Under the pieces are notes generated by a model. That model did not search any database and was not told the DNA's origin. It saw only the letters and a list, made by a program, of their open reading frames with translations. 64,000 nucleotides of DNA from Streptosporangiaceae bacterium (GTDB lineage Bacteria; Actinomycetota; Actinomycetes; Streptosporangiales; Streptosporangiaceae). The stretch lies in contig DASXMW010000029.1 in assembly GCA_036495425.1 (NCBI GenBank), forward strand, positions 802-64,801. The letters run 5' to 3'. Made by a program: the position numbers and the translations under genes. Shown in pieces: positions 1 to 64,000 of this stretch; position 1 is the stretch's first letter, and each line of letters starts with the position of its first letter.

Positions 1-297
1 GTGCTCGGCATCCTGGCCGAGGGCAGCATCGTCCGCATCCTGAACCCCGAGGAGGGCGGCGGTGCGGACGGCGCCGAGGCCGGCGGGTCCGGCGGCGAGG
101 TGAGCGCCGCGGTCAGCGGCGGATTCCTCTCGGTGTCCGACGACCAGATTTCCATCCTCGCCGTCGACGCTCAGCTTGGCCGCGAGGTGGACACGTCGGC
201 GGCCCGGACCGCGCTGGACGAGACCGGCCCGGACGAGGAGTCCGCCGAAGTCAAGTACGCCAGGGCCCAGCTGCGAGCCGCGGGCGAGCAGGCCTGA
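1..297 (+). CDS. atpC: F0F1 ATP synthase epsilon subunit, C-terminal part (5' end outside window)
   Basis: ORF enters from window edge; sequence ...ILAEGSIVRIL...SILAVDAQLGREVD...AEVKYARAQLRAAG resembles epsilon subunit C-terminus; followed by DUF2550 gene as at actinobacterial atp operon ends. Confidence 0.7.
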   Translation: MLGILAEGSIVRILNPEEGGGADGAEAGGSGGEVSAAVSGGFLSVSDDQISILAVDAQLGREVDTSAARTALDETGPDEESAEVKYARAQLRAAGEQA

Positions 298-309
298 CGA
301 GGGCCGGGG

Positions 310-759
310 GTGGGAGGTGCGCTGGCTCTCGACGCGGCCTGGATTTTCGCCGCCTTCCTTCTCGTCCTGGTCCTGATCGCGACCGGTATCGCCGCCCGCC
401 GCTTCCTGCTGGAGCGCGGCGGCGGTACCGTCGACTGCGGCCTGCGCCGGGTTGCCGGTGAGGGCACCTGGCGCCCCGGCGTCGCCGCCTACTCCGGCGA
501 CCAGTTCCGCTGGTACCACCAGTTCAGCGTGGTACTGAGCCCGCAAGCCATCCTGGAGCGCCGCACGCTGACCGTGGCCTCCCGCCGGATGGCCACCCCG
601 GCCGAGAGCGCCGCCCTCGGACCGGGGCTTTTTGTTGTCGAATGCGAGGTCGGGGGCCGCGACCGCGTCGAGCTGGCCATGTCCGAGGCCGCGCTGACCG
701 GCTTCCTGTCCTGGCTGGAGGCCGCCCCGCCCGGCTCCTACCTGAACCAGATCGCCTGA
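310..759 (+). CDS. DUF2550-like membrane-anchored protein
   Basis: N-terminal TM helix (WIFAAFLLVLVLIATGIAA) then FRWYHQFSVVLSP motif; conserved position right after atpC. Confidence 0.7.
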   Translation: MGGALALDAAWIFAAFLLVLVLIATGIAARRFLLERGGGTVDCGLRRVAGEGTWRPGVAAYSGDQFRWYHQFSVVLSPQAILERRTLTVASRRMATPAESAALGPGLFVVECEVGGRDRVELAMSEAALTGFLSWLEAAPPGSYLNQIA

Positions 760-766
760 GGCTCTG

Positions 767-1363
767 CTAGCGCTCCCCGCCCGGCTTCCAGAGGACGTCG
801 CCGTGGCCGGCGTTGGCCTGGCGGCCCAGGATGAACAGCAGGTCCGACAGCCGGTTCAGGTACTTGGCGGCCAGCGGGTTCACGGTGTCCCCGTGCTCGG
901 CGCAGGCGGCCCAGGCGCTCCGCTCGGCCCGCCGGGTCACGGTCCGCGCCGTGTGCAGCAGCGCCGCGGCGGGGGTGCCCCCGGGCAGCAGGAAGCTGCG
1001 CAGCACCGGCAGCCCCTCGTTGTACTGATCGCAGGCCTGCTCCAGCCGCTCGATGTAGCTGCCGTCGATCCGCAGCGGCGGGTACGGCGGGTTCTCGCTG
1101 ATCGGAGTGGCCAGGTCCGCCCCCACGTCGAACATCTCGTTCTGCACCCGATTCAGCAGCGCGACCAGCTCCGGCCCGGGCTGCCCGAGCGCGATCGCCA
1201 CCCCGATGGCGCAGTTGGCCTCCTCCACGTCGGCGTAGGCGGCCAGCCGGCTGTCGGTCTTGCTGGCCCGCGACCCGTCGGCCAGCGCCGTGCTGCCGTC
1301 GTCGCCGGTCCGGGTGTAGATACGGGACAGCACCACGGGTTCGTCCCTGCGGTTCGGTGGCAT
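767..1363 (-). CDS. PduO-type cob(I)yrinic acid a,c-diamide (cobalamin) adenosyltransferase
   Basis: N-terminus IYTRTGDDGSTALADGSRASKTD..., helical bundle rest; good codon bias. Confidence 0.85.
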   Translation of the reverse strand: MPPNRRDEPVVLSRIYTRTGDDGSTALADGSRASKTDSRLAAYADVEEANCAIGVAIALGQPGPELVALLNRVQNEMFDVGADLATPISENPPYPPLRIDGSYIERLEQACDQYNEGLPVLRSFLLPGGTPAAALLHTARTVTRRAERSAWAACAEHGDTVNPLAAKYLNRLSDLLFILGRQANAGHGDVLWKPGGER

Positions 1364-1876
1364 GCCCCCACCCTATGGGCCCGGCCCCTCGCAGCCCCGG
1401 CCCCAGCTCCAGCCCCAGCCCCGGCTCGGCCCGGCGGCCCCGGCCCGCCGGGCCCGGTGGGCCAAGGCGCCGGCGCCCGGCGCCCGGCGGGCACAACGTC
1501 GGCCCTGCGCGGACGCGCCGAATGCGTCCCAAATGCGTGACGCAATTACGCTATGTAGGGAACAGGATGCCCGGTCTATCCGGGCATGCCGGTCACGCAT
1601 ACGCAGCGCGATACGCCGGTACCAAAAAGTGATCAATAACTGACCTGCGGGTATTCACTTTCAGCCGGGCCTGTGGCAGGGTTATCGACACGCAGGGTAA
1701 ACAGTCAAGATCGAAGAGTAGTCCAATGACGGATGATTTTCGGTCATAACCTGCGTCCGGCTGACTGCGACCGCTAACTCTAAGTAGCGGAACAGTCGCC
1801 AGCCGGGGCCCGATGGATCTCGGGGGCTCATCGGACCCTGGTGTTTCGGGGGAGCGCTCCCGGTCGGTACACCCGG

Positions 1877-1921
1877 CCGGGAGCCACCCTCGCCCCGGGA
1901 GCCACCCTCGCCCCGGGAGCC
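1877..1921. repeat. Tandem repeat, 18-nt unit CCGGGAGCCACCCTCGCC x2.5
   Basis: Counted directly in sequence; non-coding region 3' of aldehyde dehydrogenase. Confidence 0.9.
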
Positions 1922-1984
1922 TCCCGCAGTGCCGGGTCACTCCAGGCTGGGAAGGCTTTTCCGCAGCACGTGCGGCAAACCCTT

Positions 1985-2024
1985 CCCAGCCCGGCCCAGC
2001 CCGGCCCAGCCCGGCCCAGCCCGG
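1985..2024. repeat. Tandem repeat, 10-nt unit CCCAGCCCGG x4
   Basis: Counted directly in sequence. Confidence 0.9.
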
Positions 2025-2054
2025 CCGCCCCCAGACCCACGAGCCCCAGAGGCC

Positions 2055-3596
2055 TCAGGAGCGCGGGCCCCGGCGGCGGCCGTGCAGGAACCGCACCATC
2101 CCCAGGGTCCGGTTCAGGTCGCGCTCGGTCCGCCCGAACGAGGTCAGGTTGGCCGGGGGCTTCATCCACTGGCGGGCGATGGACTTGGCCCGGGTGAACT
2201 CGCGCAGGCCGTCGGCCCCGTGGATCCGCCCGAACCCGGACTCCCCGACCCCCCCGAACGGCAGGGCCGGGACCAGCATGAACGACACCACCGAGTTGAT
2301 CGCGGCCGCCCCGGACCGCAGCGACCGCGCGGCGCCCAGGGCCCGCCGCCGGTTCCCCGAGAAGATCGTCGCCCCGAGACCGTAGGAGCTGGCGTTGGCC
2401 AGGCGGACGCCTTCTTCCAGGCTGGCCACACGCCGCACGGTCAGGGTGGGGCCGAACGTCTCTTCCCTGACCGCCGAGGCATCCTCGGGCACGTCGGTCA
2501 GGATCACCGGCCGGACGTAGCCGCCGTCGATGGCGTCGTCGGCCGATTCCAGGGGACCGGGCAGGGCCCGGCCGCCGCGGGCGACCGCGTCGGCCAGGTG
2601 GCGGCGGATCACGTCGATCTGCGCGGGCATGGTCATGGGGCCGTAGGCGGCGCCGGGCTCGCTGCCGGGGCGGAGGCCGGAGACCCGCTCGGTCAGCTTG
2701 GCCAGGAACGTTTCGTAGACCGGGTCGGCCACGTAGACGCGCTCGACGCCGATGCAGGTCTGGCCGGCGTTGGACAGCCCGCCCCAGGCGGCGGCGTCGG
2801 CGGCCGCGTTGAGGTCGGCGTCGGCGTCGACGATGAGGGCGTCCTTGCCACCGCATTCGGCGATGACGGGGGTCAGGCTGCCGGCGGCGGCCGCCATGAC
2901 CTTGCGCGCGGTGGCGGCCGAGCCGGTGAAGGCGAGCTTGTCCACGCCGGCCGTGGTCAGCGCGGCGCCGGTCCGGCCGTCGCCGGTCAGTAGCTGCAGC
3001 ACGGGCTGGGGCGCGTCCCGGCCCGCGGTCTCGGCGAACGAGCGGACCAGGTACTCGCCCACGGCCGGGGTGAACTCGCTGGGTTTGAACACCACCGCGT
3101 TCCCGGCCGCCAGCGCGTAGGCGATCGAGCCCATCGGGGTCAGCACCGGGTAGTTCCACGGGCCGATCACGCCGATGACCCCGAGCGGCTGGTATTCGAC
3201 GGTGGCGGCCAGGTTGAGGGCGGCGACGCCGCTGAACACCCGGTGCGGGCCGAGCACGCGCCGGGCGTGCCTGGCGGCCCAGTCGATGTGCAGGATGGCC
3301 AGCACGATCTCGAGCTTGGCGTCGTCGGCGGGCTTGCCGGTCTCGTCGTGCACCAGCGCGGCCAGCCCGTCCAGCTGCTGGGTCAGGCGCGACTTCCAGT
3401 CCAGCAGCCGCCCGCGCCGGCCCGGCCAGCCCAGGGTGGCCCACCAGCGGGCGGCCTCGCGGGCGCGGCTCACCGCCACCGCGGCCTCCTCCGGCCCGGC
3501 CACCGGGAACGCGGCGATGACCTGCCCGGTGGCGGGATTCAGCGTTTCGAACGTGCCGGTCTCCCCGTCGGTGCGGGGAGTCTGGGAGGTTGTCAT
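2055..3596 (-). CDS. NAD(P)-dependent aldehyde dehydrogenase family protein
   Basis: ALDH motifs (FTGSAATARKVMAAAA, ECGGKDALIV, EETFGP); start set at ATG 3596 (MTTSQTP...) rather than ORF-track 3641. Confidence 0.85.
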   Translation of the reverse strand: MTTSQTPRTDGETGTFETLNPATGQVIAAFPVAGPEEAAVAVSRAREAARWWATLGWPGRRGRLLDWKSRLTQQLDGLAALVHDETGKPADDAKLEIVLAILHIDWAARHARRVLGPHRVFSGVAALNLAATVEYQPLGVIGVIGPWNYPVLTPMGSIAYALAAGNAVVFKPSEFTPAVGEYLVRSFAETAGRDAPQPVLQLLTGDGRTGAALTTAGVDKLAFTGSAATARKVMAAAAGSLTPVIAECGGKDALIVDADADLNAAADAAAWGGLSNAGQTCIGVERVYVADPVYETFLAKLTERVSGLRPGSEPGAAYGPMTMPAQIDVIRRHLADAVARGGRALPGPLESADDAIDGGYVRPVILTDVPEDASAVREETFGPTLTVRRVASLEEGVRLANASSYGLGATIFSGNRRRALGAARSLRSGAAAINSVVSFMLVPALPFGGVGESGFGRIHGADGLREFTRAKSIARQWMKPPANLTSFGRTERDLNRTLGMVRFLHGRRRGPRS

Positions 3597-3691
3597 GGGG
3601 CACCGCCGTCCTGCCGAGGCCTGGGGTGTTAAGTAAATCACTGGGCGGCCGCCCGAAACTACCCGCCAGTAGCCAACGACCGGGAGACCCG

Positions 3692-4897
3692 TTGCCGACT
3701 CGTCCCTACGTGCTGATCAGCTGCGCCATGTCGGTGGACGGCCGGATCGACGACACCGGCCCGGAGCGGCTGGTGCTGTCCGGCCCGGCCGACCTGGCCC
3801 GCGTGGACGAGCTGCGGGCCAGCTGCGACGCGATCGTGGTCGGCGCGGGCACGGTCCGGCGCGACAACCCGCGGCTGCTCATCCGCGACCCGGGGCTGCG
3901 CGCCCGCCGGGTGGCGGCCGGGCGCCCGGAGCACCCGGTCCGGGTGACCCTGACCGGTAGCGGTGACCTGGACCCGGCCGCGCGGTTCTTCAGCCCGCCC
4001 GCCCCGCCGGGCGTGCCCGCCCCGCCGTGCGCCCCCGCCGCCCGCAAGCCGCTGGTCTACTGCGCCCGCCCCGCCGTCAAGGCCCTGCGGGCCCGGCTCG
4101 GGACCCTCGCCGACGTCATCGACGCCGGCGACCCTGCTTCCGTCCGTTTCATGCTCCAGAATTTGGCCGAAGGTGGTTGTGCTCGCGTCCTGGTCGAAGG
4201 CGGGGCGACCTTGCTGCGCGAGGTTCTGGTGTCCGGTCTCGCCGACGAGCTGGAGCTGGCGGTGGCCCCGTTCTTCGTGGGCCAGGAGGCGGCCCCGCGC
4301 TTCGCGCTGCCCGGCCCGTATCCGGCCGGCCCGGCCGACCCGATGACCCTGGCCGAGGTGCGCCGGGTCGACGGGCCGGGTGAGGAGGGCGGGCGGGGCA
4401 GCATGGTGGCCCTGCGCTACCTGCTCGGCCCGGGCGGCGCCGACACCAGGTTCGTGCGCGCGGCCATCGAGCTGTCCCGGCAGTGCCCGCCGTCCGACAC
4501 CGCGTTCGCGGTCGGCGCGATCGTGGTCTCGGCGGCCGGGGACATCATGGCCACCGGGTTCTCCCGGGAGCAGGAGGCCGACGACCACGCCGAGGAGGTG
4601 GCCCTGCGCAAGCTGGACCCGGCCGACCCGCGCCTGGCCACGGCCACGATCTACAGCTCGCTGGTGCCGTGCGGGGCCCGCGCGTCCCGCCCGGTCACCT
4701 GCGTCCAGCACATCCTGGCCGCGGGCATTCCCCGGGTGGTGTTCGCCTGGCGCGAGCCCCCCATCTTCACCGAAGGCCGCGGCGCCGAGCAGTTGCGCGC
4801 GGCCGGCGTCACCGTGGTCGAGCTCCCGGACCTGGCCGAGGACGCGGCCGCGGTCAACGCTCACCTCACGGGGCCAGTGCCTCGACTCCCGCGATGA
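3692..4897 (+). CDS. RibD-like bifunctional protein with swapped order: N-terminal RibD_C-type reductase domain, C-terminal CDA-type deaminase domain
   Basis: PYVLISCAMSVDGRID...VVGAGTVRRDNPRL (reductase) then HAEEVAL...PCGARASRPVTC (zinc deaminase motifs); start uncertain (TTG 3692 in frame). Confidence 0.6.
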   Translation: MPTRPYVLISCAMSVDGRIDDTGPERLVLSGPADLARVDELRASCDAIVVGAGTVRRDNPRLLIRDPGLRARRVAAGRPEHPVRVTLTGSGDLDPAARFFSPPAPPGVPAPPCAPAARKPLVYCARPAVKALRARLGTLADVIDAGDPASVRFMLQNLAEGGCARVLVEGGATLLREVLVSGLADELELAVAPFFVGQEAAPRFALPGPYPAGPADPMTLAEVRRVDGPGEEGGRGSMVALRYLLGPGGADTRFVRAAIELSRQCPPSDTAFAVGAIVVSAAGDIMATGFSREQEADDHAEEVALRKLDPADPRLATATIYSSLVPCGARASRPVTCVQHILAAGIPRVVFAWREPPIFTEGRGAEQLRAAGVTVVELPDLAEDAAAVNAHLTGPVPRLPR

Positions 4898-5552
4898 ACA
4901 GGTCGATGCCGAACCGGTAGTGAAAGTCGGGATTGACGGTGGTGAACGGGACCGCGCACTCGACCAGGCGGGGGTACTTGTCCGCCGGCAGCAGCGCGAT
5001 CTTGACCTGCTTGCGCCGCTGGTGCTCGGCCCGCTCGGCCTCGGTCAGGCTGGCCTTCACATCGGGTTCGAAGCCCGGCTCGCTCATCACCAGCGAAAGC
5101 GCGGTCCACATCCCGGCCCGGGTGATCTCGCTGGCCTGCTCGGGGTCGAAGCCCGCGCCGCGCAGCAGGCCGAGAGCGATCTCGGCCGCCCGCATCGGGC
5201 CCTCGCCCTCCTTCTCGTGCATCAGCACGAGCTGAGCCCCGGACGGGTGCGCCCGCATCACCCCGACCAGTGACTTCATGATGGCCCGGAGCTGATCCGG
5301 CCACGACGCCGACTGATCGAGCTCGAGGTCGACCTCGCTCCAGATCTGATCGCTCAGCCCGGACAGCAGCTCTTCCTTGCTGCGGAAGTGCCAGTACAGC
5401 GCCATCGGGGTGACGCCGAGTTCGGTGGCCAGCCGCCGGATGGTCAGGGCGTCGACCCCATCCCGGTCGGCCAGCTCGAGGGCCCGGCCGACCACCGCGC
5501 TCTTGGTGAGCCGGGGCCGGTCGGGAGCTTCGGTGTCTGCTTTTGCTGCCAT
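4866..5552 (-). CDS. TetR family transcriptional regulator
   Basis: N-terminal HTH LTIRRLATELGVTPMALYWHFRSKEELL; start at ATG 5552 (MAAKADTE); divergent from MFS gene. Confidence 0.85.
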   Translation of the reverse strand: MAAKADTEAPDRPRLTKSAVVGRALELADRDGVDALTIRRLATELGVTPMALYWHFRSKEELLSGLSDQIWSEVDLELDQSASWPDQLRAIMKSLVGVMRAHPSGAQLVLMHEKEGEGPMRAAEIALGLLRGAGFDPEQASEITRAGMWTALSLVMSEPGFEPDVKASLTEAERAEHQRRKQVKIALLPADKYPRLVECAVPFTTVNPDFHYRFGIDLFIAGVEALAP

Positions 5553-5604
5553 CGCTTGACAACTATACACCGTACAAGGCAGCCTGTACCACGTACATAT
5601 ACGA

Positions 5605-5616
5605 CGTACATGTACG
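5605..5616. promoter_or_regulatory. 12-bp perfect palindrome CGTACATGTACG within a cluster of GTAC(A) half-sites; candidate TetR operator
   Basis: Lies in the tetR/MFS divergent intergenic region; several further CGTACA/TGTAC copies at 5570-5635. Confidence 0.4.
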
Positions 5617-5678
5617 GCGGATAGATTCGGCGTACAGGGCACGGGCGGAACCGAGACGACGGAAAGAGGCGGTGCCGA

Positions 5679-7136
5679 ATGTCACGGCGCTGGTGGGCTC
5701 TGGTGGCGGTCAGCCTGGCCACCCTGATGAGTTACCTGGACAACAACGTGGTGAACGTGGCCTTGCCGACCATCCAGCGCAGCCTGAACCTGTCGGTGTC
5801 GGGGCTGGAGTGGGTGGTCAGCAGCTACCTGCTGGTGTTCGCCGGGCTGCTGCTGGCCGGAGGGCGGCTGGCTGACCACTACGGCCGGCGCCGGCTGTTC
5901 CTGATCGGCCTGGGCGTCTTCACCGCGGCGTCGCTGGCCGCCGGGCTGGCCGGCAGCGGGGCGGTGCTGATCGCCAGCCGGGCCGTGTCCGGTCTCGGCG
6001 CCGCCCTGATGGTGCCGACCACGCTGGCCATCATCCTGGCCACCTTCGACGATGTGCGCGAGCGGTCCCGGGCCGTCGCCATCTGGACCGCCATCGGCGC
6101 CCTGGGCCTGGCCTTCGGCCCGCTGGTCGGCGGCTTCATCAGCCAGCACCTGCACTGGGGCTGGATCTTCTTCATCAACGTCCCGATCGGCGTGATCACG
6201 GCGGCCATCGCGCTGCCCGCCATGGACGAGTCCCGCGGCCGCGCGGCGGGCCAGACCCGGCGCCTTGACGTGCCCGGCCTCGTCGTCTCGGCCGTGATGC
6301 TGTTCTCGCTGGTGTACGCGCTGATCGAGGGCCAGGACCGGGGCTGGACGTCACCGCTCATCCTGGGGGCCTTCGTCCTGTCGGCGCTGGCCGCGGCGGC
6401 CTTCGTGCTGGTGGAGAGCCGGGCCGAGCACCCGATGGTGGCCCTGTCGCTGTTCCGCAACCGGGTGTTCAGCGGCGGTAGCACCACCATGATGCTGTGG
6501 GCCTTCGGGGTGTTCGGGATCTACTTCTTCACCGCGCTCTACCTGCAGGACATCCTGGGCTTCTCGCCCACCAAGGCCGGGCTCGCGTTCGTGCCCATGG
6601 CCCTGGCCATGGCCGCGACCTCCTTCCTGGCCGGCCCGGTCACGGCCCGGATCGGCACGCACCGCACGGTGGCCCTGGGCATGCTGCTGATGGCGGGCGG
6701 CCTGGTCCTGTTCACCATGCTGGGCCAGCACGCGACCTTCGCCGGCATGATGCCGGGGTTCCTGGTCTTCGGCGCGGGCGGCGGCCTGATGAACATGCCG
6801 CTGACCAACGCGATCCTGGGCGCCATGCCGCCCGAGCGGTCCGGGGTCGCCTCGGCCCTGCTGAACGCGTCGCGCGAGGTGGCCGGGTTGCTCGGGGTCA
6901 CCGTCATCGGCGCGGTGCTGCGGTCCCGCCAGAGCGCCGAACTGCGGGCTGGTACGCACCCGGCGGCCGCGTTCATCGACGGCTACCACGCCGGGCTGAT
7001 CCTGACCATCGCGCTGACCCTGGCCGGCGTGGTCGTCAGCTACCTGGCCCTGCGCCGGTACGCGACCCGGCCCGCGGCCCAGGATGAACTGGCCACCACT
7101 CCGGAAACCCCGGTCCCGGCGGGGGACAGCGCCTGA
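5679..7136 (+). CDS. MFS transporter, DHA2 (EmrB/QacA-like, about 14 TMS) drug-efflux type
   Basis: MSYLDNNVVNVALPTIQRSLN..., GRLADHYGRRRLF motif, multiple hydrophobic segments. Confidence 0.85.
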   Translation: MSRRWWALVAVSLATLMSYLDNNVVNVALPTIQRSLNLSVSGLEWVVSSYLLVFAGLLLAGGRLADHYGRRRLFLIGLGVFTAASLAAGLAGSGAVLIASRAVSGLGAALMVPTTLAIILATFDDVRERSRAVAIWTAIGALGLAFGPLVGGFISQHLHWGWIFFINVPIGVITAAIALPAMDESRGRAAGQTRRLDVPGLVVSAVMLFSLVYALIEGQDRGWTSPLILGAFVLSALAAAAFVLVESRAEHPMVALSLFRNRVFSGGSTTMMLWAFGVFGIYFFTALYLQDILGFSPTKAGLAFVPMALAMAATSFLAGPVTARIGTHRTVALGMLLMAGGLVLFTMLGQHATFAGMMPGFLVFGAGGGLMNMPLTNAILGAMPPERSGVASALLNASREVAGLLGVTVIGAVLRSRQSAELRAGTHPAAAFIDGYHAGLILTIALTLAGVVVSYLALRRYATRPAAQDELATTPETPVPAGDSA

Positions 7137-7170
7137 CTCTCCGTCAGGCGCGAGCGGCCGGCGGGTGGCG

Positions 7171-7932
7171 TCAGAAGCCACCCGCCGGCAGCGTGCTCAG
7201 GTCCACCTCGCTGGTCTCGCCGATGCCGTGCACCGCGGTCACGGTGGCCCAGCCCTCCCGGACCAGGGCCCAGTCGCTGTCGGCGGCGACGTTGCTCCCG
7301 AACTCGGCGAACGTGACCGGGATGGCGCCCCCGCGCAGCTCGCCCACGGTGACCTTGGCCGACCCGTAGTCGGCCAGCCGGGCCGCCCGCAGCCCGCGCA
7401 CCTGGTCCAGCGGCCGGTCCGGCACGTTCAGGTTGACCATCACCGCGGGGACGGCCCGGGGCAGGTACCAGTCCAGGGCCCGGGCCGACACCGCCTCGGC
7501 CGTGTCCCAGTGCACGGAGGCGTCCCGGGCCAGCGAGAAGGCCATGCCGGGCAGATCCGCCGAGGCCGCGGTGAGCGCGGCCCCGACCGTGCCCGAGTGC
7601 AGGATGGCCCGGCCCAGGTTCGGCCCCCGGTTGATGCCGGACAGCACGATGTCCGGCCGCCCGCCGAAGCCGCCGTGCACGGCCACGAACGCGATCATGG
7701 CCGGGGTGGCCCGCACCGCCAGCGCGGGCACGTCCTCCAGCCCGTCCAGCTTGCGTTCCTCGGCCAGCAGGTGGCCGCCGGACTCCAGCGCCGACATCAT
7801 GGCGCTGGTCCCGCTGCGTTCAGAATCGGGGGCGGCGACGGTCACGTCCAGCCCGGCGGCCACCGCCACCCGGGCCAGCAACCGCACCCCTGGACTGTCG
7901 ATCCCGTCATCGTTGGTGATCAGTGCGCGCAT
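7171..7932 (-). CDS. surE: 5'/3'-nucleotidase SurE
   Basis: MRALITNDDGIDSPGVRLL...SGINRGPNLG motifs. Confidence 0.85.
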   Translation of the reverse strand: MRALITNDDGIDSPGVRLLARVAVAAGLDVTVAAPDSERSGTSAMMSALESGGHLLAEERKLDGLEDVPALAVRATPAMIAFVAVHGGFGGRPDIVLSGINRGPNLGRAILHSGTVGAALTAASADLPGMAFSLARDASVHWDTAEAVSARALDWYLPRAVPAVMVNLNVPDRPLDQVRGLRAARLADYGSAKVTVGELRGGAIPVTFAEFGSNVAADSDWALVREGWATVTAVHGIGETSEVDLSTLPAGGF

Positions 7933-7934
7933 TA

Positions 7935-8254
7935 CGTCATATAAGCACTCGGCACCGACGGCAGCGGCCCCGGGCCCGGCTGGACCAGGCCGCCGCCGTC
8001 ACCCCGGCCCAGTGGCCGTCCGGGACCGCGGCGGCCGCGACTGGAAATCGCGGTCCCGGCCCAGGTCAGCAGCCGGGTGCTCCCCTCCGCAGCCCGGGCA
8101 GATGAGCCAGCACGTGGCCGCGGGACCACCCCGCCACCCGCGACGGCCCGCGCGCCTGGTCGCCGCACCGCCCGTCCAGTTCGGCCACCAGATCCGAGGT
8201 GGCCCCGGCCGGCCGCGCCAGTACCGGCCCGATGGGGCCCGTGGCCTGCGTCAC
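7935..8254 (-). pseudogene. Remnant of a mycothiol-dependent maleylpyruvate isomerase (MDMPI_N/DinB-like) family gene, frameshifted and truncated
   Basis: From GTG 8254 (AGAGGA RBS upstream): ...DLVAELDG...PSRVAGWSRGHVLAHL, then the expected continuation (ARAAEGSTRLLTWAGTA) appears in another frame; far too short for a full-length family member. Confidence 0.45.
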
Positions 8255-8317
8255 CGGGGGTTCCTCTTTTGCCGCAAACGCGAAACTCGCACCACAAAGG
8301 CACGGTAGCGTCACCGC

Positions 8318-9964
8318 GTGGATCGCGGGGACTCCGACGCTGGCCAGCGGCTGCTGCCCGGCCGATGGGCCTTGCCCGGCGGCCTGATCCTGGCCAGCTA
8401 CCTCACCGCCGAGCCCGCGGCCGCCGTCCAGTACCGGCTGATCGTCGACGTCCTGCTGGACGAGCAGGAGCGTTCGCTGGCCGGGGTGTCCCGGCCCGGC
8501 CTGGAGGTCCTGCTCCGGGACCGGCTCGACGCCCAGTTGAATGCCCAGTTGAATGGACCGCTGGAGGCACCGCTGGAGGCACGGCCCGACGGGCCGCTGG
8601 ACCGGCCGGCCGGCCGGTGGCTGGCCGCGCTGCCGCTGGACCGCCGGCTGGACCAGCTCGTGGCCTGGGGTGTGGCCGACCAGTGGCCGGGTCCCGGCGG
8701 GGTTTCGCACTACCAGCTCACCGAGCCCGCGGCCCGGCTGCACCGCGCCGTCCGCGAGCTGGCGCCCGGCCCCGGTGGCCCCGGAGCGGAGCCGGGAGGC
8801 TCGGTGGCGGCCAGCGTCGCGCCCCCGGTGCTGGCCGGTCACCTGGACCGCCTGGCTGCCGCGGTCCCGGGCCGGCCCGGCGACGCGGCCCAGGCCTGGT
8901 CGGTGGTACGGACCACGTTCGGGGCCATGGCCGAGGCCGCCGCGGCCTGGCAGGCCCGGCTGGCCGCCGCCCTGGCCGGCGCGGCCGAACCGGCCCGGGT
9001 GGCCGCCCTGCAGGACACCCTGCGCCGCTACGTGGACGTGTGGGGGACCGGCGTGGACCGGCACTCCGGCCCGATCGCCACCCACACGTCCGGGCTGCTG
9101 GCCGCGGGCCCGGCCGCCTGGCGGCCCGCCGCCCTGCACAGCCTGGGCGCCGCCGCCACCGAAGACCAGCTGTCCGCCCTGCTCGGCGACTACCAGGTCA
9201 CGCTGGCCGGGCTGCTGGCCTGGTTCGGCCCGGGTGACAACCGGGCCCGGCGGCTCCGGCGGCAGATGCGCGATGTGGTGGTGCCGCTGGTGCACGGCCG
9301 GCGGGCCCTGGCCGCCGTCCGGGGTCAGCTGTCCCAGCGGGCCGACCTGCTGGCCCTGGCCGGGGCGCTGGAGCGCGCGGCCACCGACGACGACGCCTGG
9401 TCGCTGTGGTGCACGGCCACCGGGCTGTTCGCCGCCCGCCACCTGCCCCACCCCAGCCCGCAGCCGCCAGGCCCGGCGGGCTCGGTGTCGTTCTGGGCCG
9501 CCGAGCCGGTGCCGCCGTCCCTGCTGGCCGCCGGGCCCGCGGTGACCGGGTCCGCTGCGGCCGGGCCCACCATGGCCGGCCTGGCCGCGGACGCCGCGGA
9601 CCGGGTGGCCCGGATGCCCGACCACTCGGCGGCCCGGGCCGCGGCCCGGGCCGCGGCGTCGGCCCGGCAGGCCGCCGCCGACCAGACCCGGCAGGCCATC
9701 CAGGCCCGGTCCGGGCTCCAGCTGTCCGGCTGGACCGGCCTGGACGCGGGCCAGCTTGACGTGCTGCTGTCGCTCCTGGCCGCGCTGGCCGGAGCCCGTC
9801 CCGGCCAGGACGGCAGCCGGACCGTGCGCACTCCGGACGGCCGCTGGACGGTCCGGGCCGAGCCCGCCCCGGACGGCGCGCCGCCCGCGGTCATCGGCAC
9901 CCCGGCCGGCCGGCTGGTCCACCCCGACCTGCGCCTGACCATCAACGCCGGAGCGGACCGGTGA
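8318..9964 (+). CDS. jetA: Wadjet type II JetA-like / EptA-like protein (TIGR02677, DUF2397-like)
   Basis: N-terminus ASYLTAEPAAAVQYRLIVDVLLDEQ resembles the family N-terminus; first gene of a three-gene coupled operon ending in the TIGR02680-like ATPase; GTGA overlap with next gene. Confidence 0.6.
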   Translation: MDRGDSDAGQRLLPGRWALPGGLILASYLTAEPAAAVQYRLIVDVLLDEQERSLAGVSRPGLEVLLRDRLDAQLNAQLNGPLEAPLEARPDGPLDRPAGRWLAALPLDRRLDQLVAWGVADQWPGPGGVSHYQLTEPAARLHRAVRELAPGPGGPGAEPGGSVAASVAPPVLAGHLDRLAAAVPGRPGDAAQAWSVVRTTFGAMAEAAAAWQARLAAALAGAAEPARVAALQDTLRRYVDVWGTGVDRHSGPIATHTSGLLAAGPAAWRPAALHSLGAAATEDQLSALLGDYQVTLAGLLAWFGPGDNRARRLRRQMRDVVVPLVHGRRALAAVRGQLSQRADLLALAGALERAATDDDAWSLWCTATGLFAARHLPHPSPQPPGPAGSVSFWAAEPVPPSLLAAGPAVTGSAAAGPTMAGLAADAADRVARMPDHSAARAAARAAASARQAAADQTRQAIQARSGLQLSGWTGLDAGQLDVLLSLLAALAGARPGQDGSRTVRTPDGRWTVRAEPAPDGAPPAVIGTPAGRLVHPDLRLTINAGADR

Positions 9965-11220
9965 CCACCCCCAGCGCGCCCGATCACGCCTCCAACGGGC
10001 CCGGCCAGACCCCCAGCGGGCCCGGTCAGACTCCCAGCGGGCCCGGCCACACCCCCACTCCCGCCTTTCCCACTGGTCCCATGGATCACATCAGCCCCGA
10101 CCGTGACGGGCAGCGGGCCTTCACCGGCCTGCTGGCCCGGCCGCTGGTCACCGCGGCGAGCGACCCCGCCCTGTACCGGGCCGTGACCCGGCACGCGGCC
10201 GCGGTCAGCCAGGCCGCCCGCACCCTCGGCTACCGGCTGGCCGCCACCGGCCAGGCCTTCCGGCTGGTCCGGGTACCGGTGGCGGGCACGGTCACCGCCC
10301 CGCCCCCGCCACCGGACCGTCCCGGCCGCCGGGTGCTGGCCCTGGCCTGCGTGCTGGCCGCGGCCTGCGACCAGCTCACCGGCCCGGTCACCCTGGCCGG
10401 GCTGGCCCGGGCGGTCCAGGAGCTGACCAGCGGCCCGGCCGCCACGGTGGCACCGTTCGACCCGGGCCTGCTGGCCCACGAGCGCCAGCTGGCCGAGGCG
10501 GCCGGGCTGCTGGCCCACTGGGGCGTGCTGCGCCCCCGCCCGCCGGCCGCCGGGCCCGGGCCGGCCGCGCCCGCCGAGTACGACATCGACCAGGCCGCGC
10601 TGGAGCTGCTGACCAGCCCGGACGTGCTGTCCCCGGCCCTGGCCCCAGCGGCCGCGGCGGGCGGCCCGGACCCGGCCGCCGACGACCTGCCGGGAGCCTC
10701 CCGGCCGGTGCGGGCGCTGCGCGCGCTGGTCGAGACCCCGGCCGTCATGTACGCCGAGCTGGCCGGGGACGACGCCGCCGCGCTGCGGGCCACCCGCGGC
10801 CTGCGCTCCAGCGAGGCCGCCCGCCTGACCGGAGGGCATGTGGAAGCCCGCGCCGAGGGACTCACCGTGATCATTGACGACGAACCGCCCAGCCCGGTGA
10901 CCAGCGACTGGCCCGGCGGCAGCAGCCCGGGCCAGGTCTCGCTGCTGCTGGCCGACGCGGCCGGGCGGGCCGGGGAACGCCAGCCCGACGGCACCGTCAC
11001 CCTCACCAGCGACCAGGCCGACGAGCAGGCCAGCGCGGTGCAGGCCGCCCACCAGCCTGAGCTGGCCGGGCCGTTGCGGGACGACCCGGCCGCGGTCCGG
11101 GCCGCGGCCGAGCAGCAGCTGGCCGCGCTGGGCCTGCTCCGGATACGCCCAGACGGCGGCTGGGTGCTCTCCCCGGCCGCGGGCCGCTACCGGATCGCGG
11201 GCACGGGCGGTCAGTCGTGA
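9961..11220 (+). CDS. jetB: Wadjet type II JetB-like / EptB-like protein (TIGR02678, DUF2398-like)
   Basis: FTGLLARPLVTAASDPALYRAVTRHAAAVSQAARTLGYRL... pattern; GTGA overlaps with both neighbours. Confidence 0.55.
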   Translation: MTTPSAPDHASNGPGQTPSGPGQTPSGPGHTPTPAFPTGPMDHISPDRDGQRAFTGLLARPLVTAASDPALYRAVTRHAAAVSQAARTLGYRLAATGQAFRLVRVPVAGTVTAPPPPPDRPGRRVLALACVLAAACDQLTGPVTLAGLARAVQELTSGPAATVAPFDPGLLAHERQLAEAAGLLAHWGVLRPRPPAAGPGPAAPAEYDIDQAALELLTSPDVLSPALAPAAAAGGPDPAADDLPGASRPVRALRALVETPAVMYAELAGDDAAALRATRGLRSSEAARLTGGHVEARAEGLTVIIDDEPPSPVTSDWPGGSSPGQVSLLLADAAGRAGERQPDGTVTLTSDQADEQASAVQAAHQPELAGPLRDDPAAVRAAAEQQLAALGLLRIRPDGGWVLSPAAGRYRIAGTGGQS

Positions 11221-14200
11221 CCGCGCCGTCGCCGGAGGGCCAGGACCTGCCGCCGGCGGCCCAGGACCTGACGACCTGGCCGGACTCGGTACGGGACGGC
11301 GGCCTGCCCGAGCCATCCCGGTCCGGCCGCTGGCAGCTGCTGCGGGCCGGCGTGGTCAACCTGTGGGAGTTCGACGTCGCCGAGTACTGGCTGGCCGGCG
11401 GCCGGGCCCAGTTCGTGGGGCAGAACCAGTCCGGCAAGTCCACCCTGATGGCCCTCACCTCGCTGATCCTGCTGGCCGGGGATCTGGACCGCGAGCTGGT
11501 GGACACCTTCGGCCAGCAGCACAGGACCTTCCGCTACTACGTGGAGCCCACCGGCGACCCCCAGGACCGCCGGGACAGCGGCCCGGCCACCGCCCGCGGC
11601 TGGGCCTGGCTGGAGTTCGCCAGGCACGGGGACGGCGGCCCCCGCTACTTCACCTGCCTGCTGTACGCGCAGGCCCGGCGGGGCGTGGCCGGCCTGGACA
11701 CCACCTGGGCGGTGTGCGACGGGACGGCCCGGGTGCGGGCCGGCCTGGACCTGCACCAGGCCGCCGCGGTCCGCCCGCCCGCCGCCCTGGCCTCGGTGCC
11801 CGGCTTCCGGGCCACCCCGGACGGGGACACCTACCGGGCCTGGGTGGCCGGTGAGCTGTTCGGGTTCACCGGGCCGGACCGGCTGGAGGCGGTGGTCCGC
11901 ATGCTCTCGGTGCTGCGCACCCCGCACCTGGGCCAGCGGCTGGACCCCGGCTTCTTCACGGCCCAGCTGCGGACCGCGCTGCCCGCGGTCGCGCCCGGCC
12001 AGATCGCCGGGCTGGCCGAGGGCTGGGACGCCCTGGACGCGCTGGCCCGGGACCGCGACCAGGCCCGGACCGCCCGCGACGCCGTGGCCGCCTACCTCTC
12101 CGGGGCCTGGGCCCCGTGGGCCGACGCAACCCTGCGCTGGCGGGCCGATGACCTGCTGGCCAGCGTGACCCGGCTCGACGAGGCGGTCGGCGCCGCGGCC
12201 GGGGCCGCGGCCGCCCTGGCCGCGGCCCGGGACCGGGTGGCGGGTACGGCCAGGCCGCTGCAGACCGCCCGGGACACCCGGGACCGGGTCGAGCAGGGCT
12301 ACGAGGACCTGCTCACCTCCCCGGCCTACGCCGGCACCGGGGGCACCGCGGCCCGGGTCGAGCAGCTCCAGCAGGCCGCGGCCCGGTCCCGCCAGGCCGC
12401 GGCGGCCGCCACCGGCGAGGCCAGCCAGGCCCAGGCCGTCCTGGACCGCCGGTCCGCCGAGCAGAAGACGGCCAGCGAGGCCACCGCCCGCGCCGCGGAC
12501 CAGGTGGCGGCGGCGGTGTGCGCGGTCGCGGCGGCCGCGGAGCCGGCCGGGCTGCCCGCCGCCACCGCCGGCTGGGCCGCCCGCGGTGACCTCGGGCGGC
12601 TGGACGCCGCCCTGCGCGAGCAGGGCGAGCAGGTGGCGGCGGCCCGGCCGCTGCTGGCCGCGGCGGCGCTGGCCCGGCAGCAGGAGGAGACCGCCGCCCG
12701 CTGGGCCGTGCAGGCCTCGGCCGAGCGCGCCCGCTGGGTGACCCGGGCCGGTCAGGCCGCCGACGCGGTGGAAGCGGCCCTGCAGGGACTGTCCGACGAG
12801 CTGGAGGGCTGGGCGGCCAAGCTGGGCGAGGAGGCTCCGGCGCCGGCCCGGCGGGTGGGCTGGATCGCCTCAGCCGTCGAGCAGTCGGCCCAGGCCGAGC
12901 CGCGCCCGGTGCTGGCCGGGCTGCTGCGGGATTCCTGGCTGACCAAGCTGACCACCTCCCTGCGCGAGCGCGCGGCCGTGCTCGAGCACGAGGCCGAGCA
13001 CCGGCAGCGGGAGGCCCACGAGCGGGACGAGCAGGCCGCCCGGCAGCTGCTGGAGTCCGAGCCGCAGCCGGCCCCGGCCAGCCGCTGGGTCCGACGGGAA
13101 CGGCCCGCGGCCGGGCCGGACGGCACCCCGCTGTGGCGGCTGCTGGAACCGCGCGGCAGCCTGTCACCCGAGGTGCTGGCCCACATCGAGGCGGCCCTGG
13201 ACGCCGCCGGGCTGCTCGAGGCCTGGGTCACCCCGGACGGGGCCTGGCTGCCCGGCCGGGACGGCCGCGACGCGGTGCTCACCGCCGCGACCGGCTGGCC
13301 CGACACCACCGCGTCGTTCAGCACGCTGGCCTCGGTGCTGCAGCCCGCCCCCGACGCCGGGCCGCTGGCCAGCCGGGTCGGGGCGCTGCTGCATGTCATC
13401 GGCTATCTGGCCGAGGAGAACCGGGCGCCGCTCAGCTACGACTACGGGGTCACCGCCGACGGGCGCTGGCACACCCCGTACACCGCCGGGCAGGCCGGGC
13501 CGCCCGAGCACGGCGCCGAGCTGATCGGCGTGGCCACCCGCCGCGCCGCCCGCGACCGCCGCGCCCAGGATCTGCGCGACCAGGCCTCGGTCCTGCGCGA
13601 CGAGGCGGCCGGCCTGCGCAAGACCGCGGCCGGGCTGCGCGAGCGGCTGGCCGAGCTGGAGACGGCCGCGGCCCGGGCCCCGGGCGACGCCGGCCTGGTC
13701 GGGGCGGTGCTGGCCCGGCAGGCCGCGGACGACGGGCTGCGCCGGGCCGAGGCCGTCCGCGACCGGGCCGAGGAGGACCTGGCCCGGGCCCGGGCCAGCG
13801 CCCAGGACGCGCACACCGCGCTGGGCCGGGGCGTGCTGGCCGGCCCGCAGGCCGCGGCCGGTCCCGGTAGCCCGGCCACCGACCTGGACGAGCGGGCCGG
13901 GGCCCTGCGGACGGCCGAGGCCGCGACGGCCGGGCTGGCGCTGGCCCGGGCGGGACAGCACGCGGCTCAGCGGGCCGAGGACCAGGCCCGCGTCCTGTAC
14001 ACCGAGACCGCCGAGCTGGCCGCGGCCGCGGCCGAGCGGGCCAGCCGGGCCCTCCGGCACGCCGACCAGGACCAGGACGTGGCCGACAACGCCGAGGAGG
14101 CCCTGGACGAGTCCGGCCGCGACCTGCGCCAGGCCGCCCGGGAACAGCGGCGGCGCCGGGATGAGCTGGCCGCCGCCGTGGACGCGCTGCAGGCCGAGCA

Positions 14201-15536
14201 CGGCCGCGGGCTGGCCGCCGCGGCCGCCGCCGAGGTCCGGCTGGACACCGCCGAGCAGCGGCGCGAGCAGGCCGAGCAGGCTCGCGACGACGCGCTGGCC
14301 GCCTGGTGGATCCCGGTCGACGCGGGCCTGGCCGCGGCCCGGGAACTGCCGGTGGCGGCCGGCCGCACGCTGGCCCAGGCCGAGGCCCAGGCCGTGGCGG
14401 CCCGGTCACTGATCGCGCCGCCCGGCTGGCCGGAGCCGGGCCAGGCCGACTCCGCCGCCCGCGCCGCCCTGGCCGCCCGGGCCTGGGCCGTGGTGGTGGG
14501 GCGCCCGCTGGCCGAGCTGCGCACGGTGCTGGAGAGTTCCGGCGGCCGCGGGGTCGTGCTGCGGGACCCGGCCGAACCGGGTCAGCTGCCCGAGGTCGCG
14601 ATCCTGGTCGACGGGGCCGGCCTGGCCAGCGCGCCGGCCCGGGCCGTGGCCCAGCTCGACCAGCAGGTCACCACGCTGACCGAGCGGCACGACCAGATCA
14701 TGCACCAGGTCCTGGCCGACCTGCTGTCGAGCACGTTCGTCGAGCACCTGCAGGACCGCCAGGGCGCCGTCACCGAGCTGATCAGCGGGGTCAACCGGGT
14801 GCTGGCCCAGCACCCGACCGGGGCCAGCGCCACCACGCTGCGGCTGCGCCGCCAGGCCGCGCCCGGTCACGAGACCGCGTTCGCGGTGCTGACCGCGTTG
14901 GAGCCGGGGGCCTCCGCGGCCGGGGACCGGGATCGGCCCGAGTCCCCGCGGGACCAGGTGCGCACGTTCCTGGAGCAGCAGATCCGGGCCGCCCAGGACC
15001 AGGCCCGGTCCGGCCCGGCCGACTGGCGGGAGCACCTGTCGGTGCTGCTGGACTACCGGCGCTGGTTCGACGTGGTCACCGACTACCGGGTGGGGGAGGG
15101 GACCTGGCGCCCGTTCACCGAGGAGGTGCACGCCAAGGACTCCGGCGGCGGCAAGGCCGTGACCCTGCTCCAGCCGATGCTGGCCGCGCTGGCCGCGCTG
15201 TACGCCGAGTCCGGCTCGGCGCCGCGCCCGCTGTGGCTGGACGAGGCGTTCACCGGTGTCGATGACACCAACCGGGCCACCATGCTGGGACTGCTGGTCA
15301 CCTTCGACCTGGACTTCGTGCTGGCCGGCCCGGCCACCCTGGTCACCACGGCCCAGGTGCCGTCGGCCGCGATCTGGTTCGTCAGCCGGGCCCCCGCCCC
15401 CGATCCCGGGGTCGACCTGTCGCTGATGCTCTGGGCCGGCGGCCAGCCCGTCTCCGCCGAGGCGCCCGAGGCGCCCGGGACCGAGCCGCCGGTGCCCGAG
15501 CCGCCGGCGGCGCCGCTGCCGCGGATGATGCCCTAA
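11217..15536 (+). CDS. jetC: Wadjet type II JetC-like / EptC-like SMC-family ATPase (TIGR02680-like), 1439 aa
   Basis: N-terminal Walker A GQNQSGKST, very long Ala/Arg/Glu-rich coiled-coil centre, C-terminal DSGGGKA signature-like motif and Walker B PLWLDEAF...D. Confidence 0.8.
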   Translation: MTAPSPEGQDLPPAAQDLTTWPDSVRDGGLPEPSRSGRWQLLRAGVVNLWEFDVAEYWLAGGRAQFVGQNQSGKSTLMALTSLILLAGDLDRELVDTFGQQHRTFRYYVEPTGDPQDRRDSGPATARGWAWLEFARHGDGGPRYFTCLLYAQARRGVAGLDTTWAVCDGTARVRAGLDLHQAAAVRPPAALASVPGFRATPDGDTYRAWVAGELFGFTGPDRLEAVVRMLSVLRTPHLGQRLDPGFFTAQLRTALPAVAPGQIAGLAEGWDALDALARDRDQARTARDAVAAYLSGAWAPWADATLRWRADDLLASVTRLDEAVGAAAGAAAALAAARDRVAGTARPLQTARDTRDRVEQGYEDLLTSPAYAGTGGTAARVEQLQQAAARSRQAAAAATGEASQAQAVLDRRSAEQKTASEATARAADQVAAAVCAVAAAAEPAGLPAATAGWAARGDLGRLDAALREQGEQVAAARPLLAAAALARQQEETAARWAVQASAERARWVTRAGQAADAVEAALQGLSDELEGWAAKLGEEAPAPARRVGWIASAVEQSAQAEPRPVLAGLLRDSWLTKLTTSLRERAAVLEHEAEHRQREAHERDEQAARQLLESEPQPAPASRWVRRERPAAGPDGTPLWRLLEPRGSLSPEVLAHIEAALDAAGLLEAWVTPDGAWLPGRDGRDAVLTAATGWPDTTASFSTLASVLQPAPDAGPLASRVGALLHVIGYLAEENRAPLSYDYGVTADGRWHTPYTAGQAGPPEHGAELIGVATRRAARDRRAQDLRDQASVLRDEAAGLRKTAAGLRERLAELETAAARAPGDAGLVGAVLARQAADDGLRRAEAVRDRAEEDLARARASAQDAHTALGRGVLAGPQAAAGPGSPATDLDERAGALRTAEAATAGLALARAGQHAAQRAEDQARVLYTETAELAAAAAERASRALRHADQDQDVADNAEEALDESGRDLRQAAREQRRRRDELAAAVDALQAEHGRGLAAAAAAEVRLDTAEQRREQAEQARDDALAAWWIPVDAGLAAARELPVAAGRTLAQAEAQAVAARSLIAPPGWPEPGQADSAARAALAARAWAVVVGRPLAELRTVLESSGGRGVVLRDPAEPGQLPEVAILVDGAGLASAPARAVAQLDQQVTTLTERHDQIMHQVLADLLSSTFVEHLQDRQGAVTELISGVNRVLAQHPTGASATTLRLRRQAAPGHETAFAVLTALEPGASAAGDRDRPESPRDQVRTFLEQQIRAAQDQARSGPADWREHLSVLLDYRRWFDVVTDYRVGEGTWRPFTEEVHAKDSGGGKAVTLLQPMLAALAALYAESGSAPRPLWLDEAFTGVDDTNRATMLGLLVTFDLDFVLAGPATLVTTAQVPSAAIWFVSRAPAPDPGVDLSLMLWAGGQPVSAEAPEAPGTEPPVPEPPAAPLPRMMP

Positions 15537-15855
15537 GGCCTGTTTCATAAGTTGTGGGCAAGCCATTCGTTGATGGCGGCGATGTGGACGATGGCCTGGT
15601 AGCGGACGGCTAGCTTGTCGTATCGGGTGGCGAGGGCCCGGTGGCGTTTGAGCCGGTTGATGCTGCGCTCGCCGTGTGCCGCCGCTTATAGATTGCGCGG
15701 TCGAAGGCTGGTGGCCGGCCGCCCGCGTGGCCGCGGTTCTTCCGGTACTGGATGCGGTCGGCTTGCTCGGGGATCGTGCAGGCGATGCGGCGTTTGCGCA
15801 GTTAGGCGCGGTTGGCGCGGGAGCCGTAGGCCTTGTCGCCCCAGGATCCAGCCGG
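15537..15855 (-). mobile_element. IS5-family transposase remnant (C-terminal part only, with in-frame stop and a frameshift)
   Basis: Minus-strand translation: GDKAYGSRANRA*LRKRRIACTIPEQADRIQYRKNRGHAGGRPPAFDRAIYKRRHTA, frame change, then ERSINRLKRHRALATRYDKLAVRYQAIVHIAAINEWLAHNL*; classic IS5 DDE C-terminus. Confidence 0.75.
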
Positions 15856-16052
15856 GAAGGGTGGTGGTCATAAGGGGTTCCCCTTCCGGGTGGCCGCGGG
15901 ACATTTCACCCCTCATCACGATCGCGAACGGCGGCTGGCGGCACCAGGGTGAGACCCTGGTTCCTCCCGGGCCAGCGTCCCGCTGGATGCGGCGGTGCAC
16001 CCCGCAGCGGCATGCTGAACCCGGACCGGAACGGGCAGCAGGGAGTGAGCTG

Positions 16053-16274
16053 ATGGACGGTGCCCCTGTGACCTTGACGGTGGTGTCCAGCCGTGCCGAG
16101 GCGGATCTGGTTGTGGCCCTGCTCCGCAGCGGCGGCCTGCGCGCCGCGATCTCGGCCGACGACGCCGATGGCCAGGACCCCCAGCTGCGGCTGGAAGGGG
16201 TCCGCATCCTGGTCGCCTCCGAAGAGGAGGCCGCCGCCCGCCAGCTCTTGGCCGACGCCGAGGCCGTCGGGTGA
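16053..16274 (+). CDS. DUF2007-like small protein (putative signal-transducing beta-alpha-beta fold)
   Basis: 73 aa, ATG 16053 preceded by GGGAG; VTLTVVSSRAEADLVVALLRSGGLRAAI...VRILVASEEEAAARQLL. Confidence 0.5.
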   Translation: MDGAPVTLTVVSSRAEADLVVALLRSGGLRAAISADDADGQDPQLRLEGVRILVASEEEAAARQLLADAEAVG

Positions 16275-16352
16275 ACTCATCCTCGCCTTTCGGGTGAGAA
16301 GAGGTGAGGATGTCGAACGCAGGGAGGCGCCGGCGATGGACGGACGGGACAC

Positions 16353-16964
16353 GTGCTGAGCGGGCAGGTCCGCCCGGAGGAAATCCCCAGCGCGGAAAGC
16401 GACGCCGACCTCATCGAACTGTCGCTGCGGGAGCCAGCCCGGTTCGGGGTCATCTACGACCGGCACGCCGCCGAGATTCTGCGGTACGCACATGCACGGC
16501 TGGGCCCGTCGTCGGCCGAGGAGGTGATGGCCGAGACGTTTCTGGCCGCGTTCCGCCGTCGGGACAAGTACGACTGCAGCCGTAGCGATGCCCGGCCCTG
16601 GCTGTACGGCATCGCGACGCGCCAGATCAGCAAGCACCGGCGGACGGAGGGCCGCCACCAGCGCGCCCTGGCCCGGCTGCATGCCGAGGCCGCGAGCGAG
16701 GATTTCGCCGACCGGTCGGACGACCGGGTGACGGCTCAGGGCCTGCGCCCCCGCATCGCCACGGTACTGGCCGGGATGTCGCAGCGGGATCGCGACCTGC
16801 TGCTGCTCATCGCCTGGGCCGGGCTCAGCTATGACGAGACCGCCCGGGCGCTCGGCATTCCGATCGGCACCGTCCGATCACGGCTGAACCACATCCGGAC
16901 CCACACCCGCGAGGCTCTCGGCGGCGCCAACCCGGCCCGGGCCACCGAGGGCCACCAGCCATGA
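16353..16964 (+). CDS. ECF-type RNA polymerase sigma-70 family factor
   Basis: Region 2 (FGVIYDRHAAEILRYAHARLG...AEEVMAETFLAAF...ARPWLYGIATRQI) and region 4 (MSQRDRDLLLLIAWAGLSYDETARALGIPIGTVRSRL). Confidence 0.85.
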   Translation: MLSGQVRPEEIPSAESDADLIELSLREPARFGVIYDRHAAEILRYAHARLGPSSAEEVMAETFLAAFRRRDKYDCSRSDARPWLYGIATRQISKHRRTEGRHQRALARLHAEAASEDFADRSDDRVTAQGLRPRIATVLAGMSQRDRDLLLLIAWAGLSYDETARALGIPIGTVRSRLNHIRTHTREALGGANPARATEGHQP

Positions 16965-17782
16965 ATCAGCAAGGAGAATCAGCCATGGACCAGGTAGCAC
17001 TGTTTTCCGACGTCCGGCCGGCGCCTCCGGCGGACGATGATGTCGCCACCGTCTGCGACCGGACGCGCGATCGGGTCGCGGCCGCGTTTCAGGAAACCCC
17101 GCCCGGTCGTCGCCGTCGGCGGCGGTTCGCCTTCGGTCTGGCCGGTGGCGGTGTCCTCGCCGCCGGGGCCGCGACCGCGGCGGTCACCCTGCTCGCTGGT
17201 AACGCGGCCCCGCCCGGCGGTTCGCTGCGGTCGTTTGTCACCGCCGCCTACACGGTGCGCCCGGGTCAGGACGGCACGATCACCGTCACGATCAAGCAAC
17301 TACAGGACCCGGCGGGCCTGCAACGCGCGCTGGCCGCCGACGGCGTTCCCGCCCTCGTCCGGTACGTCCCGGACAGGTTCTTGAGCGGCACCTACCACGG
17401 CACCACCTACAGCGGCGTAAGCCCGGTGTGCCAGTACTTCAATCTTCCGCGGGCGGCCAGCGCGGAGTCCAAAGCGGTCGGCTTGGTCACTGGCGGGGGT
17501 GGGTTGTTCTGGATTCGCCCCAGTGCCATGCCCAAGGGTACGGTGGTCTTCATTCAGGACTCACTCAGCAAGCAGGGCAACATCGCCGGCATTGACCTGC
17601 TGACCAGCAGCAAGTTGCCTCCGTGCGTGCCAGTCAAGCCGCCTACACCGCAGCAGATCATCTCCCCGCAGGCTGGCCAGCCGACCGTCTCGCCGAAGGG
17701 CCATCAGCTGAAGAGCGTCCCGCCGGGCAGATACTCTGATCACGAATCACCGTTGCCGTCCTCGCCGGGCTCCTTGTCCTGA
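16961..17782 (+). CDS. Single-pass membrane protein coupled to the ECF sigma factor (candidate anti-sigma/partner)
   Basis: ATGA overlap with sigma gene; RRRRRRFAFGLAGGGVLAAGAATAAVTLLAG TM segment; lower GC than surroundings. Confidence 0.5.
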   Translation: MNQQGESAMDQVALFSDVRPAPPADDDVATVCDRTRDRVAAAFQETPPGRRRRRRFAFGLAGGGVLAAGAATAAVTLLAGNAAPPGGSLRSFVTAAYTVRPGQDGTITVTIKQLQDPAGLQRALAADGVPALVRYVPDRFLSGTYHGTTYSGVSPVCQYFNLPRAASAESKAVGLVTGGGGLFWIRPSAMPKGTVVFIQDSLSKQGNIAGIDLLTSSKLPPCVPVKPPTPQQIISPQAGQPTVSPKGHQLKSVPPGRYSDHESPLPSSPGSLS

Positions 17783-17855
17783 GCCTCACGGGCGCGAAGG
17801 GAAGACCCGGACCGTCTCGACGCCGAGCTTCGTGGCCGAGGCGGTTAGGCGCCGG

Positions 17856-18515
17856 TCAGAACAGGCGGAGCGAGTCGTCCTCGGTGCCGCGCATGGCCTC
17901 GTAGTCGAGGACCACGCAGCGGATGCCGCGGTCGGTGGCCAGCACCCGGGCCTGGGGCTTGATCTCCTGGGCGGCGAACACGCCCTGCACCGGGGCCAGC
18001 AGCGGGTCCCGGTTGAGCAGGTCCAGGTACCGGGTGAGCTGCTCGACGCCGTCGATCTCGCCTCGGCGCTTGATCTCCACCGCCACGCTGCCGCCGGCGT
18101 GGTCCTTGCACATCAGGTCGACCGGGCCGATCGGGGTGGGGAACTCCCGGCGGACCAGCCGCCAGCCGTCGCCCAGCAGGTTCACCTGAGCGGCCAGCAG
18201 TTCCTGCAGGTGTGACTCGACCCCGTCCTTGGTCAGGCCCGGGTCGACGCCGAGCTCGACCGAGGTGTCGCTGACCACTTCCTCCAGCGTGATGGCCAGG
18301 GTCTCGCCCGCTTTGTTGGTCACCGTCCACCGGCCGGGCTGCTCGGCCAGCCTGCACGGGGGCGACATCCAGTTCAGCGGCTTGTAGGAGCCGCCGTCGG
18401 AATGGACCAGGACCGAGCCATCCGCCTTGACGATGAGCAGGCGGAGCGCTGACGGGAGGTGGGCGGTGAGCCGGCCGACGTAGTCGACGCTGCACCGCGC
18501 GATGACGAGCCGCAC
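17856..18515 (-). CDS. nucS: Endonuclease NucS (mismatch-specific)
   Basis: [21 protein letters not shown]...; start set at GTG 18515, 219 aa. Confidence 0.9.
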
Positions 18516-18570
18516 GGAAGGCCACTGTAGCGGGCTCGCCCAGTGCGGACACGAGCATAAAGTAACCGGC

Positions 18571-18858
18571 GTGAGCCCGCGTAGATCCCGGCGTGCCCGG
18601 CCGGAAGCCGCCCCCTTGCCGCTGGGACCGGAGCGGCTCGAGTCGTGGCCGGACGGGGACTGGGTGGTCCGGCAGATCCCCGGGGCCGCCGCCACCAAGG
18701 AGTACCGCTGCCCCGGCTGTGACCAGGAGATCGTGCCCGGGACCGCGCACGTAGTGGCCTGGCCCGCCGAGGCCCCCGGGGTCGACATGCGCCGCCACTG
18801 GCACCGCACCTGCTGGCAGCGGCGGCTGACCCGCCGTCCCGGCTCAGGCCGCCACTGA
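18571..18858 (+). CDS. Small conserved Cys-containing protein (CPGCDQEI...HWHRTCW, zinc-ribbon-like)
   Basis: Divergent from nucS; start GTG 18571 is tentative. Confidence 0.45.
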
Positions 18859-18926
18859 TCCTTGCCCGGCGTCCGGCTCGGGCCGGTCGCTGATCCCCGC
18901 CCGCGGCACCACCGGAGCCGGGAACG

Positions 18927-18966
18927 CTGAAGGGCCGGCTCCCCGCTCCGGGGCCCGGCCCTTCAG
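18927..18966. terminator. Hairpin with 12-bp perfect stem (CTGAAGGGCCGG/CCGGCCCTTCAG) between convergent genes
   Basis: Read directly; 16-nt loop. Confidence 0.5.
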
Positions 18967-18990
18967 GTGCGCTGGTGCGCTAGTTCCTGC

Positions 18991-20400
18991 CTACTCCGTC
19001 CACCAGTCCTCGTCGTCCGCGGCCTTGCCGTTGGCGCCCTGCTTGGCGCCGTTGGCGGCCGGGGCGCCGTTGCGGGCCGGCTGGGCCTGCTGGGCCGGAG
19101 CCTGCCGCTGGGCCGGGGCCGTGGCCTGCGGGGCGCCGCCGTTGGCCGGCCCCCGGGCCTCCTGGGCGGGGGCGGCCGGAGCCTGCGGCCGCGGCGCGTC
19201 CGCGCCGATGGCCGGGCGGGACGGGGCCGACGGCACGGAGGAGGAGGCCTCTTCCATCCCGGGGACACCGCCACCGAGCAGCTGACGCAGCTGGGCCAGG
19301 TGGCTGCTGATGCTGTCCTTCTGGCGGGTGAGGTCGTCGACCTGACGCTGGGCCGCGGCCCGGGAACGCTCGGCCTCGGACTTGGTTTCGGCCAGCAGGT
19401 GGTCGGCCTGGCTCTTGGCCTGGCCGACGATCTGGTCGGCGTTCTTCTTGGCGTTGCTGACCAGCTGCTTGGCGTGCGAGTCGGCGTCGCGGCGGGTCTG
19501 CTCGGCCTGGGCGCTGGCCTTGGCGGCCCGCTGCTCGGCGGTGGACGCCCGCTGCTCGGCCTCGGAGACCAGCTTCTGGGTGGCGGCCTGCGCGGCGGAC
19601 AGCCGCTCGGCCTCCTGGCGCTCGGCCTCCTCGCGCCGGGCGGCCAGCTGGATCTCGAACTCGGCCTCCGCCTGCGCCCGCTGGGCCTCGCTCTCCTCCA
19701 GGATGCGCTGGGCCTGGCTGCGCATCTCGTCGGCTTGCCGCTTGGAGGTGGTGAGGATTTCGTCGCGTTCCCGCTTCGCCGACGCCTTGAGCTGGGCCAC
19801 TTCACGCTCGGTGGTGGTCCGCAGCTTGGCGATGTCGCGCTCGACGGCCGCCCGCTTCTCGGCGATCTCGTGGTCCGCCGTCGCCCGCAGCTTGGCCACT
19901 TCGCGCTCAGTGGTCGAGGTGAGCTCGTCCGCCTCGCGGCGGGCGCCCGTCCTGATCGAGTCGGCCTCGCGCTCCGCTGCCCCGCGCTGGTCGTCGGTCT
20001 CGCGCTTGGCGATCGCGCGCAGCTCGGCGGCCTCGTTCTCGGCCGACGCCCGCACCTCGGCCGCGTCCACCTTGGAGGCGGCCTTGATCTCGTTGGCCTC
20101 GGACCGGGCCGCCTGGACCAGCTCGGTGGCCTGCTCCTCGGCCAGCCGGAGCAACTGCTCGATCCGGGCACCCAGACCGGAGTAGGTCGGCCGTTCCTGC
20201 TCCTGCAGCTGGCGGTGGGCATCGGCCAGCTGCTGGTGCATCGCCTGCACCTGGTCCTTGTGCTGGCGCAGATCCCCTTCGATGGTCGCAAGATGCTCGT
20301 TGACCTGCTGGGGGTCGTATCCGCGCATCACCTTGGCGAACTCGCGCGGCTGCGTGTCTTCAAAGAAGTTGGTGAGCTGTGCGTCAATGTCGGATTGCAT
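18991..20400 (-). CDS. FilP/Scy-like coiled-coil cytoskeletal protein with DivIVA-like N-terminus
   Basis: MRGYDPQQVNEHL..., PTYSGLGARIEQLLRLAEEQATEL and long heptad-like E/A/R/K repeats; neighbours mce-thiolase-meaB as filP/scy do in Streptomyces (from memory); start ATG 20400. Confidence 0.65.
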   Translation of the reverse strand: MQSDIDAQLTNFFEDTQPREFAKVMRGYDPQQVNEHLATIEGDLRQHKDQVQAMHQQLADAHRQLQEQERPTYSGLGARIEQLLRLAEEQATELVQAARSEANEIKAASKVDAAEVRASAENEAAELRAIAKRETDDQRGAAEREADSIRTGARREADELTSTTEREVAKLRATADHEIAEKRAAVERDIAKLRTTTEREVAQLKASAKRERDEILTTSKRQADEMRSQAQRILEESEAQRAQAEAEFEIQLAARREEAERQEAERLSAAQAATQKLVSEAEQRASTAEQRAAKASAQAEQTRRDADSHAKQLVSNAKKNADQIVGQAKSQADHLLAETKSEAERSRAAAQRQVDDLTRQKDSISSHLAQLRQLLGGGVPGMEEASSSVPSAPSRPAIGADAPRPQAPAAPAQEARGPANGGAPQATAPAQRQAPAQQAQPARNGAPAANGAKQGANGKAADDEDWWTE

Positions 20401-20882
20401 GTGGCCTAACCCTGTTGGACGGTACGGCAGGCGGGGGGGTTGCAAGTGAGGTTCTCATCGCCCGATCGGTAAGGTGAACCGGCGGCGGGACGGCAGGCAC
20501 CTCGCCCGGTCGTTACGGACTTCTGCGATTTTCTCACCTGGTAGCAGGCAGACTACTCCGCCTGCGCGCCGTTGTCGGTTCCTTCGGACTTCCCAGCGGC
20601 GGATTCTCTGGACTGTGACCTAGGCTTCCGGTAAATAAGCACCATATCGGTCATTGTCCGGATATTCTCCCTGCATAACGGGCACTTTCCGAACCTGGCC
20701 GGGGCTCGTCAGCCGTCACTCCCGTACACCACTGGTACGTATGTGACAACCTTCAGGGCCATCCCGGGGGCGTTCCCGGGGCCGGTCCAGCCGGCTCCGG
20801 CCGCACCCGCGCCCGGCCGTCAACTCGTCTCGGTCAGACCGCCGGAACCGTCAGCCAGCAGAACCGTCAGCCAGGTGAACGG

Positions 20883-21332
20883 TCAGCCGTCCTGTGCCCG
20901 TTTCGGCTCGACCAGCTCGGTGAGCACCCCGCCCAGATCGGCCGGGTGCAGGAAGGCGATCGAGGCGCCCAGTGAGCCGTGCCGGGGACGTTCGTCGATG
21001 AGCCGGACCCCGGTCCCGCCCACCTCGGCCAGGGCCGAGCGCACGTCGTCGACCGCGTACCCGATGTGGTGAATGCCCTCGCCCCGCCGGGCCAGGAACT
21101 TTCCGACCGGGGTGTCCGGAGACAGCGGCTCCAGCAACTGAATGTACGAGGCGCCGCCGGGCACGGCCACCGGCGCATCGTCGGCGGCCACCAGCAGCAT
21201 GGCCTCGCGCACACCCTGCTCCTCGATGACCTCGCGGGATGCCACCGTGAGCCCGAACACCGAGCAGTACTTCTGCACCGTCAGCTCGAGGTCCCGGCAG
21301 GCGATTCCCACGTGGTCGATCCTGGTCAGCAT
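20883..21332 (-). CDS. mce: Methylmalonyl-CoA epimerase (VOC/glyoxalase family)
   Basis: MLTRIDHVGIACRDLE...GIHHIGYAVDD...FLHP. Confidence 0.85.
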   Translation of the reverse strand: MLTRIDHVGIACRDLELTVQKYCSVFGLTVASREVIEEQGVREAMLLVAADDAPVAVPGGASYIQLLEPLSPDTPVGKFLARRGEGIHHIGYAVDDVRSALAEVGGTGVRLIDERPRHGSLGASIAFLHPADLGGVLTELVEPKRAQDG

Positions 21333-21474
21333 GATCGGTCCATCAGATCAGATGAGGGGAGCGGAATGCGGGCTGGGGGTCCGGGTGCTGCCCATGGTGG
21401 CTGGGTATCGTGACAGGAGCGGGCCCCGGCCTCAGGGGCGGTACGGCCCAGAACGGTGACGCGGAGGTATCGGG

Positions 21475-22707
21475 ATGAGCGAGGCCCTGTCCAGCAGCGC
21501 GGGGACGCCGACCGGACGGGAGCCGGTCATCGTCGGTGGAGCCAGAACGGCCATCGGCCGCCTGCTCGGCTCGCTGGCCGGGTTCTCCGGCGCCGATCTC
21601 GGCGGCATCGCGATCAAGGCCGCGCTGGAGCGGTCCGGCGTCGGCGGGGACCAGGTCGACTACGTGATCATGGGTCAGGTGCTGCAGGCCGGGGCGGGCC
21701 AGATCCCGGCCCGGCAGGCGGCGGTGGCCGCGGGTGTGCCGATGTCGGTGCCCGCAATGACTCTCAACAAGGTCTGCCTGTCCGGCCTGGACGCGATCGC
21801 GCTGGCCGCCCAGTACATCCGGCTCGGCGAGTTCGACGTGGTGGTGGCGGGCGGCATGGAGTCCATGACCCAGGCCCCGCACCTGCTGCCCAAGTCGCGC
21901 TCGGGCTACAGGTACGGCCCGGTCGAGGTGCAGGACTCGATGGCCCTGGACGGCCTGACCGACGCCTACGACCACGTGTCCATGGGCGAATCCACCGAGC
22001 GGCTCGGGGTCAAGCTGGGCATCAGCCGGGCCGAGCAGGACGAGTTCTCGGCCCTGTCCCACCAGCGGGCCGCGGCCGCGGTCAAGAACGGCGCGCTGGC
22101 CGAGGAGATCGTGGGCGTGTCCGTGCCCCGCCGCGGCGGCGAACCGCTGCTGTTCGACGAGGACGAGGGGATCCGCCCGGAGACCACGGCCGAGTCGCTG
22201 GGCCGCCTCCGCCCGGCCTTCGCCCCGGACGGAACGATCACCGCCGGCTCGGCCTCGCAGATCTCCGACGGCGCCGCTGCCGTGGTGGTGATGGCCCGGG
22301 AGACCGCTGAGGCCCTGGGGGCCCACGTGCTGGCCGAGGTCGGCGCGGCCGGCCTGGTCGCGGGCCCGGACAACTCGCTGCACTCCCAGCCGTCCAACGC
22401 GATCCGGCGGGCGCTGGCCAAGGGCGGGCTGACAGTGTCCGACCTGGACCTGATCGAGATCAACGAGGCCTTCGCCATGGTCGCCATCCAGTCCATGCGC
22501 GACCTCGGCGTGGGCCCGGAGCGGGTCAACGTCAACGGCGGCGCGATCGCGCTGGGCCACCCGATCGGGGCCTCCGGCACCCGGATCGCCCTGCATCTGG
22601 CCCATGAACTGCGCCGCCGCGGCGGCGGGGTGGGCGCCGCCGGGCTCTGCGGTGGTGGTGGCCAGGGCGAGGCCCTGCTGCTGCGGGTGCCGGCTCGGGC
22701 GGCCTGA
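21475..22707 (+). CDS. Acetyl-CoA C-acetyltransferase (thiolase II)
   Basis: Thiolase motifs [36 protein letters not shown]. Confidence 0.9.
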
Positions 22708-22714
22708 CCTTCCC

Positions 22715-23752
22715 GTGCCCTCGCCTCCCGGGAACGCTGGCGGCGCCGGCCCGGCCGACGACGACGCCGCGCTGGCCGCGCGGGCTCACGGCGGCGACCC
22801 GCGGGCCCTGGCCCGGCTGGTGTCGCTGATCGAGGACGGCTCGCCCCGGATCCGGGCCCTGATGAAGGAACTGGCCCCGCGGGCGGGCGGGGCGCGGGTG
22901 ATCGGCCTCACCGGCCCGCCCGGCGCGGGTAAATCCACGGTGACCAGCGCGCTGGTCAGGGCGTACCGCGGCCAGGGCCAGCGGGTGGCGGTGCTGGCCA
23001 TCGACCCGTCCTCGCCGTTCACCGGGGGCGCCCTGCTCGGGGACCGGATCCGCATGCAGGAGCACGCCACCGACCCCGGCGTGTTCATCCGGTCCATGGC
23101 CAGCCGGGGGCACCTGGGCGGCCTGGCCGCGGCCACCCCGCAGGTGATCAGGGCCCTGGACGCGGCCCGGTTCGAGGTGGTCCTGATCGAGACGGTCGGG
23201 GTCGGGCAGATCGAGGTGGAGATCGCCTCCACCGCCGACTCGGTGGTGGTGCTGGTCGTGCCGGGCATGGGTGACGCCGTGCAGGCGGCCAAGGCCGGCA
23301 TCCTGGAGATCGCGGACGTGTTCGCGGTCAACAAGGCCGACCGGCCCCAGGTCCAGGAGACCATCCGTGACCTGCGCACCATGATCGCCCTGGCCCAGCA
23401 CGGGCCGGACGACTGGAAGCCGCCCATCGTCGCCACCGTGGCCACCGCCGGTGAGGGCATCGGCGAGCTGGTGGACCGGCTGGACGCGCACTGGTCCTGG
23501 CTGTCCTCGTCCGGCGAGCGGGATCGCCGCCGGATCGCCCGGGCCCGGGAAGAGGTGGCCGCGCTGGCCCTGGGCACGCTGCGCCGGTCCATGAACCAGC
23601 TGCCCGGCGACGCCGCCCTGGATCCGCTGGCCGCCCGCGTGGCCTGCGGCGAACTCGATCCTTACACCGCCGCCGACGAGCTCCTCGGCGCCCTCGCCGA
23701 TCAGGAAGCCCGCGCCGATCAGCAGCCCGGTCAGCAGGCTATGGCCCGCTGA
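22715..23752 (+). CDS. meaB: Methylmalonyl-CoA mutase-associated GTPase MeaB/ArgK
   Basis: P-loop GLTGPPGAGKST, IETVGVGQ, NKAD; start GTG 22715 tentative. Confidence 0.85.
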   Translation: MPSPPGNAGGAGPADDDAALAARAHGGDPRALARLVSLIEDGSPRIRALMKELAPRAGGARVIGLTGPPGAGKSTVTSALVRAYRGQGQRVAVLAIDPSSPFTGGALLGDRIRMQEHATDPGVFIRSMASRGHLGGLAAATPQVIRALDAARFEVVLIETVGVGQIEVEIASTADSVVVLVVPGMGDAVQAAKAGILEIADVFAVNKADRPQVQETIRDLRTMIALAQHGPDDWKPPIVATVATAGEGIGELVDRLDAHWSWLSSSGERDRRRIARAREEVAALALGTLRRSMNQLPGDAALDPLAARVACGELDPYTAADELLGALADQEARADQQPGQQAMAR

Positions 23753-25166
23753 TCGGCGAGGCCTTCCAGGTGTGGCCACCGTCGAACGTGAACCACAGCG
23801 TGTGCTGGAACGGGTCGGCGGGCAGGGCGATGCCCTGCCCGGGGCTGGTCATGCCCACCCAGCCGAACCCGCCCCTCGGGCCGGCCGTGCCCGCCGCTTC
23901 GACCTGCCAGGTCTGCCCGCCGTCCCGGGACACCTGGATGCCGTCGCTGGTGGAGAGCACGATCTCGCCGCCGGGCTGGATCGCGGCGGTGGTCACCCGG
24001 TTGCCCCCGGAAACCGTCCCGGCCTGCTGCCAGCGGCCACCCCCGTCCGTCGAGGTGAACACCTGCGCGCCACCGCCGGGCGAGGTGCACGCCAGCACCA
24101 TCGCGGCGCTGCTGGCGGCGCTGAGCAACGCTCCGGACGGCTGCCCGTCGGCCTGCGCCGCGCCCGGGGCGCAGCTGACGGTGCCGGCCGGGCGGGACGA
24201 CACCTGCTTCCACGGGCCACCGCCGTCGACCGGCCCGGCGTACACCGAGCCGTCCGGGGCCAGCAGGTAACCGCCGCCGCTGGTCAGCACCAGGGACGCC
24301 GAGCCGTCCTGGCCGCCGTTGGACAGGTCCGCTGCGCCCCCGACCCGCGTCCAGCCGTCCTGGCCGGCCCCGGTGGAGTACAGGCTGAACTTCGTGCACT
24401 GAGCCGCGAACTCCGGACCGGTGCCGGTGCAGCTGGCGAAGATGGCGAAGGCCCGGGTGCCCACGGTCTCCAGCGCGGTCACCCGCAGCCCTTGCGGGCC
24501 CTGCTGGGCCCAGTGCTGGCCGCCGTCGGTGGTGGCGAACAACTGCGGCCCGAACGCCCAGCCGTCGTTCTCGTTCAGGAAGCGGACCTGGCCCACCCCC
24601 GAGTCGCCGTTGGGCGCTCCGGTGGCGGGTGCGGGCACCCCGGTCCAGGTCTGCCCGGCGTCGCCGGTGCGGGCCACCGACGTGCAGTACTGGGTGGCGC
24701 AGTGCCCGGGGACGCCGGCCTGGCCGATCACCCAGCCGGTGTGCGGGCCGACGAAGGTGGCCGAGGTGGCCTGAAAGTTCTGCGGCACCGGCACTGGCGC
24801 CGGGGCCGTGGGGGTCACGCTCGGGACCGGCGACGCCCGGCCCGAGGCCGCGCCCGAGCCCACCTGGCCGCGGGAGATGTGGGTCGTGGGCCTGGGCGAC
24901 CCGGCCGAGGCCGCGCTGTTGGCGTTGTTCTGGTTGACGTGCAGTACGGAGGTGGCCACCCGCGGCACCACGATGACCGCGCCGGCCACGGCCGCCGCCA
25001 CCGCCGCGGACAGGGCCACCTGCCGGTACCGGCGGCGCCGGACCCGGCGCCTGATCAGATCGAACGTGCCGGGCGGCGGCGGCAGCGGGTCGATCCGGGC
25101 CTGGAGCCAGCTGTCCACGTCTTCCCGTGGCTGGCCCGGGTCGCGGGGATCCCGGTGATCATCCAT
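23739..25166 (-). CDS. Membrane-anchored anti-sigma-like protein with extracytoplasmic BNR/Asp-box beta-propeller domain
   Basis: 8-nt overlap with upstream ECF sigma; TM (VALSAAVAAAVAGAVIVV); five S/T-x-D-G/A-G-x-x-W boxes (TGDAGQTW, TTDGGQHW, STDGGGRW, SRDGGQTW, TFDGGHTW). Confidence 0.6.
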   Translation of the reverse strand: MDDHRDPRDPGQPREDVDSWLQARIDPLPPPPGTFDLIRRRVRRRRYRQVALSAAVAAAVAGAVIVVPRVATSVLHVNQNNANSAASAGSPRPTTHISRGQVGSGAASGRASPVPSVTPTAPAPVPVPQNFQATSATFVGPHTGWVIGQAGVPGHCATQYCTSVARTGDAGQTWTGVPAPATGAPNGDSGVGQVRFLNENDGWAFGPQLFATTDGGQHWAQQGPQGLRVTALETVGTRAFAIFASCTGTGPEFAAQCTKFSLYSTGAGQDGWTRVGGAADLSNGGQDGSASLVLTSGGGYLLAPDGSVYAGPVDGGGPWKQVSSRPAGTVSCAPGAAQADGQPSGALLSAASSAAMVLACTSPGGGAQVFTSTDGGGRWQQAGTVSGGNRVTTAAIQPGGEIVLSTSDGIQVSRDGGQTWQVEAAGTAGPRGGFGWVGMTSPGQGIALPADPFQHTLWFTFDGGHTWKASPISGP

Positions 25167-25782
25167 CGGATTCCCCCATGCTGGCCTTCAGCCGGTTCCG
25201 GGCCTGGAACAGGTCGGCCTTGATCGTGCCCTCCGGCCGCCCCAGCAGCGCCGCGACCTCGCGCACGCCGAACCCGGCGTAGTAATGCAGCAGGAACGCG
25301 TTGCGCATCCGCTGGGGCAGGTTCTGTATGAGGTTGCGCACGTCCACGTCCTCGTCCGGGTGGGCCTGCGGATCCCGGTCCGCGGAGGCGGTGACGGTGC
25401 GGAGGGCCCGGCGCTCGCGCTCGGTCTTGCGCCAGTGGTCCCGGACCAGGTTGGTGGCGATCATGTACAGGTAGCTCTGCGGGTTGTCCAGCGAAGACCA
25501 GCGGGCCAGCAGCCGGGTGAAGGCCTCGGACGCGATCTCGTGCGCGGTCTCGTCGTCGTCGACCAGGCGCCGGATCCAGCCCGCCAGCCGGGGATAGGAA
25601 CTGCTGAACAGTTCCTCGGCCGCCGCCCAGTCGGCCTTGGCAAAGGTGCGCACCGAAGTCCCCTTGCTGACCGGCGCTGCAGGCCGCGACCCGGGCGCAC
25701 CCAGAGCCACGGCCCCGGCCTCCTGCCCCGTATGAGGACGCCTGGCATCGTGCGCCAGAGATTTCACTGGTGTACCACACAA
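25159..25782 (-). CDS. ECF-type RNA polymerase sigma factor
   Basis: Region 2 (LFSSSYPRLAGWIRRLV...AHEIASEAFTRL...YLYMIATNLVRDHWR) and region 4 (LPQRMRNAFLLHYYAGFGVREVAALLGRPEGTIKADL); true start probably downstream of 25782. Confidence 0.8.
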   Translation of the reverse strand: MCGTPVKSLAHDARRPHTGQEAGAVALGAPGSRPAAPVSKGTSVRTFAKADWAAAEELFSSSYPRLAGWIRRLVDDDETAHEIASEAFTRLLARWSSLDNPQSYLYMIATNLVRDHWRKTERERRALRTVTASADRDPQAHPDEDVDVRNLIQNLPQRMRNAFLLHYYAGFGVREVAALLGRPEGTIKADLFQARNRLKASMGESDG

Positions 25783-25963
25783 CCACCCGACAACGGAGAT
25801 TCCCGGACCCTGCTGCCCCTCGGGACATTTGTGGGGTCCGGATGTACCCCTGTCACATCCGGACCAGCCTTTGAGACGACGGGGCCCCGGGGAAGGTTGG
25901 GATTAATTTCCGTTTTTTCTGAGCGATTGCCATGAACCGTGTGCGGTTGGCCAGACCCGCTGT

Positions 25964-26232
25964 TCAGACCGGGCAGGCCGTCGGCAGCCCCGTCTCCTGC
26001 GCGGCCGCCAGCATGCGCTTGTCGTACGACACCAGCGCGGTCAGATCGGCCCGGACGGACAGCGCCGACGCCACGTGAATCGCGTCCAGCGTGCGCAGGA
26101 CATTGGGCCGAACGCCGGCCGCGCGCGTGAGTACGGGAGGCTGCCGTTTTCCCTGAGCCACCCGGTCAGGGCGGCCGACTCTGGCTCCGTGATGGCCAGT
26201 TTCACGAGCGCCGAGGAATCAAGGTGGATCAA
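25964..26232 (-). pseudogene. VapC-type PIN-domain toxin remnant (frameshifted, internally shortened)
   Basis: MIHLDSSALVKLAITEPESAALTGWL in one frame, ...VLRTLDAIHVASAL...VSYDKRMLAAAQETGLP in another; combined length well below an intact VapC. Confidence 0.6.
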
Positions 26233-26446
26233 TACCTCTCCTCGTCGCGCATCTGCTGCAGGATCTCGCTCGCGGTCGGCCGCCCGGGCGGTACCGGGGG
26301 CCCTGGTTCCACGTCAAGCAGATCTCCCGGGTCCTTGGCGGGTCCGAGGATTCCGGCCGCGGACAGCCGCTCCAGCGGGCTCTCCGGCTCCTGGACCGGG
26401 ACGAGCCGGGCCACCAGGCGGCCCCGGTTGGTGATGTCGACGGTGT
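26229..26446 (-). pseudogene. Antitoxin remnant (Phd/YefM- or VapB-like C-terminal part, N-terminus missing)
   Basis: Frame reads *GYTVDITNRGRLVARLVPVQEPESPLERL...; in-frame TAG at 26447-26449 removes the usual N-terminal part. Confidence 0.45.
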
Positions 26447-26600
26447 AGCCCTAACCATCCGACCTTCGACCATATAAAAGGGCACCGGACCGGAGTGCGC
26501 GAGCTGTCGCGGATGACTTTGGCCGCCGTCGGTGTTCGAATCGGCGTACGACGGGTGCGGCACCGGTTGAGGTACCGCACGGATACGGCAGGATGGGATC

Positions 26601-27638
26601 ATGCAGCCGCGGGACTTTTCGATTTACGGGGCCGTCGACCTCGGCGCCCGGCAGCAGGCCGCGCAGCGCCGGGCGCAGGCGGCCCAGGCCCCGACCGACG
26701 GTGGCGACGCCAACGGCGCCGTCATCGAGGTCACGGAAGAGACGTTCAACAGCCAGGTGGTGGAGCGGTCGCGGACCACCCCGGTCATCATCGACCTGTG
26801 GGCCGAGTGGTGCGGCCCGTGCAAGCAGCTCAGCCCGGTGCTGGAGAAGCTGGCCGGGGAAGCAGCAGGCGACTGGGTGCTGGCCAAGGTGGACGTGGAC
26901 GCCAACCCGCGCCTGGCCCAGGCCCTCCAGGTGCAGAGCATCCCCATGGTGGTCGCGGTGATCGGCGGCCAGCTGGTCGACGGTTTCCTCGGCGCCCTGC
27001 CCGAGGCACAGGTCAAGCAGTGGATCGGCCAGGTCGTGGCGGCCGCTCAGCAGCTCGGGGCCGGCCCCGGTGGCCCGGGACCGGACGACGCTGAGCAGGC
27101 GGCCGGCCAGCCCGCCGGCCCCGATGGCCCGGCCGGCCCCGGTCCCGGCGGACCTGGTCCCGGCGGACCTGGTGGTCCCGGCGGCCCGGCGGGCGGACCC
27201 GGCGGCCCGTTCGGTCCCGAGGGCGCGGACCAGGCCTACGCCGAGGCTCAGGAGGCCATGCAGCGCGGCGATATGGACGCCGCCGCCGACGCCTTCCGCC
27301 GGGTGCTGGCCACTTCGCCGGCCGACCCGGTGGCCAAGGTGGGCCTGGCCCAGGTGGAGCTGCTGCGCCGGCTGGACTCCTACGACGAGGCCAAGGTGCG
27401 CCGTGAGGCCGCCGAGCACCCTGACGACGTGCAAGCGCAGTCCCGGGTGGCCGACATCGACCTGGGCGCGGGGCACATCGAGGAGGCCTTCGACCGACTG
27501 CTCGGCGTGGTCCGGCGCACCTCGGGCGACCAGCGCGACCAGGCTCGCCAGCAGCTCATCGGGCTGTTCGAGATCTTGCCGCCTCAGGACCCACGGGTGA
27601 AGAAGGCCCGCGGCCAGCTGTCCAGCCTGCTGTTCTGA
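26601..27638 (+). CDS. Thioredoxin-domain plus TPR co-chaperone (YbbN/CnoX-like)
   Basis: Trx fold with WAEWCGPCKQL; Pro/Gly-rich linker; C-terminal TPR-like helices. Confidence 0.8.
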   Translation: MQPRDFSIYGAVDLGARQQAAQRRAQAAQAPTDGGDANGAVIEVTEETFNSQVVERSRTTPVIIDLWAEWCGPCKQLSPVLEKLAGEAAGDWVLAKVDVDANPRLAQALQVQSIPMVVAVIGGQLVDGFLGALPEAQVKQWIGQVVAAAQQLGAGPGGPGPDDAEQAAGQPAGPDGPAGPGPGGPGPGGPGGPGGPAGGPGGPFGPEGADQAYAEAQEAMQRGDMDAAADAFRRVLATSPADPVAKVGLAQVELLRRLDSYDEAKVRREAAEHPDDVQAQSRVADIDLGAGHIEEAFDRLLGVVRRTSGDQRDQARQQLIGLFEILPPQDPRVKKARGQLSSLLF

Positions 27639-27677
27639 GGCGGACGGGCCGGCCCTGGGCCGGCCCGATGACCCCTA

Positions 27678-28157
27678 TTAGCGGGGCTGGGGCGTACGCG
27701 GATCGACCTCGGCCAGCTGCTCCAGCGCGGGCAGCGCATCGGCCAGCGACTCGATCTGCTCCGGCCGCAGCGTGGCCAGGCTCTGGGCCAGCATGGCCGT
27801 GCTCTCGTGCCTGATCCGCTCCAGCACCTCGTGCCCGCGCGCGGTGATGGTCAGCGTGCTGGCCCGGGCGTCACCCGGCACCGCGCAGCGCTCGACGTAG
27901 GCGCGGTCCTCCAGCGCGGTCACGATCCGGGTCAGCGTGGACGGCGCGATGCCCTCGGCCGCGGCCACGTCTCCGAGCCGCATCGGCCCGGACGCCTCCA
28001 CCGTGGCCAGCGCGGACAGCTGGGTCGGGGTCAGCCCGGCCAGCTCGTGGTGCCGCAGCCGGCGGGACAGCCGGGCGATGGCCACCCGCAGCCGGGTGGC
28101 GTCGATCATCGGGGCCGTGGCCGGCGGCTTCTGCTCCATCGCAGTTTCCTGCACCAT
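27678..28157 (-). CDS. MarR family transcriptional regulator
   Basis: Winged helix: LTPTQLSALATVEASGPMRLGDVAAAEGIAPSTLTRIVTALEDRAYVER. Confidence 0.85.
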   Translation of the reverse strand: MVQETAMEQKPPATAPMIDATRLRVAIARLSRRLRHHELAGLTPTQLSALATVEASGPMRLGDVAAAEGIAPSTLTRIVTALEDRAYVERCAVPGDARASTLTITARGHEVLERIRHESTAMLAQSLATLRPEQIESLADALPALEQLAEVDPRTPQPR

Positions 28158-28332
28158 CTAGCCAGGGTACGCGAAATGGATGTCGCTTCGGAGTAGCAAA
28201 CTGACCGTACCCTTGGTCACAGCGCTGCGAGCAGCCCCGCAGCGCGCGGACGGCGCGGCTAGGGTCGTGTCAGGTTCCGCAGCGGGACCGGTGACCCGCA
28301 GCAGTGCCAGGGAAGGCGGCAGCAACGTGGCC

Positions 28333-29733
<1,401 letters not shown>

Positions 29734-29773
29734 TCGTGCTGCTCAGCCGTTAGACTCCCGTGATGATGGGCAC

Positions 29774-30358
29774 ATGGACGAAATGGCCACCGAGAGCCTG
29801 ACCGGCCGCCTGCTCGTGGCCACGCCGGTGCTCGCGGACCCGAATTTCCGCCGGACCGTGATCTTGGTGGTCGAGCACGAGGCGGAAGAGGGCACGCTGG
29901 GCGTGGTGCTGAACCGGCCCACCGACGTGCCCGTGGAGCGGGTGCTGGACGCCTGGTCGGACCTGGTCACCGGCCCGTCCGTGGTGTTCAAGGGCGGCCC
30001 GGTGGCGCCCAACAGCGCGCTGGCCATCGGCCTGGTTCCCGGTGACGCCGAGCCACTGGGCTGGCATTCCCTGGACGGCGCGGCCGCCATGTCCCGGCTC
30101 GGCCTGGTCGACCTGGACGCCCCGCCGGACCTGCTGGCCCCGGCCATCCACCGGCTGCGCGTGTACGCGGGCTACGCGGGCTGGGCCCCGGGCCAGCTCA
30201 AGAGCGAGATCGACGAAGGTGCCTGGTACGTGGTGGCCGCCGAGCCGGCCGACGCCTTCGCGGCCCAGCCCGGGGAACTGTGGGGCGAGGTCCTGCGCCG
30301 GCAGGGTGGCGAGATGGCGTTCACGGCCACGTTCCCCGACGACCCGAGCCTGAACTGA
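29774..30358 (+). CDS. YqgE/AlgH family protein (UPF0301)
   Basis: LLVATPVLADPNFRRTVILVVEHEAEEGTLGVVLNRP. Confidence 0.8.
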   Translation: MDEMATESLTGRLLVATPVLADPNFRRTVILVVEHEAEEGTLGVVLNRPTDVPVERVLDAWSDLVTGPSVVFKGGPVAPNSALAIGLVPGDAEPLGWHSLDGAAAMSRLGLVDLDAPPDLLAPAIHRLRVYAGYAGWAPGQLKSEIDEGAWYVVAAEPADAFAAQPGELWGEVLRRQGGEMAFTATFPDDPSLN

Positions 30359-30383
30359 GCCGTGAGCCTTTAAACTCGATGGC

Positions 30384-30650
30384 ATGAGCACCGAGGTTCT
30401 TCCCGGCGGCAGCACCGTCACCGAGACCGACGTCAGACCGGATCTCTCCCACGGCGACGGCGACCACGAGCGGTTTGCCCACTACGTCGACAAGAGCAAG
30501 ATCGTCGAGAGCGCGGTGACCGGCGACCCGGTGGTGGCGCTGTGCGGCAAGGTCTGGGTGCCGAGCCGGGATCCCAAGCGGTTCCCGGTCTGCCCGGAGT
30601 GCAAGGAGATCTACGAGGGCCTGCCCGAGGGCGGAGGCGACGGCGACTGA
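30384..30650 (+). CDS. DUF3039-like small protein
   Basis: ERFAHYVDKSKIVESAVTGDPVVALCGKVWVPSRDPKRFPVCPECK. Confidence 0.7.
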   Translation: MSTEVLPGGSTVTETDVRPDLSHGDGDHERFAHYVDKSKIVESAVTGDPVVALCGKVWVPSRDPKRFPVCPECKEIYEGLPEGGGDGD

Positions 30651-30708
30651 GCCGCGCCGCCCCTGGACCCGACCATCTCCCACCACACCGAGCCTGCCTG
30701 AAAATACT

Positions 30709-32622
30709 GTGAGTGAACCTGGGATTACGCTGCCCTGGGGCAGCGAGAGCCATGATGCCTTCGCGGAGTCCTTCTCCCGGTCCGAGCTGTTCGGCACGCT
30801 GCGGGCCTGGCAGCGCGAGGCGACCCTCGAATACTTCCGCGAGCCGCGGCGGGACTTCCTGCTCAACGCGACGCCCGGCGCGGGCAAGACCGCCTACGCG
30901 CTGACCCTGGCCGCCGAGCTGCTGGCCCGGCGCGAGATCGCGGCCATCACCGTGGTCACGCCGACCGAGCACCTGAAGCACCAGTGGGCCGCCTCAGCGG
31001 CGCGGTTCGGGATCGCGCTCGACCCGGCCTACAGCAACGCCCAGGGCCGGGCCTCGGCCGACTTCGCCGGGGTGGCCGTCACCTACGCTCAGGTCGCGGC
31101 CCACCCGATGCTGCACCGGCAGCGCACCGAGGGCCGCCGGACCCTGGTCATCTTCGACGAGATCCACCACGCGGGCGACGCGCTGTCCTGGGGCGACGCC
31201 GTGCGCGAGGCGTTCGATCCGGCCCGGCGGCGCATCGCCCTGACCGGCACGCCGTTCCGGAGCGACACCAACCCGATCCCGTTCGTCGGCTACCAAGAGC
31301 ATCCGGACGGGTCGCGCCGCAGTTCCTCGGACTACGTGTACGGCTACGCCAACGCGCTCGAGGACGGGGTTGTCCGGCCGGTCATCTTCCTGGCCTACTC
31401 GGGCGAGATGAGCTGGCGGACCCGGGCCGGCGACGAGATCACCGCCACCCTGGGCACCCCCCTGACCAAGGAGCAGGTGGCCCAGGCCTGGCGGACCGCG
31501 CTGGACCCGGCGGGCGAGTGGGTGACCCGGGTGCTGGAGGCGGCCGACAAGCGGCTGACCGAGGTCCGCCGGGGCATGCCGGACGCGGGCGGGCTGGTCA
31601 TCGCGGGCGACCACGAGGACGCCCGGGCCTACGCGGCCCTGCTGCGGCGGATCACCGGCCAGCGCCCGGTGGTGGTGCTGTCCGACGACCCCACCGCCAG
31701 CCGCAAGATCGGGGAGTTCTCGGCTTCCGAGGACCGCTGGATGGTCGCGGTCCGGATGGTCTCCGAGGGCGTCGACATTCCCCGGCTGGCCGTGGGCGTC
31801 TACGCCACCAGCGTCAGCACCGCGCTGTTCTTCGCCCAGGCCGTCGGCCGGTTCGTGCGGGCCCGCCGCCGGGGCGAGACCGCCTCGGTGTTCCTGCCCT
31901 CGGTGCCGATCCTGCTGGCCTACGCGGCCGAGCTGGAGGCCGAGCGCGACCACGTGCTGTACCCGCCGTCGGAGGCCCCCGAGGAAGACGAGCTGGCCGC
32001 GGCCCAGCGCGAGCGGGACACCCCCGACGACCTGCTGGCCCCGTCCATCGAGGTGCTGAAGGCGTCGGCCCACTTCGACCGGGTCCTCTACGACGGCGGC
32101 GAGTTCGGCACGGCCACCACGCCGGGATCAGCCGAGGAGGAGGACTTCCTCGGCCTGCCCGGCCTGCTGGAGCCGGAACAGGTGGCCGACCTGCTGCGCC
32201 AGCGCCAGGCCGACCAGCTCCGGGCCCGCTCCCGGGGCCAGGGCGGCCTGGACCCGGATGGTCCCGGTCCCGGGGCGCCCGAGACGATCAGCCCCGCGGG
32301 CGGGGCAGCGGCGGGCCGGACCAGCGTGGCCGGGTTCGGCCCCGGCGCGGGCGGCCGGGCCACCATGCCCGCCGGGGCCGTTCCTGGCCCCGGTGCCCCC
32401 GGTGACGCGGGGGCCCCGGTCAGCCGGGAGGCTCTGGCCGCCCTCCGCAAGGAACTGAACGGCCTGGTCGGGGCCTGGAACCACCGCACCGGCCAGCCGC
32501 ACGGGGTCATCCACAACGACCTGCGCAAGGCCTGCGGTGGCCCGCCGCTGCCCCAGGCCACCGCGGACCAGATCAAGGCCCGTATCGACATGATCCGGCA
32601 CTGGGCCGTCAGCCGCCGCTGA
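30709..32622 (+). CDS. SF2 DEAD/DEAH-box helicase (ResIII-like N-terminus)
   Basis: Walker A ATPGAGKT, DEIHH box, helicase C domain (MVSEGVDIPRL); Pro/Gly-rich linker and conserved-looking C-terminal tail. Confidence 0.8.
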   Translation: MSEPGITLPWGSESHDAFAESFSRSELFGTLRAWQREATLEYFREPRRDFLLNATPGAGKTAYALTLAAELLARREIAAITVVTPTEHLKHQWAASAARFGIALDPAYSNAQGRASADFAGVAVTYAQVAAHPMLHRQRTEGRRTLVIFDEIHHAGDALSWGDAVREAFDPARRRIALTGTPFRSDTNPIPFVGYQEHPDGSRRSSSDYVYGYANALEDGVVRPVIFLAYSGEMSWRTRAGDEITATLGTPLTKEQVAQAWRTALDPAGEWVTRVLEAADKRLTEVRRGMPDAGGLVIAGDHEDARAYAALLRRITGQRPVVVLSDDPTASRKIGEFSASEDRWMVAVRMVSEGVDIPRLAVGVYATSVSTALFFAQAVGRFVRARRRGETASVFLPSVPILLAYAAELEAERDHVLYPPSEAPEEDELAAAQRERDTPDDLLAPSIEVLKASAHFDRVLYDGGEFGTATTPGSAEEEDFLGLPGLLEPEQVADLLRQRQADQLRARSRGQGGLDPDGPGPGAPETISPAGGAAAGRTSVAGFGPGAGGRATMPAGAVPGPGAPGDAGAPVSREALAALRKELNGLVGAWNHRTGQPHGVIHNDLRKACGGPPLPQATADQIKARIDMIRHWAVSRR

Positions 32623-33989
32623 ACCGGGTGGCGGCGCGGTAGGCCCGCCCGGCGCTGCGGCGCCCTCAGGCGACGCCCAGAGCCCGGCGCTTGGCCCTGG
32701 CCCTGGCCTGGGCGGGCTAAGTCGCGGGACGCGCCGAACGACGGCGGTCCCGGCGGCGGCCGCCGGTCGCGAGGGTCGCGGCCCCCGCCCCGGTCGCCGG
32801 GCCAGTCCGGGTTGGGATAAAAGGCAGGCTTCGGCCGCCCCGGCCCCTCGTCCCGCCCCCGGCCCACTCGGCCCCCATCGTCTCGGCCCCGATCGTCTCG
32901 GCCCCGATCAGCCTGGGCCCGGTCCAGCCGTTCCCGTTCGGCTCGTTCGCGGTCGGCCCGTTCGCGATTGGCCCGGTCCCAGTCCACCCGGCCGCCCCGG
33001 CCCGGCCAGTCACTCTCGTCGCCCCGGCCGCCACTCCGGTCACCCCGGTCCATGCGGCCACCCTGGCCACTCCGGCCACCTCGGCCGCTCTGGCCACGCT
33101 GGTCGCGCTGGCTGCGTTGGCCGCCGAAGCCCACTTCGTCACTCTGCTCAATCAAGCCACTTGAGTCGCTCGGCACGCTCCGGCCACTGTCGACACGGTC
33201 GAGCCGCTCCTCCGGCCCGCGCCGTCCCCCGGACCCGGATCCGGACCCGGACCGCCGCCGCCCCGCGGGCGAGGCCGCGGTCCGGCGGTCCAGGAACCAG
33301 CGGCCCAGGGCGATCACCGCGGCCAGCACGGTGGCCGCGGCCATGGTCAGGAAGCCGTTGGCCACCCACTGGGCCGCGCCCACGGCCAGCCCGGCGCTGG
33401 CCGGGTCGCTCTGGTTCCGGATCGCCCCCGCGGCCAGCCCGAAGACCACGTAGGCCAGCGCCGGGACCGGGATCAGCAGGTAGGCCGAACGCGGGCGGAC
33501 CGCGAGCGCCGCGATCAGCGTGCCGGCCACGATGAGCCAGCCCAAAGGCGAGCCTGGATCGCGCTTGGCCGCCACGGTGATGATGGCCCCCAGCACCGCC
33601 GCGGCCAGCACGATCAGCGTGCCGCGCGGGCCGGACATCGCACCCCAGCGCCAGGACGGAGCAGGCGCCAGGTCCGCCCGCCGCCGGTCGGCGCGGTCAG
33701 TGCGGTCCGCGCGACGGCCAGGGCCCCGGTCATCGGGCCCGGCCCAGCCCGGCTCGTCAGCTGGGTCCTCAGCCTGGCGCGGGCCGGTGGTCATCTCCAC
33801 CGAGCGGAACGGATCGGAGTCGTCGCGGTACCAGCCCGGCCCTTCCCAGGCCGCGGGCCGCTCGCTGCCGCGGAGCCGCCCGCCGCCGACGGCTGGTTCG
33901 GGGGTCTCCCGGGCCGAGCCGATCTCAGGCCCGGGCACGCCACCATAAGGCGGGCGCGGATCCGCATCGTGCCATCGGGGCTCGCTCAT
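32088..33989 (-). CDS. Membrane protein (four TM segments, DUF6542-like) with long Arg/Asp/Gly-rich disordered tail; 3' end uncertain
   Basis: TM core LIVLAAAVLGAIITV...LIVAGTLIAALAV...LLIPVPALAYVVFGLAAGA...FLTMAAATVLAAVIALG; the frame has no stop until 32088, i.e. 535 nt inside the convergent helicase gene. Confidence 0.5.
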   Translation of the reverse strand: MSEPRWHDADPRPPYGGVPGPEIGSARETPEPAVGGGRLRGSERPAAWEGPGWYRDDSDPFRSVEMTTGPRQAEDPADEPGWAGPDDRGPGRRADRTDRADRRRADLAPAPSWRWGAMSGPRGTLIVLAAAVLGAIITVAAKRDPGSPLGWLIVAGTLIAALAVRPRSAYLLIPVPALAYVVFGLAAGAIRNQSDPASAGLAVGAAQWVANGFLTMAAATVLAAVIALGRWFLDRRTAASPAGRRRSGSGSGSGGRRGPEERLDRVDSGRSVPSDSSGLIEQSDEVGFGGQRSQRDQRGQSGRGGRSGQGGRMDRGDRSGGRGDESDWPGRGGRVDWDRANRERADRERAERERLDRAQADRGRDDRGRDDGGRVGRGRDEGPGRPKPAFYPNPDWPGDRGGGRDPRDRRPPPGPPSFGASRDLARPGQGQGQAPGSGRRLRAPQRRAGLPRRHPVQRRLTAQCRIMSIRALIWSAVAWGSGGPPQALRRSLWMTPCGWPVRWFQAPTRPFSSLRRAARASRLTGAPASPGAPGPGTAPAGMVARPPAPGPNPATLVRPAAAPPAGLIVSGAPGPGPSGSRPPWPRERARSWSAWRWRSRSATCSGSSRPGRPRKSSSSADPGVVAVPNSPPS

Positions 33990-34024
33990 CTGGTCACCGA
34001 TGTTAGCCGTTATGGATCAGCAAC

Positions 34025-35605
34025 ATGTCCGCGCCGGTAGTCTTCGCCGCATGGATCGTCGGCCGGTCCGCCGGGGTGCTGGTGGCTAGAGTGCATCCGC
34101 GGGCGCCGCACCGCAGTGCCGCGCACATGACATTGTACGCCTTGACCTGTGTCTTCTCCGCTCTGGTCCTGGTCGCCAGCGGCTTCTCCTACTTCGTGGT
34201 GCGCGACGTCAGCAGCATCGGCGCCTCCCACGCGATCAGCGGCGGCCCGTCCATCGGGGCCCAGAACATCCTGCTGATGGGCCTGGAGAGCCGCCGCGAC
34301 TGGAACGGCAACGTGCTGCCGGCCAGCATCCTCAAGGCCCTGCACGCGGGCAGCGTCCAGGGCGTGGAGAACGGCATCGGCGGCAACGACACCAACACGC
34401 TGATCCTCATCCACATCCCGGCCGGCGGGAAGAAGGCCATCGGCTTCTCCATCCCGCGCGACGACTGGGTGACGTTCAGCGGCACCGTGGGCCCGCAGCA
34501 GCACGGCAAGATCGACCAGGCCTACGGCGTCAGCATGTTCTACAAGCAGCAGCAGCTGCGGCAGCAGCAGCCGAACATCAGCCAGAATCAGCTCGCGTTC
34601 GGCGGCAACGAGGCCGGGCGGAAGGCGGCGGTGGACACCGTCGAGCAGCTCACCGGCGTCCACATCGACCACTTCGCCGAGGTCAACCTGGACGGGTTCT
34701 ACGAACTGGCCCGGGTCCTGGGTGGGGTCGAAGTCTGCCTCAACCACCCGGTCGCCGACGGCTACTCCGGCGCCCACTTCCGCGCCGGATACCAGCACGT
34801 GAACGCCGCCCAGGCGCTGGCCTTCGTCCGTCAGCGGCACGGCCTGACCAACGGCGACCTGGACCGGACCCACCGTCAGCAGGCCTTCCTGGATTCGGTC
34901 ATGGCCCAGTTGCGCAGCCAGGGTGTGCTCGGCGACCTGACCAAGCTGCAGGCCCTGCTGTCGGTGGCCAAGAAGTACGCGATCACCGACTCGGGCTGGA
35001 ACCTGCTCCAGTTCTCGTCCCAGATGTCCAGCCTGACCGGCGGCAACCTGGTGTTCCACACGCTGCCGATCGAGGGCTACGCCACCATCGACGGGCAGTC
35101 GGCCAACCAGATCGACCCGGCCGCGATCAGGACCATCGTCCGGTCGGCGTTCTATCCGAAGCCCGCGGCGGCCAAGACGAAGCCGGCCAGGGCCCCGGCT
35201 CCGGGCACCGCGCCCGCCCGGACCGTGGTCGACGTGCTCAACGGCGGCCAGACGGGCGGCCTGGCCGGCCAGGTCTCGTCGGCGGTCGTCCAGGCCGGGT
35301 ACCAGGCCGGCCTGATCGAGAACACCACCCCGCAGGCCACGACCCAGGTCCGCTACGGCCCGGGCGAGGCCGCCAACGCCAGCCAGCTGGCGGGCGCCTT
35401 CGGGGTCAGCGCCACCGCCAGCACCGCGATCGAGGCCGGGCACGTCGAGATCAGGCTCGGCGCCGACGCCACCACCGTGCCCAGCATCCCGGCCGGCGGC
35501 TCCAGCGCCAAGGCGCCCGCGTCCCCGTCGCCGGCGGCCATCCCCACGTCCGGCCCCCAGGGCGGCGCCGTCGGCGCCGAAAAGGGCATCCCCTGCGTCA
35601 ACTGA
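34025..35605 (+). CDS. LytR-CpsA-Psr (LCP) family cell-wall glycopolymer transferase with LytR_C domain
   Basis: NILLMGLESR...DTNTLILIHIP...IPRDDWV...LAFVRQRH; C-terminal VVDVLNGGQTGGLAGQ. Confidence 0.8.
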   Translation: MSAPVVFAAWIVGRSAGVLVARVHPRAPHRSAAHMTLYALTCVFSALVLVASGFSYFVVRDVSSIGASHAISGGPSIGAQNILLMGLESRRDWNGNVLPASILKALHAGSVQGVENGIGGNDTNTLILIHIPAGGKKAIGFSIPRDDWVTFSGTVGPQQHGKIDQAYGVSMFYKQQQLRQQQPNISQNQLAFGGNEAGRKAAVDTVEQLTGVHIDHFAEVNLDGFYELARVLGGVEVCLNHPVADGYSGAHFRAGYQHVNAAQALAFVRQRHGLTNGDLDRTHRQQAFLDSVMAQLRSQGVLGDLTKLQALLSVAKKYAITDSGWNLLQFSSQMSSLTGGNLVFHTLPIEGYATIDGQSANQIDPAAIRTIVRSAFYPKPAAAKTKPARAPAPGTAPARTVVDVLNGGQTGGLAGQVSSAVVQAGYQAGLIENTTPQATTQVRYGPGEAANASQLAGAFGVSATASTAIEAGHVEIRLGADATTVPSIPAGGSSAKAPASPSPAAIPTSGPQGGAVGAEKGIPCVN

Positions 35606-36173
35606 TGAGGACAGGTGTGCCGTCGAGGTCCGCGCCGGCGTCGCGCATCTCGGTGAGCGCGCGGGCGGTGGTGTCCGGGGCCACCCCGGCGGTCAGGCCG
35701 AGCAGTACCCGGGTGCCGAACCCGGCCCGCACCGCGTCCCCGGCCGTGGCCCGGACGCAGTGGTCGGTGGCGAGGCCCGCGATCTCGACCTCGGTGACCC
35801 CCCGCTCGCGCAGCCAGTCGGCCAGCGGCGTGCCCGCCTCGTCGGCGCCTTCGAACCCGCTGTAAGCCGCCCGGTGCTCGCCCTTGCGGAACACGGCTTC
35901 CATCCGGTGCACGTCGAGATCGGGATGGAACTCCGCGCCCGGGGTCCCCGCCACGCAGTGCGGCGGCCAGGTGTCGACGAAGTCCGGATGGCCCGAAAAG
36001 TGACTACCCGGATCGATGTGATGATCCTGAGTAGCCGCGATGTGCCCGTACCGTTCGCCGCTGGTGGTGATCCACCCACTGATCGACCGGGCCACGAACG
36101 AGCCACCCGGCACCGCGAGCGAGCCCCCTTCGGAAAAATCGTTCTGGACGTCCACGACGATGAGTGCGCGCAC
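35598..36173 (-). CDS. pncA: Nicotinamidase/pyrazinamidase (isochorismatase family)
   Basis: MRALIVVDVQNDFSEGGSLAVPGG..., ATDHCV catalytic Cys motif. Confidence 0.8.
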   Translation of the reverse strand: MRALIVVDVQNDFSEGGSLAVPGGSFVARSISGWITTSGERYGHIAATQDHHIDPGSHFSGHPDFVDTWPPHCVAGTPGAEFHPDLDVHRMEAVFRKGEHRAAYSGFEGADEAGTPLADWLRERGVTEVEIAGLATDHCVRATAGDAVRAGFGTRVLLGLTAGVAPDTTARALTEMRDAGADLDGTPVLIS

Positions 36174-36241
36174 CCGATCACGGTATCGTGCCGAAAGCGC
36201 GCCCGGCGAGGACGCCGGCCGCGGCGGTGGGGGAGAGAAAC

Positions 36242-36859
36242 ATGGCCGACTACTGGGACCACAATGTCTATTACCAGCCGCTGATCCTTAGTGCGGTTCC
36301 CCCGGGCTGCGGCAGCGCACTCGACGTCGGCTGCGGGGACGGCCTGCTGGCCTGCCGGCTGGCCGGGCGCTGCCGGGACGTGACCGGTGTCGACCGCGAC
36401 CACGCCATGATCGCGGCGGCCCGGGAGCGGGCCAAGGACCTGCGCAACGTGGCCTTCATCGACGCCGAGTTCCCGGCCTTCCCGTTCGAGGACGGCAGCT
36501 TCGACTTCATCGCGTCCAACACCGCGATCCACCACATGAACTTCGAAGCCGCCCTGATGGCCATGACCCGGCTGCTGCGCCCGGGCGGTCGTCTGGCCAT
36601 CATCGGCCTGGCCCGCAGCGCCAGCGCCCGCGACTACGTCCCCGACCTGATGGGCGCTCCGCTGAACCTGGGCCTGGAACTGACCCACGCCGCGCTGCGA
36701 GCGGCCCACCGCGAGGACCGCGTTCCCCGGCACCCGGTCAAGGACCCCACCATGACCTGGGACGAGGTGAGGATCGGGGCCCTGCGCCTGCTCCCCGGCG
36801 TCATATACCGTCGCCACCTGCTGTGGCGCTACTCCCTCATGTGGCGCAAGCCCGCCTGA
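36242..36859 (+). CDS. Class I SAM-dependent methyltransferase
   Basis: ALDVGCGDGLLA motif I; LRPGGRLAIIG; start ATG 36242. Confidence 0.8.
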   Translation: MADYWDHNVYYQPLILSAVPPGCGSALDVGCGDGLLACRLAGRCRDVTGVDRDHAMIAAARERAKDLRNVAFIDAEFPAFPFEDGSFDFIASNTAIHHMNFEAALMAMTRLLRPGGRLAIIGLARSASARDYVPDLMGAPLNLGLELTHAALRAAHREDRVPRHPVKDPTMTWDEVRIGALRLLPGVIYRRHLLWRYSLMWRKPA

Positions 36860-36878
36860 CCGCTCAGTCCTCGGCCCA

Positions 36879-37355
36879 TCAGGCCCCGACGTCGGCGGGG
36901 GTGCCGTGGGTGATGCGCAGCAGTTCGGCGTAGCTGGTGGGGAACACCGTGTGCGGGTGCCCGGCCGCGGCCCAGATCTGGTCGTACTTTTCCAGCCAGG
37001 TGTCGACCAGGGTGCGGATGGGCTGCGGGTGCCCGACCGGGGCCACCCCGCCGATGGCCTGCCCGGTCCACTCCCGGACCGACCTGGCGTCGGCCCGGCC
37101 CACCGATCCCGCGCCGATCAGGGCGGCCACCCGGGCGGTGTCGACCCGGTGCGCCCCGCTGGTCATGACCAGCAACGGCGCCCCGTCCGCGTTGAACACC
37201 AGGCTGTTGGCGATCGCCCCCACCTCGCACCCGATCCCGGCCGCGGCCAGGGCGGCGGTCTTGGCGGAGTCGGGGAGGGCCTCGATCTGGCCGCTGACGC
37301 CCAGGTCGCGCAGGAGCTGGGCGAACTTGTCGACGTTGACTGCCACGCTGAGCAC
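36879..37355 (-). CDS. YbaK/EbsC-type aminoacyl-tRNA deacylase domain protein
   Basis: KTAALAAAGIGCEVGAIANSLVF...GGVAPVGHP. Confidence 0.7.
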   Translation of the reverse strand: MLSVAVNVDKFAQLLRDLGVSGQIEALPDSAKTAALAAAGIGCEVGAIANSLVFNADGAPLLVMTSGAHRVDTARVAALIGAGSVGRADARSVREWTGQAIGGVAPVGHPQPIRTLVDTWLEKYDQIWAAAGHPHTVFPTSYAELLRITHGTPADVGA

Positions 37356-37405
37356 GCTAGCGCCCAGGGTCGCCAGGAAGCATCTGGTTAAGCCGGTTGC
37401 GGGGG

Positions 37406-38752
37406 TCAGTGGCCGTTCTCGAAGATGGTGGGGATGGCGGGGTCGCCCCGCGACAGCTGCCTGGCCTGGAGCGGCAGCTCCTCCAGCACCCGCCGGTGCC
37501 GTTCCCGCGCCGCCGACAGCGGCTCGCGCCCCACGATCTCCCCGTCACGGACCAGCGGCACCAGCAACGGCCGGTCGCCGGGGCCCAGGTCGGGCGGGGA
37601 CAGCCGGATCTCCTCGAACAGGGCGACGCCGTGTTCGTCCCGGTGCCGCTGGGCCCACTTGCGCCCCCCACGCCCCGGCTTGCCCACCGAACGCTTGGCC
37701 ACCGGGCGCAGCGGATTCCCCGGGCCCGCGGGTCCCAGGGAACGCGCGACCAGCTTGTAGACCAGCGACGCGGTCGCGGCCCCAGAGCCGATGACCAGAG
37801 CCGTGCCCACCCCGTAGCCGTCCACCGGCGCGGCGGCCAGGGCCGCGATCGAGTATTCGTCCAGGTCACCGGTCAGCGTGATGTGGGTGTTCTTGGCCCC
37901 CAGCTCGTCCAGCAGCTTGCGGACCTGATGGGCCACCACCGGCAGGTCGCCACTGTCGATGCGCACCGCGCCCAGGTCGGGCCCGGCCAGGTCCACCGCG
38001 GTGCGGACCGCGCGCGGCACGTCGAACGTGTCGACCAGGAGTGTCGTGCCGTGACCGAGGGTCTCCAGCTGGGTGGCGAAGGCGTGCCGCTCGTTGTCGT
38101 GCACCAGGGTGAACGCGTGCGCGGCCGTCCCGGCGGAGGGGACCCCGTACTGGCGGTGGGCCTGCAGGTTGGACGTGGACGAGAAGCCGGCCAGGTACGC
38201 GGCCCGGGCGGCGGCCACCGCGGCCATCTCGTGGGTGCGCCTGGAGCCCATCTCGATCAGCGGCCGGTCGCCGGCGGCGTTCGCCATCCGGGACGCGGCC
38301 GAGGCGATCGCGCAGTCGTGGTTGAGGATCGACAGCGTGATCGTCTCCAGGATGACCGCTTCGGCGAACGTGCCCTCGACCACGATGATGGGGGAGCCCG
38401 GGAAGTAGCAGTCTCCTTCGGCGTAGCCCCAGATGTTTCCGGTAAAACGGTATGATTGGAGGTACCGGAGCGTGACGTCGTCCACGATGTCGGAAGCCCG
38501 GAGGAATTCGAGATCAGCTGCGTCAAACCTGAACCGCTCAAGCGCGTCGAGCAGCCGCCCGGTACCTGCGACGACGCCATATCGTCGGCCGTGCGGCAGA
38601 TGCCGGGCGAACACCTCGAATATCGTGCGCCGCTCCGCTGCGCCGCTGTGCAGGGCGCCCTGGAGCATGGTCAGCTCGTAATGGTCGGTCAGCAACGCAG
38701 TGCTGGGCCCGCCATTGGGTAGGGAAGACTTGCTGTCCGCCGAATTCGTCAC
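37406..38752 (-). CDS. pncB: Nicotinate phosphoribosyltransferase
   Basis: LLTDHYELTMLQGAL...GTAAHAF...; start GTG 38752. Confidence 0.85.
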   Translation of the reverse strand: MTNSADSKSSLPNGGPSTALLTDHYELTMLQGALHSGAAERRTIFEVFARHLPHGRRYGVVAGTGRLLDALERFRFDAADLEFLRASDIVDDVTLRYLQSYRFTGNIWGYAEGDCYFPGSPIIVVEGTFAEAVILETITLSILNHDCAIASAASRMANAAGDRPLIEMGSRRTHEMAAVAAARAAYLAGFSSTSNLQAHRQYGVPSAGTAAHAFTLVHDNERHAFATQLETLGHGTTLLVDTFDVPRAVRTAVDLAGPDLGAVRIDSGDLPVVAHQVRKLLDELGAKNTHITLTGDLDEYSIAALAAAPVDGYGVGTALVIGSGAATASLVYKLVARSLGPAGPGNPLRPVAKRSVGKPGRGGRKWAQRHRDEHGVALFEEIRLSPPDLGPGDRPLLVPLVRDGEIVGREPLSAARERHRRVLEELPLQARQLSRGDPAIPTIFENGH

Positions 38753-38786
38753 GAGTGGAAGACTACGGACTGGGAGGTAGGCACCA

Positions 38787-39077
38787 GTGAGCGTGGCACC
38801 CTCTGAGGTGGAACTGCCGCAATCCGGCGAGCAGACCGCACCGGACAAGCCCTGGATCACGATCGTATGGAACGACCCGATCAACCTGATGGACTACGTC
38901 ACCTACGTGTTCCAGACGGTGTTCGGATACCCCAAGCCCAAGGCCAGGAAGCTCATGCTCGACGTACACCACAAGGGCCGCGCGGTCGTGGCCTCCGGAG
39001 CCCGTGAGTCCATGGAACACAACGCCGAGATCCTGCACGGCTACGGCCTGTGGGCCACGGTTTCCTCCGACTCCTAG
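38787..39077 (+). CDS. clpS: ATP-dependent Clp protease adaptor ClpS
   Basis: [26 protein letters not shown]...[16 protein letters not shown]. Confidence 0.9.
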
Positions 39078-39129
39078 CCCGCGGGACCCGGCTTCGAGGC
39101 CGGACCCAGACCAGGAAATTTAAACCCAC

Positions 39130-39780
39130 ATGGATGCTTTCCGCCGTTCGGGCGGCGGCGTGCGGACCAACTTCGACGCACCCGAGGCGACCCTGCTCCG
39201 CAGCCTGATCGAGCAGATCATGACCCTGCTCGACGAGGCCGAGGAAGGCCGCACCGACCCACCCGGCCAGGACGGCCTGGACCAGGACCCGCAGCGCACC
39301 CCGTCCTGGGACGCCGGTCCCGGTCACCCGGACACGGTCGCCGACGACAGCAGGCACGACATCCCCGGCGCCGCCGAACTGGACGCGATGCTGGGCTTCA
39401 GCCCGCGCACCCGGGCTCCGCTGGACCCGGCCCTGGCCCGGCTGCTGCCCGACGCCTATCGCGACGACCCGGACGCGGCCGGCGAGTTCCGCCGCTACAC
39501 CGAGCAGTCGCTGCGTTCGTCCAAACAGGAGACCGCGCGCACCGTGCTCGACACGCTGCCCGCGGACGGGGGCCCGGTCCGGCTGTCGTGGGAGCAGGCC
39601 CAGGCCTGGCTGCGGACCCTGAACGACGTCCGGCTCACGCTCGGCGTGCGGCTGGGCGTGACCGAGGAGTTCGAGGACGAGTGGCGCCAGCTGGACCCGC
39701 TCGAACCGCGGGCCACCGCGTTCGAGGTCTACGCCTGGCTCGGCGACGTCCAAGAGAGCCTGGTCCAGGCCCTCAGCTAG
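39130..39780 (+). CDS. DUF2017-like protein
   Basis: Conserved position after clpS; acidic protein, LLPDAYRDDPDAAGEFRRYTE. Confidence 0.65.
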   Translation: MDAFRRSGGGVRTNFDAPEATLLRSLIEQIMTLLDEAEEGRTDPPGQDGLDQDPQRTPSWDAGPGHPDTVADDSRHDIPGAAELDAMLGFSPRTRAPLDPALARLLPDAYRDDPDAAGEFRRYTEQSLRSSKQETARTVLDTLPADGGPVRLSWEQAQAWLRTLNDVRLTLGVRLGVTEEFEDEWRQLDPLEPRATAFEVYAWLGDVQESLVQALS

Positions 39781-39790
39781 GCTCGGCTCC

Positions 39791-40204
39791 ATGCTGTCGA
39801 TCCGCCGCGAGCTTCACGACAAGATCGTCGCGCACGCAAGGGCCGACCACCCCGACGAGGCGTGCGGGGTCATCGCCGGCCCGGCCGGCCGCGACCGGCC
39901 GGAACGGTTCATCCCGATGATGAACGCCGAGCGGTCCCCGACCTTCTACCGCTTCGACTCCATGGAGCAGTTCCAGGTGTGGAAGGAGATGGACGACCGG
40001 GACGAGGAGCCCATCGTCATCTACCACTCCCACACCGGCACCGAGGCCTACCCGTCGCGGACCGACATCTCCTACGCCAGCGAGCCCAACGCCCACTACG
40101 TGCTGGTCTCCACCCGGGAGCCGGATACCACCGACTTCCGCTCCTTCCGCATCACCGGCGATGTGGTCACCGAGGAGCCGGTGGAGATCACCGACGGGGC
40201 TTGA
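39791..40204 (+). CDS. mec: JAMM/MPN+ metalloprotease Mec (CysO C-terminal processing)
   Basis: E...HSHTGTEAYPSRTD JAMM motif; precedes cysO-cysM. Confidence 0.8.
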   Translation: MLSIRRELHDKIVAHARADHPDEACGVIAGPAGRDRPERFIPMMNAERSPTFYRFDSMEQFQVWKEMDDRDEEPIVIYHSHTGTEAYPSRTDISYASEPNAHYVLVSTREPDTTDFRSFRITGDVVTEEPVEITDGA

Positions 40205-40300
40205 CCGCCCGGCCGCGGTTCAGTGGAATGATCCCGGCGACCGCCGGGTTGGACGCTACGAGGCGCCCGCCTGCCCCACCCAATTCCTATGGAGTGTTTG

Positions 40301-41540
<1,240 letters not shown>

Positions 41541-41577
41541 TCCGGCGCGCCCGGCCCGGCCGCCCTATCCTGCTGGG

Positions 41578-42354
41578 ATGCGGCTGACCATCATCGGGTG
41601 TTCCGGCAGCTTTCCCGGCCCGGAAAGCCCCGCTTCCAGTTACCTGCTGGAGGCCGAAGGCTTCCGGCTCCTGCTCGACCTGGGCAGCGGCGCCCTCGGC
41701 GTGCTGCAACGGTACGCGGGCCTGTACAGCATCGACGCCGTGGCCCTGAGCCACCTGCACCCCGACCACTGCCTGGACATGTGCGGGTACTGGGTCGCCC
41801 GGCGGTACGCCCCGGGCGGCCCGAAGCCCGCCATTCCGGTCTACGCGCCGGAGCGGGCCGCCGAACGGCTGACCCTGGCCTACGGGCTCGAACCCGACCC
41901 CGGCCCAGGCATGACCGATGCCTTCACCTTCCACACGCTGACCCCGGGCACCCGGCGGATCGGCCCGTTCCAGGTCACCACCGAGCGGATGAGCCACCCG
42001 GTGGAGACGTACGGTTTCCGGATCGAGCACGGCGGCCGGGTGCTGGCCTACTCGGCCGACACCGGCCCCACCGAGGCCCTGGTCGGCCTGGCCCGCCACG
42101 CCGACCTGCTGCTGTGCGAGGCGACCTTCACCGACGGCCCGGATCTGCCGCCCGACCTGCACCTGACCGGCCGCCAGGCCGGTGAGCACGCGGCCCGGGC
42201 CGGGGCCCGGCACCTGGTGCTGACCCACATTTCCCCGGGCACCGACAAGCAGCGCTCGTTCGCCGAGGCCGAAGCGGTGTTCCCGGACCGGATCTCGCTG
42301 GCCGCCCCGGGCCAGGAGTTCGACCTGGCCCCGACCGGCGCCCTGCCCCTGTAA
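41578..42354 (+). CDS. MBL-fold metallo-hydrolase
   Basis: [11 protein letters not shown] motif; start ATG 41578. Confidence 0.8.
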
Positions 42355-42388
42355 TCCGGCTGCTGTGAACCTCGATAGTCTGGCGGGC

Positions 42389-43114
42389 ATGGCCCGACCC
42401 GACGGACGTTCCGCGACCCAACTGCGCCCGGTGAAGCTGACCCGGGGCTGGCTCGACCATGCCGAAGGCTCCGTACTGGTGGAGTTCGGCGGTACCCGCG
42501 TGCTGTGCGCGGCCAGCGTCCAGGAGGACGTGCCCCGCTGGCGGCGCGGCAGCGGGCTGGGCTGGGTCACCGCCGAGTACGCGATGCTGCCGCGGGCCAC
42601 CAACACCCGCAACGACCGCGAGTCGATCAAGGGCCGGGTCGGCGGGCGCACGCACGAGATCTCCCGGCTGGTCGGCCGGGCCCTGCGGGCCAGCGTGGAC
42701 TTCAAGGCCCTGGGCGAGAACACGATCGTGATCGACTGCGACGTGCTGCAGGCCGACGGCGGCACCCGCACCGCCGCGATCACCGGCGGCTACGTGGCCC
42801 TGGCCGACGCCGTGGAGTGGCTGCGCGGCCGCCACCGGCTGCCCGGTGACCCGCTGGTCACCTCGGTGGCCGCGGTCAGCGTCGGCATCGTGGACGGCGA
42901 GCCGCGGCTGGACCTGAACTACGCCGAGGACAGCGCGGCCGAGACCGACATGAACGTGGTCTGCACCGGCGACGGCGACTTCGTCGAGGTCCAGGGCACC
43001 GCCGAGCGCGAGCCGTTCAACCGGGACATGCTGAACCGGCTCCTGGATCTCGCCGTAGCCGGTTGCGGTGAGCTGACCAGCCTGCAGGTCGCCGCCCGCT
43101 CCTCGTCTGATTGA
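42389..43114 (+). CDS. rph: Ribonuclease PH
   Basis: [13 protein letters not shown]...[14 protein letters not shown]...[14 protein letters not shown]. Confidence 0.9.
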
Positions 43115-43129
43115 TATATCGAAGGTCAC

Positions 43130-43765
43130 GTGGTGACTCCATCGGGCCGGCTCGTGCTGGCCACGCACAATGCCGCCAAGCTGATCGAGTTGCGGCGGAT
43201 CCTGGCCGGGGCCGGCGTCCCGGTCACGCTTTCTGGCCTGGACGAGTTCCCCGGTGCCCCCGAGGTGGCCGAGACCGGCCTCACCTTCGCCGAGAACGCC
43301 CTGCTCAAGGCCAGGGCCATCGCGGCCTTCACCGGCCTGCCCGCGGTTTCCGACGACAGTGGCCTGTGCATCCAGGTCCTGAACGGCATGCCCGGCATCT
43401 TCTCGGCCCGCTGGGCCGGCCGCCACGGCGACGACGGCGCCAACCTGTCCCTGGTCCTGGCCCAGATCGCCGACATCGCCGAGCCCAACCGCGGCGCCCA
43501 CTTCACCTGCGCCGCCGCCCTGGCCCTGCCCGACGGCCGCGAAGGGGTCGCCGAGGGCCGCCTGGACGGCTCGCTGACCTACGCGCCCCGGGGGACCGGC
43601 GGCTTCGGCTACGACCCGATCTTCGTCCCCGAGGGGCTGTCGGTGACCACGGCCGAGATGACCCCGGAAGGCAAGGACGAGATCAGCCACCGCGGCCGCG
43701 CCTTCCGCGCCCTCGTCCCGGTCATCACGACCGAACTGGGCCTGGACCCCACCCCCAGCGCCTGA
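43130..43765 (+). CDS. rdgB: RdgB/HAM1 non-canonical purine NTP pyrophosphatase
   Basis: LVLATHNAAKLIELRRIL..., SDDSGLCIQVLNGMPGIFSARW, GFGYDPIF, SHRGRAF. Confidence 0.9.
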   Translation: MVTPSGRLVLATHNAAKLIELRRILAGAGVPVTLSGLDEFPGAPEVAETGLTFAENALLKARAIAAFTGLPAVSDDSGLCIQVLNGMPGIFSARWAGRHGDDGANLSLVLAQIADIAEPNRGAHFTCAAALALPDGREGVAEGRLDGSLTYAPRGTGGFGYDPIFVPEGLSVTTAEMTPEGKDEISHRGRAFRALVPVITTELGLDPTPSA

Positions 43766-43783
43766 CCCGCGCGACCCCAGGCA

Positions 43784-43835
43784 ACGCGATGGCGCCACTG
43801 CATCGGCTATAGCCGACCCAGTGGCGCCATCGCGT
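43784..43835. terminator. Hairpin with 17-bp perfect stem between convergent rdgB and lipoprotein genes; the loop itself contains palindrome CGGCTATAGCCG
   Basis: ACGCGATGGCGCCACTG / CAGTGGCGCCATCGCGT read directly. Confidence 0.55.
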
Positions 43836-43858
43836 AGGTTGCCGTCCCGGCTACCCGG

Positions 43859-44776
43859 CTACGAGGTGGTGCTGCCGGAGTTGGAGCCGCCCAGTTCGCT
43901 GGCGGGGACCGTGGCGGTCTGCGAGGACGGGGGCAGCGTCACGCTGACCGGTCGGTTGACCGAGGTCACGGTGACGGTGGAAGCCACCTGCTCGCTGGTG
44001 CCCTTGGCCGAGCTGATCACCTTGCGGACCTGCTGCTGGTCGTCCAGCCAGACCGTGAAGTGCTCGGTGGTCAGGCCCATGGCCCGCAGCTGCGACGCGA
44101 TCTTGGTGCGCGACGCGGCCGGGAGCTTGGACAGGCCCGCGGTGATCGGGTAGGTGCCGGTGTACTCGGTGGTCGGCACCCCGTTGATGGTGGCCGTGCC
44201 CACCTTCTTGACGTTGGTGGAGCTGGACAGCATCTGGGTCTGGACCAGCGGGTCGTTGCTGCCGTTCTGCAGCAGCTGACCGAGGCTGGCCCCGCCCAGC
44301 TGGGACAGGTCGGACCCGGGGATCTTGATCCACGGCTTGCCGGTCTGCCTGCTCAGCTGGGACAGCTTGAGCCAGATCCCGTTGCTGTTGATGATCTCCT
44401 GCATGCCGCCCTGGACCGGCTGGCCCTGCACGGTGACCGAGCTGAAGTCGGCCACGGCCAGCGGGGCCGGGCTGGTCTGCTGCTTCAGCGTGCCCGAGAT
44501 CGTGCTGCTCGCGGTGCCGCTGGTCCGCACGGTCACGTCGGCCGCGTAGGAGGTGGCCTTCTGCGCGTGCTGGGCCGCGTCCTTGATGGCCTGCGCCGCG
44601 GTCAGCGAGCCGCCCGCGGAGGACGCGCCCCCGGAGCTGGCCGACGCGGACGCGCCGCTCGAAGCCTTACCCGAGGCTGAGTTGCCCGACGACGAAGCCG
44701 AGCATCCAGCCACGGCGATGGCCCCGGCCGTGATCGCGATGGCTCCCAGTTGAGCCCCGCGCACACGTGACATCAT
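43859..44776 (-). CDS. Secreted lipoprotein (lipobox VAGC)
   Basis: MMSRVRGAQLGAIAITAGAIAVAGCSASSSG signal and lipobox; GGGAGG RBS before ATG 44776. Confidence 0.65.
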   Translation of the reverse strand: MMSRVRGAQLGAIAITAGAIAVAGCSASSSGNSASGKASSGASASASSGGASSAGGSLTAAQAIKDAAQHAQKATSYAADVTVRTSGTASSTISGTLKQQTSPAPLAVADFSSVTVQGQPVQGGMQEIINSNGIWLKLSQLSRQTGKPWIKIPGSDLSQLGGASLGQLLQNGSNDPLVQTQMLSSSTNVKKVGTATINGVPTTEYTGTYPITAGLSKLPAASRTKIASQLRAMGLTTEHFTVWLDDQQQVRKVISSAKGTSEQVASTVTVTSVNRPVSVTLPPSSQTATVPASELGGSNSGSTTS

Positions 44777-44937
44777 TCGTAACCTCCCGCCAGTGTTACG
44801 TTGCGGGCATTCCATACCCGAACCATCTGTATCAAACAATCTCGCCCGTCCCCGGCCGAACGACGTGGCCGTCACCAGGCTGTTAGGAGCGCTAACGTGG
44901 GAGCAGCATTTCCTCCGACGAGATCCAAGGAGCGCAC

Positions 44938-45411
44938 GTGACCGAGCAGCGGCTGGCCCCAGGCGACGAAGCCCCGGATTTCACGCTGCCGGACGCGGAC
45001 GGCAACCCGGTGAGCCTGTCGTCCTTCCGCGGCCAGCAGGTCATCGTCTACTTCTACCCGGCCGCCATGACGCCGGGCTGCACCAAGGAAGCCTGCGACT
45101 TCCGTGACCGCCAGCCCGACCTGGCCGGCGCGGGCACCGCGGTGCTGGGCATCTCCCCGGACAAGCCGGAGAAGCTGGCCAAGTTCCGCGACAAGGAGAA
45201 GCTGACGTTCCCGCTGCTGTCCGACCCGGACCACGCGGTGGAGAAGGCGTACGGCGTCTACGGCGAGAAGATGATGTACGGCAAGAAGAGCGTGGGCGTC
45301 ATCCGCTCCACGTTCGTCATCGACGCCGACGGCACGGTGGCCCAGGCGCTCTACGGGGTCAAGGCCACTGGGCACGTCGACCGGCTGCTGCGGGACCTGC
45401 TCCCCGGCTAG
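44938..45411 (+). CDS. bcp: Thioredoxin-dependent thiol peroxidase (Bcp peroxiredoxin)
   Basis: APDFTLPDADGNPVSLSSFRGQQVIVYFYPAAMTPGCTKEACDFRD. Confidence 0.9.
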   Translation: MTEQRLAPGDEAPDFTLPDADGNPVSLSSFRGQQVIVYFYPAAMTPGCTKEACDFRDRQPDLAGAGTAVLGISPDKPEKLAKFRDKEKLTFPLLSDPDHAVEKAYGVYGEKMMYGKKSVGVIRSTFVIDADGTVAQALYGVKATGHVDRLLRDLLPG

Positions 45412-45417
45412 ACCCCC

Positions 45418-45501
45418 GCGGGCGTGGCGAAATAGGTATACGCGCCAGGTTTAGGTCCTGGTGGTGGCGACACCGTGGGGGTTCGAGTCCCCCCGCCCGC
45501 A
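45418..45501 (+). tRNA. tRNA-Leu (anticodon UAG), class II with long variable arm
   Basis: Hand-folded: acceptor GCGGGCG/CGCCCGC, D arm GCG-AAATAGGTATA-CGC, anticodon arm CCAGG-TTTAGGT-CCTGG, variable arm GGTG-GCGA-CACC, T arm GGGGG-TTCGAGT-CCCCC; CCA not encoded. Confidence 0.9.
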
Positions 45502-45630
45502 CCTCACCCGATGCTGATCACCCAGTGCTGACGGCGACCAGCCCGCTCAGGATCACGTCGATCTCCCAGCCCCGCGGCCTGGCCATCACCGCCCTGGCCA
45601 CCGCCACCCTGCTCGCCGTGGCCGCCACCC

Positions 45631-46056
45631 TTACCCTCCTGCTGCCGGGTGGCGACCGGAAATCACCTCAGCGCGCACGTCGCTGAGCTCACCGAAACCG
45701 GCGCTGGCGTCGGTGGTGAGCAGAACACGGTTCGTCGCGGCCGCGGTGGCGGCGATCATCATGTCGTAGGCGGATCGTGGCCGGCCTTTGGACATCGCCT
45801 CCACGGCCAGCTGCGCGTGGATCCGGGCCACGGCCAGATCATAGGGCTCGATAGACAGGCTGGAGAGCAGTGCCTCCACGTGTATGGCGCGGGCCGTTTT
45901 GTGAGCGGCGTCGGCTCGCTCGACCCCGACCAGCAGCTCCATCGCCGTGATGGTGGCGACGGCGGCGTCATCCGCACCCAGCACGGCGTCGATGTCCAGC
46001 TTGCCGCGCTCGATCGAGATGAGGACACCGGTGTCCAGGATTACTCGCCGCGCCAT
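45631..46056 (-). CDS. vapC: VapC-type PIN-domain toxin
   Basis: ILDTGVLI (first acidic residue), ITAMELLVG, MMIAATAAATNRVLLTTD; 16-nt overlap with upstream antitoxin. Confidence 0.8.
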   Translation of the reverse strand: MARRVILDTGVLISIERGKLDIDAVLGADDAAVATITAMELLVGVERADAAHKTARAIHVEALLSSLSIEPYDLAVARIHAQLAVEAMSKGRPRSAYDMMIAATAAATNRVLLTTDASAGFGELSDVRAEVISGRHPAAGG

Positions 46057-46304
46057 CCGCGCACCTCATCGCTGAACGCGGAGCGCAGCCTGGCGTGCGC
46101 TTCTTCCAGGTCGTCCGCAAAGCCATCGTCGGCCGGGTGTTCCCGCAGCGCGTCCTTCAGACGGTCGGCTGATGTGCGGCGCTCCGGGGCGAGGCGTCCG
46201 ACTGGAACCCCGTCCCGGGTGACCACAACCGTCTCACCGTGCTCGACCGCATCCAGCAAGCTGGCGAAGTTCCGCGCCGCCTGCGTGGCCGTGACCGTGA
46301 TCAT
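46041..46304 (-). CDS. Type II antitoxin (Phd/YefM- or VapB-like)
   Basis: MITVTATQAARNFASLLDAVEHGETVVVTRDGVPVGRLAP. Confidence 0.7.
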   Translation of the reverse strand: MITVTATQAARNFASLLDAVEHGETVVVTRDGVPVGRLAPERRTSADRLKDALREHPADDGFADDLEEAHARLRSAFSDEVRGWRGE

Positions 46305-46345
46305 GGATACAGATTATCAGACTTAGTACACATATACGTAACACC

Positions 46346-46365
46346 GCAGGCCGAATACGGTCTGC
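46346..46365 (-). terminator. Short hairpin (GCAGACCG-UAUU-CGGCCUGC on minus RNA) after the last gene of the hydrogenase operon
   Basis: Read directly; followed by a U-containing but not U-rich tract, so weak. Confidence 0.3.
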
Positions 46366-46381
46366 AGAGTTCCGCTCCGCG

Positions 46382-46486
46382 TCACATCGAGCGGAGCTTG
46401 AGGTAGCGCTTGACGTCGGGGAGGGTGACGATGACGGCCGCCACGACCAGGGCGGCCAGGATGGCGATGAATACTTTGCCGATCAT
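46382..46486 (-). CDS. 34-aa single-TM peptide at the end of the hydrogenase operon
   Basis: MIGKVFIAILAALVVAAVIVTLPDVKRYLKLRSM; its ATG overlaps upstream stop (ATGA). Confidence 0.5.
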   Translation of the reverse strand: MIGKVFIAILAALVVAAVIVTLPDVKRYLKLRSM

Positions 46487-48015
46487 GGGGGGTCCTCTCC
46501 GAGCGGCTCGAGTTCGTCCGGCGCGAAGTACAGGAAGCGGCCCTGGGCTCGCTGCAGGTCGGCCATGGGGTCGGCCACCGGGGTGACGGCCACGTGGACC
46601 TGGCCGTCGACGTCCTGGAGGACGGCTTCGACCAGGGCTTCGCGGCCGATCAGGAACAGGTCCTGGGCGTCGGCGCGGCGGGCGCCGGGGCGCATCCGCA
46701 CCTTGCTGCCGCGGGCCACCGGGACGCCCTCGATCAGGACCTGGTCGGTCTCGGGGGACACCGAGGCGTCGGAGCCCGGGTCCCACCAGGGCACGTCGGG
46801 GGTATGGAACACCGGGACCTCGTCCGCGGCCGGGGCCGCCGGGAACGGGCCGAATGCCGCCGGGCCGGAGGCCGCCGGGCTGGTAACCGGCGAGCCGGGC
46901 GCCGGCGGGCCGGGCGCCGGGGCCGAGGTGGACACCGGGCCCGCGCCGGGCTCCAGGTAGCGGATCGCCCCGTGCAGGCGCTCCAGCATCTCCGGCGGCA
47001 GCCCGTCCAGCCGGTCGATCAGGTCGGCGGCGCGCGGGTCGGTGGCCCGGGCCTCCCGTTTCTCCTCGTCGGTCAGGGCCATCGTGCGCAGGGTGAGGAT
47101 CTCGTCGATCTCGGTGGCGTCGAACAGGTCACCCGCGCTCTCGGGGGCGATCTGCGGGTGGTCGTAGAGGATGACCGGCGAGGACAGCATCAGGTCCCGG
47201 CAGTCATCCGGGCCGGCCAGCACCGGCCAGGTGCCCTCGTTGCGGCAGGCCGCAGCCTCGGTCGCGGCCCACTCGGGGTGGTCGGTCATGGAGATGAACG
47301 ACCCGCCCGGCAGGCCGATCAGCGCGTGCGCCGCGACCAGGGCGTAGCGCAGCCCGTCCTCCCGGCCAGCCAGGGGCGACCCGGGTGAGGTGTGGTTCTC
47401 GATCCGCAGCCGCAGCTTCAGGGCCTGGTACGGGCCGGCCACCCGCTCGGCCCGGAGGCGCAGCACCCCGTCCAGTGCCTCCCAGCGGTGCACCAGCCGC
47501 CCGGCCAGCGTGCCGTCGGCGCCGGCCAGGTCGTCGACCGACGAGCCCGCGTCGATGTGGAAGGGAACCGCCACCCCGTCCCCGGCCAGCTCGGCCCCGG
47601 TCAGTTCGGTCAGGGCCAGGTCGGCCTGCTGCTCGCGCTCGGTGGCCTCGGTGAACCGGGTGTACTCGGTGCCGTCCACGGTCAGCGACGGCACCTCGGC
47701 CCACCCGGTGGCGTCCTGGGGCCGGCCCGCCGGGTGCGCGGGCGCCTGCTGCACGGCCCGCTGCTGGACGTGCAGGAACCGGACCAGGACCTGGACCCGG
47801 GTGTCGTCGCGGGCCTCGGCCAGGCACTCGGTCTGGGACGCCGACGGCTCGCAGTCGTCCAGGGCCGCGTAGGCGGGCGGCATCAGCACGCCGAACTGGA
47901 ACCGGGCCTGGTTCTTGGCCGATGACTGCCGGTACGGGTACAGCAGGTAGCCCTCGTACAAGATCGCGTCGGCCACCCCGCGCGCCTGGGCGGCGTGCGG
48001 CGAGCTGAGCGTCAC
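46483..48015 (-). CDS. Conserved hydrogenase-cluster protein of unknown function (510 aa)
   Basis: GTGA overlap with upstream gene; good coding bias; ADAILYEGYLLYPYRQSSAKNQARFQFGVLMPP N-terminus; Pro/Ala-rich linker then C-terminal beta-rich domain. Confidence 0.6.
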   Translation of the reverse strand: MTLSSPHAAQARGVADAILYEGYLLYPYRQSSAKNQARFQFGVLMPPAYAALDDCEPSASQTECLAEARDDTRVQVLVRFLHVQQRAVQQAPAHPAGRPQDATGWAEVPSLTVDGTEYTRFTEATEREQQADLALTELTGAELAGDGVAVPFHIDAGSSVDDLAGADGTLAGRLVHRWEALDGVLRLRAERVAGPYQALKLRLRIENHTSPGSPLAGREDGLRYALVAAHALIGLPGGSFISMTDHPEWAATEAAACRNEGTWPVLAGPDDCRDLMLSSPVILYDHPQIAPESAGDLFDATEIDEILTLRTMALTDEEKREARATDPRAADLIDRLDGLPPEMLERLHGAIRYLEPGAGPVSTSAPAPGPPAPGSPVTSPAASGPAAFGPFPAAPAADEVPVFHTPDVPWWDPGSDASVSPETDQVLIEGVPVARGSKVRMRPGARRADAQDLFLIGREALVEAVLQDVDGQVHVAVTPVADPMADLQRAQGRFLYFAPDELEPLGEDPP

Positions 48016-48683
48016 GGCTCGGCCCCTGGCCGCCCGGCCGTGTCCGGGGCCTGGTCGGCGGCCTCGCTGAGCAGGGCGTTCACCGTGGCATCCCAGGTTG
48101 GCAGGGCCCGCTCGGTCTTGAACCGCTCCAGGCCGCTCAGCGTGCCCCGGCTCATGGTGATCCAGGCCCGGTCGGGGAAGTGGGCGTCGACCGCCTCCCG
48201 CCAGACGCTGACCGGCAGCCGGCAGGACGCCTCCTTGCTCCACGGCACCTGCTGGACCTGCATCTTCCCGTCCACCACCGAGAAGATCGTCCCGCTGAAC
48301 AGCAGCAGCAGCGGGATCTGGCCCGACTCCAGGCTGGCGAAGTACCGGCCCGAGCCGATCTCCAGGTCGTAGCTGAAGTTCACCGGCAGCCGGATCTCGG
48401 TGCTGCCGGTGAACCTGGTGACCATGGTGGAGACGTTGGTGAACTGCATCGGCTTGAGCGTGTCGGCCCACCGGGTGGTCTCGCCGAACAGGTCGCGCAG
48501 CCGTTCCTCCTCGTCCGGGCTGTAACGCCGCCGGGACGGCTCGATCCGGATCTGGCAGCGCAGCGCGATGGTGTCGATCCGCTGGCCGCTGGTCTCGCTG
48601 ATCCGCAGGGTCAGTGAGATCGTCGGCATCACCGCGTACTGCTCGGCCTCGGCCCCGATGCAGTCGAAGGTCAGGTCGGCCAC
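48012..48683 (-). CDS. Conserved hydrogenase-cluster protein (family remembered as DUF6084-like)
   Basis: VADLTFDCIGAEAEQYAVMPTISLTLRISE...; GTG 48683 one nt after upstream stop, GGAGG upstream. Confidence 0.55.
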   Translation of the reverse strand: MADLTFDCIGAEAEQYAVMPTISLTLRISETSGQRIDTIALRCQIRIEPSRRRYSPDEEERLRDLFGETTRWADTLKPMQFTNVSTMVTRFTGSTEIRLPVNFSYDLEIGSGRYFASLESGQIPLLLLFSGTIFSVVDGKMQVQQVPWSKEASCRLPVSVWREAVDAHFPDRAWITMSRGTLSGLERFKTERALPTWDATVNALLSEAADQAPDTAGRPGAEP

Positions 48684-48684
48684 C

Positions 48685-49422
48685 TCAGGCCTCCGGGGCC
48701 AGTTGCCTGGCCCGGGTCCGGACCGTGCCCAGGAACTCACCGATGCTGTCCCGGGCCTCCTGGCCGCCGTCAAAGCCCCGCCAGGTCAGCCGCATCCGGC
48801 CGGCCAGCTCGTAACAGGCGTCGATGGGGACCAGGAAATGCTCGACGCCGTCGTCGCCCTTGGCGATCAGAATGGCCTCCACGTCGGAGTCCATGGCCGT
48901 CAGCAGCGGGTGCCCGGCCGTCAGCCGGGCCCAGGCGGCCAGGTCGAGCCGGCACTCGGTGGCCCCGGCCGGGCTGGGGTAGAACGCCGCCACCTCGTCC
49001 CGGGCCGAGCTGCGCAGGAAGAAGGCCAGCCCGACCGGGATCTCCAGCTCATCCCACTCGCCCGGGGCCAGTGGATGCTCCGCGTCGGCCAGGTACCGGT
49101 CCGGTACGGCCCGGTACCGGCCCCGCCCGGCCTGCGCCTGGGTGAAGAGCAGATAGCAGGCGCGGCAGGCGCACAGCAGGGAGGAGTTCTCCAGGTCGGC
49201 CACGTGCGCGTGGTCGGCGGGGACCACCTCCGCGCACATCTCGCACTTCTCCTGCGCCGCCGCGGTGGCCGCGAAGGAGGCGGGCGCCGCGGTCGCCGGA
49301 TCGGACGGCAGCGGCGCCCGGCCGGCGGCTGGCCCAACTGGCGACGGGGCGGGCGGCGGGGCGGGCGGGGGAGCGGCGGGCGCCCCGGGCACGAAGCGGC
49401 CGAGGCCGCCCCGCCCGGTCAT
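48685..49422 (-). CDS. Conserved hydrogenase-cluster Cys-motif protein (family remembered as DUF5947-like)
   Basis: CEMCAEVVP...LLCACRACYLLF (CxxC...CxCxxC); ATGA overlap with upstream gene; only the C-terminal 245 codons of the 600-aa track ORF. Confidence 0.6.
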   Translation of the reverse strand: MTGRGGLGRFVPGAPAAPPPAPPPAPSPVGPAAGRAPLPSDPATAAPASFAATAAAQEKCEMCAEVVPADHAHVADLENSSLLCACRACYLLFTQAQAGRGRYRAVPDRYLADAEHPLAPGEWDELEIPVGLAFFLRSSARDEVAAFYPSPAGATECRLDLAAWARLTAGHPLLTAMDSDVEAILIAKGDDGVEHFLVPIDACYELAGRMRLTWRGFDGGQEARDSIGEFLGTVRTRARQLAPEA

Positions 49423-50303
49423 GACCGGACCGCCGCGGGCACCGCCACCCTGACGCCCTGGCTGTCGGTGACCAGCGGCAGCGGGTTCAGGTGCAGGGCG
49501 GTGTCGCTCAGCCCACGGCCCGCCCGGCTGACGTCGTAGGTCGCTCCGCACGAGCAGGTCAGCACCTCGCGTTCGAGCCGGCCGTCGCCCAGGCCGGCCC
49601 CGCAGGCCGCGCATCCGTCCCGGTAGGCGTACAGCGTCCCGCGGACCGAGCAGAGCACGATCGGCAGGCCGGACGCGGTCGTGGTGATGGGCCGCGCGCT
49701 GGGCGGCCCGATCTCGCCCAGCGAGACCCAGCCGCCGCCCGCGCCATCGGGGGCCGCGGTCGCGGGCACGTCCAGGCCGGGCCGGGACCCGATCTGGAGC
49801 AGTACCGGCTCGGGCGCGCCCGGTGGCGCGGTCACGCCCTCCACCAGGACCTCGCTCACCTCCGGCGCCGCGTCCTGGACGGCGCCTTCGATGGCCAGCT
49901 GCACGGTGACGGCCGAGGACGGGCAGCCGTCGCAGTTGCCTTCCAGCCGCAGCCGGGCCACCCCGTCGGTGACGCCGACGTAGTGCACCCCGCCCGCGTG
50001 TGAGCCCAGGTAGGGCCGGACCCGGTCCAGGGCGCGCTGGATCCGGGTGTCGACGTCCAGCGGGTGCAGCCCGTGCAGCAGCAGCAGGCTCTCCACCAGC
50101 GAGTCGCTGGTCAGCCGGTCCAGGACGGCGGCCGACTCCGGGCCGCCGTCCCCGACCACCGCGGCCATGATGTGGTCCAGGCCGTCGCCGTAGAGCCCGA
50201 CCAGCAGGCGCACCAGTTCTTCGGCGGCCGGGCCCTGTCCTCTCGCGGTCAGCGTGGCCAGCAGTTCCTCGATCTGGTCGCCGACCTGTTGTACTCGGGT
50301 CAT
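49419..50303 (-). CDS. NifU-like plus Rieske-like Fe-S protein (HhyE-type putative electron-transfer partner)
   Basis: NifU C-terminal motif GNCDGCPSS; C-terminal CSVRGTLYAYRDGCAACG...CSCG; ATGA overlap with hhyL stop. Confidence 0.65.
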   Translation of the reverse strand: MTRVQQVGDQIEELLATLTARGQGPAAEELVRLLVGLYGDGLDHIMAAVVGDGGPESAAVLDRLTSDSLVESLLLLHGLHPLDVDTRIQRALDRVRPYLGSHAGGVHYVGVTDGVARLRLEGNCDGCPSSAVTVQLAIEGAVQDAAPEVSEVLVEGVTAPPGAPEPVLLQIGSRPGLDVPATAAPDGAGGGWVSLGEIGPPSARPITTTASGLPIVLCSVRGTLYAYRDGCAACGAGLGDGRLEREVLTCSCGATYDVSRAGRGLSDTALHLNPLPLVTDSQGVRVAVPAAVRS

Positions 50304-52084
50304 GTGGCCAGCGTGACCGACATCGGCGAGTGCACCTTGTCCAGCGTCTTGCCGTCGCCGAGGTACATGTGCACCCCGCAGGGCAGGCACGGGTCGAAGC
50401 TGCGGACCGCGCGCATGATGTCGATGCCCTTGAAGTTCTCCCGCGAGTTCTCCTCGAAGATCGGGGTGTTCTGCACGGCGTCCTCATAGGGCCCGGGGGT
50501 GCCGTAGCTGTCGCGCACGCTGGCGTTCCACGGGGTCGGCGGGTACGGGTGGTAGTTGGCGATCTTGCCGCCCCTGATCACCATGTGGTGCGACAGCACG
50601 CCCCGCACCGCCTCGGTGAAGCCGCAGCTGTTGGCCTCGTCCGGCACGTTGAACGGCTCCCAGGTCTTGGTCCGCCCGGCCCGGATCTCGGCCAGCGCCT
50701 TCTCCACGAAGTGCAGCGCGCAGGCGGCCGAGTAGGCCTGGAAGTAGGTCCGGGCCCGGTCCCGCTCGATGGCGTTGGACAGCGGCGCGCCCGTCTTGTC
50801 CTTCGGTATCTTCCACTCGAAGGTGACCTCGGGCCTGGTCGCGCTCCGGGGCAGGTTGATCAGCACGCTGTTGCCGGTGGACTTGACGTAGCCGAAGTCG
50901 ACCAGGTTGCCCTGGGCGGTGGCCCACAGCCGGGCGATCGGGCCGCCGCCGGTGTCGGCGGCCAGGTAGTTCTGGCCGTCATACCAGCGGGGCGACATGA
51001 CCCAGCTGTACTTGTCGTCGAAGTCGCGCTTGGCCGGCCGCGGGATCGTGTGCTGGTTCCAGGGGTGCCGCTGGTCGACCGGGTTTCCCAGCGGGTCGCG
51101 GGTCACGAACATATCCTGGCCGGCCCAGTCCTCGTAGTAGGAGCTGCCGAGCAGGATGCGGATGCCCAGGTTGATCTCGACCAGGTCGTTGGTGAGCAGC
51201 TGCCCGTCCCGGATGACGCCGGGGGTGACGAACATCTTCCGGCCCCAGTCGGTCATGTGCTCGTACTTGAAGTCGCAGTACTCGGGGTCGTTCAGGCTGC
51301 CCCAGCAGACCATGTCCGCGCGGCGCCGGCCGACCTCCTCGTACCCGGGCAGGGCCTCGTAGAAGAAGTCGAACAGGTCGTCGTGCATGGGGACGACGCG
51401 CTTCATGAACTCGACGTAGCGCATCAGCCGGGTCAGGTAGTCGGTGAACAGCTGCACCGTGGCGGTGGTGCCGACGCCGCCCGGGTACAGCGTGGACGGG
51501 TGCACGTGGCGCCCCTCCATCAGGCAGAACATCTCCCGGGTCGACCGGCTGACCTGGAGCGCCTCGCGGTAGAACTCGCCTTCCAGCGGGTTCAGCGAGC
51601 GCATGATGTCGCCGATGTACTTGTAACCGTGCTCGGCCGCGTGCGGCGCCTCGGTGTGGTTGGCCATCTCCAGCACGCCGGGGTTGGTCTCGCCGACCAT
51701 CTTGGCGCAGAAGTCCACCCCGACCAGGTTCTCCTGGAAGATGTTGTGGTCGAACATGTACTCGGCCGACTCGCCCAGGTTGATGATCCACTCGCCCAGG
51801 TGCGGGGGCCGGACCCCGTAGGCCATGTTCTGGTTGTAGACCGAGCAGGTGGCGTGATTGTCACCGCAGATGCCGCAGATGCGGCTGGTGATGAAGTGCG
51901 CGTCCCGCGGGTCCTTGCCCTTCATGAAGATGCTGTAGCCACGGAAGATCGACGAGGTGCTGTGGCACTCGATGACCTTCTTCTGCTTGAAGTCGACCTT
52001 GGTGTAGATGCCGAGGCTGCCCACGATCCGGGTGATCGGGTCCCAGTTCATCTCGACGACATTGGGGTCCTGCGTCGTGGTCAT
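50300..52084 (-). CDS. hhyL: [NiFe]-hydrogenase large subunit, group 1h (actinobacterial high-affinity type)
   Basis: N-terminal Ni-binding TSRICGICGDNH and C-terminal SFDPCLPCGVH motifs. Confidence 0.92.
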   Translation of the reverse strand: MTTTQDPNVVEMNWDPITRIVGSLGIYTKVDFKQKKVIECHSTSSIFRGYSIFMKGKDPRDAHFITSRICGICGDNHATCSVYNQNMAYGVRPPHLGEWIINLGESAEYMFDHNIFQENLVGVDFCAKMVGETNPGVLEMANHTEAPHAAEHGYKYIGDIMRSLNPLEGEFYREALQVSRSTREMFCLMEGRHVHPSTLYPGGVGTTATVQLFTDYLTRLMRYVEFMKRVVPMHDDLFDFFYEALPGYEEVGRRRADMVCWGSLNDPEYCDFKYEHMTDWGRKMFVTPGVIRDGQLLTNDLVEINLGIRILLGSSYYEDWAGQDMFVTRDPLGNPVDQRHPWNQHTIPRPAKRDFDDKYSWVMSPRWYDGQNYLAADTGGGPIARLWATAQGNLVDFGYVKSTGNSVLINLPRSATRPEVTFEWKIPKDKTGAPLSNAIERDRARTYFQAYSAACALHFVEKALAEIRAGRTKTWEPFNVPDEANSCGFTEAVRGVLSHHMVIRGGKIANYHPYPPTPWNASVRDSYGTPGPYEDAVQNTPIFEENSRENFKGIDIMRAVRSFDPCLPCGVHMYLGDGKTLDKVHSPMSVTLAT

Positions 52085-52103
52085 GGCTGATCCGTCTCCC
52101 TCG

Positions 52104-53180
52104 TCACCAGGTCTGCTTGTAGCCGGTCAGCAGCTCGGAACCCTTCTTGCGCCACTTGGGTTCCTCGTCCGCGGTCTTGGCGGTGAAGCCGCGCAGGGCC
52201 CGGATCACGGTCCCGTACATGCTGCTGGCCGTGGTCGAGACCTTGGACCCCGGCGGCTCGTCCATGAACGGCATGAACTTGTCCGGGAAGCCGGGCATGG
52301 TGCAGGCGATGCAGATGCCGCCCACGTTCGGGCAGCCGCCCACGCCGTTGATCCAGCCGCGCTTGGGCACGTTGCACTTGACCACCGGGCCCCAGCAGCC
52401 CAGCTTGACCAGGCACTTGGGTGAGCCGTACTCGGCCGCGAAGTCGCCCTGCTCGTAGTAGCCGGCCCGGTCGCAGCCCTCGTGCACGGTCGCGCCGAAC
52501 AGCCAGGCCGGCCGCAGCGCCTCGTCCAGCGGGATCATCGGCGCCTGCCCCGCCACCTGGTAGAGCAGGTAGAGAATGGTCTCGGACAGGTTGTCCGGGT
52601 GGATGGGGCAGCCGGGCACGCACACGATCGGCAGCCCGGCCTTGGACCGCCAGTCCCAGCCCAGGTAGTCGGGCACGCCCATGGCCCCGGTCGGGTTGCC
52701 GGCCATGGCGTGGATGCCGCCGTAGGTGGCGCAGGTCCCGACGGCCAGGATCCCGGTCGCCTTGGGGGCCAGCCGGTCCAGCCACTCGCTGGTGGTCATG
52801 GGCTGCCCGGTGGCCGGGTTGTTGCCGAACCCGCACCAGTAGCCCTCGGACTTGATCGCCTCGTTCGGGATCGAGCCCTCGACGACCAGGACGAACGGGT
52901 CCAGTTCGCCGCGGTCGGCCTTGTGCCACCACTCGATGAAGTTGTCCGCGCCCTGTTCCGGCCCGCACTCGAAGTCGATCAGCGGCCAGTGCACGGCCAC
53001 CTGGGGCAGCCCCGGCAGCGCGCCCAGCACGATCTCTTCGATGCTCGGCTGGGTCGCCGCGGTCAGGGCCACCGAGTCCCCGTCACAGCTCAGGCCGCCG
53101 TTCATCCAGAGGATGTGCAGCACCGGCTCGGGCGCCTCGGCCTGAGCCCCGTCGCTAGCCTGTGTGGTGTCTGTGGCCAT
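52104..53180 (-). CDS. hhyS: [NiFe]-hydrogenase small subunit, group 1h, no Tat signal
   Basis: LWMNGGLSCDGDS proximal-cluster motif, further Cys clusters (VPGCPIHPDN, GCWGPVVKCNVP, CPNVGGICIAC); N-terminus lacks an RRxF twin-arginine motif. Confidence 0.9.
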   Translation of the reverse strand: MATDTTQASDGAQAEAPEPVLHILWMNGGLSCDGDSVALTAATQPSIEEIVLGALPGLPQVAVHWPLIDFECGPEQGADNFIEWWHKADRGELDPFVLVVEGSIPNEAIKSEGYWCGFGNNPATGQPMTTSEWLDRLAPKATGILAVGTCATYGGIHAMAGNPTGAMGVPDYLGWDWRSKAGLPIVCVPGCPIHPDNLSETILYLLYQVAGQAPMIPLDEALRPAWLFGATVHEGCDRAGYYEQGDFAAEYGSPKCLVKLGCWGPVVKCNVPKRGWINGVGGCPNVGGICIACTMPGFPDKFMPFMDEPPGSKVSTTASSMYGTVIRALRGFTAKTADEEPKWRKKGSELLTGYKQTW

Positions 53181-53358
53181 GACGAGGCCACCTCCTCGCT
53201 AATTGGGTACTGGCCTCGGGCAGCAGATCAGCCCGGTTTAACGAGTGGCCCGACCGCGGGCCGTCCCAGGACTGGCTGACCACGTTCACCAAACCCCCAG
53301 CACACAGAAGCACGGTACGTACGGGGGACATCAGCACTGATGACCATGGCGTAACCCG

Positions 53359-53390
53359 CCTTCGTGGTGCCCGAACACCCTTCGTGGTGC
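53359..53390. promoter_or_regulatory. Direct repeat CCTTCGTGGTGC x2 with 20-nt phasing upstream of hhyS
   Basis: Copies at 53359-53370 and 53379-53390, read directly. Confidence 0.35.
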
Positions 53391-53661
53391 ACAGACATCG
53401 CAATGTTAGACCCGGTGTAACCTACGCCACAAGATCTGCGGTACCGCGGGCCGGACACAAGTGTCCTAGCTGGCCCAATCAGGGCCTGATCGGGTGTCCG
53501 ATTTGGTCCGGGACGTGCCGCGCATTGTGCGCGCACCGGCCTCATCAGCACTTTATGCCGAAGCCTGGATCGAATAGCCTGGCCTGAGCCCGAACTTGCA
53601 GCGCAATGTTGCACCTTCATCGCGACATGGCGTGCTGCGGACGGTTTTGAGGAGAGATCCG

Positions 53662-54324
53662 ATGGCAGAACCTGTTTTTGGGCCCGATCAGGACCCGATT
53701 GAGGTCATGCCTGTCGTTGTCCTCTTCCAGGTATTTCCGGCTCGTCCTTCGTCGATTCCGGACATCCGCGATTTCGTCCGCCGCTGCCTGGCCGAGTCGC
53801 CCCTGACCGAAGAAGGCAATCGGGAAGTGGGCGAGACCGTGTTCCGCGCCCTGCTGGACGCGGCCGGGCCGTCCGGGTCGATCCAGGTGGCGTTCAGGAT
53901 CTTCCCCGAGCACGTCGAGGTGGACGTGCTGCACTCCGAGCTGTCGGCCGGACCGCCCCGGGGCGAGGGCCGCCCGGCCGACGCGACCGCCACCGCCGCC
54001 GGGGCCAGCGGCACGATTAACGGCACAGGCAACGGGTCTGGCCCTCCTGTCCTCAATGGCGGCGGCGAGTCCGGGCTCGGGCCGGCCCAGATTCACGCGC
54101 CCGGCGCCTCCTTCGTCCACCTGGGTGAGGACGGGCAGCCCGCCAACTTCGCCGACTGGATGTCGGTGGCCCTGCGGCGCGAGGGCCTGACCCAGGAGGC
54201 GGCGGCCCGGCTGCTGGGGGTCTCGGTCAAGACGGTCAGCCGCTGGGTGGGCGGCGCGACCGAGCCGCGGCTCCGTGATCTGCGGCGTATCCAGGAAGTA
54301 TTCGGCGAGATTCCGCTTCAGTGA
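53662..54324 (+). CDS. Hybrid regulator: N-terminal RsbW/SpoIIAB-like (degenerate HATPase) domain, Gly/Ala-rich linker, C-terminal XRE-type HTH
   Basis: IPDIRDFVRRCLAE...VGETVFRALLDAA...IQVAFRIFPEHVEVDVLH; C-terminus LTQEAAARLLGVSVKTVSRWVGG; GAGGAG RBS before ATG 53662. Confidence 0.55.
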   Translation: MAEPVFGPDQDPIEVMPVVVLFQVFPARPSSIPDIRDFVRRCLAESPLTEEGNREVGETVFRALLDAAGPSGSIQVAFRIFPEHVEVDVLHSELSAGPPRGEGRPADATATAAGASGTINGTGNGSGPPVLNGGGESGLGPAQIHAPGASFVHLGEDGQPANFADWMSVALRREGLTQEAAARLLGVSVKTVSRWVGGATEPRLRDLRRIQEVFGEIPLQ

Positions 54325-54453
54325 TCCGATCGAGGCTCGCGTCAGGAAAAATATTTTGCCGCCGGCCGTCTATTTTTTTGGCCTGCCCAATAACCGCCAC
54401 AAGTGTCTTATTGGGCACTGGACGTGCCCTCACATGTGTCCTACGGTGCTGCC

Positions 54454-55077
54454 ATGGCGGCTAATGGCGGACGCCAGCAACTCGGCCCGGAATCCGGCCG
54501 GCTCACGCTGCGTACATACCGCAGCGGGCTGGCGGCTCAGGCCGGTCATGACTTGACCATCGATGTCATCCGCTGGCACGCCGATATTGACCCGCCCGCG
54601 CGTATTGACCCGCCCGCGCGCAATTTCGCCGCCGGCACCGCGGCCGACCCAAATGCCGGGGCCGCGTCCGGCGCCCTGGACGCCACCATCGACCTCACCT
54701 CGCTGGCCGTCCGCGAGGGCCGCGGGGGCCTGAAGCCGCTGACCGACCGCGACCGCCGTGACATCCTCGGCCAGGCCCGCAAGCAGCTCGACACCGGCCA
54801 CTACCCGGAGGCGTCCTACACCGCCAGCACGTTCACCCCGGACACCACCGGGGGCGGCACCATCGACGGCACCCTGACCCTGCACGGGCAGAGCCGCCCG
54901 CTCCGGCTGCAGGTGGCCCGGACCGGGGACGGCCAGTACCGGGCCACCGGCACCGTGGTGCAGACCCAGTTCGGGATCAGGCCCTACTCCGGCATGTTCG
55001 GCGCGCTCAAGCTTCGTGACGACGTGGAGGTCGAGATCACCGTGAACCTCCCCGCGGGCCCGGGCGGCCCGTCATGA
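54454..55077 (+). CDS. YceI-like (polyisoprenoid/lipid-binding) family protein
   Basis: LTLRTYRSGLAAQAGHDLTI..., LTLHGQSRPLRL..., FGIRPYSGMFGALKLRDDVEVEI; ATGA-coupled to the next gene. Confidence 0.7.
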   Translation: MAANGGRQQLGPESGRLTLRTYRSGLAAQAGHDLTIDVIRWHADIDPPARIDPPARNFAAGTAADPNAGAASGALDATIDLTSLAVREGRGGLKPLTDRDRRDILGQARKQLDTGHYPEASYTASTFTPDTTGGGTIDGTLTLHGQSRPLRLQVARTGDGQYRATGTVVQTQFGIRPYSGMFGALKLRDDVEVEITVNLPAGPGGPS

Positions 55078-55715
55078 CCGAGGGGCCCACCGGAGTAGTG
55101 CCCGGCGGGCCGGACACGGCCCCGGCGGCCGGCCTGTTCGAGCTGCGGGCCGCGCCCACCAGCAAGCTGGCCGGCCAGGCCGTGGCCATCGCCGACGCCT
55201 GCCACGCCATGGCCGTCCGCTTCCACCGCGGCGGCAAGCTGATCGTGTTCGGCACCGGCGGGGCCGCCGCCGACGCCCAGCACGTGGCGGTGGAGTTCGT
55301 GCACCCGGTCATCGTGGGCAAGCGGGCCCTGCCGGCCATCTCGCTCACCACCGACGTGGCCACCGTGACCGGGGTGGCCGAGCAGGACGGCATGGCCGGC
55401 ATCTTCGCCCACCAGCTGCGCTACCTGGCCGCCCCCGAGGACATCGCGCTCGGCATCTCGGCCGACGGCGACAACGACAGCGTGCGGGCCGGGCTGGCCA
55501 CCGCCCGCGAGCGCGGCCTGCTGACCGTGGCCCTGACCGGCGGCAACGGCGGCGCCATCGCCCGCGAGCACACCGCCGAGCACGTGCTGACCGCCCCGGC
55601 CGGCGATCCCCGGATCGTCAAGGAACTGCAGGTCACCACCTACCACGTGCTGTGGGAGCTGGTGCACGTGTTCTTCGAGCAGCCCGGCGTGCTCGACCCG
55701 GAGGTGGTGGCGTGA
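55074..55715 (+). CDS. SIS-domain protein (GmhA/phosphoheptose isomerase-like), hydrogenase-cluster paralogue 1
   Basis: GGKLIVFGTGGAAADAQHVAVEF...GISADGDNDSV...TYHVLWELVHV. Confidence 0.75.
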   Translation: MTEGPTGVVPGGPDTAPAAGLFELRAAPTSKLAGQAVAIADACHAMAVRFHRGGKLIVFGTGGAAADAQHVAVEFVHPVIVGKRALPAISLTTDVATVTGVAEQDGMAGIFAHQLRYLAAPEDIALGISADGDNDSVRAGLATARERGLLTVALTGGNGGAIAREHTAEHVLTAPAGDPRIVKELQVTTYHVLWELVHVFFEQPGVLDPEVVA

Positions 55716-56053
55716 GCGAGCGGGAGGGGCGCGGCGCTGCCTGGACTGAGGAGCGCCAAGCGAGGAACGAGCGCGGGCGCGACGAGGGAAGGCAGCGCCT
55801 TGAAGCGCCCCGGGAGCGAGCGGGCAAACACAGCGTGAGTGTCCCGGTCCCCGAATGCCACGGCGAGGTGTGCATCACCTGCTCGGACACGGCGGTCGAG
55901 GTCACTGTGGTCCGGCTGCTGGCCGACGGGCTGGCCATGGTCGAGACCGGGCAGGGCGAAGAAGAGGTCAGCGTGGCCCTGGTCGAGGCCCGGGCCGGCG
56001 ACACGATCCTGGTCCACGCCAAGGAAGCCATCGCCGTCGTGGGTGCCCGATGA
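55712..56053 (+). CDS. HypC/HupF-like chaperone variant lacking the N-terminal MCxxxPG motif
   Basis: ...CHGEVCITCSDTAVEVTVVRLLADGLAMVETGQGEEEVSVALVEARAGDTILVHAKEAIAVV (OB-fold-like); GTGA-coupled start 55712, alternative GTG 55835 gives a 72-aa product. Confidence 0.5.
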   Translation: MSEREGRGAAWTEERQARNERGRDEGRQRLEAPRERAGKHSVSVPVPECHGEVCITCSDTAVEVTVVRLLADGLAMVETGQGEEEVSVALVEARAGDTILVHAKEAIAVVGAR

Positions 56054-56748
56054 CCGGCCCCGGGCCGGCCCCTCCCGCGGACAGCGGCGGCGTCGAGTCC
56101 CTCTACCCCTTCCTGTACGCCGGGACCACCGACCCGGCCGCCGTGCTGCAACAGGTCCAGGCCTCCACCGTGGCCAAGATCGCGGAGATCGCCGAGCTGC
56201 GGCGGACCGTGGCCGAGCGCGACGCGGGCCGGCTGGCCGAGTGCGCGGCCGAGGCGGCCGGCCGGTTCGCGGCCGGAGGCCGGCTGTTCGCGTTCGGCAA
56301 CGGCGGCAGCGCCACCGACGCCGCCCAGCTGGCCACCCTGTTCCTGCACCCCGGCCGCGGCACCGGCCGCGACTGGCCGCCGCTGCCCGCCCTGGGCCTG
56401 GCCAGCGACACCTCGGTGCTGACCGCGCTGGCCAACGACGTCGGCGTGGAAGTGGTGTTCGCCCGCCAGCTGGCCGCCTTCGGCACCAAGCACGACATCG
56501 CGGTCGGCCTGTCCACCAGCGGCAACTCGGCCAACCTGGTCCGCGCCTTCGACGAGGCGGCCCGGCGCGGCATGCTCACCATCGGCCTGGCCGGCTACGA
56601 GGGCGGGACCATGGCCGAGCTGGACAGCATCGACTACCTGTTCGTGGCCCCGTCCACCTCGGTGCACCGCATCCAGGAGGCCCAGACCACGATCTACCAC
56701 GTGCTGTGGGAGCTGACCGTGGCCGCCTACGAGCAGACCCGCTCATGA
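56050..56748 (+). CDS. SIS-domain protein, hydrogenase-cluster paralogue 2
   Basis: GGRLFAFGNGGSATDAAQLATLF...GLSTSGNSANLV...IYHVLWELTV; ATGA overlaps at both ends. Confidence 0.75.
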   Translation: MTGPGPAPPADSGGVESLYPFLYAGTTDPAAVLQQVQASTVAKIAEIAELRRTVAERDAGRLAECAAEAAGRFAAGGRLFAFGNGGSATDAAQLATLFLHPGRGTGRDWPPLPALGLASDTSVLTALANDVGVEVVFARQLAAFGTKHDIAVGLSTSGNSANLVRAFDEAARRGMLTIGLAGYEGGTMAELDSIDYLFVAPSTSVHRIQEAQTTIYHVLWELTVAAYEQTRS

Positions 56749-57344
56749 CCGGCCAGCCGGGGACACAGGGCGCGCGGGTGCTGGTGGCCGGGGTCGGCAA
56801 CATCTTCCTCGGCGACGACGGCTTCGGCGTCGAGGTGGCCCGGCGGCTGGGCGCGCCCGAGGCCAGGGACCGGCTGCCGGACGGGGTCCAGGTCGGTGAC
56901 TACGGCACCAGCGGCATGCACCTGGCCTACGACCTGGCCGACCACGGCTACGAGACCACGATCCTGGTCGACGCGGCCCCGCGCGGCGAGCCGCCGGGCA
57001 CGCTGACCGTGCTCGAGGTCCGCGCCGAGGACCGGGCCAACCTGGCCAGCGCGGGTGGCCCGCAGCTGTTCAACGGCCACGGCATGCAGCCCGAGGTGGT
57101 GCTGGGCGTGCTGGACATGCTCGGCGCCGAGCCCGGGCGCATCCTGGTCGTGGCCTGCGAGCCCGCCTCGGCCGAACCAGGTATGAGCCTGTCGGCCCCG
57201 GTCGAGGCGGCCGTCGGTGCGGCCGTGGCCCTGGTCACCCGGCTCGCGACCGAGGCCACCAGCGCACCAGCCTTCGATCAGGTAAAGACGGAACCGGAGC
57301 GGCCGGAAAGCGATGCGCGCGCCGTGACCGGCCGGGAACGGTGA
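56745..57344 (+). CDS. Hydrogenase maturation endopeptidase (HybD/HupD/HycI family)
   Basis: VLVAGVGNIFLGDDGFGVEVARRL...GDYGTSGMHLAYDL...NGHGM. Confidence 0.8.
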   Translation: MTGQPGTQGARVLVAGVGNIFLGDDGFGVEVARRLGAPEARDRLPDGVQVGDYGTSGMHLAYDLADHGYETTILVDAAPRGEPPGTLTVLEVRAEDRANLASAGGPQLFNGHGMQPEVVLGVLDMLGAEPGRILVVACEPASAEPGMSLSAPVEAAVGAAVALVTRLATEATSAPAFDQVKTEPERPESDARAVTGRER

Positions 57345-57374
57345 CGATGAGGTTACTAGTGGGGAGATGGTCGT

Positions 57375-57644
57375 ATGTGCCTCGGCATTCCGGGTGAGGT
57401 GATCGAGCTCCTGGAGCAGCCGGACCTGGCCCGGGTCGACGTGAGCGGAGTCCGGCGGGTGATCAACATCGGGCTGCTGACCGAGGATCCGCCCGTGCCC
57501 GGCGAGTGGGTGCTGATCCACGTCGGCTTCGCCCTGTCCAAGATCGACGAGTCCGAGGCCGCGGCCGCCCTGTCGTTCCTGGAGGGGATCGGCCAGTCCT
57601 ACGCCGACGAGCTGGAAGCGCTCGCCGAATCCCGGATCGAGTAG
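57375..57644 (+). CDS. hypC: Hydrogenase assembly chaperone HypC
   Basis: Canonical MCLGIPGEVIE N-terminus. Confidence 0.9.
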   Translation: MCLGIPGEVIELLEQPDLARVDVSGVRRVINIGLLTEDPPVPGEWVLIHVGFALSKIDESEAAAALSFLEGIGQSYADELEALAESRIE

Positions 57645-57655
57645 AGGGGGCACTC

Positions 57656-58792
57656 ATGCGGTTCGTCGACGAGTTCCGTGACGCGGACAAGGCGCACGCG
57701 CTGTCAGCCAAGATCGCCGCGCTGTGCGAGCCCGGCCGCCAGTACAAGATCATGGAGGTGTGCGGCGGCCACACCCACACCATCTACAAACACGGCCTCG
57801 AGGACTACCTGCCCGAGTCGATCACGCTCGTGCACGGGCCCGGCTGCCCGGTGTGCGTGATCCCGATGGGCCGGGTCGACGACGCCATGCACCTGGCCGC
57901 CCAGGACGACGTGATCATGACCTCGTTCGGCGACATGATGCGGGTGCCCGGGAGCCAGGGCTCGTTCTTCGACGCCAAGGCGGCCGGCACCGACATCCGG
58001 ATGGTCTACTCGCCGCTGGACTCGCTGAAGATCGCGCGCAGCAACCCGGACAAGCGCGTGGTGTTCATGGCCATCGGGTTCGAGACCACCGCCCCCTCCA
58101 CCGCCATGACGATCATGCGCGCCGCCGCCGAAGGCCTGGAGAACTTCTCCGTCTTCTGCAACCACGTCACGATCGTCCCGGCCATCAAGGCCATCCTGGA
58201 CTCGCCCGACCTGCGGCTGGACGGCTTCCTGGGCCCGGGTCACGTGTCCACCGTGATCGGCTGCCGCCCGTACGAGTTCATCGCCCGCGACTACCGGCGG
58301 CCGGTGGTGGTGGCCGGGTTCGAGCCGCTGGACATCCTGCAGTCCATCTACATGCTCATGGTCCAGCTGTCCGAGGGCCGCTCGGAGGTGGAGAACCAGT
58401 ACTCGCGGGTGGTCCCGTGGGACGGTAACCCGGTCGCGCTCAAGGTCATCGGCCAGACCATGCAGCTGCGGCCGTACTTCGAGTGGCGCGGCCTGGGCTT
58501 CATCTCGCACTCGGCCCTCAGCGTCAAGGAGCAGTACGCCAAGTTCGACGCGGAACTGCTGTTCGACGTGCCCGGCGTCCGGGTCGCCGACCCCAAGGCC
58601 TGCCAGTGCGGCGAGGTGCTCAAGGGCGTGCTCAAACCTTGGGAGTGCAAGGTGTTCGGTACCGCCTGTACCCCGGAGACGCCCATCGGGACCTGCATGG
58701 TCTCGCCCGAGGGCGCCTGCGCGGCCTACTACAACTTCGGCCGGATGAACCGGACCCGGGTGGCCGAAGTGACGATCGGGAGCCGGCCGTGA
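57656..58792 (+). CDS. hypD: Hydrogenase Fe(CN)2CO-assembly protein HypD
   Basis: MEVCGGHTH, GPGCPVCV, FETTAP motifs. Confidence 0.92.
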   Translation: MRFVDEFRDADKAHALSAKIAALCEPGRQYKIMEVCGGHTHTIYKHGLEDYLPESITLVHGPGCPVCVIPMGRVDDAMHLAAQDDVIMTSFGDMMRVPGSQGSFFDAKAAGTDIRMVYSPLDSLKIARSNPDKRVVFMAIGFETTAPSTAMTIMRAAAEGLENFSVFCNHVTIVPAIKAILDSPDLRLDGFLGPGHVSTVIGCRPYEFIARDYRRPVVVAGFEPLDILQSIYMLMVQLSEGRSEVENQYSRVVPWDGNPVALKVIGQTMQLRPYFEWRGLGFISHSALSVKEQYAKFDAELLFDVPGVRVADPKACQCGEVLKGVLKPWECKVFGTACTPETPIGTCMVSPEGACAAYYNFGRMNRTRVAEVTIGSRP

Positions 58793-59988
58793 CCACCCCA
58801 CCGCCCACCGGCTGGATCGAGCAGGCCCTGGCCGAGCACGACGAGCACGAACGGGGGGGCTCTCGGCCGGAGGCCCGCCGAGCCACTGCGGGCGTCAGCG
58901 ACCGCGAGCAGCAGGTCCTGGACCGGATCGACCGCGCCCGCCGGCGGCGGCCCAAGGTCCGCGAGGAACGGATCACGATGTCGCACGGGGCCGGCGGCAA
59001 GGCCACCCACACGCTGATCGAGGCGGTGTTCCTGGACAGCTTCCGCAACCCGCTGCTGGAGCCGCTGGAGGACGCGGCCACGCTAGCCGTCTCACTGGCC
59101 GCCGGGCCGGCCCAGGTCGCCCTGACCACCGACTCCTACGTGGTCTCGCCGCTGTTCTTCCCGGGCGGGGACATCGGCGAACTGGCCGTCAACGGCACCG
59201 TCAACGACCTGGCCGTGAGCGGGGCCACCCCGCGCTACCTGTCGGCCGGGTTCATCCTCGAGGAAGGCTTCCCGGTCGCCGACCTGACCCGGATCGCCGA
59301 GTCCATGCGGGACGCGGCGGCCGCGGCCGGGGTGCAGATCGTCACCGGCGACACCAAGGTCGTCCAGCGCGGCAAGGCCGACGGCTGCTACATCAACACC
59401 GCCGGGGTCGGGGTCTTCGACCGCGACCTGCCCGCCGGCGGGCTGGGCGTGGCCCAGGCCCGGCCGGGTGACGCGATCATCGTGTCCGGCCCGGTCGGCG
59501 ACCACGGCATCACGATCATGCTGGCCCGCGGCGAGCTGGACATCGAAGCCGACGTGGTGTCCGACACCGCCCCCCTCAACGGGCTGGTGGCCGGGCTGGT
59601 CGACCGGGTGCCCGGGGTCCGCGCCCTGCGCGACGCCACCCGCGGCGGGGTGGCCACGATCCTCAACGAGATCGCCACCGCGGCCGACGTCGGCGTGCTG
59701 GTCAGCGAGGACGCCATCCCGGTCCGGCCCGAGGTCCGCGGGGCCGCCGAACTGCTCGGCATCGACCCGATGTACGTGGCCTGCGAGGGCCGCCTGGTCG
59801 CCGTGGTCGACGGGAACCAGGTCGACGAGGCCCTGGCCGCGCTGCGCGCCCACCCGCTCGGGGTCCAGGCCGCGGTCATCGGGCGGGTCAACGGCGACAC
59901 CCCCGGCCTGGTCCACCTGAAGACCGCGTTCGGTGGCACCCGCATCGTCGACCTGCTGGTGGGCGACCCGCTGCCGCGGATCTGCTGA
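58789..59988 (+). CDS. hypE: Hydrogenase maturation protein HypE (carbamoyl dehydratase) with extended N-terminus
   Basis: ITMSHGAGGKATHTLIE..., C-terminal ...DPLPRIC; GTGA overlap with hypD. Confidence 0.9.
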   Translation: MTTPPPTGWIEQALAEHDEHERGGSRPEARRATAGVSDREQQVLDRIDRARRRRPKVREERITMSHGAGGKATHTLIEAVFLDSFRNPLLEPLEDAATLAVSLAAGPAQVALTTDSYVVSPLFFPGGDIGELAVNGTVNDLAVSGATPRYLSAGFILEEGFPVADLTRIAESMRDAAAAAGVQIVTGDTKVVQRGKADGCYINTAGVGVFDRDLPAGGLGVAQARPGDAIIVSGPVGDHGITIMLARGELDIEADVVSDTAPLNGLVAGLVDRVPGVRALRDATRGGVATILNEIATAADVGVLVSEDAIPVRPEVRGAAELLGIDPMYVACEGRLVAVVDGNQVDEALAALRAHPLGVQAAVIGRVNGDTPGLVHLKTAFGGTRIVDLLVGDPLPRIC

Positions 59989-59993
59989 TTGCC

Positions 59994-60326
59994 GTGCACG
60001 AGGCCGCCATTGCCGAAGGCCTGGTCGACGGGGTCACCGAGCGGCTCCCGGGCCAGCGGATCGCCGCCGTCCGGGTCGAGATCGGCGCGCTGTCCGGCGT
60101 GGTCCCGGACAGTCTCCGGTTCTGCTTCGACCTGGCCACCGAGGGCACCCCGCTGGCCGGCGCCGACCTGGAGATCTCCGAGCCCGAGGCCCGGTGTGAC
60201 TGCCGGGACTGCGGCCTGGAGTTCGAACCGGAGGACAGCCGGATCCTGCTCTGTCCCTGCGGCAGCGCCAACGTGGCCGTGATCTCCGGCCAGCAACTGC
60301 TGATCACCTCGGTAAAGGTGGCCTGA
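59994..60326 (+). CDS. hypA: Hydrogenase nickel insertion protein HypA
   Basis: MHE N-terminus (GTG start), zinc site CxxC...CPxC (CDCRDCG...CPCG). Confidence 0.85.
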   Translation: MHEAAIAEGLVDGVTERLPGQRIAAVRVEIGALSGVVPDSLRFCFDLATEGTPLAGADLEISEPEARCDCRDCGLEFEPEDSRILLCPCGSANVAVISGQQLLITSVKVA

Positions 60327-60328
60327 CC

Positions 60329-61072
60329 ATGTGCGCGACCTGCGGATGCACGCCTGCCGAGCACGATCACGGCGGGCACGGCCACGGCCACGGGCACGGC
60401 GAGGAGATCACGCTCGAGCAGAAGATCCTGGCCAAGAACGACGACCTGGCCGGGCAGAACCGCGCCTGGCTGCGCGAACGCGGCATCCTGGCCGTCAACC
60501 TGATGAGCTCGCCCGGTTCGGGCAAGACCACCCTGCTCGAACGGTGCGGCCGCGACCTGGCCGGGCGGCTGGCGCTGGCGGTCATCGAAGGCGATCAGGA
60601 GACCGACCTCGACGCCGACCGCATCCGGGCCGCGGGCAGCCAGGTGGTCCAGATCAACACCGGGGCCGGCTGCCACCTGGACGCGGCCATGGTCGGCGGC
60701 GCCCTGCGCACCCTGGACCCGGCGCCCGGCTCGGTGGTGGTCATCGAGAACGTCGGCAACCTGGTCTGCCCGGCCCTGTTCGACCTGGGCGAGGCCGCGC
60801 GGGTGGTGCTGGCCTCGGTCACCGAGGGCACCGACAAGCCGCTCAAGTACCCGCAGATGTTCCGCCGCGCCGACCTGGTGGTCATCACCAAGACCGACCT
60901 CGGGCCCTACGTGGACTTCGACGTGGCCAGGTTCGGCGAGTACATCGGCCAGGTCAGCCCGCGGGCCATGATGATCCACCTGTCTTCGGTCACCGGTGAC
61001 GGCCTGGGCCAGTGGTACGACTGGCTGGCCGGCCGGGTCCCGGCCCCGGGCCGCGACCCGGCTCTCTCGTGA
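60329..61072 (+). CDS. hypB: Hydrogenase nickel-incorporation GTPase HypB
   Basis: MCATCGC N-terminus, His/Gly stretch, P-loop SPGSGKTT, ENVGNLVCPA. Confidence 0.9.
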   Translation: MCATCGCTPAEHDHGGHGHGHGHGEEITLEQKILAKNDDLAGQNRAWLRERGILAVNLMSSPGSGKTTLLERCGRDLAGRLALAVIEGDQETDLDADRIRAAGSQVVQINTGAGCHLDAAMVGGALRTLDPAPGSVVVIENVGNLVCPALFDLGEAARVVLASVTEGTDKPLKYPQMFRRADLVVITKTDLGPYVDFDVARFGEYIGQVSPRAMMIHLSSVTGDGLGQWYDWLAGRVPAPGRDPALS

Positions 61073-61173
61073 GTCAGCGGGCGCGAATCGTCCCCTGTTG
61101 TCCACGGTGTGCATGTTGGGACCAAAGGCCCTTGGTCTGCGGCGAAATGTCCACGTAACTTGATGGAGATAGG

Positions 61174-61223
61174 CCGCTGGCCCACTCGGGGCGACAATGA
61201 AGTCGCTCCTGGTGGGCCAGCGG
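61174..61223. terminator. Hairpin with 12-bp perfect stem (CCGCTGGCCCAC/GTGGGCCAGCGG) between convergent hypB and hypF
   Basis: Read directly; 26-nt loop with an internal short stem. Confidence 0.4.
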
Positions 61224-61227
61224 AGTT

Positions 61228-63569
61228 TCAGGCCCGGTCCCGGGCCGCGGCGATGACCGCCTGGCCGAGGCTGATGCCGCCGTCGTTGCAGGGCACCTGG
61301 CCGTGGGTCAGCACCCGGAAGCCCCGCCCCTCCAGCCGGGCCACGGTTTCTTCCAGCAGCAGCAGGTTCTGGAACACCCCGCCCGACAGGGCCACCGTGG
61401 ACAGGCCCGCGCGCTCGCGGATCAGCTCGCAGCCGTCCGCGATCAGCCCGGCCACGCCGTGGTGGAAGCGGGCCGCGATGGCGGGCCGCCCGATCCCGGC
61501 GGCCAGGTCGGCGGCGGCCTGGGCGACCAGGTCCGTCCCCGCCACCGTGAACGGTGCGCCCGCCGTGATCGCCGCCCGGTAGGACCCCCGCTCACCCGGG
61601 TCGGCCAGCTGTTCCAGCTCCACCGCGGCCTGGCCCTCGTAGTTGATGGCGTCCCTGATTCCGAGCAGGGCCGACACCGCGTCGAACAACCGCCCGGCAC
61701 TGGAGGTCAGCGGGCTGTTGACGCCCTGGCGGGCCATGGACAGCACCGCGCCCCACTGGTCCTCGTGCCGCCGGGCCACAGCCAGCCCGGCCCCGGCCCC
61801 TCGGGCAGGTACGCCGCGGCCATTCGCCACGGCTGCCGAATCGCGGCCGCGCCGCCCGGCATCGGAACCGGGGCCAGGTGCCCGGCCCGTTCGAACGCCG
61901 CCGTCTCCGCCACCAGGAACTCGCCGCCCCAGATGGTGCCGTCCGGGCCGTAGCCGGTGCCGTCGAAGGCGACCCCGATGACCGGGCCTTCGACCCCGCA
62001 GTCGGCCAGGCAGGACGCGATGTGCGCGTGGTGGTGCTGCACGCCGATCAGGTCCACGCCGTCCAGGTCGAGGGCGTACTTCGTGGACAGGTACTCCGGG
62101 TGCAGGTCGTGCGCGACCACGGCCGGCTCGATGCCGAACAGCCGCCCCAGGTGCTCGATCCCCTCGGTGAACGAGCGCAGCGTCTCCGCGTTCTCCAGGT
62201 CGCCGATGTGGTGCGAGATGACCACCGTGTCGCCCTGGGCCAGGCAGAACGTGTTCTTAAGCTCGGCCCCGCAGGCCAGCACCGGGCGCCGGAACCGGGT
62301 GGCCACCCGCACCGGTTCCGGTGCGTAACCCCGTGACCGCCGTAGCACGGTTTTTTTATGGTCGAATATCCGCGCTACCGAGTCATCGGTCCGGATATGG
62401 ATGTCACGGTCGTGGGTCAGGAAGGCGTCCGCGATCGCGGCCAGCCGGTCGCGCGCGTCGTAATCGGTGTAGGCGATCGGCTCGTCGGAGATGTTGCCGC
62501 TGGTCAGCACGATGGGGCCGCCGACCGCGCGGAGCAGCAGGTGGTGCAGGGGGGTGTAGGGCAGCATGACCCCGAGCTGCCGGTTGCCGGGCGCCACCGC
62601 CGCGGCCACCGCGGCGGCCGACGGGTCCGGCGGGTCCGGGCGCCGGGGCAGCAGCACGATCGGCCGGGCCGGGCTGGCCAGCAGGCCGGCCGCGGCCTCG
62701 CTCACCTCGGCCAGGGCCCGGGCCGCGGTCACGTCCGCCGCCATCACCGCGAACGGCTTGTCTTCCCGGTGCTTGCGGGCCCGCAGCGCCGCGGTGGCCT
62801 GCTCGGACGCGGCCCAGGCGGCCAGGTGGTAGCCGCCCAGGCCCTTGACGGCCAGGATCTGCCCGTCCCGCAGCCGGGTCGCCGCCGCCGCGACCGGGTC
62901 GCCCGCACCGGCCAGGGGCGCGCCGTCCGGGCCGGTCAGGGCCAGGCGGGGCCCGCAGTCCGGGCAGCAGGTTGGCTCCGCGTGAAATCTCCGGTTGGCC
63001 GGGTCGCGGTATTCGGCCGCGCAGGCCGCGCACATGGTGAACGGGGCCATGGTCGTCCGGGCCCGGTCGTAGGGGACGTCGCGCACGATCGTGAACCGTG
63101 GACCGCAGTTGGTGCAGTTGATGAACGGGTAGCCGAACCGCCGGTCGGCCGGGTCGGCCAGCTCACGCAGGCAGTCGGCGCAGGTGGCGGTGTCCGGCGA
63201 CACCAGGGCCCGGGGCGGCCCGGCCCGCGCTGGGCTGGCCACGATCGTGAAGCCGCGCTCGCCGTCCGGGCCGGCCGCCTCGAGCGGCTCGAGCGGCCAG
63301 GAGCGCACCCGGTCCACCCGGGCCAGCGGCGGCGCCTCGCGGGCCAGCCGCCGCAGGAACTGCTCGACGGCGGGGGCGGACCCTTCGACCTCGGCAAAGA
63401 CCCCGTCGGCGTCGTTGCCGACGAGGCCGCCCAGGCTGAGCCCGGACGCCAGGGTGTACACGAACGGCCGGAAGCCGACGCCCTGCACGATCCCCTCCAC
63501 CCGGACCGCTTTCCGGACCCGTTGCGTCACCTTCCCAGTCTGGCCGGATGCCGGGCTATTGGCCAGCAC
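61228..63569 (-). pseudogene. hypF: Hydrogenase maturation carbamoyltransferase HypF, split by a single frameshift (or sequence error) near 61785-61812
   Basis: ORF 61707..63569 carries the acylphosphatase (VEGIVQGVGFRPFVY), two Zn fingers (CxxC...CxxCGPR twice) and YrdC-like parts up to ...AIRQPWRMAAAYLPEG; ORF 61228..61830 in another frame continues with LAVARRHEDQW...SPLTSSAGRLFDAV... to the normal C-terminus; alternative start GTG 63530. Confidence 0.8.
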
Positions 63570-63999
63570 CCTCCGGGGCCCGGGTGAACAGCTCTTTGAG
63601 CCCGGGTACCTCGTCGTCCTCGGCCAGCAGCAGGACCTCGTCGCCCGCGGACAGCCGCGTATCGGCGCGGGCCGGGACCAGCTGGCCGTCCCGGATGATG
63701 AAGATCACCCAGGCGTCGTCGCCGCAGGACAGGTCGGCCAGCGTGCTCCCGTCGGCCGGGGCCGACCGGGCGACCACGAAGCGGTGCAGCCCCTCGGGCT
63801 CCTCCCGGAACCGCACGCCCAGGCTCCATGGCTCCGGCTCGATGATCCGCAGCGGCACCCGCAGCCGGTGGGCCAGCGCGGGCACGGACCCGCCCTGGAT
63901 CACCACCGAGAACGCCACCACCACGAAGATGATCTCGTAGACCCGATGGGCGCCGCTCAGTCCCGACTGGACGATGTACGTGCCCAGCAGCACCGGCAC
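63556..63999 (-). CDS. Cation:proton antiporter C-terminal part with RCK_C/TrkA-C domain (5' end outside window)
   Basis: TM segment IIFVVVAFSVVIQGGS then ...ADGSTLADL...VIFIIRDGQLVPARADTRLSAGDEVLLLAED. Confidence 0.6.
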   Translation of the reverse strand: MPVLLGTYIVQSGLSGAHRVYEIIFVVVAFSVVIQGGSVPALAHRLRVPLRIIEPEPWSLGVRFREEPEGLHRFVVARSAPADGSTLADLSCGDDAWVIFIIRDGQLVPARADTRLSAGDEVLLLAEDDEVPGLKELFTRAPEGAGQ

Positions 64000-64000
64000 C

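What the first reader, a model, noticed from the sequence alone, without database searches (positions are those of the whole stretch)
8318..15536. Wadjet type II / EptABCD-like SMC operon that stops after jetC, with no JetD nuclease gene
Three genes (548, 419 and 1439 aa) are joined by GTGA start/stop overlaps. The third has a Walker A motif (GQNQSGKST), a very long coiled coil, and a C-terminal signature-like DSGGGKA plus Walker B LWLDEAF.

This order and these sizes fit the TIGR02677 / TIGR02678 / TIGR02680 triad. That triad normally comes with a fourth gene (TIGR02679, DUF2399, Toprim-type) and corresponds to type II Wadjet JetABCD and the M. smegmatis EptABCD plasmid-restriction system.

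Here the jetC stop (15534-15536) is followed immediately by an IS5 remnant, and no Toprim-like ORF lies downstream. In characterised Wadjet systems JetD makes the DNA cut.

The locus is therefore one of three things:
- a disabled defence system
- a JetABC complex that uses a nuclease encoded elsewhere
- a complex repurposed as an MksBEF-like condensin
Basis: partly seen in the sequence, partly recalled or inferred. Interest (0 to 1): 0.75.

Follow-up and report, generated by a model that had tools for sequence, protein, structure and literature searches.

The report
Nuclease-less type II Wadjet operon, conserved
This actinobacterial locus keeps the three DNA-motor genes of a type II Wadjet anti-plasmid system but lacks the DNA-cutting gene; related species carry the same three-gene form with no insertion-sequence (IS) scar, so it is an inherited, still-selected variant rather than a recent IS accident.

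Summary
Window 8318-15536 encodes JetA2, JetB2 and JetC2 (548, 419 and 1439 aa) joined by GTGA overlaps. No JetD is detectable anywhere in the 64 kb. A decayed IS5-family fragment starts right after the jetC stop.

The implied link between the IS and the missing nuclease does not hold. Seven related species-level genomes (Streptosporangiaceae-like MAGs) carry jetABC at the same site, between surE and nucS, without jetD. In four of them jetC abuts or overlaps nucS with no IS.

Three sister-lineage loci carry jetABCD-nucS. jetD was therefore deleted in a common ancestor, and the IS5/ECF-sigma cassette arrived later.

Since the loss, jetABC has stayed intact:
- no frameshifts or stops in five genomes
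- 17-18 indels per genome pair, all in frame
- invariant ATPase motifs
- dN/dS 0.33-0.47

That dN/dS is well below 1 but two to three times higher than in JetD-encoding relatives.

Best reading: a nuclease-free SMC-kleisin-KITE motor kept under relaxed selection, possibly MksBEF-like. A trans-encoded nuclease and slow decay are not excluded. JetD loss recurs in Micromonosporaceae.

This is a new variant of a known kind, of moderate interest.

The parts
7171..7932 (-). surE (5'/3'-nucleotidase). Divergent upstream neighbour and conserved left boundary of the locus in the JetD-less clade.
   Evidence: Pfam SurE 3.9e-43. GC3 is 0.96 on the minus strand, and the + strand ORF 7084-7944 is a shadow ORF with dN/dS about 1.3. 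Syntenic in L001-L006.
7933..8317 (+). surE-jetA intergenic region, the presumed promoter region of the jetABC operon.
   Evidence: Read directly. No sigma-70 consensus match was found. Poorly conserved between relatives. Function is inferred only.
8318..9964 (+). jetA (type II Wadjet kleisin, DUF2397), 548 aa.
   Evidence: Pfam DUF2397 2e-69 and PADLOC JetA2 1.4e-139. Residues 321-343 and 401-403 differ from residues that are invariant in all JetD-encoding relatives.
9961..11220 (+). jetB (type II Wadjet tandem-KITE subunit, DUF2398), 419 aa. GTGA overlap with jetA.
   Evidence: Pfam DUF2398 4e-61 and PADLOC JetB2 6.3e-106. Overlap confirmed.
11217..15536 (+). jetC (SMC-like ATPase), 1439 aa. 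GTGA overlap with jetB. Walker A at residues 68-76, signature DSGGGKA at 1308-1314, Walker B LWLDEAF at 1339-1345.
   Evidence: PADLOC JetC2 3e-178, TIGR02680 4.5e-103 and PDB 9QE0/9QE1 nvJetC 6.8e-26. Motifs are invariant in 33 loci.
15537..15860 (-). Decayed IS5-family transposase fragment (C-terminal ~100 codons with an internal stop and a frameshift) plus the IS end, abutting the jetC stop. The coding remnant maps to 15843-15545; the 15860 edge is approximate and the sequence beyond 15843 is unassigned.
   Evidence: Translation and coordinates. Weak DDE_Tnp_1_2 match at 3.5e-5. Absent at this junction in L002, L005, L018 and L026.
15537..17852 (.). Lineage-specific 2.3-kb insertion between jetC and nucS. 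It holds the IS5 remnant, a DUF2007-like ORF (16044-16274), an ECF sigma factor (16353-16964) and a putative anti-sigma (16961-17782). It occupies the place where jetD sits in the sister lineages.
   Evidence: blastn synteny shows it missing in all relatives. Sigma70_r2/r4 and TIGR02937 matches. DUF2007 at 1.4e-4.
17856..18530 (-). nucS (EndoMS mismatch endonuclease). Convergent with jetC and the conserved right boundary of the locus in both the JetD-less clade and the jetABCD sister loci.
   Evidence: Pfam NucS_N and NucS_C at 1e-27 and 2.5e-41. Synteny.

Best explanation
Shown: this is a type II Wadjet (JetABCD/EptABCD-type) locus whose nuclease gene jetD was removed by a clean deletion in an ancestor of a Streptosporangiaceae-like clade. 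Sister lineages still have jetABCD followed by convergent nucS. In the clade, jetC abuts nucS. The IS5 remnant and the ECF-sigma cassette in this window were inserted later at that junction.

Shown: since the loss, jetABC has been inherited vertically at a fixed chromosomal site in at least eight species-level genomes. In five of them the reading frames are intact; L006 has one frame break in jetC (see evidence against). The jetA/jetB and jetB/jetC overlaps were verified in the window only. ATPase motifs are invariant, and dN/dS is clearly below 1 but relaxed.

Inferred: the operon still makes an ATP-driven SMC (JetC), kleisin (JetA) and tandem-KITE (JetB) DNA motor. Without JetD this motor cannot cleave circular DNA.

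Inferred: its retained role is therefore nuclease-independent. The most likely role is DNA loop extrusion on the chromosome or on replicons, as an accessory MksBEF-like condensin or as cleavage-free interference with plasmids. Selection on this role is weak.
For: Gene identity.

No JetD in the window or in the clade loci, by tblastn and by HMM with positive controls.

Synteny and junctions without an IS in L002, L005, L018 and L026.

Sister loci with jetD (DUF3323+DUF2399), and nucS directly behind jetD in L038, L042 and L043. The 4-bp overlap of jetD with the jetC stop is seen in L038, L007, L010, L039, L042 and L043.

The JetD-less clade is monophyletic, with L038 as sister.

Selection after the loss (within-clade pairs only):
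- JetABC dN/dS 0.33-0.47, bootstrap CI 0.29-0.52. A wrong-frame control gives about 1.3.
- 17-18 indel events per pair, all in frame, with no stops. If indels were neutral and one third were in frame, the chance of this is about (1/3)^18.

Walker A, signature, Walker B and D-loop are invariant.

GC3 of 0.94-0.97 equals that of the flanking genes, consistent with long residence.

An independent JetD-less pair (Winogradskya L008/L024) has dN/dS 0.12, as low as JetD-encoding systems.

Literature:
- Plasmid cleavage by a type II system needs both JetABC and JetD, and JetD from another Wadjet type cannot substitute.
- Loss of the nuclease is proposed to turn a Wadjet system into a chromosome-segregation module, with P. 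aeruginosa MksBEF as the proposed example.
Against: Constraint is relaxed. dN/dS is 2-3 times that of JetD-encoding relatives at similar dS (0.15-0.17). The relaxation is uniform and includes the ATPase heads (0.12-0.35 against 0.02-0.14).

The clade has lost 15-20% of the JetA positions that are invariant in all JetD-encoding relatives. Its sister lineages lost 3-9%.

A housekeeping condensin would be expected to be more constrained. JetABC sits at the upper end of the range for flanking genes (0.10-0.58).

Other lineages show that JetD loss can precede decay: L027 and L033 have truncated jetC, and L028 has jetC cut by an IS110.

L006 has a frame break in jetC. This may be a nanopore error.

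No expression or functional data exist. The rest of the genome could not be searched for a trans-encoded JetD or for Smc-ScpAB.
Confidence: 0.55

Rival explanations
1. JetABC still works as a defence sensor but uses a nuclease encoded elsewhere. This could be a trans-encoded JetD or another effector. The system would then be split rather than nuclease-free.
For: Purifying selection and invariant ATPase motifs are equally compatible with this reading. The Winogradskya JetD-less operons are as constrained as complete systems (dN/dS 0.12), which fits an unchanged function. Only 64 kb of this genome and about 24 kb of each relative could be searched.
Against: In every complete system examined here, jetD follows jetC directly. 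A 4-bp overlap with the jetC stop was seen in L038, L007, L010, L039, L042 and L043.

The five closest JetD homologues examined in a 5.8-billion-protein collection all sit in cis behind jetC. None is an orphan.

JetD activation needs specific protein contacts, and JetD from another Wadjet type does not substitute.

No common nuclease gene replaces jetD at the junction, either in this clade or in JetD-less Micromonosporaceae.

nucS adjacency is ancestral, is also found next to jetD, and is convergent. It is therefore not a replacement.

JetA has lost residues that are invariant in JetD-encoding relatives.
Confidence: 0.2
2. The operon is a functionless relic decaying slowly after loss of its effector. 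It looks intact only because too little time has passed.
For: dN/dS is raised 2-3 fold in all three genes and all domains. There is an excess loss of otherwise invariant residues. Decay after JetD loss is seen in L027 and L033, and an IS interrupts jetC in L028 and L034. L006 has a possible frameshift.
Against: Within-clade divergence (dS 0.2-0.4, 17-18 indels per pair) is ample for frameshifts to appear. None is seen in five genomes, and all indels are in frame.

dN/dS confidence intervals exclude 1 by a wide margin, while the wrong-frame control gives about 1.3.

Catalytic motifs are invariant.

The operon is retained in at least eight species-level lineages, while the neighbouring junction turned over repeatedly.
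Confidence: 0.2
3. jetD was destroyed recently in this genome by the IS5 insertion seen at 15.5 kb. This is the reading suggested by the IS scar.
For: The IS5 remnant begins 1-4 bp after the jetC stop.
Against: Relatives without any IS have the same jetC-nucS junction, and none has jetD. The JetC C-terminal tail (...PLPRMMP*) is shared with the IS-free L018. No JetD remnant was detected by HMM between jetC and nucS.
Confidence: 0.03

Closest known systems
Type II Wadjet (JetABCD-II; EptABCD of Mycolicibacterium smegmatis; nvJET-II of Neobacillus vireti, PDB 9QE0/9QE1)
   Same: The same three protein families (DUF2397 kleisin, DUF2398 tandem KITE, TIGR02680-type SMC ATPase). The same gene order and translational coupling. 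JetC aligns to nvJetC through the Walker A, signature and Walker B motifs.
   Different: [quoted passage not shown] The locus sits at a fixed, syntenic, housekeeping-like site rather than in a variable context. Constraint on all three subunits is relaxed.
MksBEF (nuclease-free Muk-like condensin, e.g. Pseudomonas aeruginosa; mycobacterial MksB operon)
   Same: A three-gene SMC/kleisin/KITE operon without a nuclease gene. It is thought to derive from a Wadjet system by loss of JetD. This is the functional analogy proposed here.
   Different: This locus matches the type II Wadjet families. Apart from one weak JetC1 match (3.2e-05), no match to other Wadjet-type or Mks families was reported. No chromosome-organisation function has been shown here. 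The relaxed dN/dS argues against an important housekeeping role.
MksBEFG / type I Wadjet of Corynebacterium glutamicum
   Same: An actinobacterial SMC-based plasmid-defence complex with an SMC, kleisin and KITE core.
   Different: That system keeps its nuclease MksG, which is its executing part (title of PMC10123090, listed), and it belongs to type I.

Membership tests
Type II Wadjet (JetABCD-II / EptABCD) | JetA2 kleisin of the DUF2397 / TIGR02677 family | tested here: met
   Pfam PF09660 at 2e-69 (235 bits against a gathering score of 28.5). PADLOC JetA2 at 1.4e-139. TIGR02677 at 9e-25, which is below the equivalog cut-off.
Type II Wadjet (JetABCD-II / EptABCD) | JetB2 tandem-KITE subunit of the DUF2398 / TIGR02678 family | tested here: met
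   Pfam PF09661 at 4e-61. PADLOC JetB2 at 6.3e-106 over positions 8-374 of the 384-position model. The four-WHD fold itself was not modelled. There is no sequence-level PDB hit.
Type II Wadjet (JetABCD-II / EptABCD) | JetC2 SMC-like ATPase (TIGR02680) with Walker A, signature and Walker B motifs and a long coiled coil | tested here: met
   PADLOC JetC2 at 3e-178. TIGR02680 at 4.5e-103 over positions 1-1338 of the 1356-position model, below the cut-off. PDB nvJetC at 6.8e-26. Motifs are invariant.
Type II Wadjet (JetABCD-II / EptABCD) | JetD2 nuclease (DUF3323 + DUF2399 Toprim, TIGR02679) encoded directly after jetC | tested here: not met
   No hit in the 64-kb window by tblastn (E<1) or by a JetD HMM (best E 0.74). 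Controls score 6e-148 and 9e-143. The rest of the genome could not be searched.
Type II Wadjet (JetABCD-II / EptABCD) | Restriction of small circular plasmids by ATP-dependent cleavage | not testable with these tools
   This needs transformation or cleavage assays. The literature shows that both JetABC and JetD are required.
MksBEF-type nuclease-free condensin | SMC + kleisin + KITE operon without a nuclease gene, stably inherited | tested here: met
   The three-gene form is present at the same site in eight informative genomes. The clade is monophyletic.
MksBEF-type nuclease-free condensin | Sequence membership in the MksB/MksE/MksF families | tested here: not met
   JetA and JetB match only the type II Wadjet families (DUF2397/DUF2398, JetA2/B2). 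JetC matches the JetC2 models plus one weak JetC1 model (3.2e-05). No Mks/Muk-type family was reported.
MksBEF-type nuclease-free condensin | A role in chromosome organisation or segregation | not testable with these tools
   This needs Hi-C, localisation or deletion phenotypes.

The most novel reading that the evidence does not exclude
This clade may capture an independent, type II-derived domestication of a Wadjet motor. After a clean deletion of jetD, the JetABC loop extruder was locked into the chromosome next to nucS and kept for a nuclease-free role. That would make it a natural 'type II MksBEF' and the intermediate postulated for the origin of MksBEF and MukBEF from defence systems.

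The JetA segment 321-343 and 401-403 is invariant in all JetD-encoding relatives but altered here. It would then mark the now-dispensable JetD docking surface of type II systems, which has not yet been mapped.
Probability: 0.3. Interest if true: 0.7.

Novelty: new variant of a known kind. Interest (0 to 1): 0.5.

Why it matters
Researchers working on SMC complexes propose that MukBEF and MksBEF arose from Wadjet systems that lost their nuclease. The natural examples discussed in the papers read here are of other Wadjet types, old and highly diverged.

Here the whole series can be seen within one family:
- sister loci with jetABCD-nucS
- a clade with a clean jetD deletion and an intact, still-selected jetABC
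- other lineages where JetD loss is followed by jetC truncation or IS disruption

This gives a dated, comparative system for asking three questions:
- What does a Wadjet motor do without its nuclease?
- Which residues become dispensable? These are candidates for the JetD docking site.
- Is defence-to-condensin conversion real, or just slow decay?

There is also a practical point. To my knowledge (not tested here), rule-based defence-system finders require JetD, so they would either skip such loci or risk miscalling them as active Wadjet. Cultured JetD-less relatives make experiments possible: Winogradskya consettensis NBRC 14913, W. humida NBRC 14915 and Actinoplanes rectilineatus NRRL B-16090.

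Tried and rejected
- Exact-sequence look-up of the window's JetB in the public assembly index found nothing on record, so the source genome stays unidentified.
- PDB sequence searches with JetA and JetB gave no hits. Fold-level confirmation of the tandem KITE was not pursued, because it would have needed another whole-database search and would not bear on the main question.
- A search for inverted repeats or target-site duplications around the 15.5-17.9 kb insertion found only chance-level short matches. No composite transposon can be claimed.
- The promoter scan of the surE-jetA spacer found no sigma-70 consensus site. This is uninformative in an approximately 72% GC actinobacterium.
- nucS as a replacement nuclease was rejected. 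Its adjacency is ancestral, it also lies next to jetD in L038, L042 and L043, and it is convergent.
- A common substitute effector downstream of jetC in JetD-less loci was rejected. The neighbours are unrelated: Macro domain, PrsW protease, BTAD/NB-ARC regulator, DUF4037, DNA methylase, NmrA-like protein, Ser/Thr kinase.
- Higher G+C of the operon (79-81%) as a sign of recent transfer was rejected. GC3 equals that of the flanking genes, and the excess is at codon positions 1 and 2, which reflects amino-acid composition.
- Cluster-member look-up to tie JetD homologues to the clade's MAG assemblies returned no organism names for the key proteins.
- The Panas et al. 2014 EptABCD paper is not held in the library.
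- The ORF at 7084-7944 (+) was first taken as a gene. It is the shadow of surE on the other strand.


Full report
OBSERVATION

The three ORFs are exactly as described: 8318-9964, 9961-11220 and 11217-15536 on the + strand, giving 548, 419 and 1439 aa. GTGA start/stop overlaps lie at 9961-9964 and 11217-11220.

They match the type II Wadjet families:
- Pfam DUF2397 at 2e-69 and DUF2398 at 4e-61, far above the gathering scores, plus SbcC_Walker_B in the third protein.
- PADLOC JetA2 at 1.4e-139, JetB2 at 6.3e-106 and JetC2 at 3e-178.
- TIGR02677, TIGR02678 and TIGR02680 at 9e-25, 2e-22 and 4.5e-103. All three fall below NCBIfam's equivalog cut-offs, so these proteins are diverged members.
- JetC matches one solved structure, the JetC of the Neobacillus vireti type II Wadjet (9QE0/9QE1), at 6.8e-26. 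The alignment runs through Walker A, signature and Walker B.

The quoted motifs sit at JetC residues 68-76, 1308-1314 and 1339-1345.

NO JetD IN THE WINDOW

Four JetD proteins taken from related loci find nothing in the 64-kb window by tblastn, even at E<1. A profile HMM built from 114 JetD sequences and run against all six reading frames gives a best E of 0.74. The same search scores 6e-148 and 9e-143 on positive controls, and 5e-15 on a 100-aa JetD remnant in L033.

WHAT FOLLOWS jetC

Directly after the jetC stop, the minus strand encodes the C-terminal ~100 codons of an IS5-family DDE transposase (...RSINRLKRHRALATRYDKLAVRYQAIVHIAAINEWLAHNL*). It carries an internal stop and a frameshift, and runs from 15843 down to 15545.

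Further downstream lie:
- a DUF2007-like small ORF (16044-16274)
- an ECF sigma factor (16353-16964)
- a probable anti-sigma (16961-17782)
- convergent nucS (17856-18530, minus strand)

These are supported. Upstream, the real neighbour is surE on the minus strand (7171-7932). The + strand ORF 7084-7944 is its shadow.

RELATIVES

A scan of one genome per GTDB species with JetC returned 38 loci. The closest are Streptosporangiaceae-like MAGs (71-90% identical JetC; about 81-90% DNA identity across jetC), so they are different species from the window.

Synteny by blastn shows the arrangement TetR-MFS-surE-jetABC-...-nucS-DivIVA-like in L002 to L006. L018 and L026 show the jetC-nucS end of it.

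The junctions are decisive:
- In L018 the jetC stop and the nucS stop are about 25 bp apart.
- In L026 the two genes are separated by only a few tens of bases.
- In L002 and L005 the two genes overlap convergently.
- None of these four has an IS.
- L003, L004 and L006 carry other inserts at the same junction. L003 has an NmrA-like gene, L004 has a Ser/Thr kinase with a beta-propeller, and L006 has 0.8 kb.

None of these loci contains JetD. L001 ends inside jetC and is uninformative.

By contrast, L038 (JetC 57% identical) has a 394-aa DUF3323+DUF2399 gene that overlaps the jetC stop by 4 bp and is followed by convergent nucS. A search with that JetD found its closest homologues at 67-78% identity. 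All five examined sit in cis behind jetC. Two more of these loci, L042 and L043, from independent metagenomes, again show jetABCD followed by nucS.

A JetA+JetB neighbour-joining tree places the JetD-less Streptosporangiaceae-like loci as one clade. L038 is its sister and L030 branches next; both encode JetD.

The parsimonious history is therefore as follows. The ancestor had jetABCD-nucS. jetD was deleted once in the clade's ancestor. Different cargo was later inserted at the jetC/nucS junction, and in this window that cargo is the IS5 and ECF-sigma cassette.

IS THE REMAINING OPERON ALIVE?

All within-clade comparisons postdate the loss. The evidence for continued selection is:
- In five genomes each gene aligns to the window protein as a single in-frame match.
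- Pairs differ by 17-18 indel events across the three genes. All are in frame, and there are no stops.
- Concatenated JetABC dN/dS (Nei-Gojobori method) is 0.33-0.47, with bootstrap 95% intervals of 0.29-0.52. The wrong-frame surE shadow ORF gives about 1.3, and nucS plus the DivIVA-like gene give 0.10-0.16.
- Walker A, signature (DSGGGK), Walker B and D-loop are invariant in all 33 loci, with or without JetD.
- GC3 (0.94-0.97) equals that of the flanking genes. The operon's higher overall G+C reflects amino-acid composition, not recent import.

Constraint is nonetheless relaxed:
- JetD-encoding pairs at similar dS give 0.15-0.17 (interval 0.11-0.20).
- The relaxation affects every domain, including the ATPase heads (0.12-0.35 against 0.02-0.14).
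- Clade members have lost 15-20% of the JetA columns that are invariant in all 17 JetD-encoding relatives. L038 lost 9% and L030 lost 3%.
- These JetA losses cluster at residues 321-343 (I321V, R326H, G335R, H337Q, R340Q, E343D) and 401-403.
- JetABC lies at the upper end of the dN/dS range of neighbouring genes (0.10-0.58).

L006 has one frame break in jetC. It comes from a MAG that I believe, from outside knowledge, was assembled from nanopore reads, so the break may be a sequencing error.

THE WIDER FAMILY

JetD loss recurs in Micromonosporaceae:
- L008, L024 and L025 have lost it. In the two Winogradskya loci (L008, L024), JetABC dN/dS is 0.12, as low as in complete systems.
- L009, L015, L017 and L029 have also lost it.
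- L027 and L033 have lost it and also have a truncated jetC.
- In L028, a JetD-encoding locus, jetC is split by an IS110-family transposase. L034 has a similar ~1.4-kb gap in jetC that was not examined.

No common gene replaces jetD in any of these loci. The JetD-encoding pairs tested (Micromonospora L011/L035 and Promicromonospora L016/L032) shared no detectable flanking genes. The JetD-less clade studied here is firmly syntenic.

MECHANISM

Established knowledge from the papers read:
- Wadjet JetABC is a dimeric SMC loop extruder that senses small circular DNA.
- JetD, a Toprim nuclease, makes the cut.
- For the type II system of N. vireti, cleavage needs JetABC, JetD and ATP, and JetD of another type cannot substitute.
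- The docking site of JetD on type II JetABC is unknown.
- The authors of the papers read propose that losing the nuclease could lock a Wadjet system in as a chromosome-segregation module, with P. aeruginosa MksBEF as the probable example.
- M. smegmatis MksB is treated as a condensin that follows replication forks.

Inference for this locus: it still makes an ATP-driven JetABC motor that cannot cleave DNA on its own. Its retained role is nuclease-independent and weakly selected. That role could be accessory chromosome or replicon organisation, or cleavage-free interference with plasmids.

I give this 0.55. The rivals are a trans-encoded nuclease (0.2), slow decay (0.2) and recent IS-mediated loss (0.03).

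COMPARISON AND NOVELTY

By family the locus is a type II Wadjet core. It fails the defining JetD criterion, so it should not be filed as a complete Wadjet system. It resembles MksBEF in architecture only, not in sequence family.

Full-text searches found no description of JetD-less type II operons. That library is incomplete.

I rate it a new variant of a known kind, with interest about 0.5. It is not surprising in principle, since the idea of nuclease loss is already published. It is a clean, comparative and experimentally approachable natural case, and it yields a specific candidate surface on JetA for the unmapped type II JetD contact.

LIMITS
- Only 64 kb of this genome and about 24 kb of each relative were searched.
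- The dN/dS estimates use the Nei-Gojobori method in genomes with about 95% GC3, so absolute values are rough and only the contrasts are meaningful.
- The tree is neighbour-joining on two proteins.
- No expression or functional data exist.

Noticed in passing
window 15537-17852; L003 14290-16340; L004 14230-16780; L006 14176-15003: The gap between convergent jetC and nucS is an insertion hot spot. Each lineage carries different cargo there. The window has an IS5 remnant, a DUF2007-like ORF, an ECF sigma and an anti-sigma. L003 has an NmrA-like NAD-binding gene. L004 has a Ser/Thr kinase with a beta-propeller. L006 has 0.8 kb of unknown sequence. L002, L005, L018 and L026 carry no inserted gene or IS there.
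   Followed up: partly
L002 ~14212-14260; L005 ~14185-14233: In two relatives the jetC reading frame runs about 45 bp into the 3' end of nucS on the opposite strand. The genes overlap convergently, so the JetC tail there is antisense nucS sequence.
   Followed up: partly
window JetA residues 321-343 and 401-403 (about nt 9278-9346 and 9518-9526): A cluster of residues is invariant in all 17 JetD-encoding relatives but substituted or deleted throughout the JetD-less clade (I321V, R326H, G335R, H337Q, R340Q, E343D; RLR 401-403 lost). This is a candidate for the unmapped JetD contact or another function that is no longer needed. JetD-less Micromonosporaceae keep these residues.
   Followed up: partly
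L028 11213-12613 (and a similar ~1.4-kb gap in the L034 jetC): In Plantactinospora, jetC of a JetD-encoding system is interrupted near residue 417 by an IS110-family transposase (DEDD_Tnp_IS110 + Transposase_20). This is a different route to inactivation within the same family.
   Followed up: partly
L033 14014-14664; L027 and L033 jetC: Virgisporangium L033 keeps only a ~100-aa JetD remnant (HMM 5e-15) and a jetC that matches only residues 1-772. Krasilnikovia L027 jetC matches only residues 1-833. These are decaying versions of the system.
   Followed up: partly
L008 14583-15203 and the L024 equivalent: In the two Winogradskya genomes, whose JetD-less jetABC is strongly constrained (dN/dS 0.12), a Macro-domain protein gene lies about 160 bp downstream of jetC on the same strand. 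A link to jetABC is unknown.
   Followed up: no
L017 (Salinispora mooreana) jetC 10001-14158: JetA and JetB of L017 are close to those of L029 (dN about 0.11-0.12), but pairwise jetC dN is about 0.9-1.0 against every other locus. This is either an alignment artefact of my script or a mosaic, swapped jetC.
   Followed up: no
window 7084-7944 (+) and 7171-7932 (-): The long + strand ORF upstream of jetA is not a gene. GC3 and dN/dS (about 1.3) show that the coding strand is the minus one, which encodes SurE. Many long antisense ORFs across jetABC are likewise artefacts of the high G+C.
   Followed up: yes
window 45418-45503: A single tRNA-Leu (anticodon TAG) is the only Rfam or ARAGORN hit in the 64 kb.
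   Followed up: no
L011 vs L035, L016 vs L032: Related genomes that carry complete jetABCD share the jet genes but no detectable flanking genes within +/-10 kb. That fits a variable or mobile context and contrasts with the fixed synteny of the JetD-less clade.
   Followed up: partly
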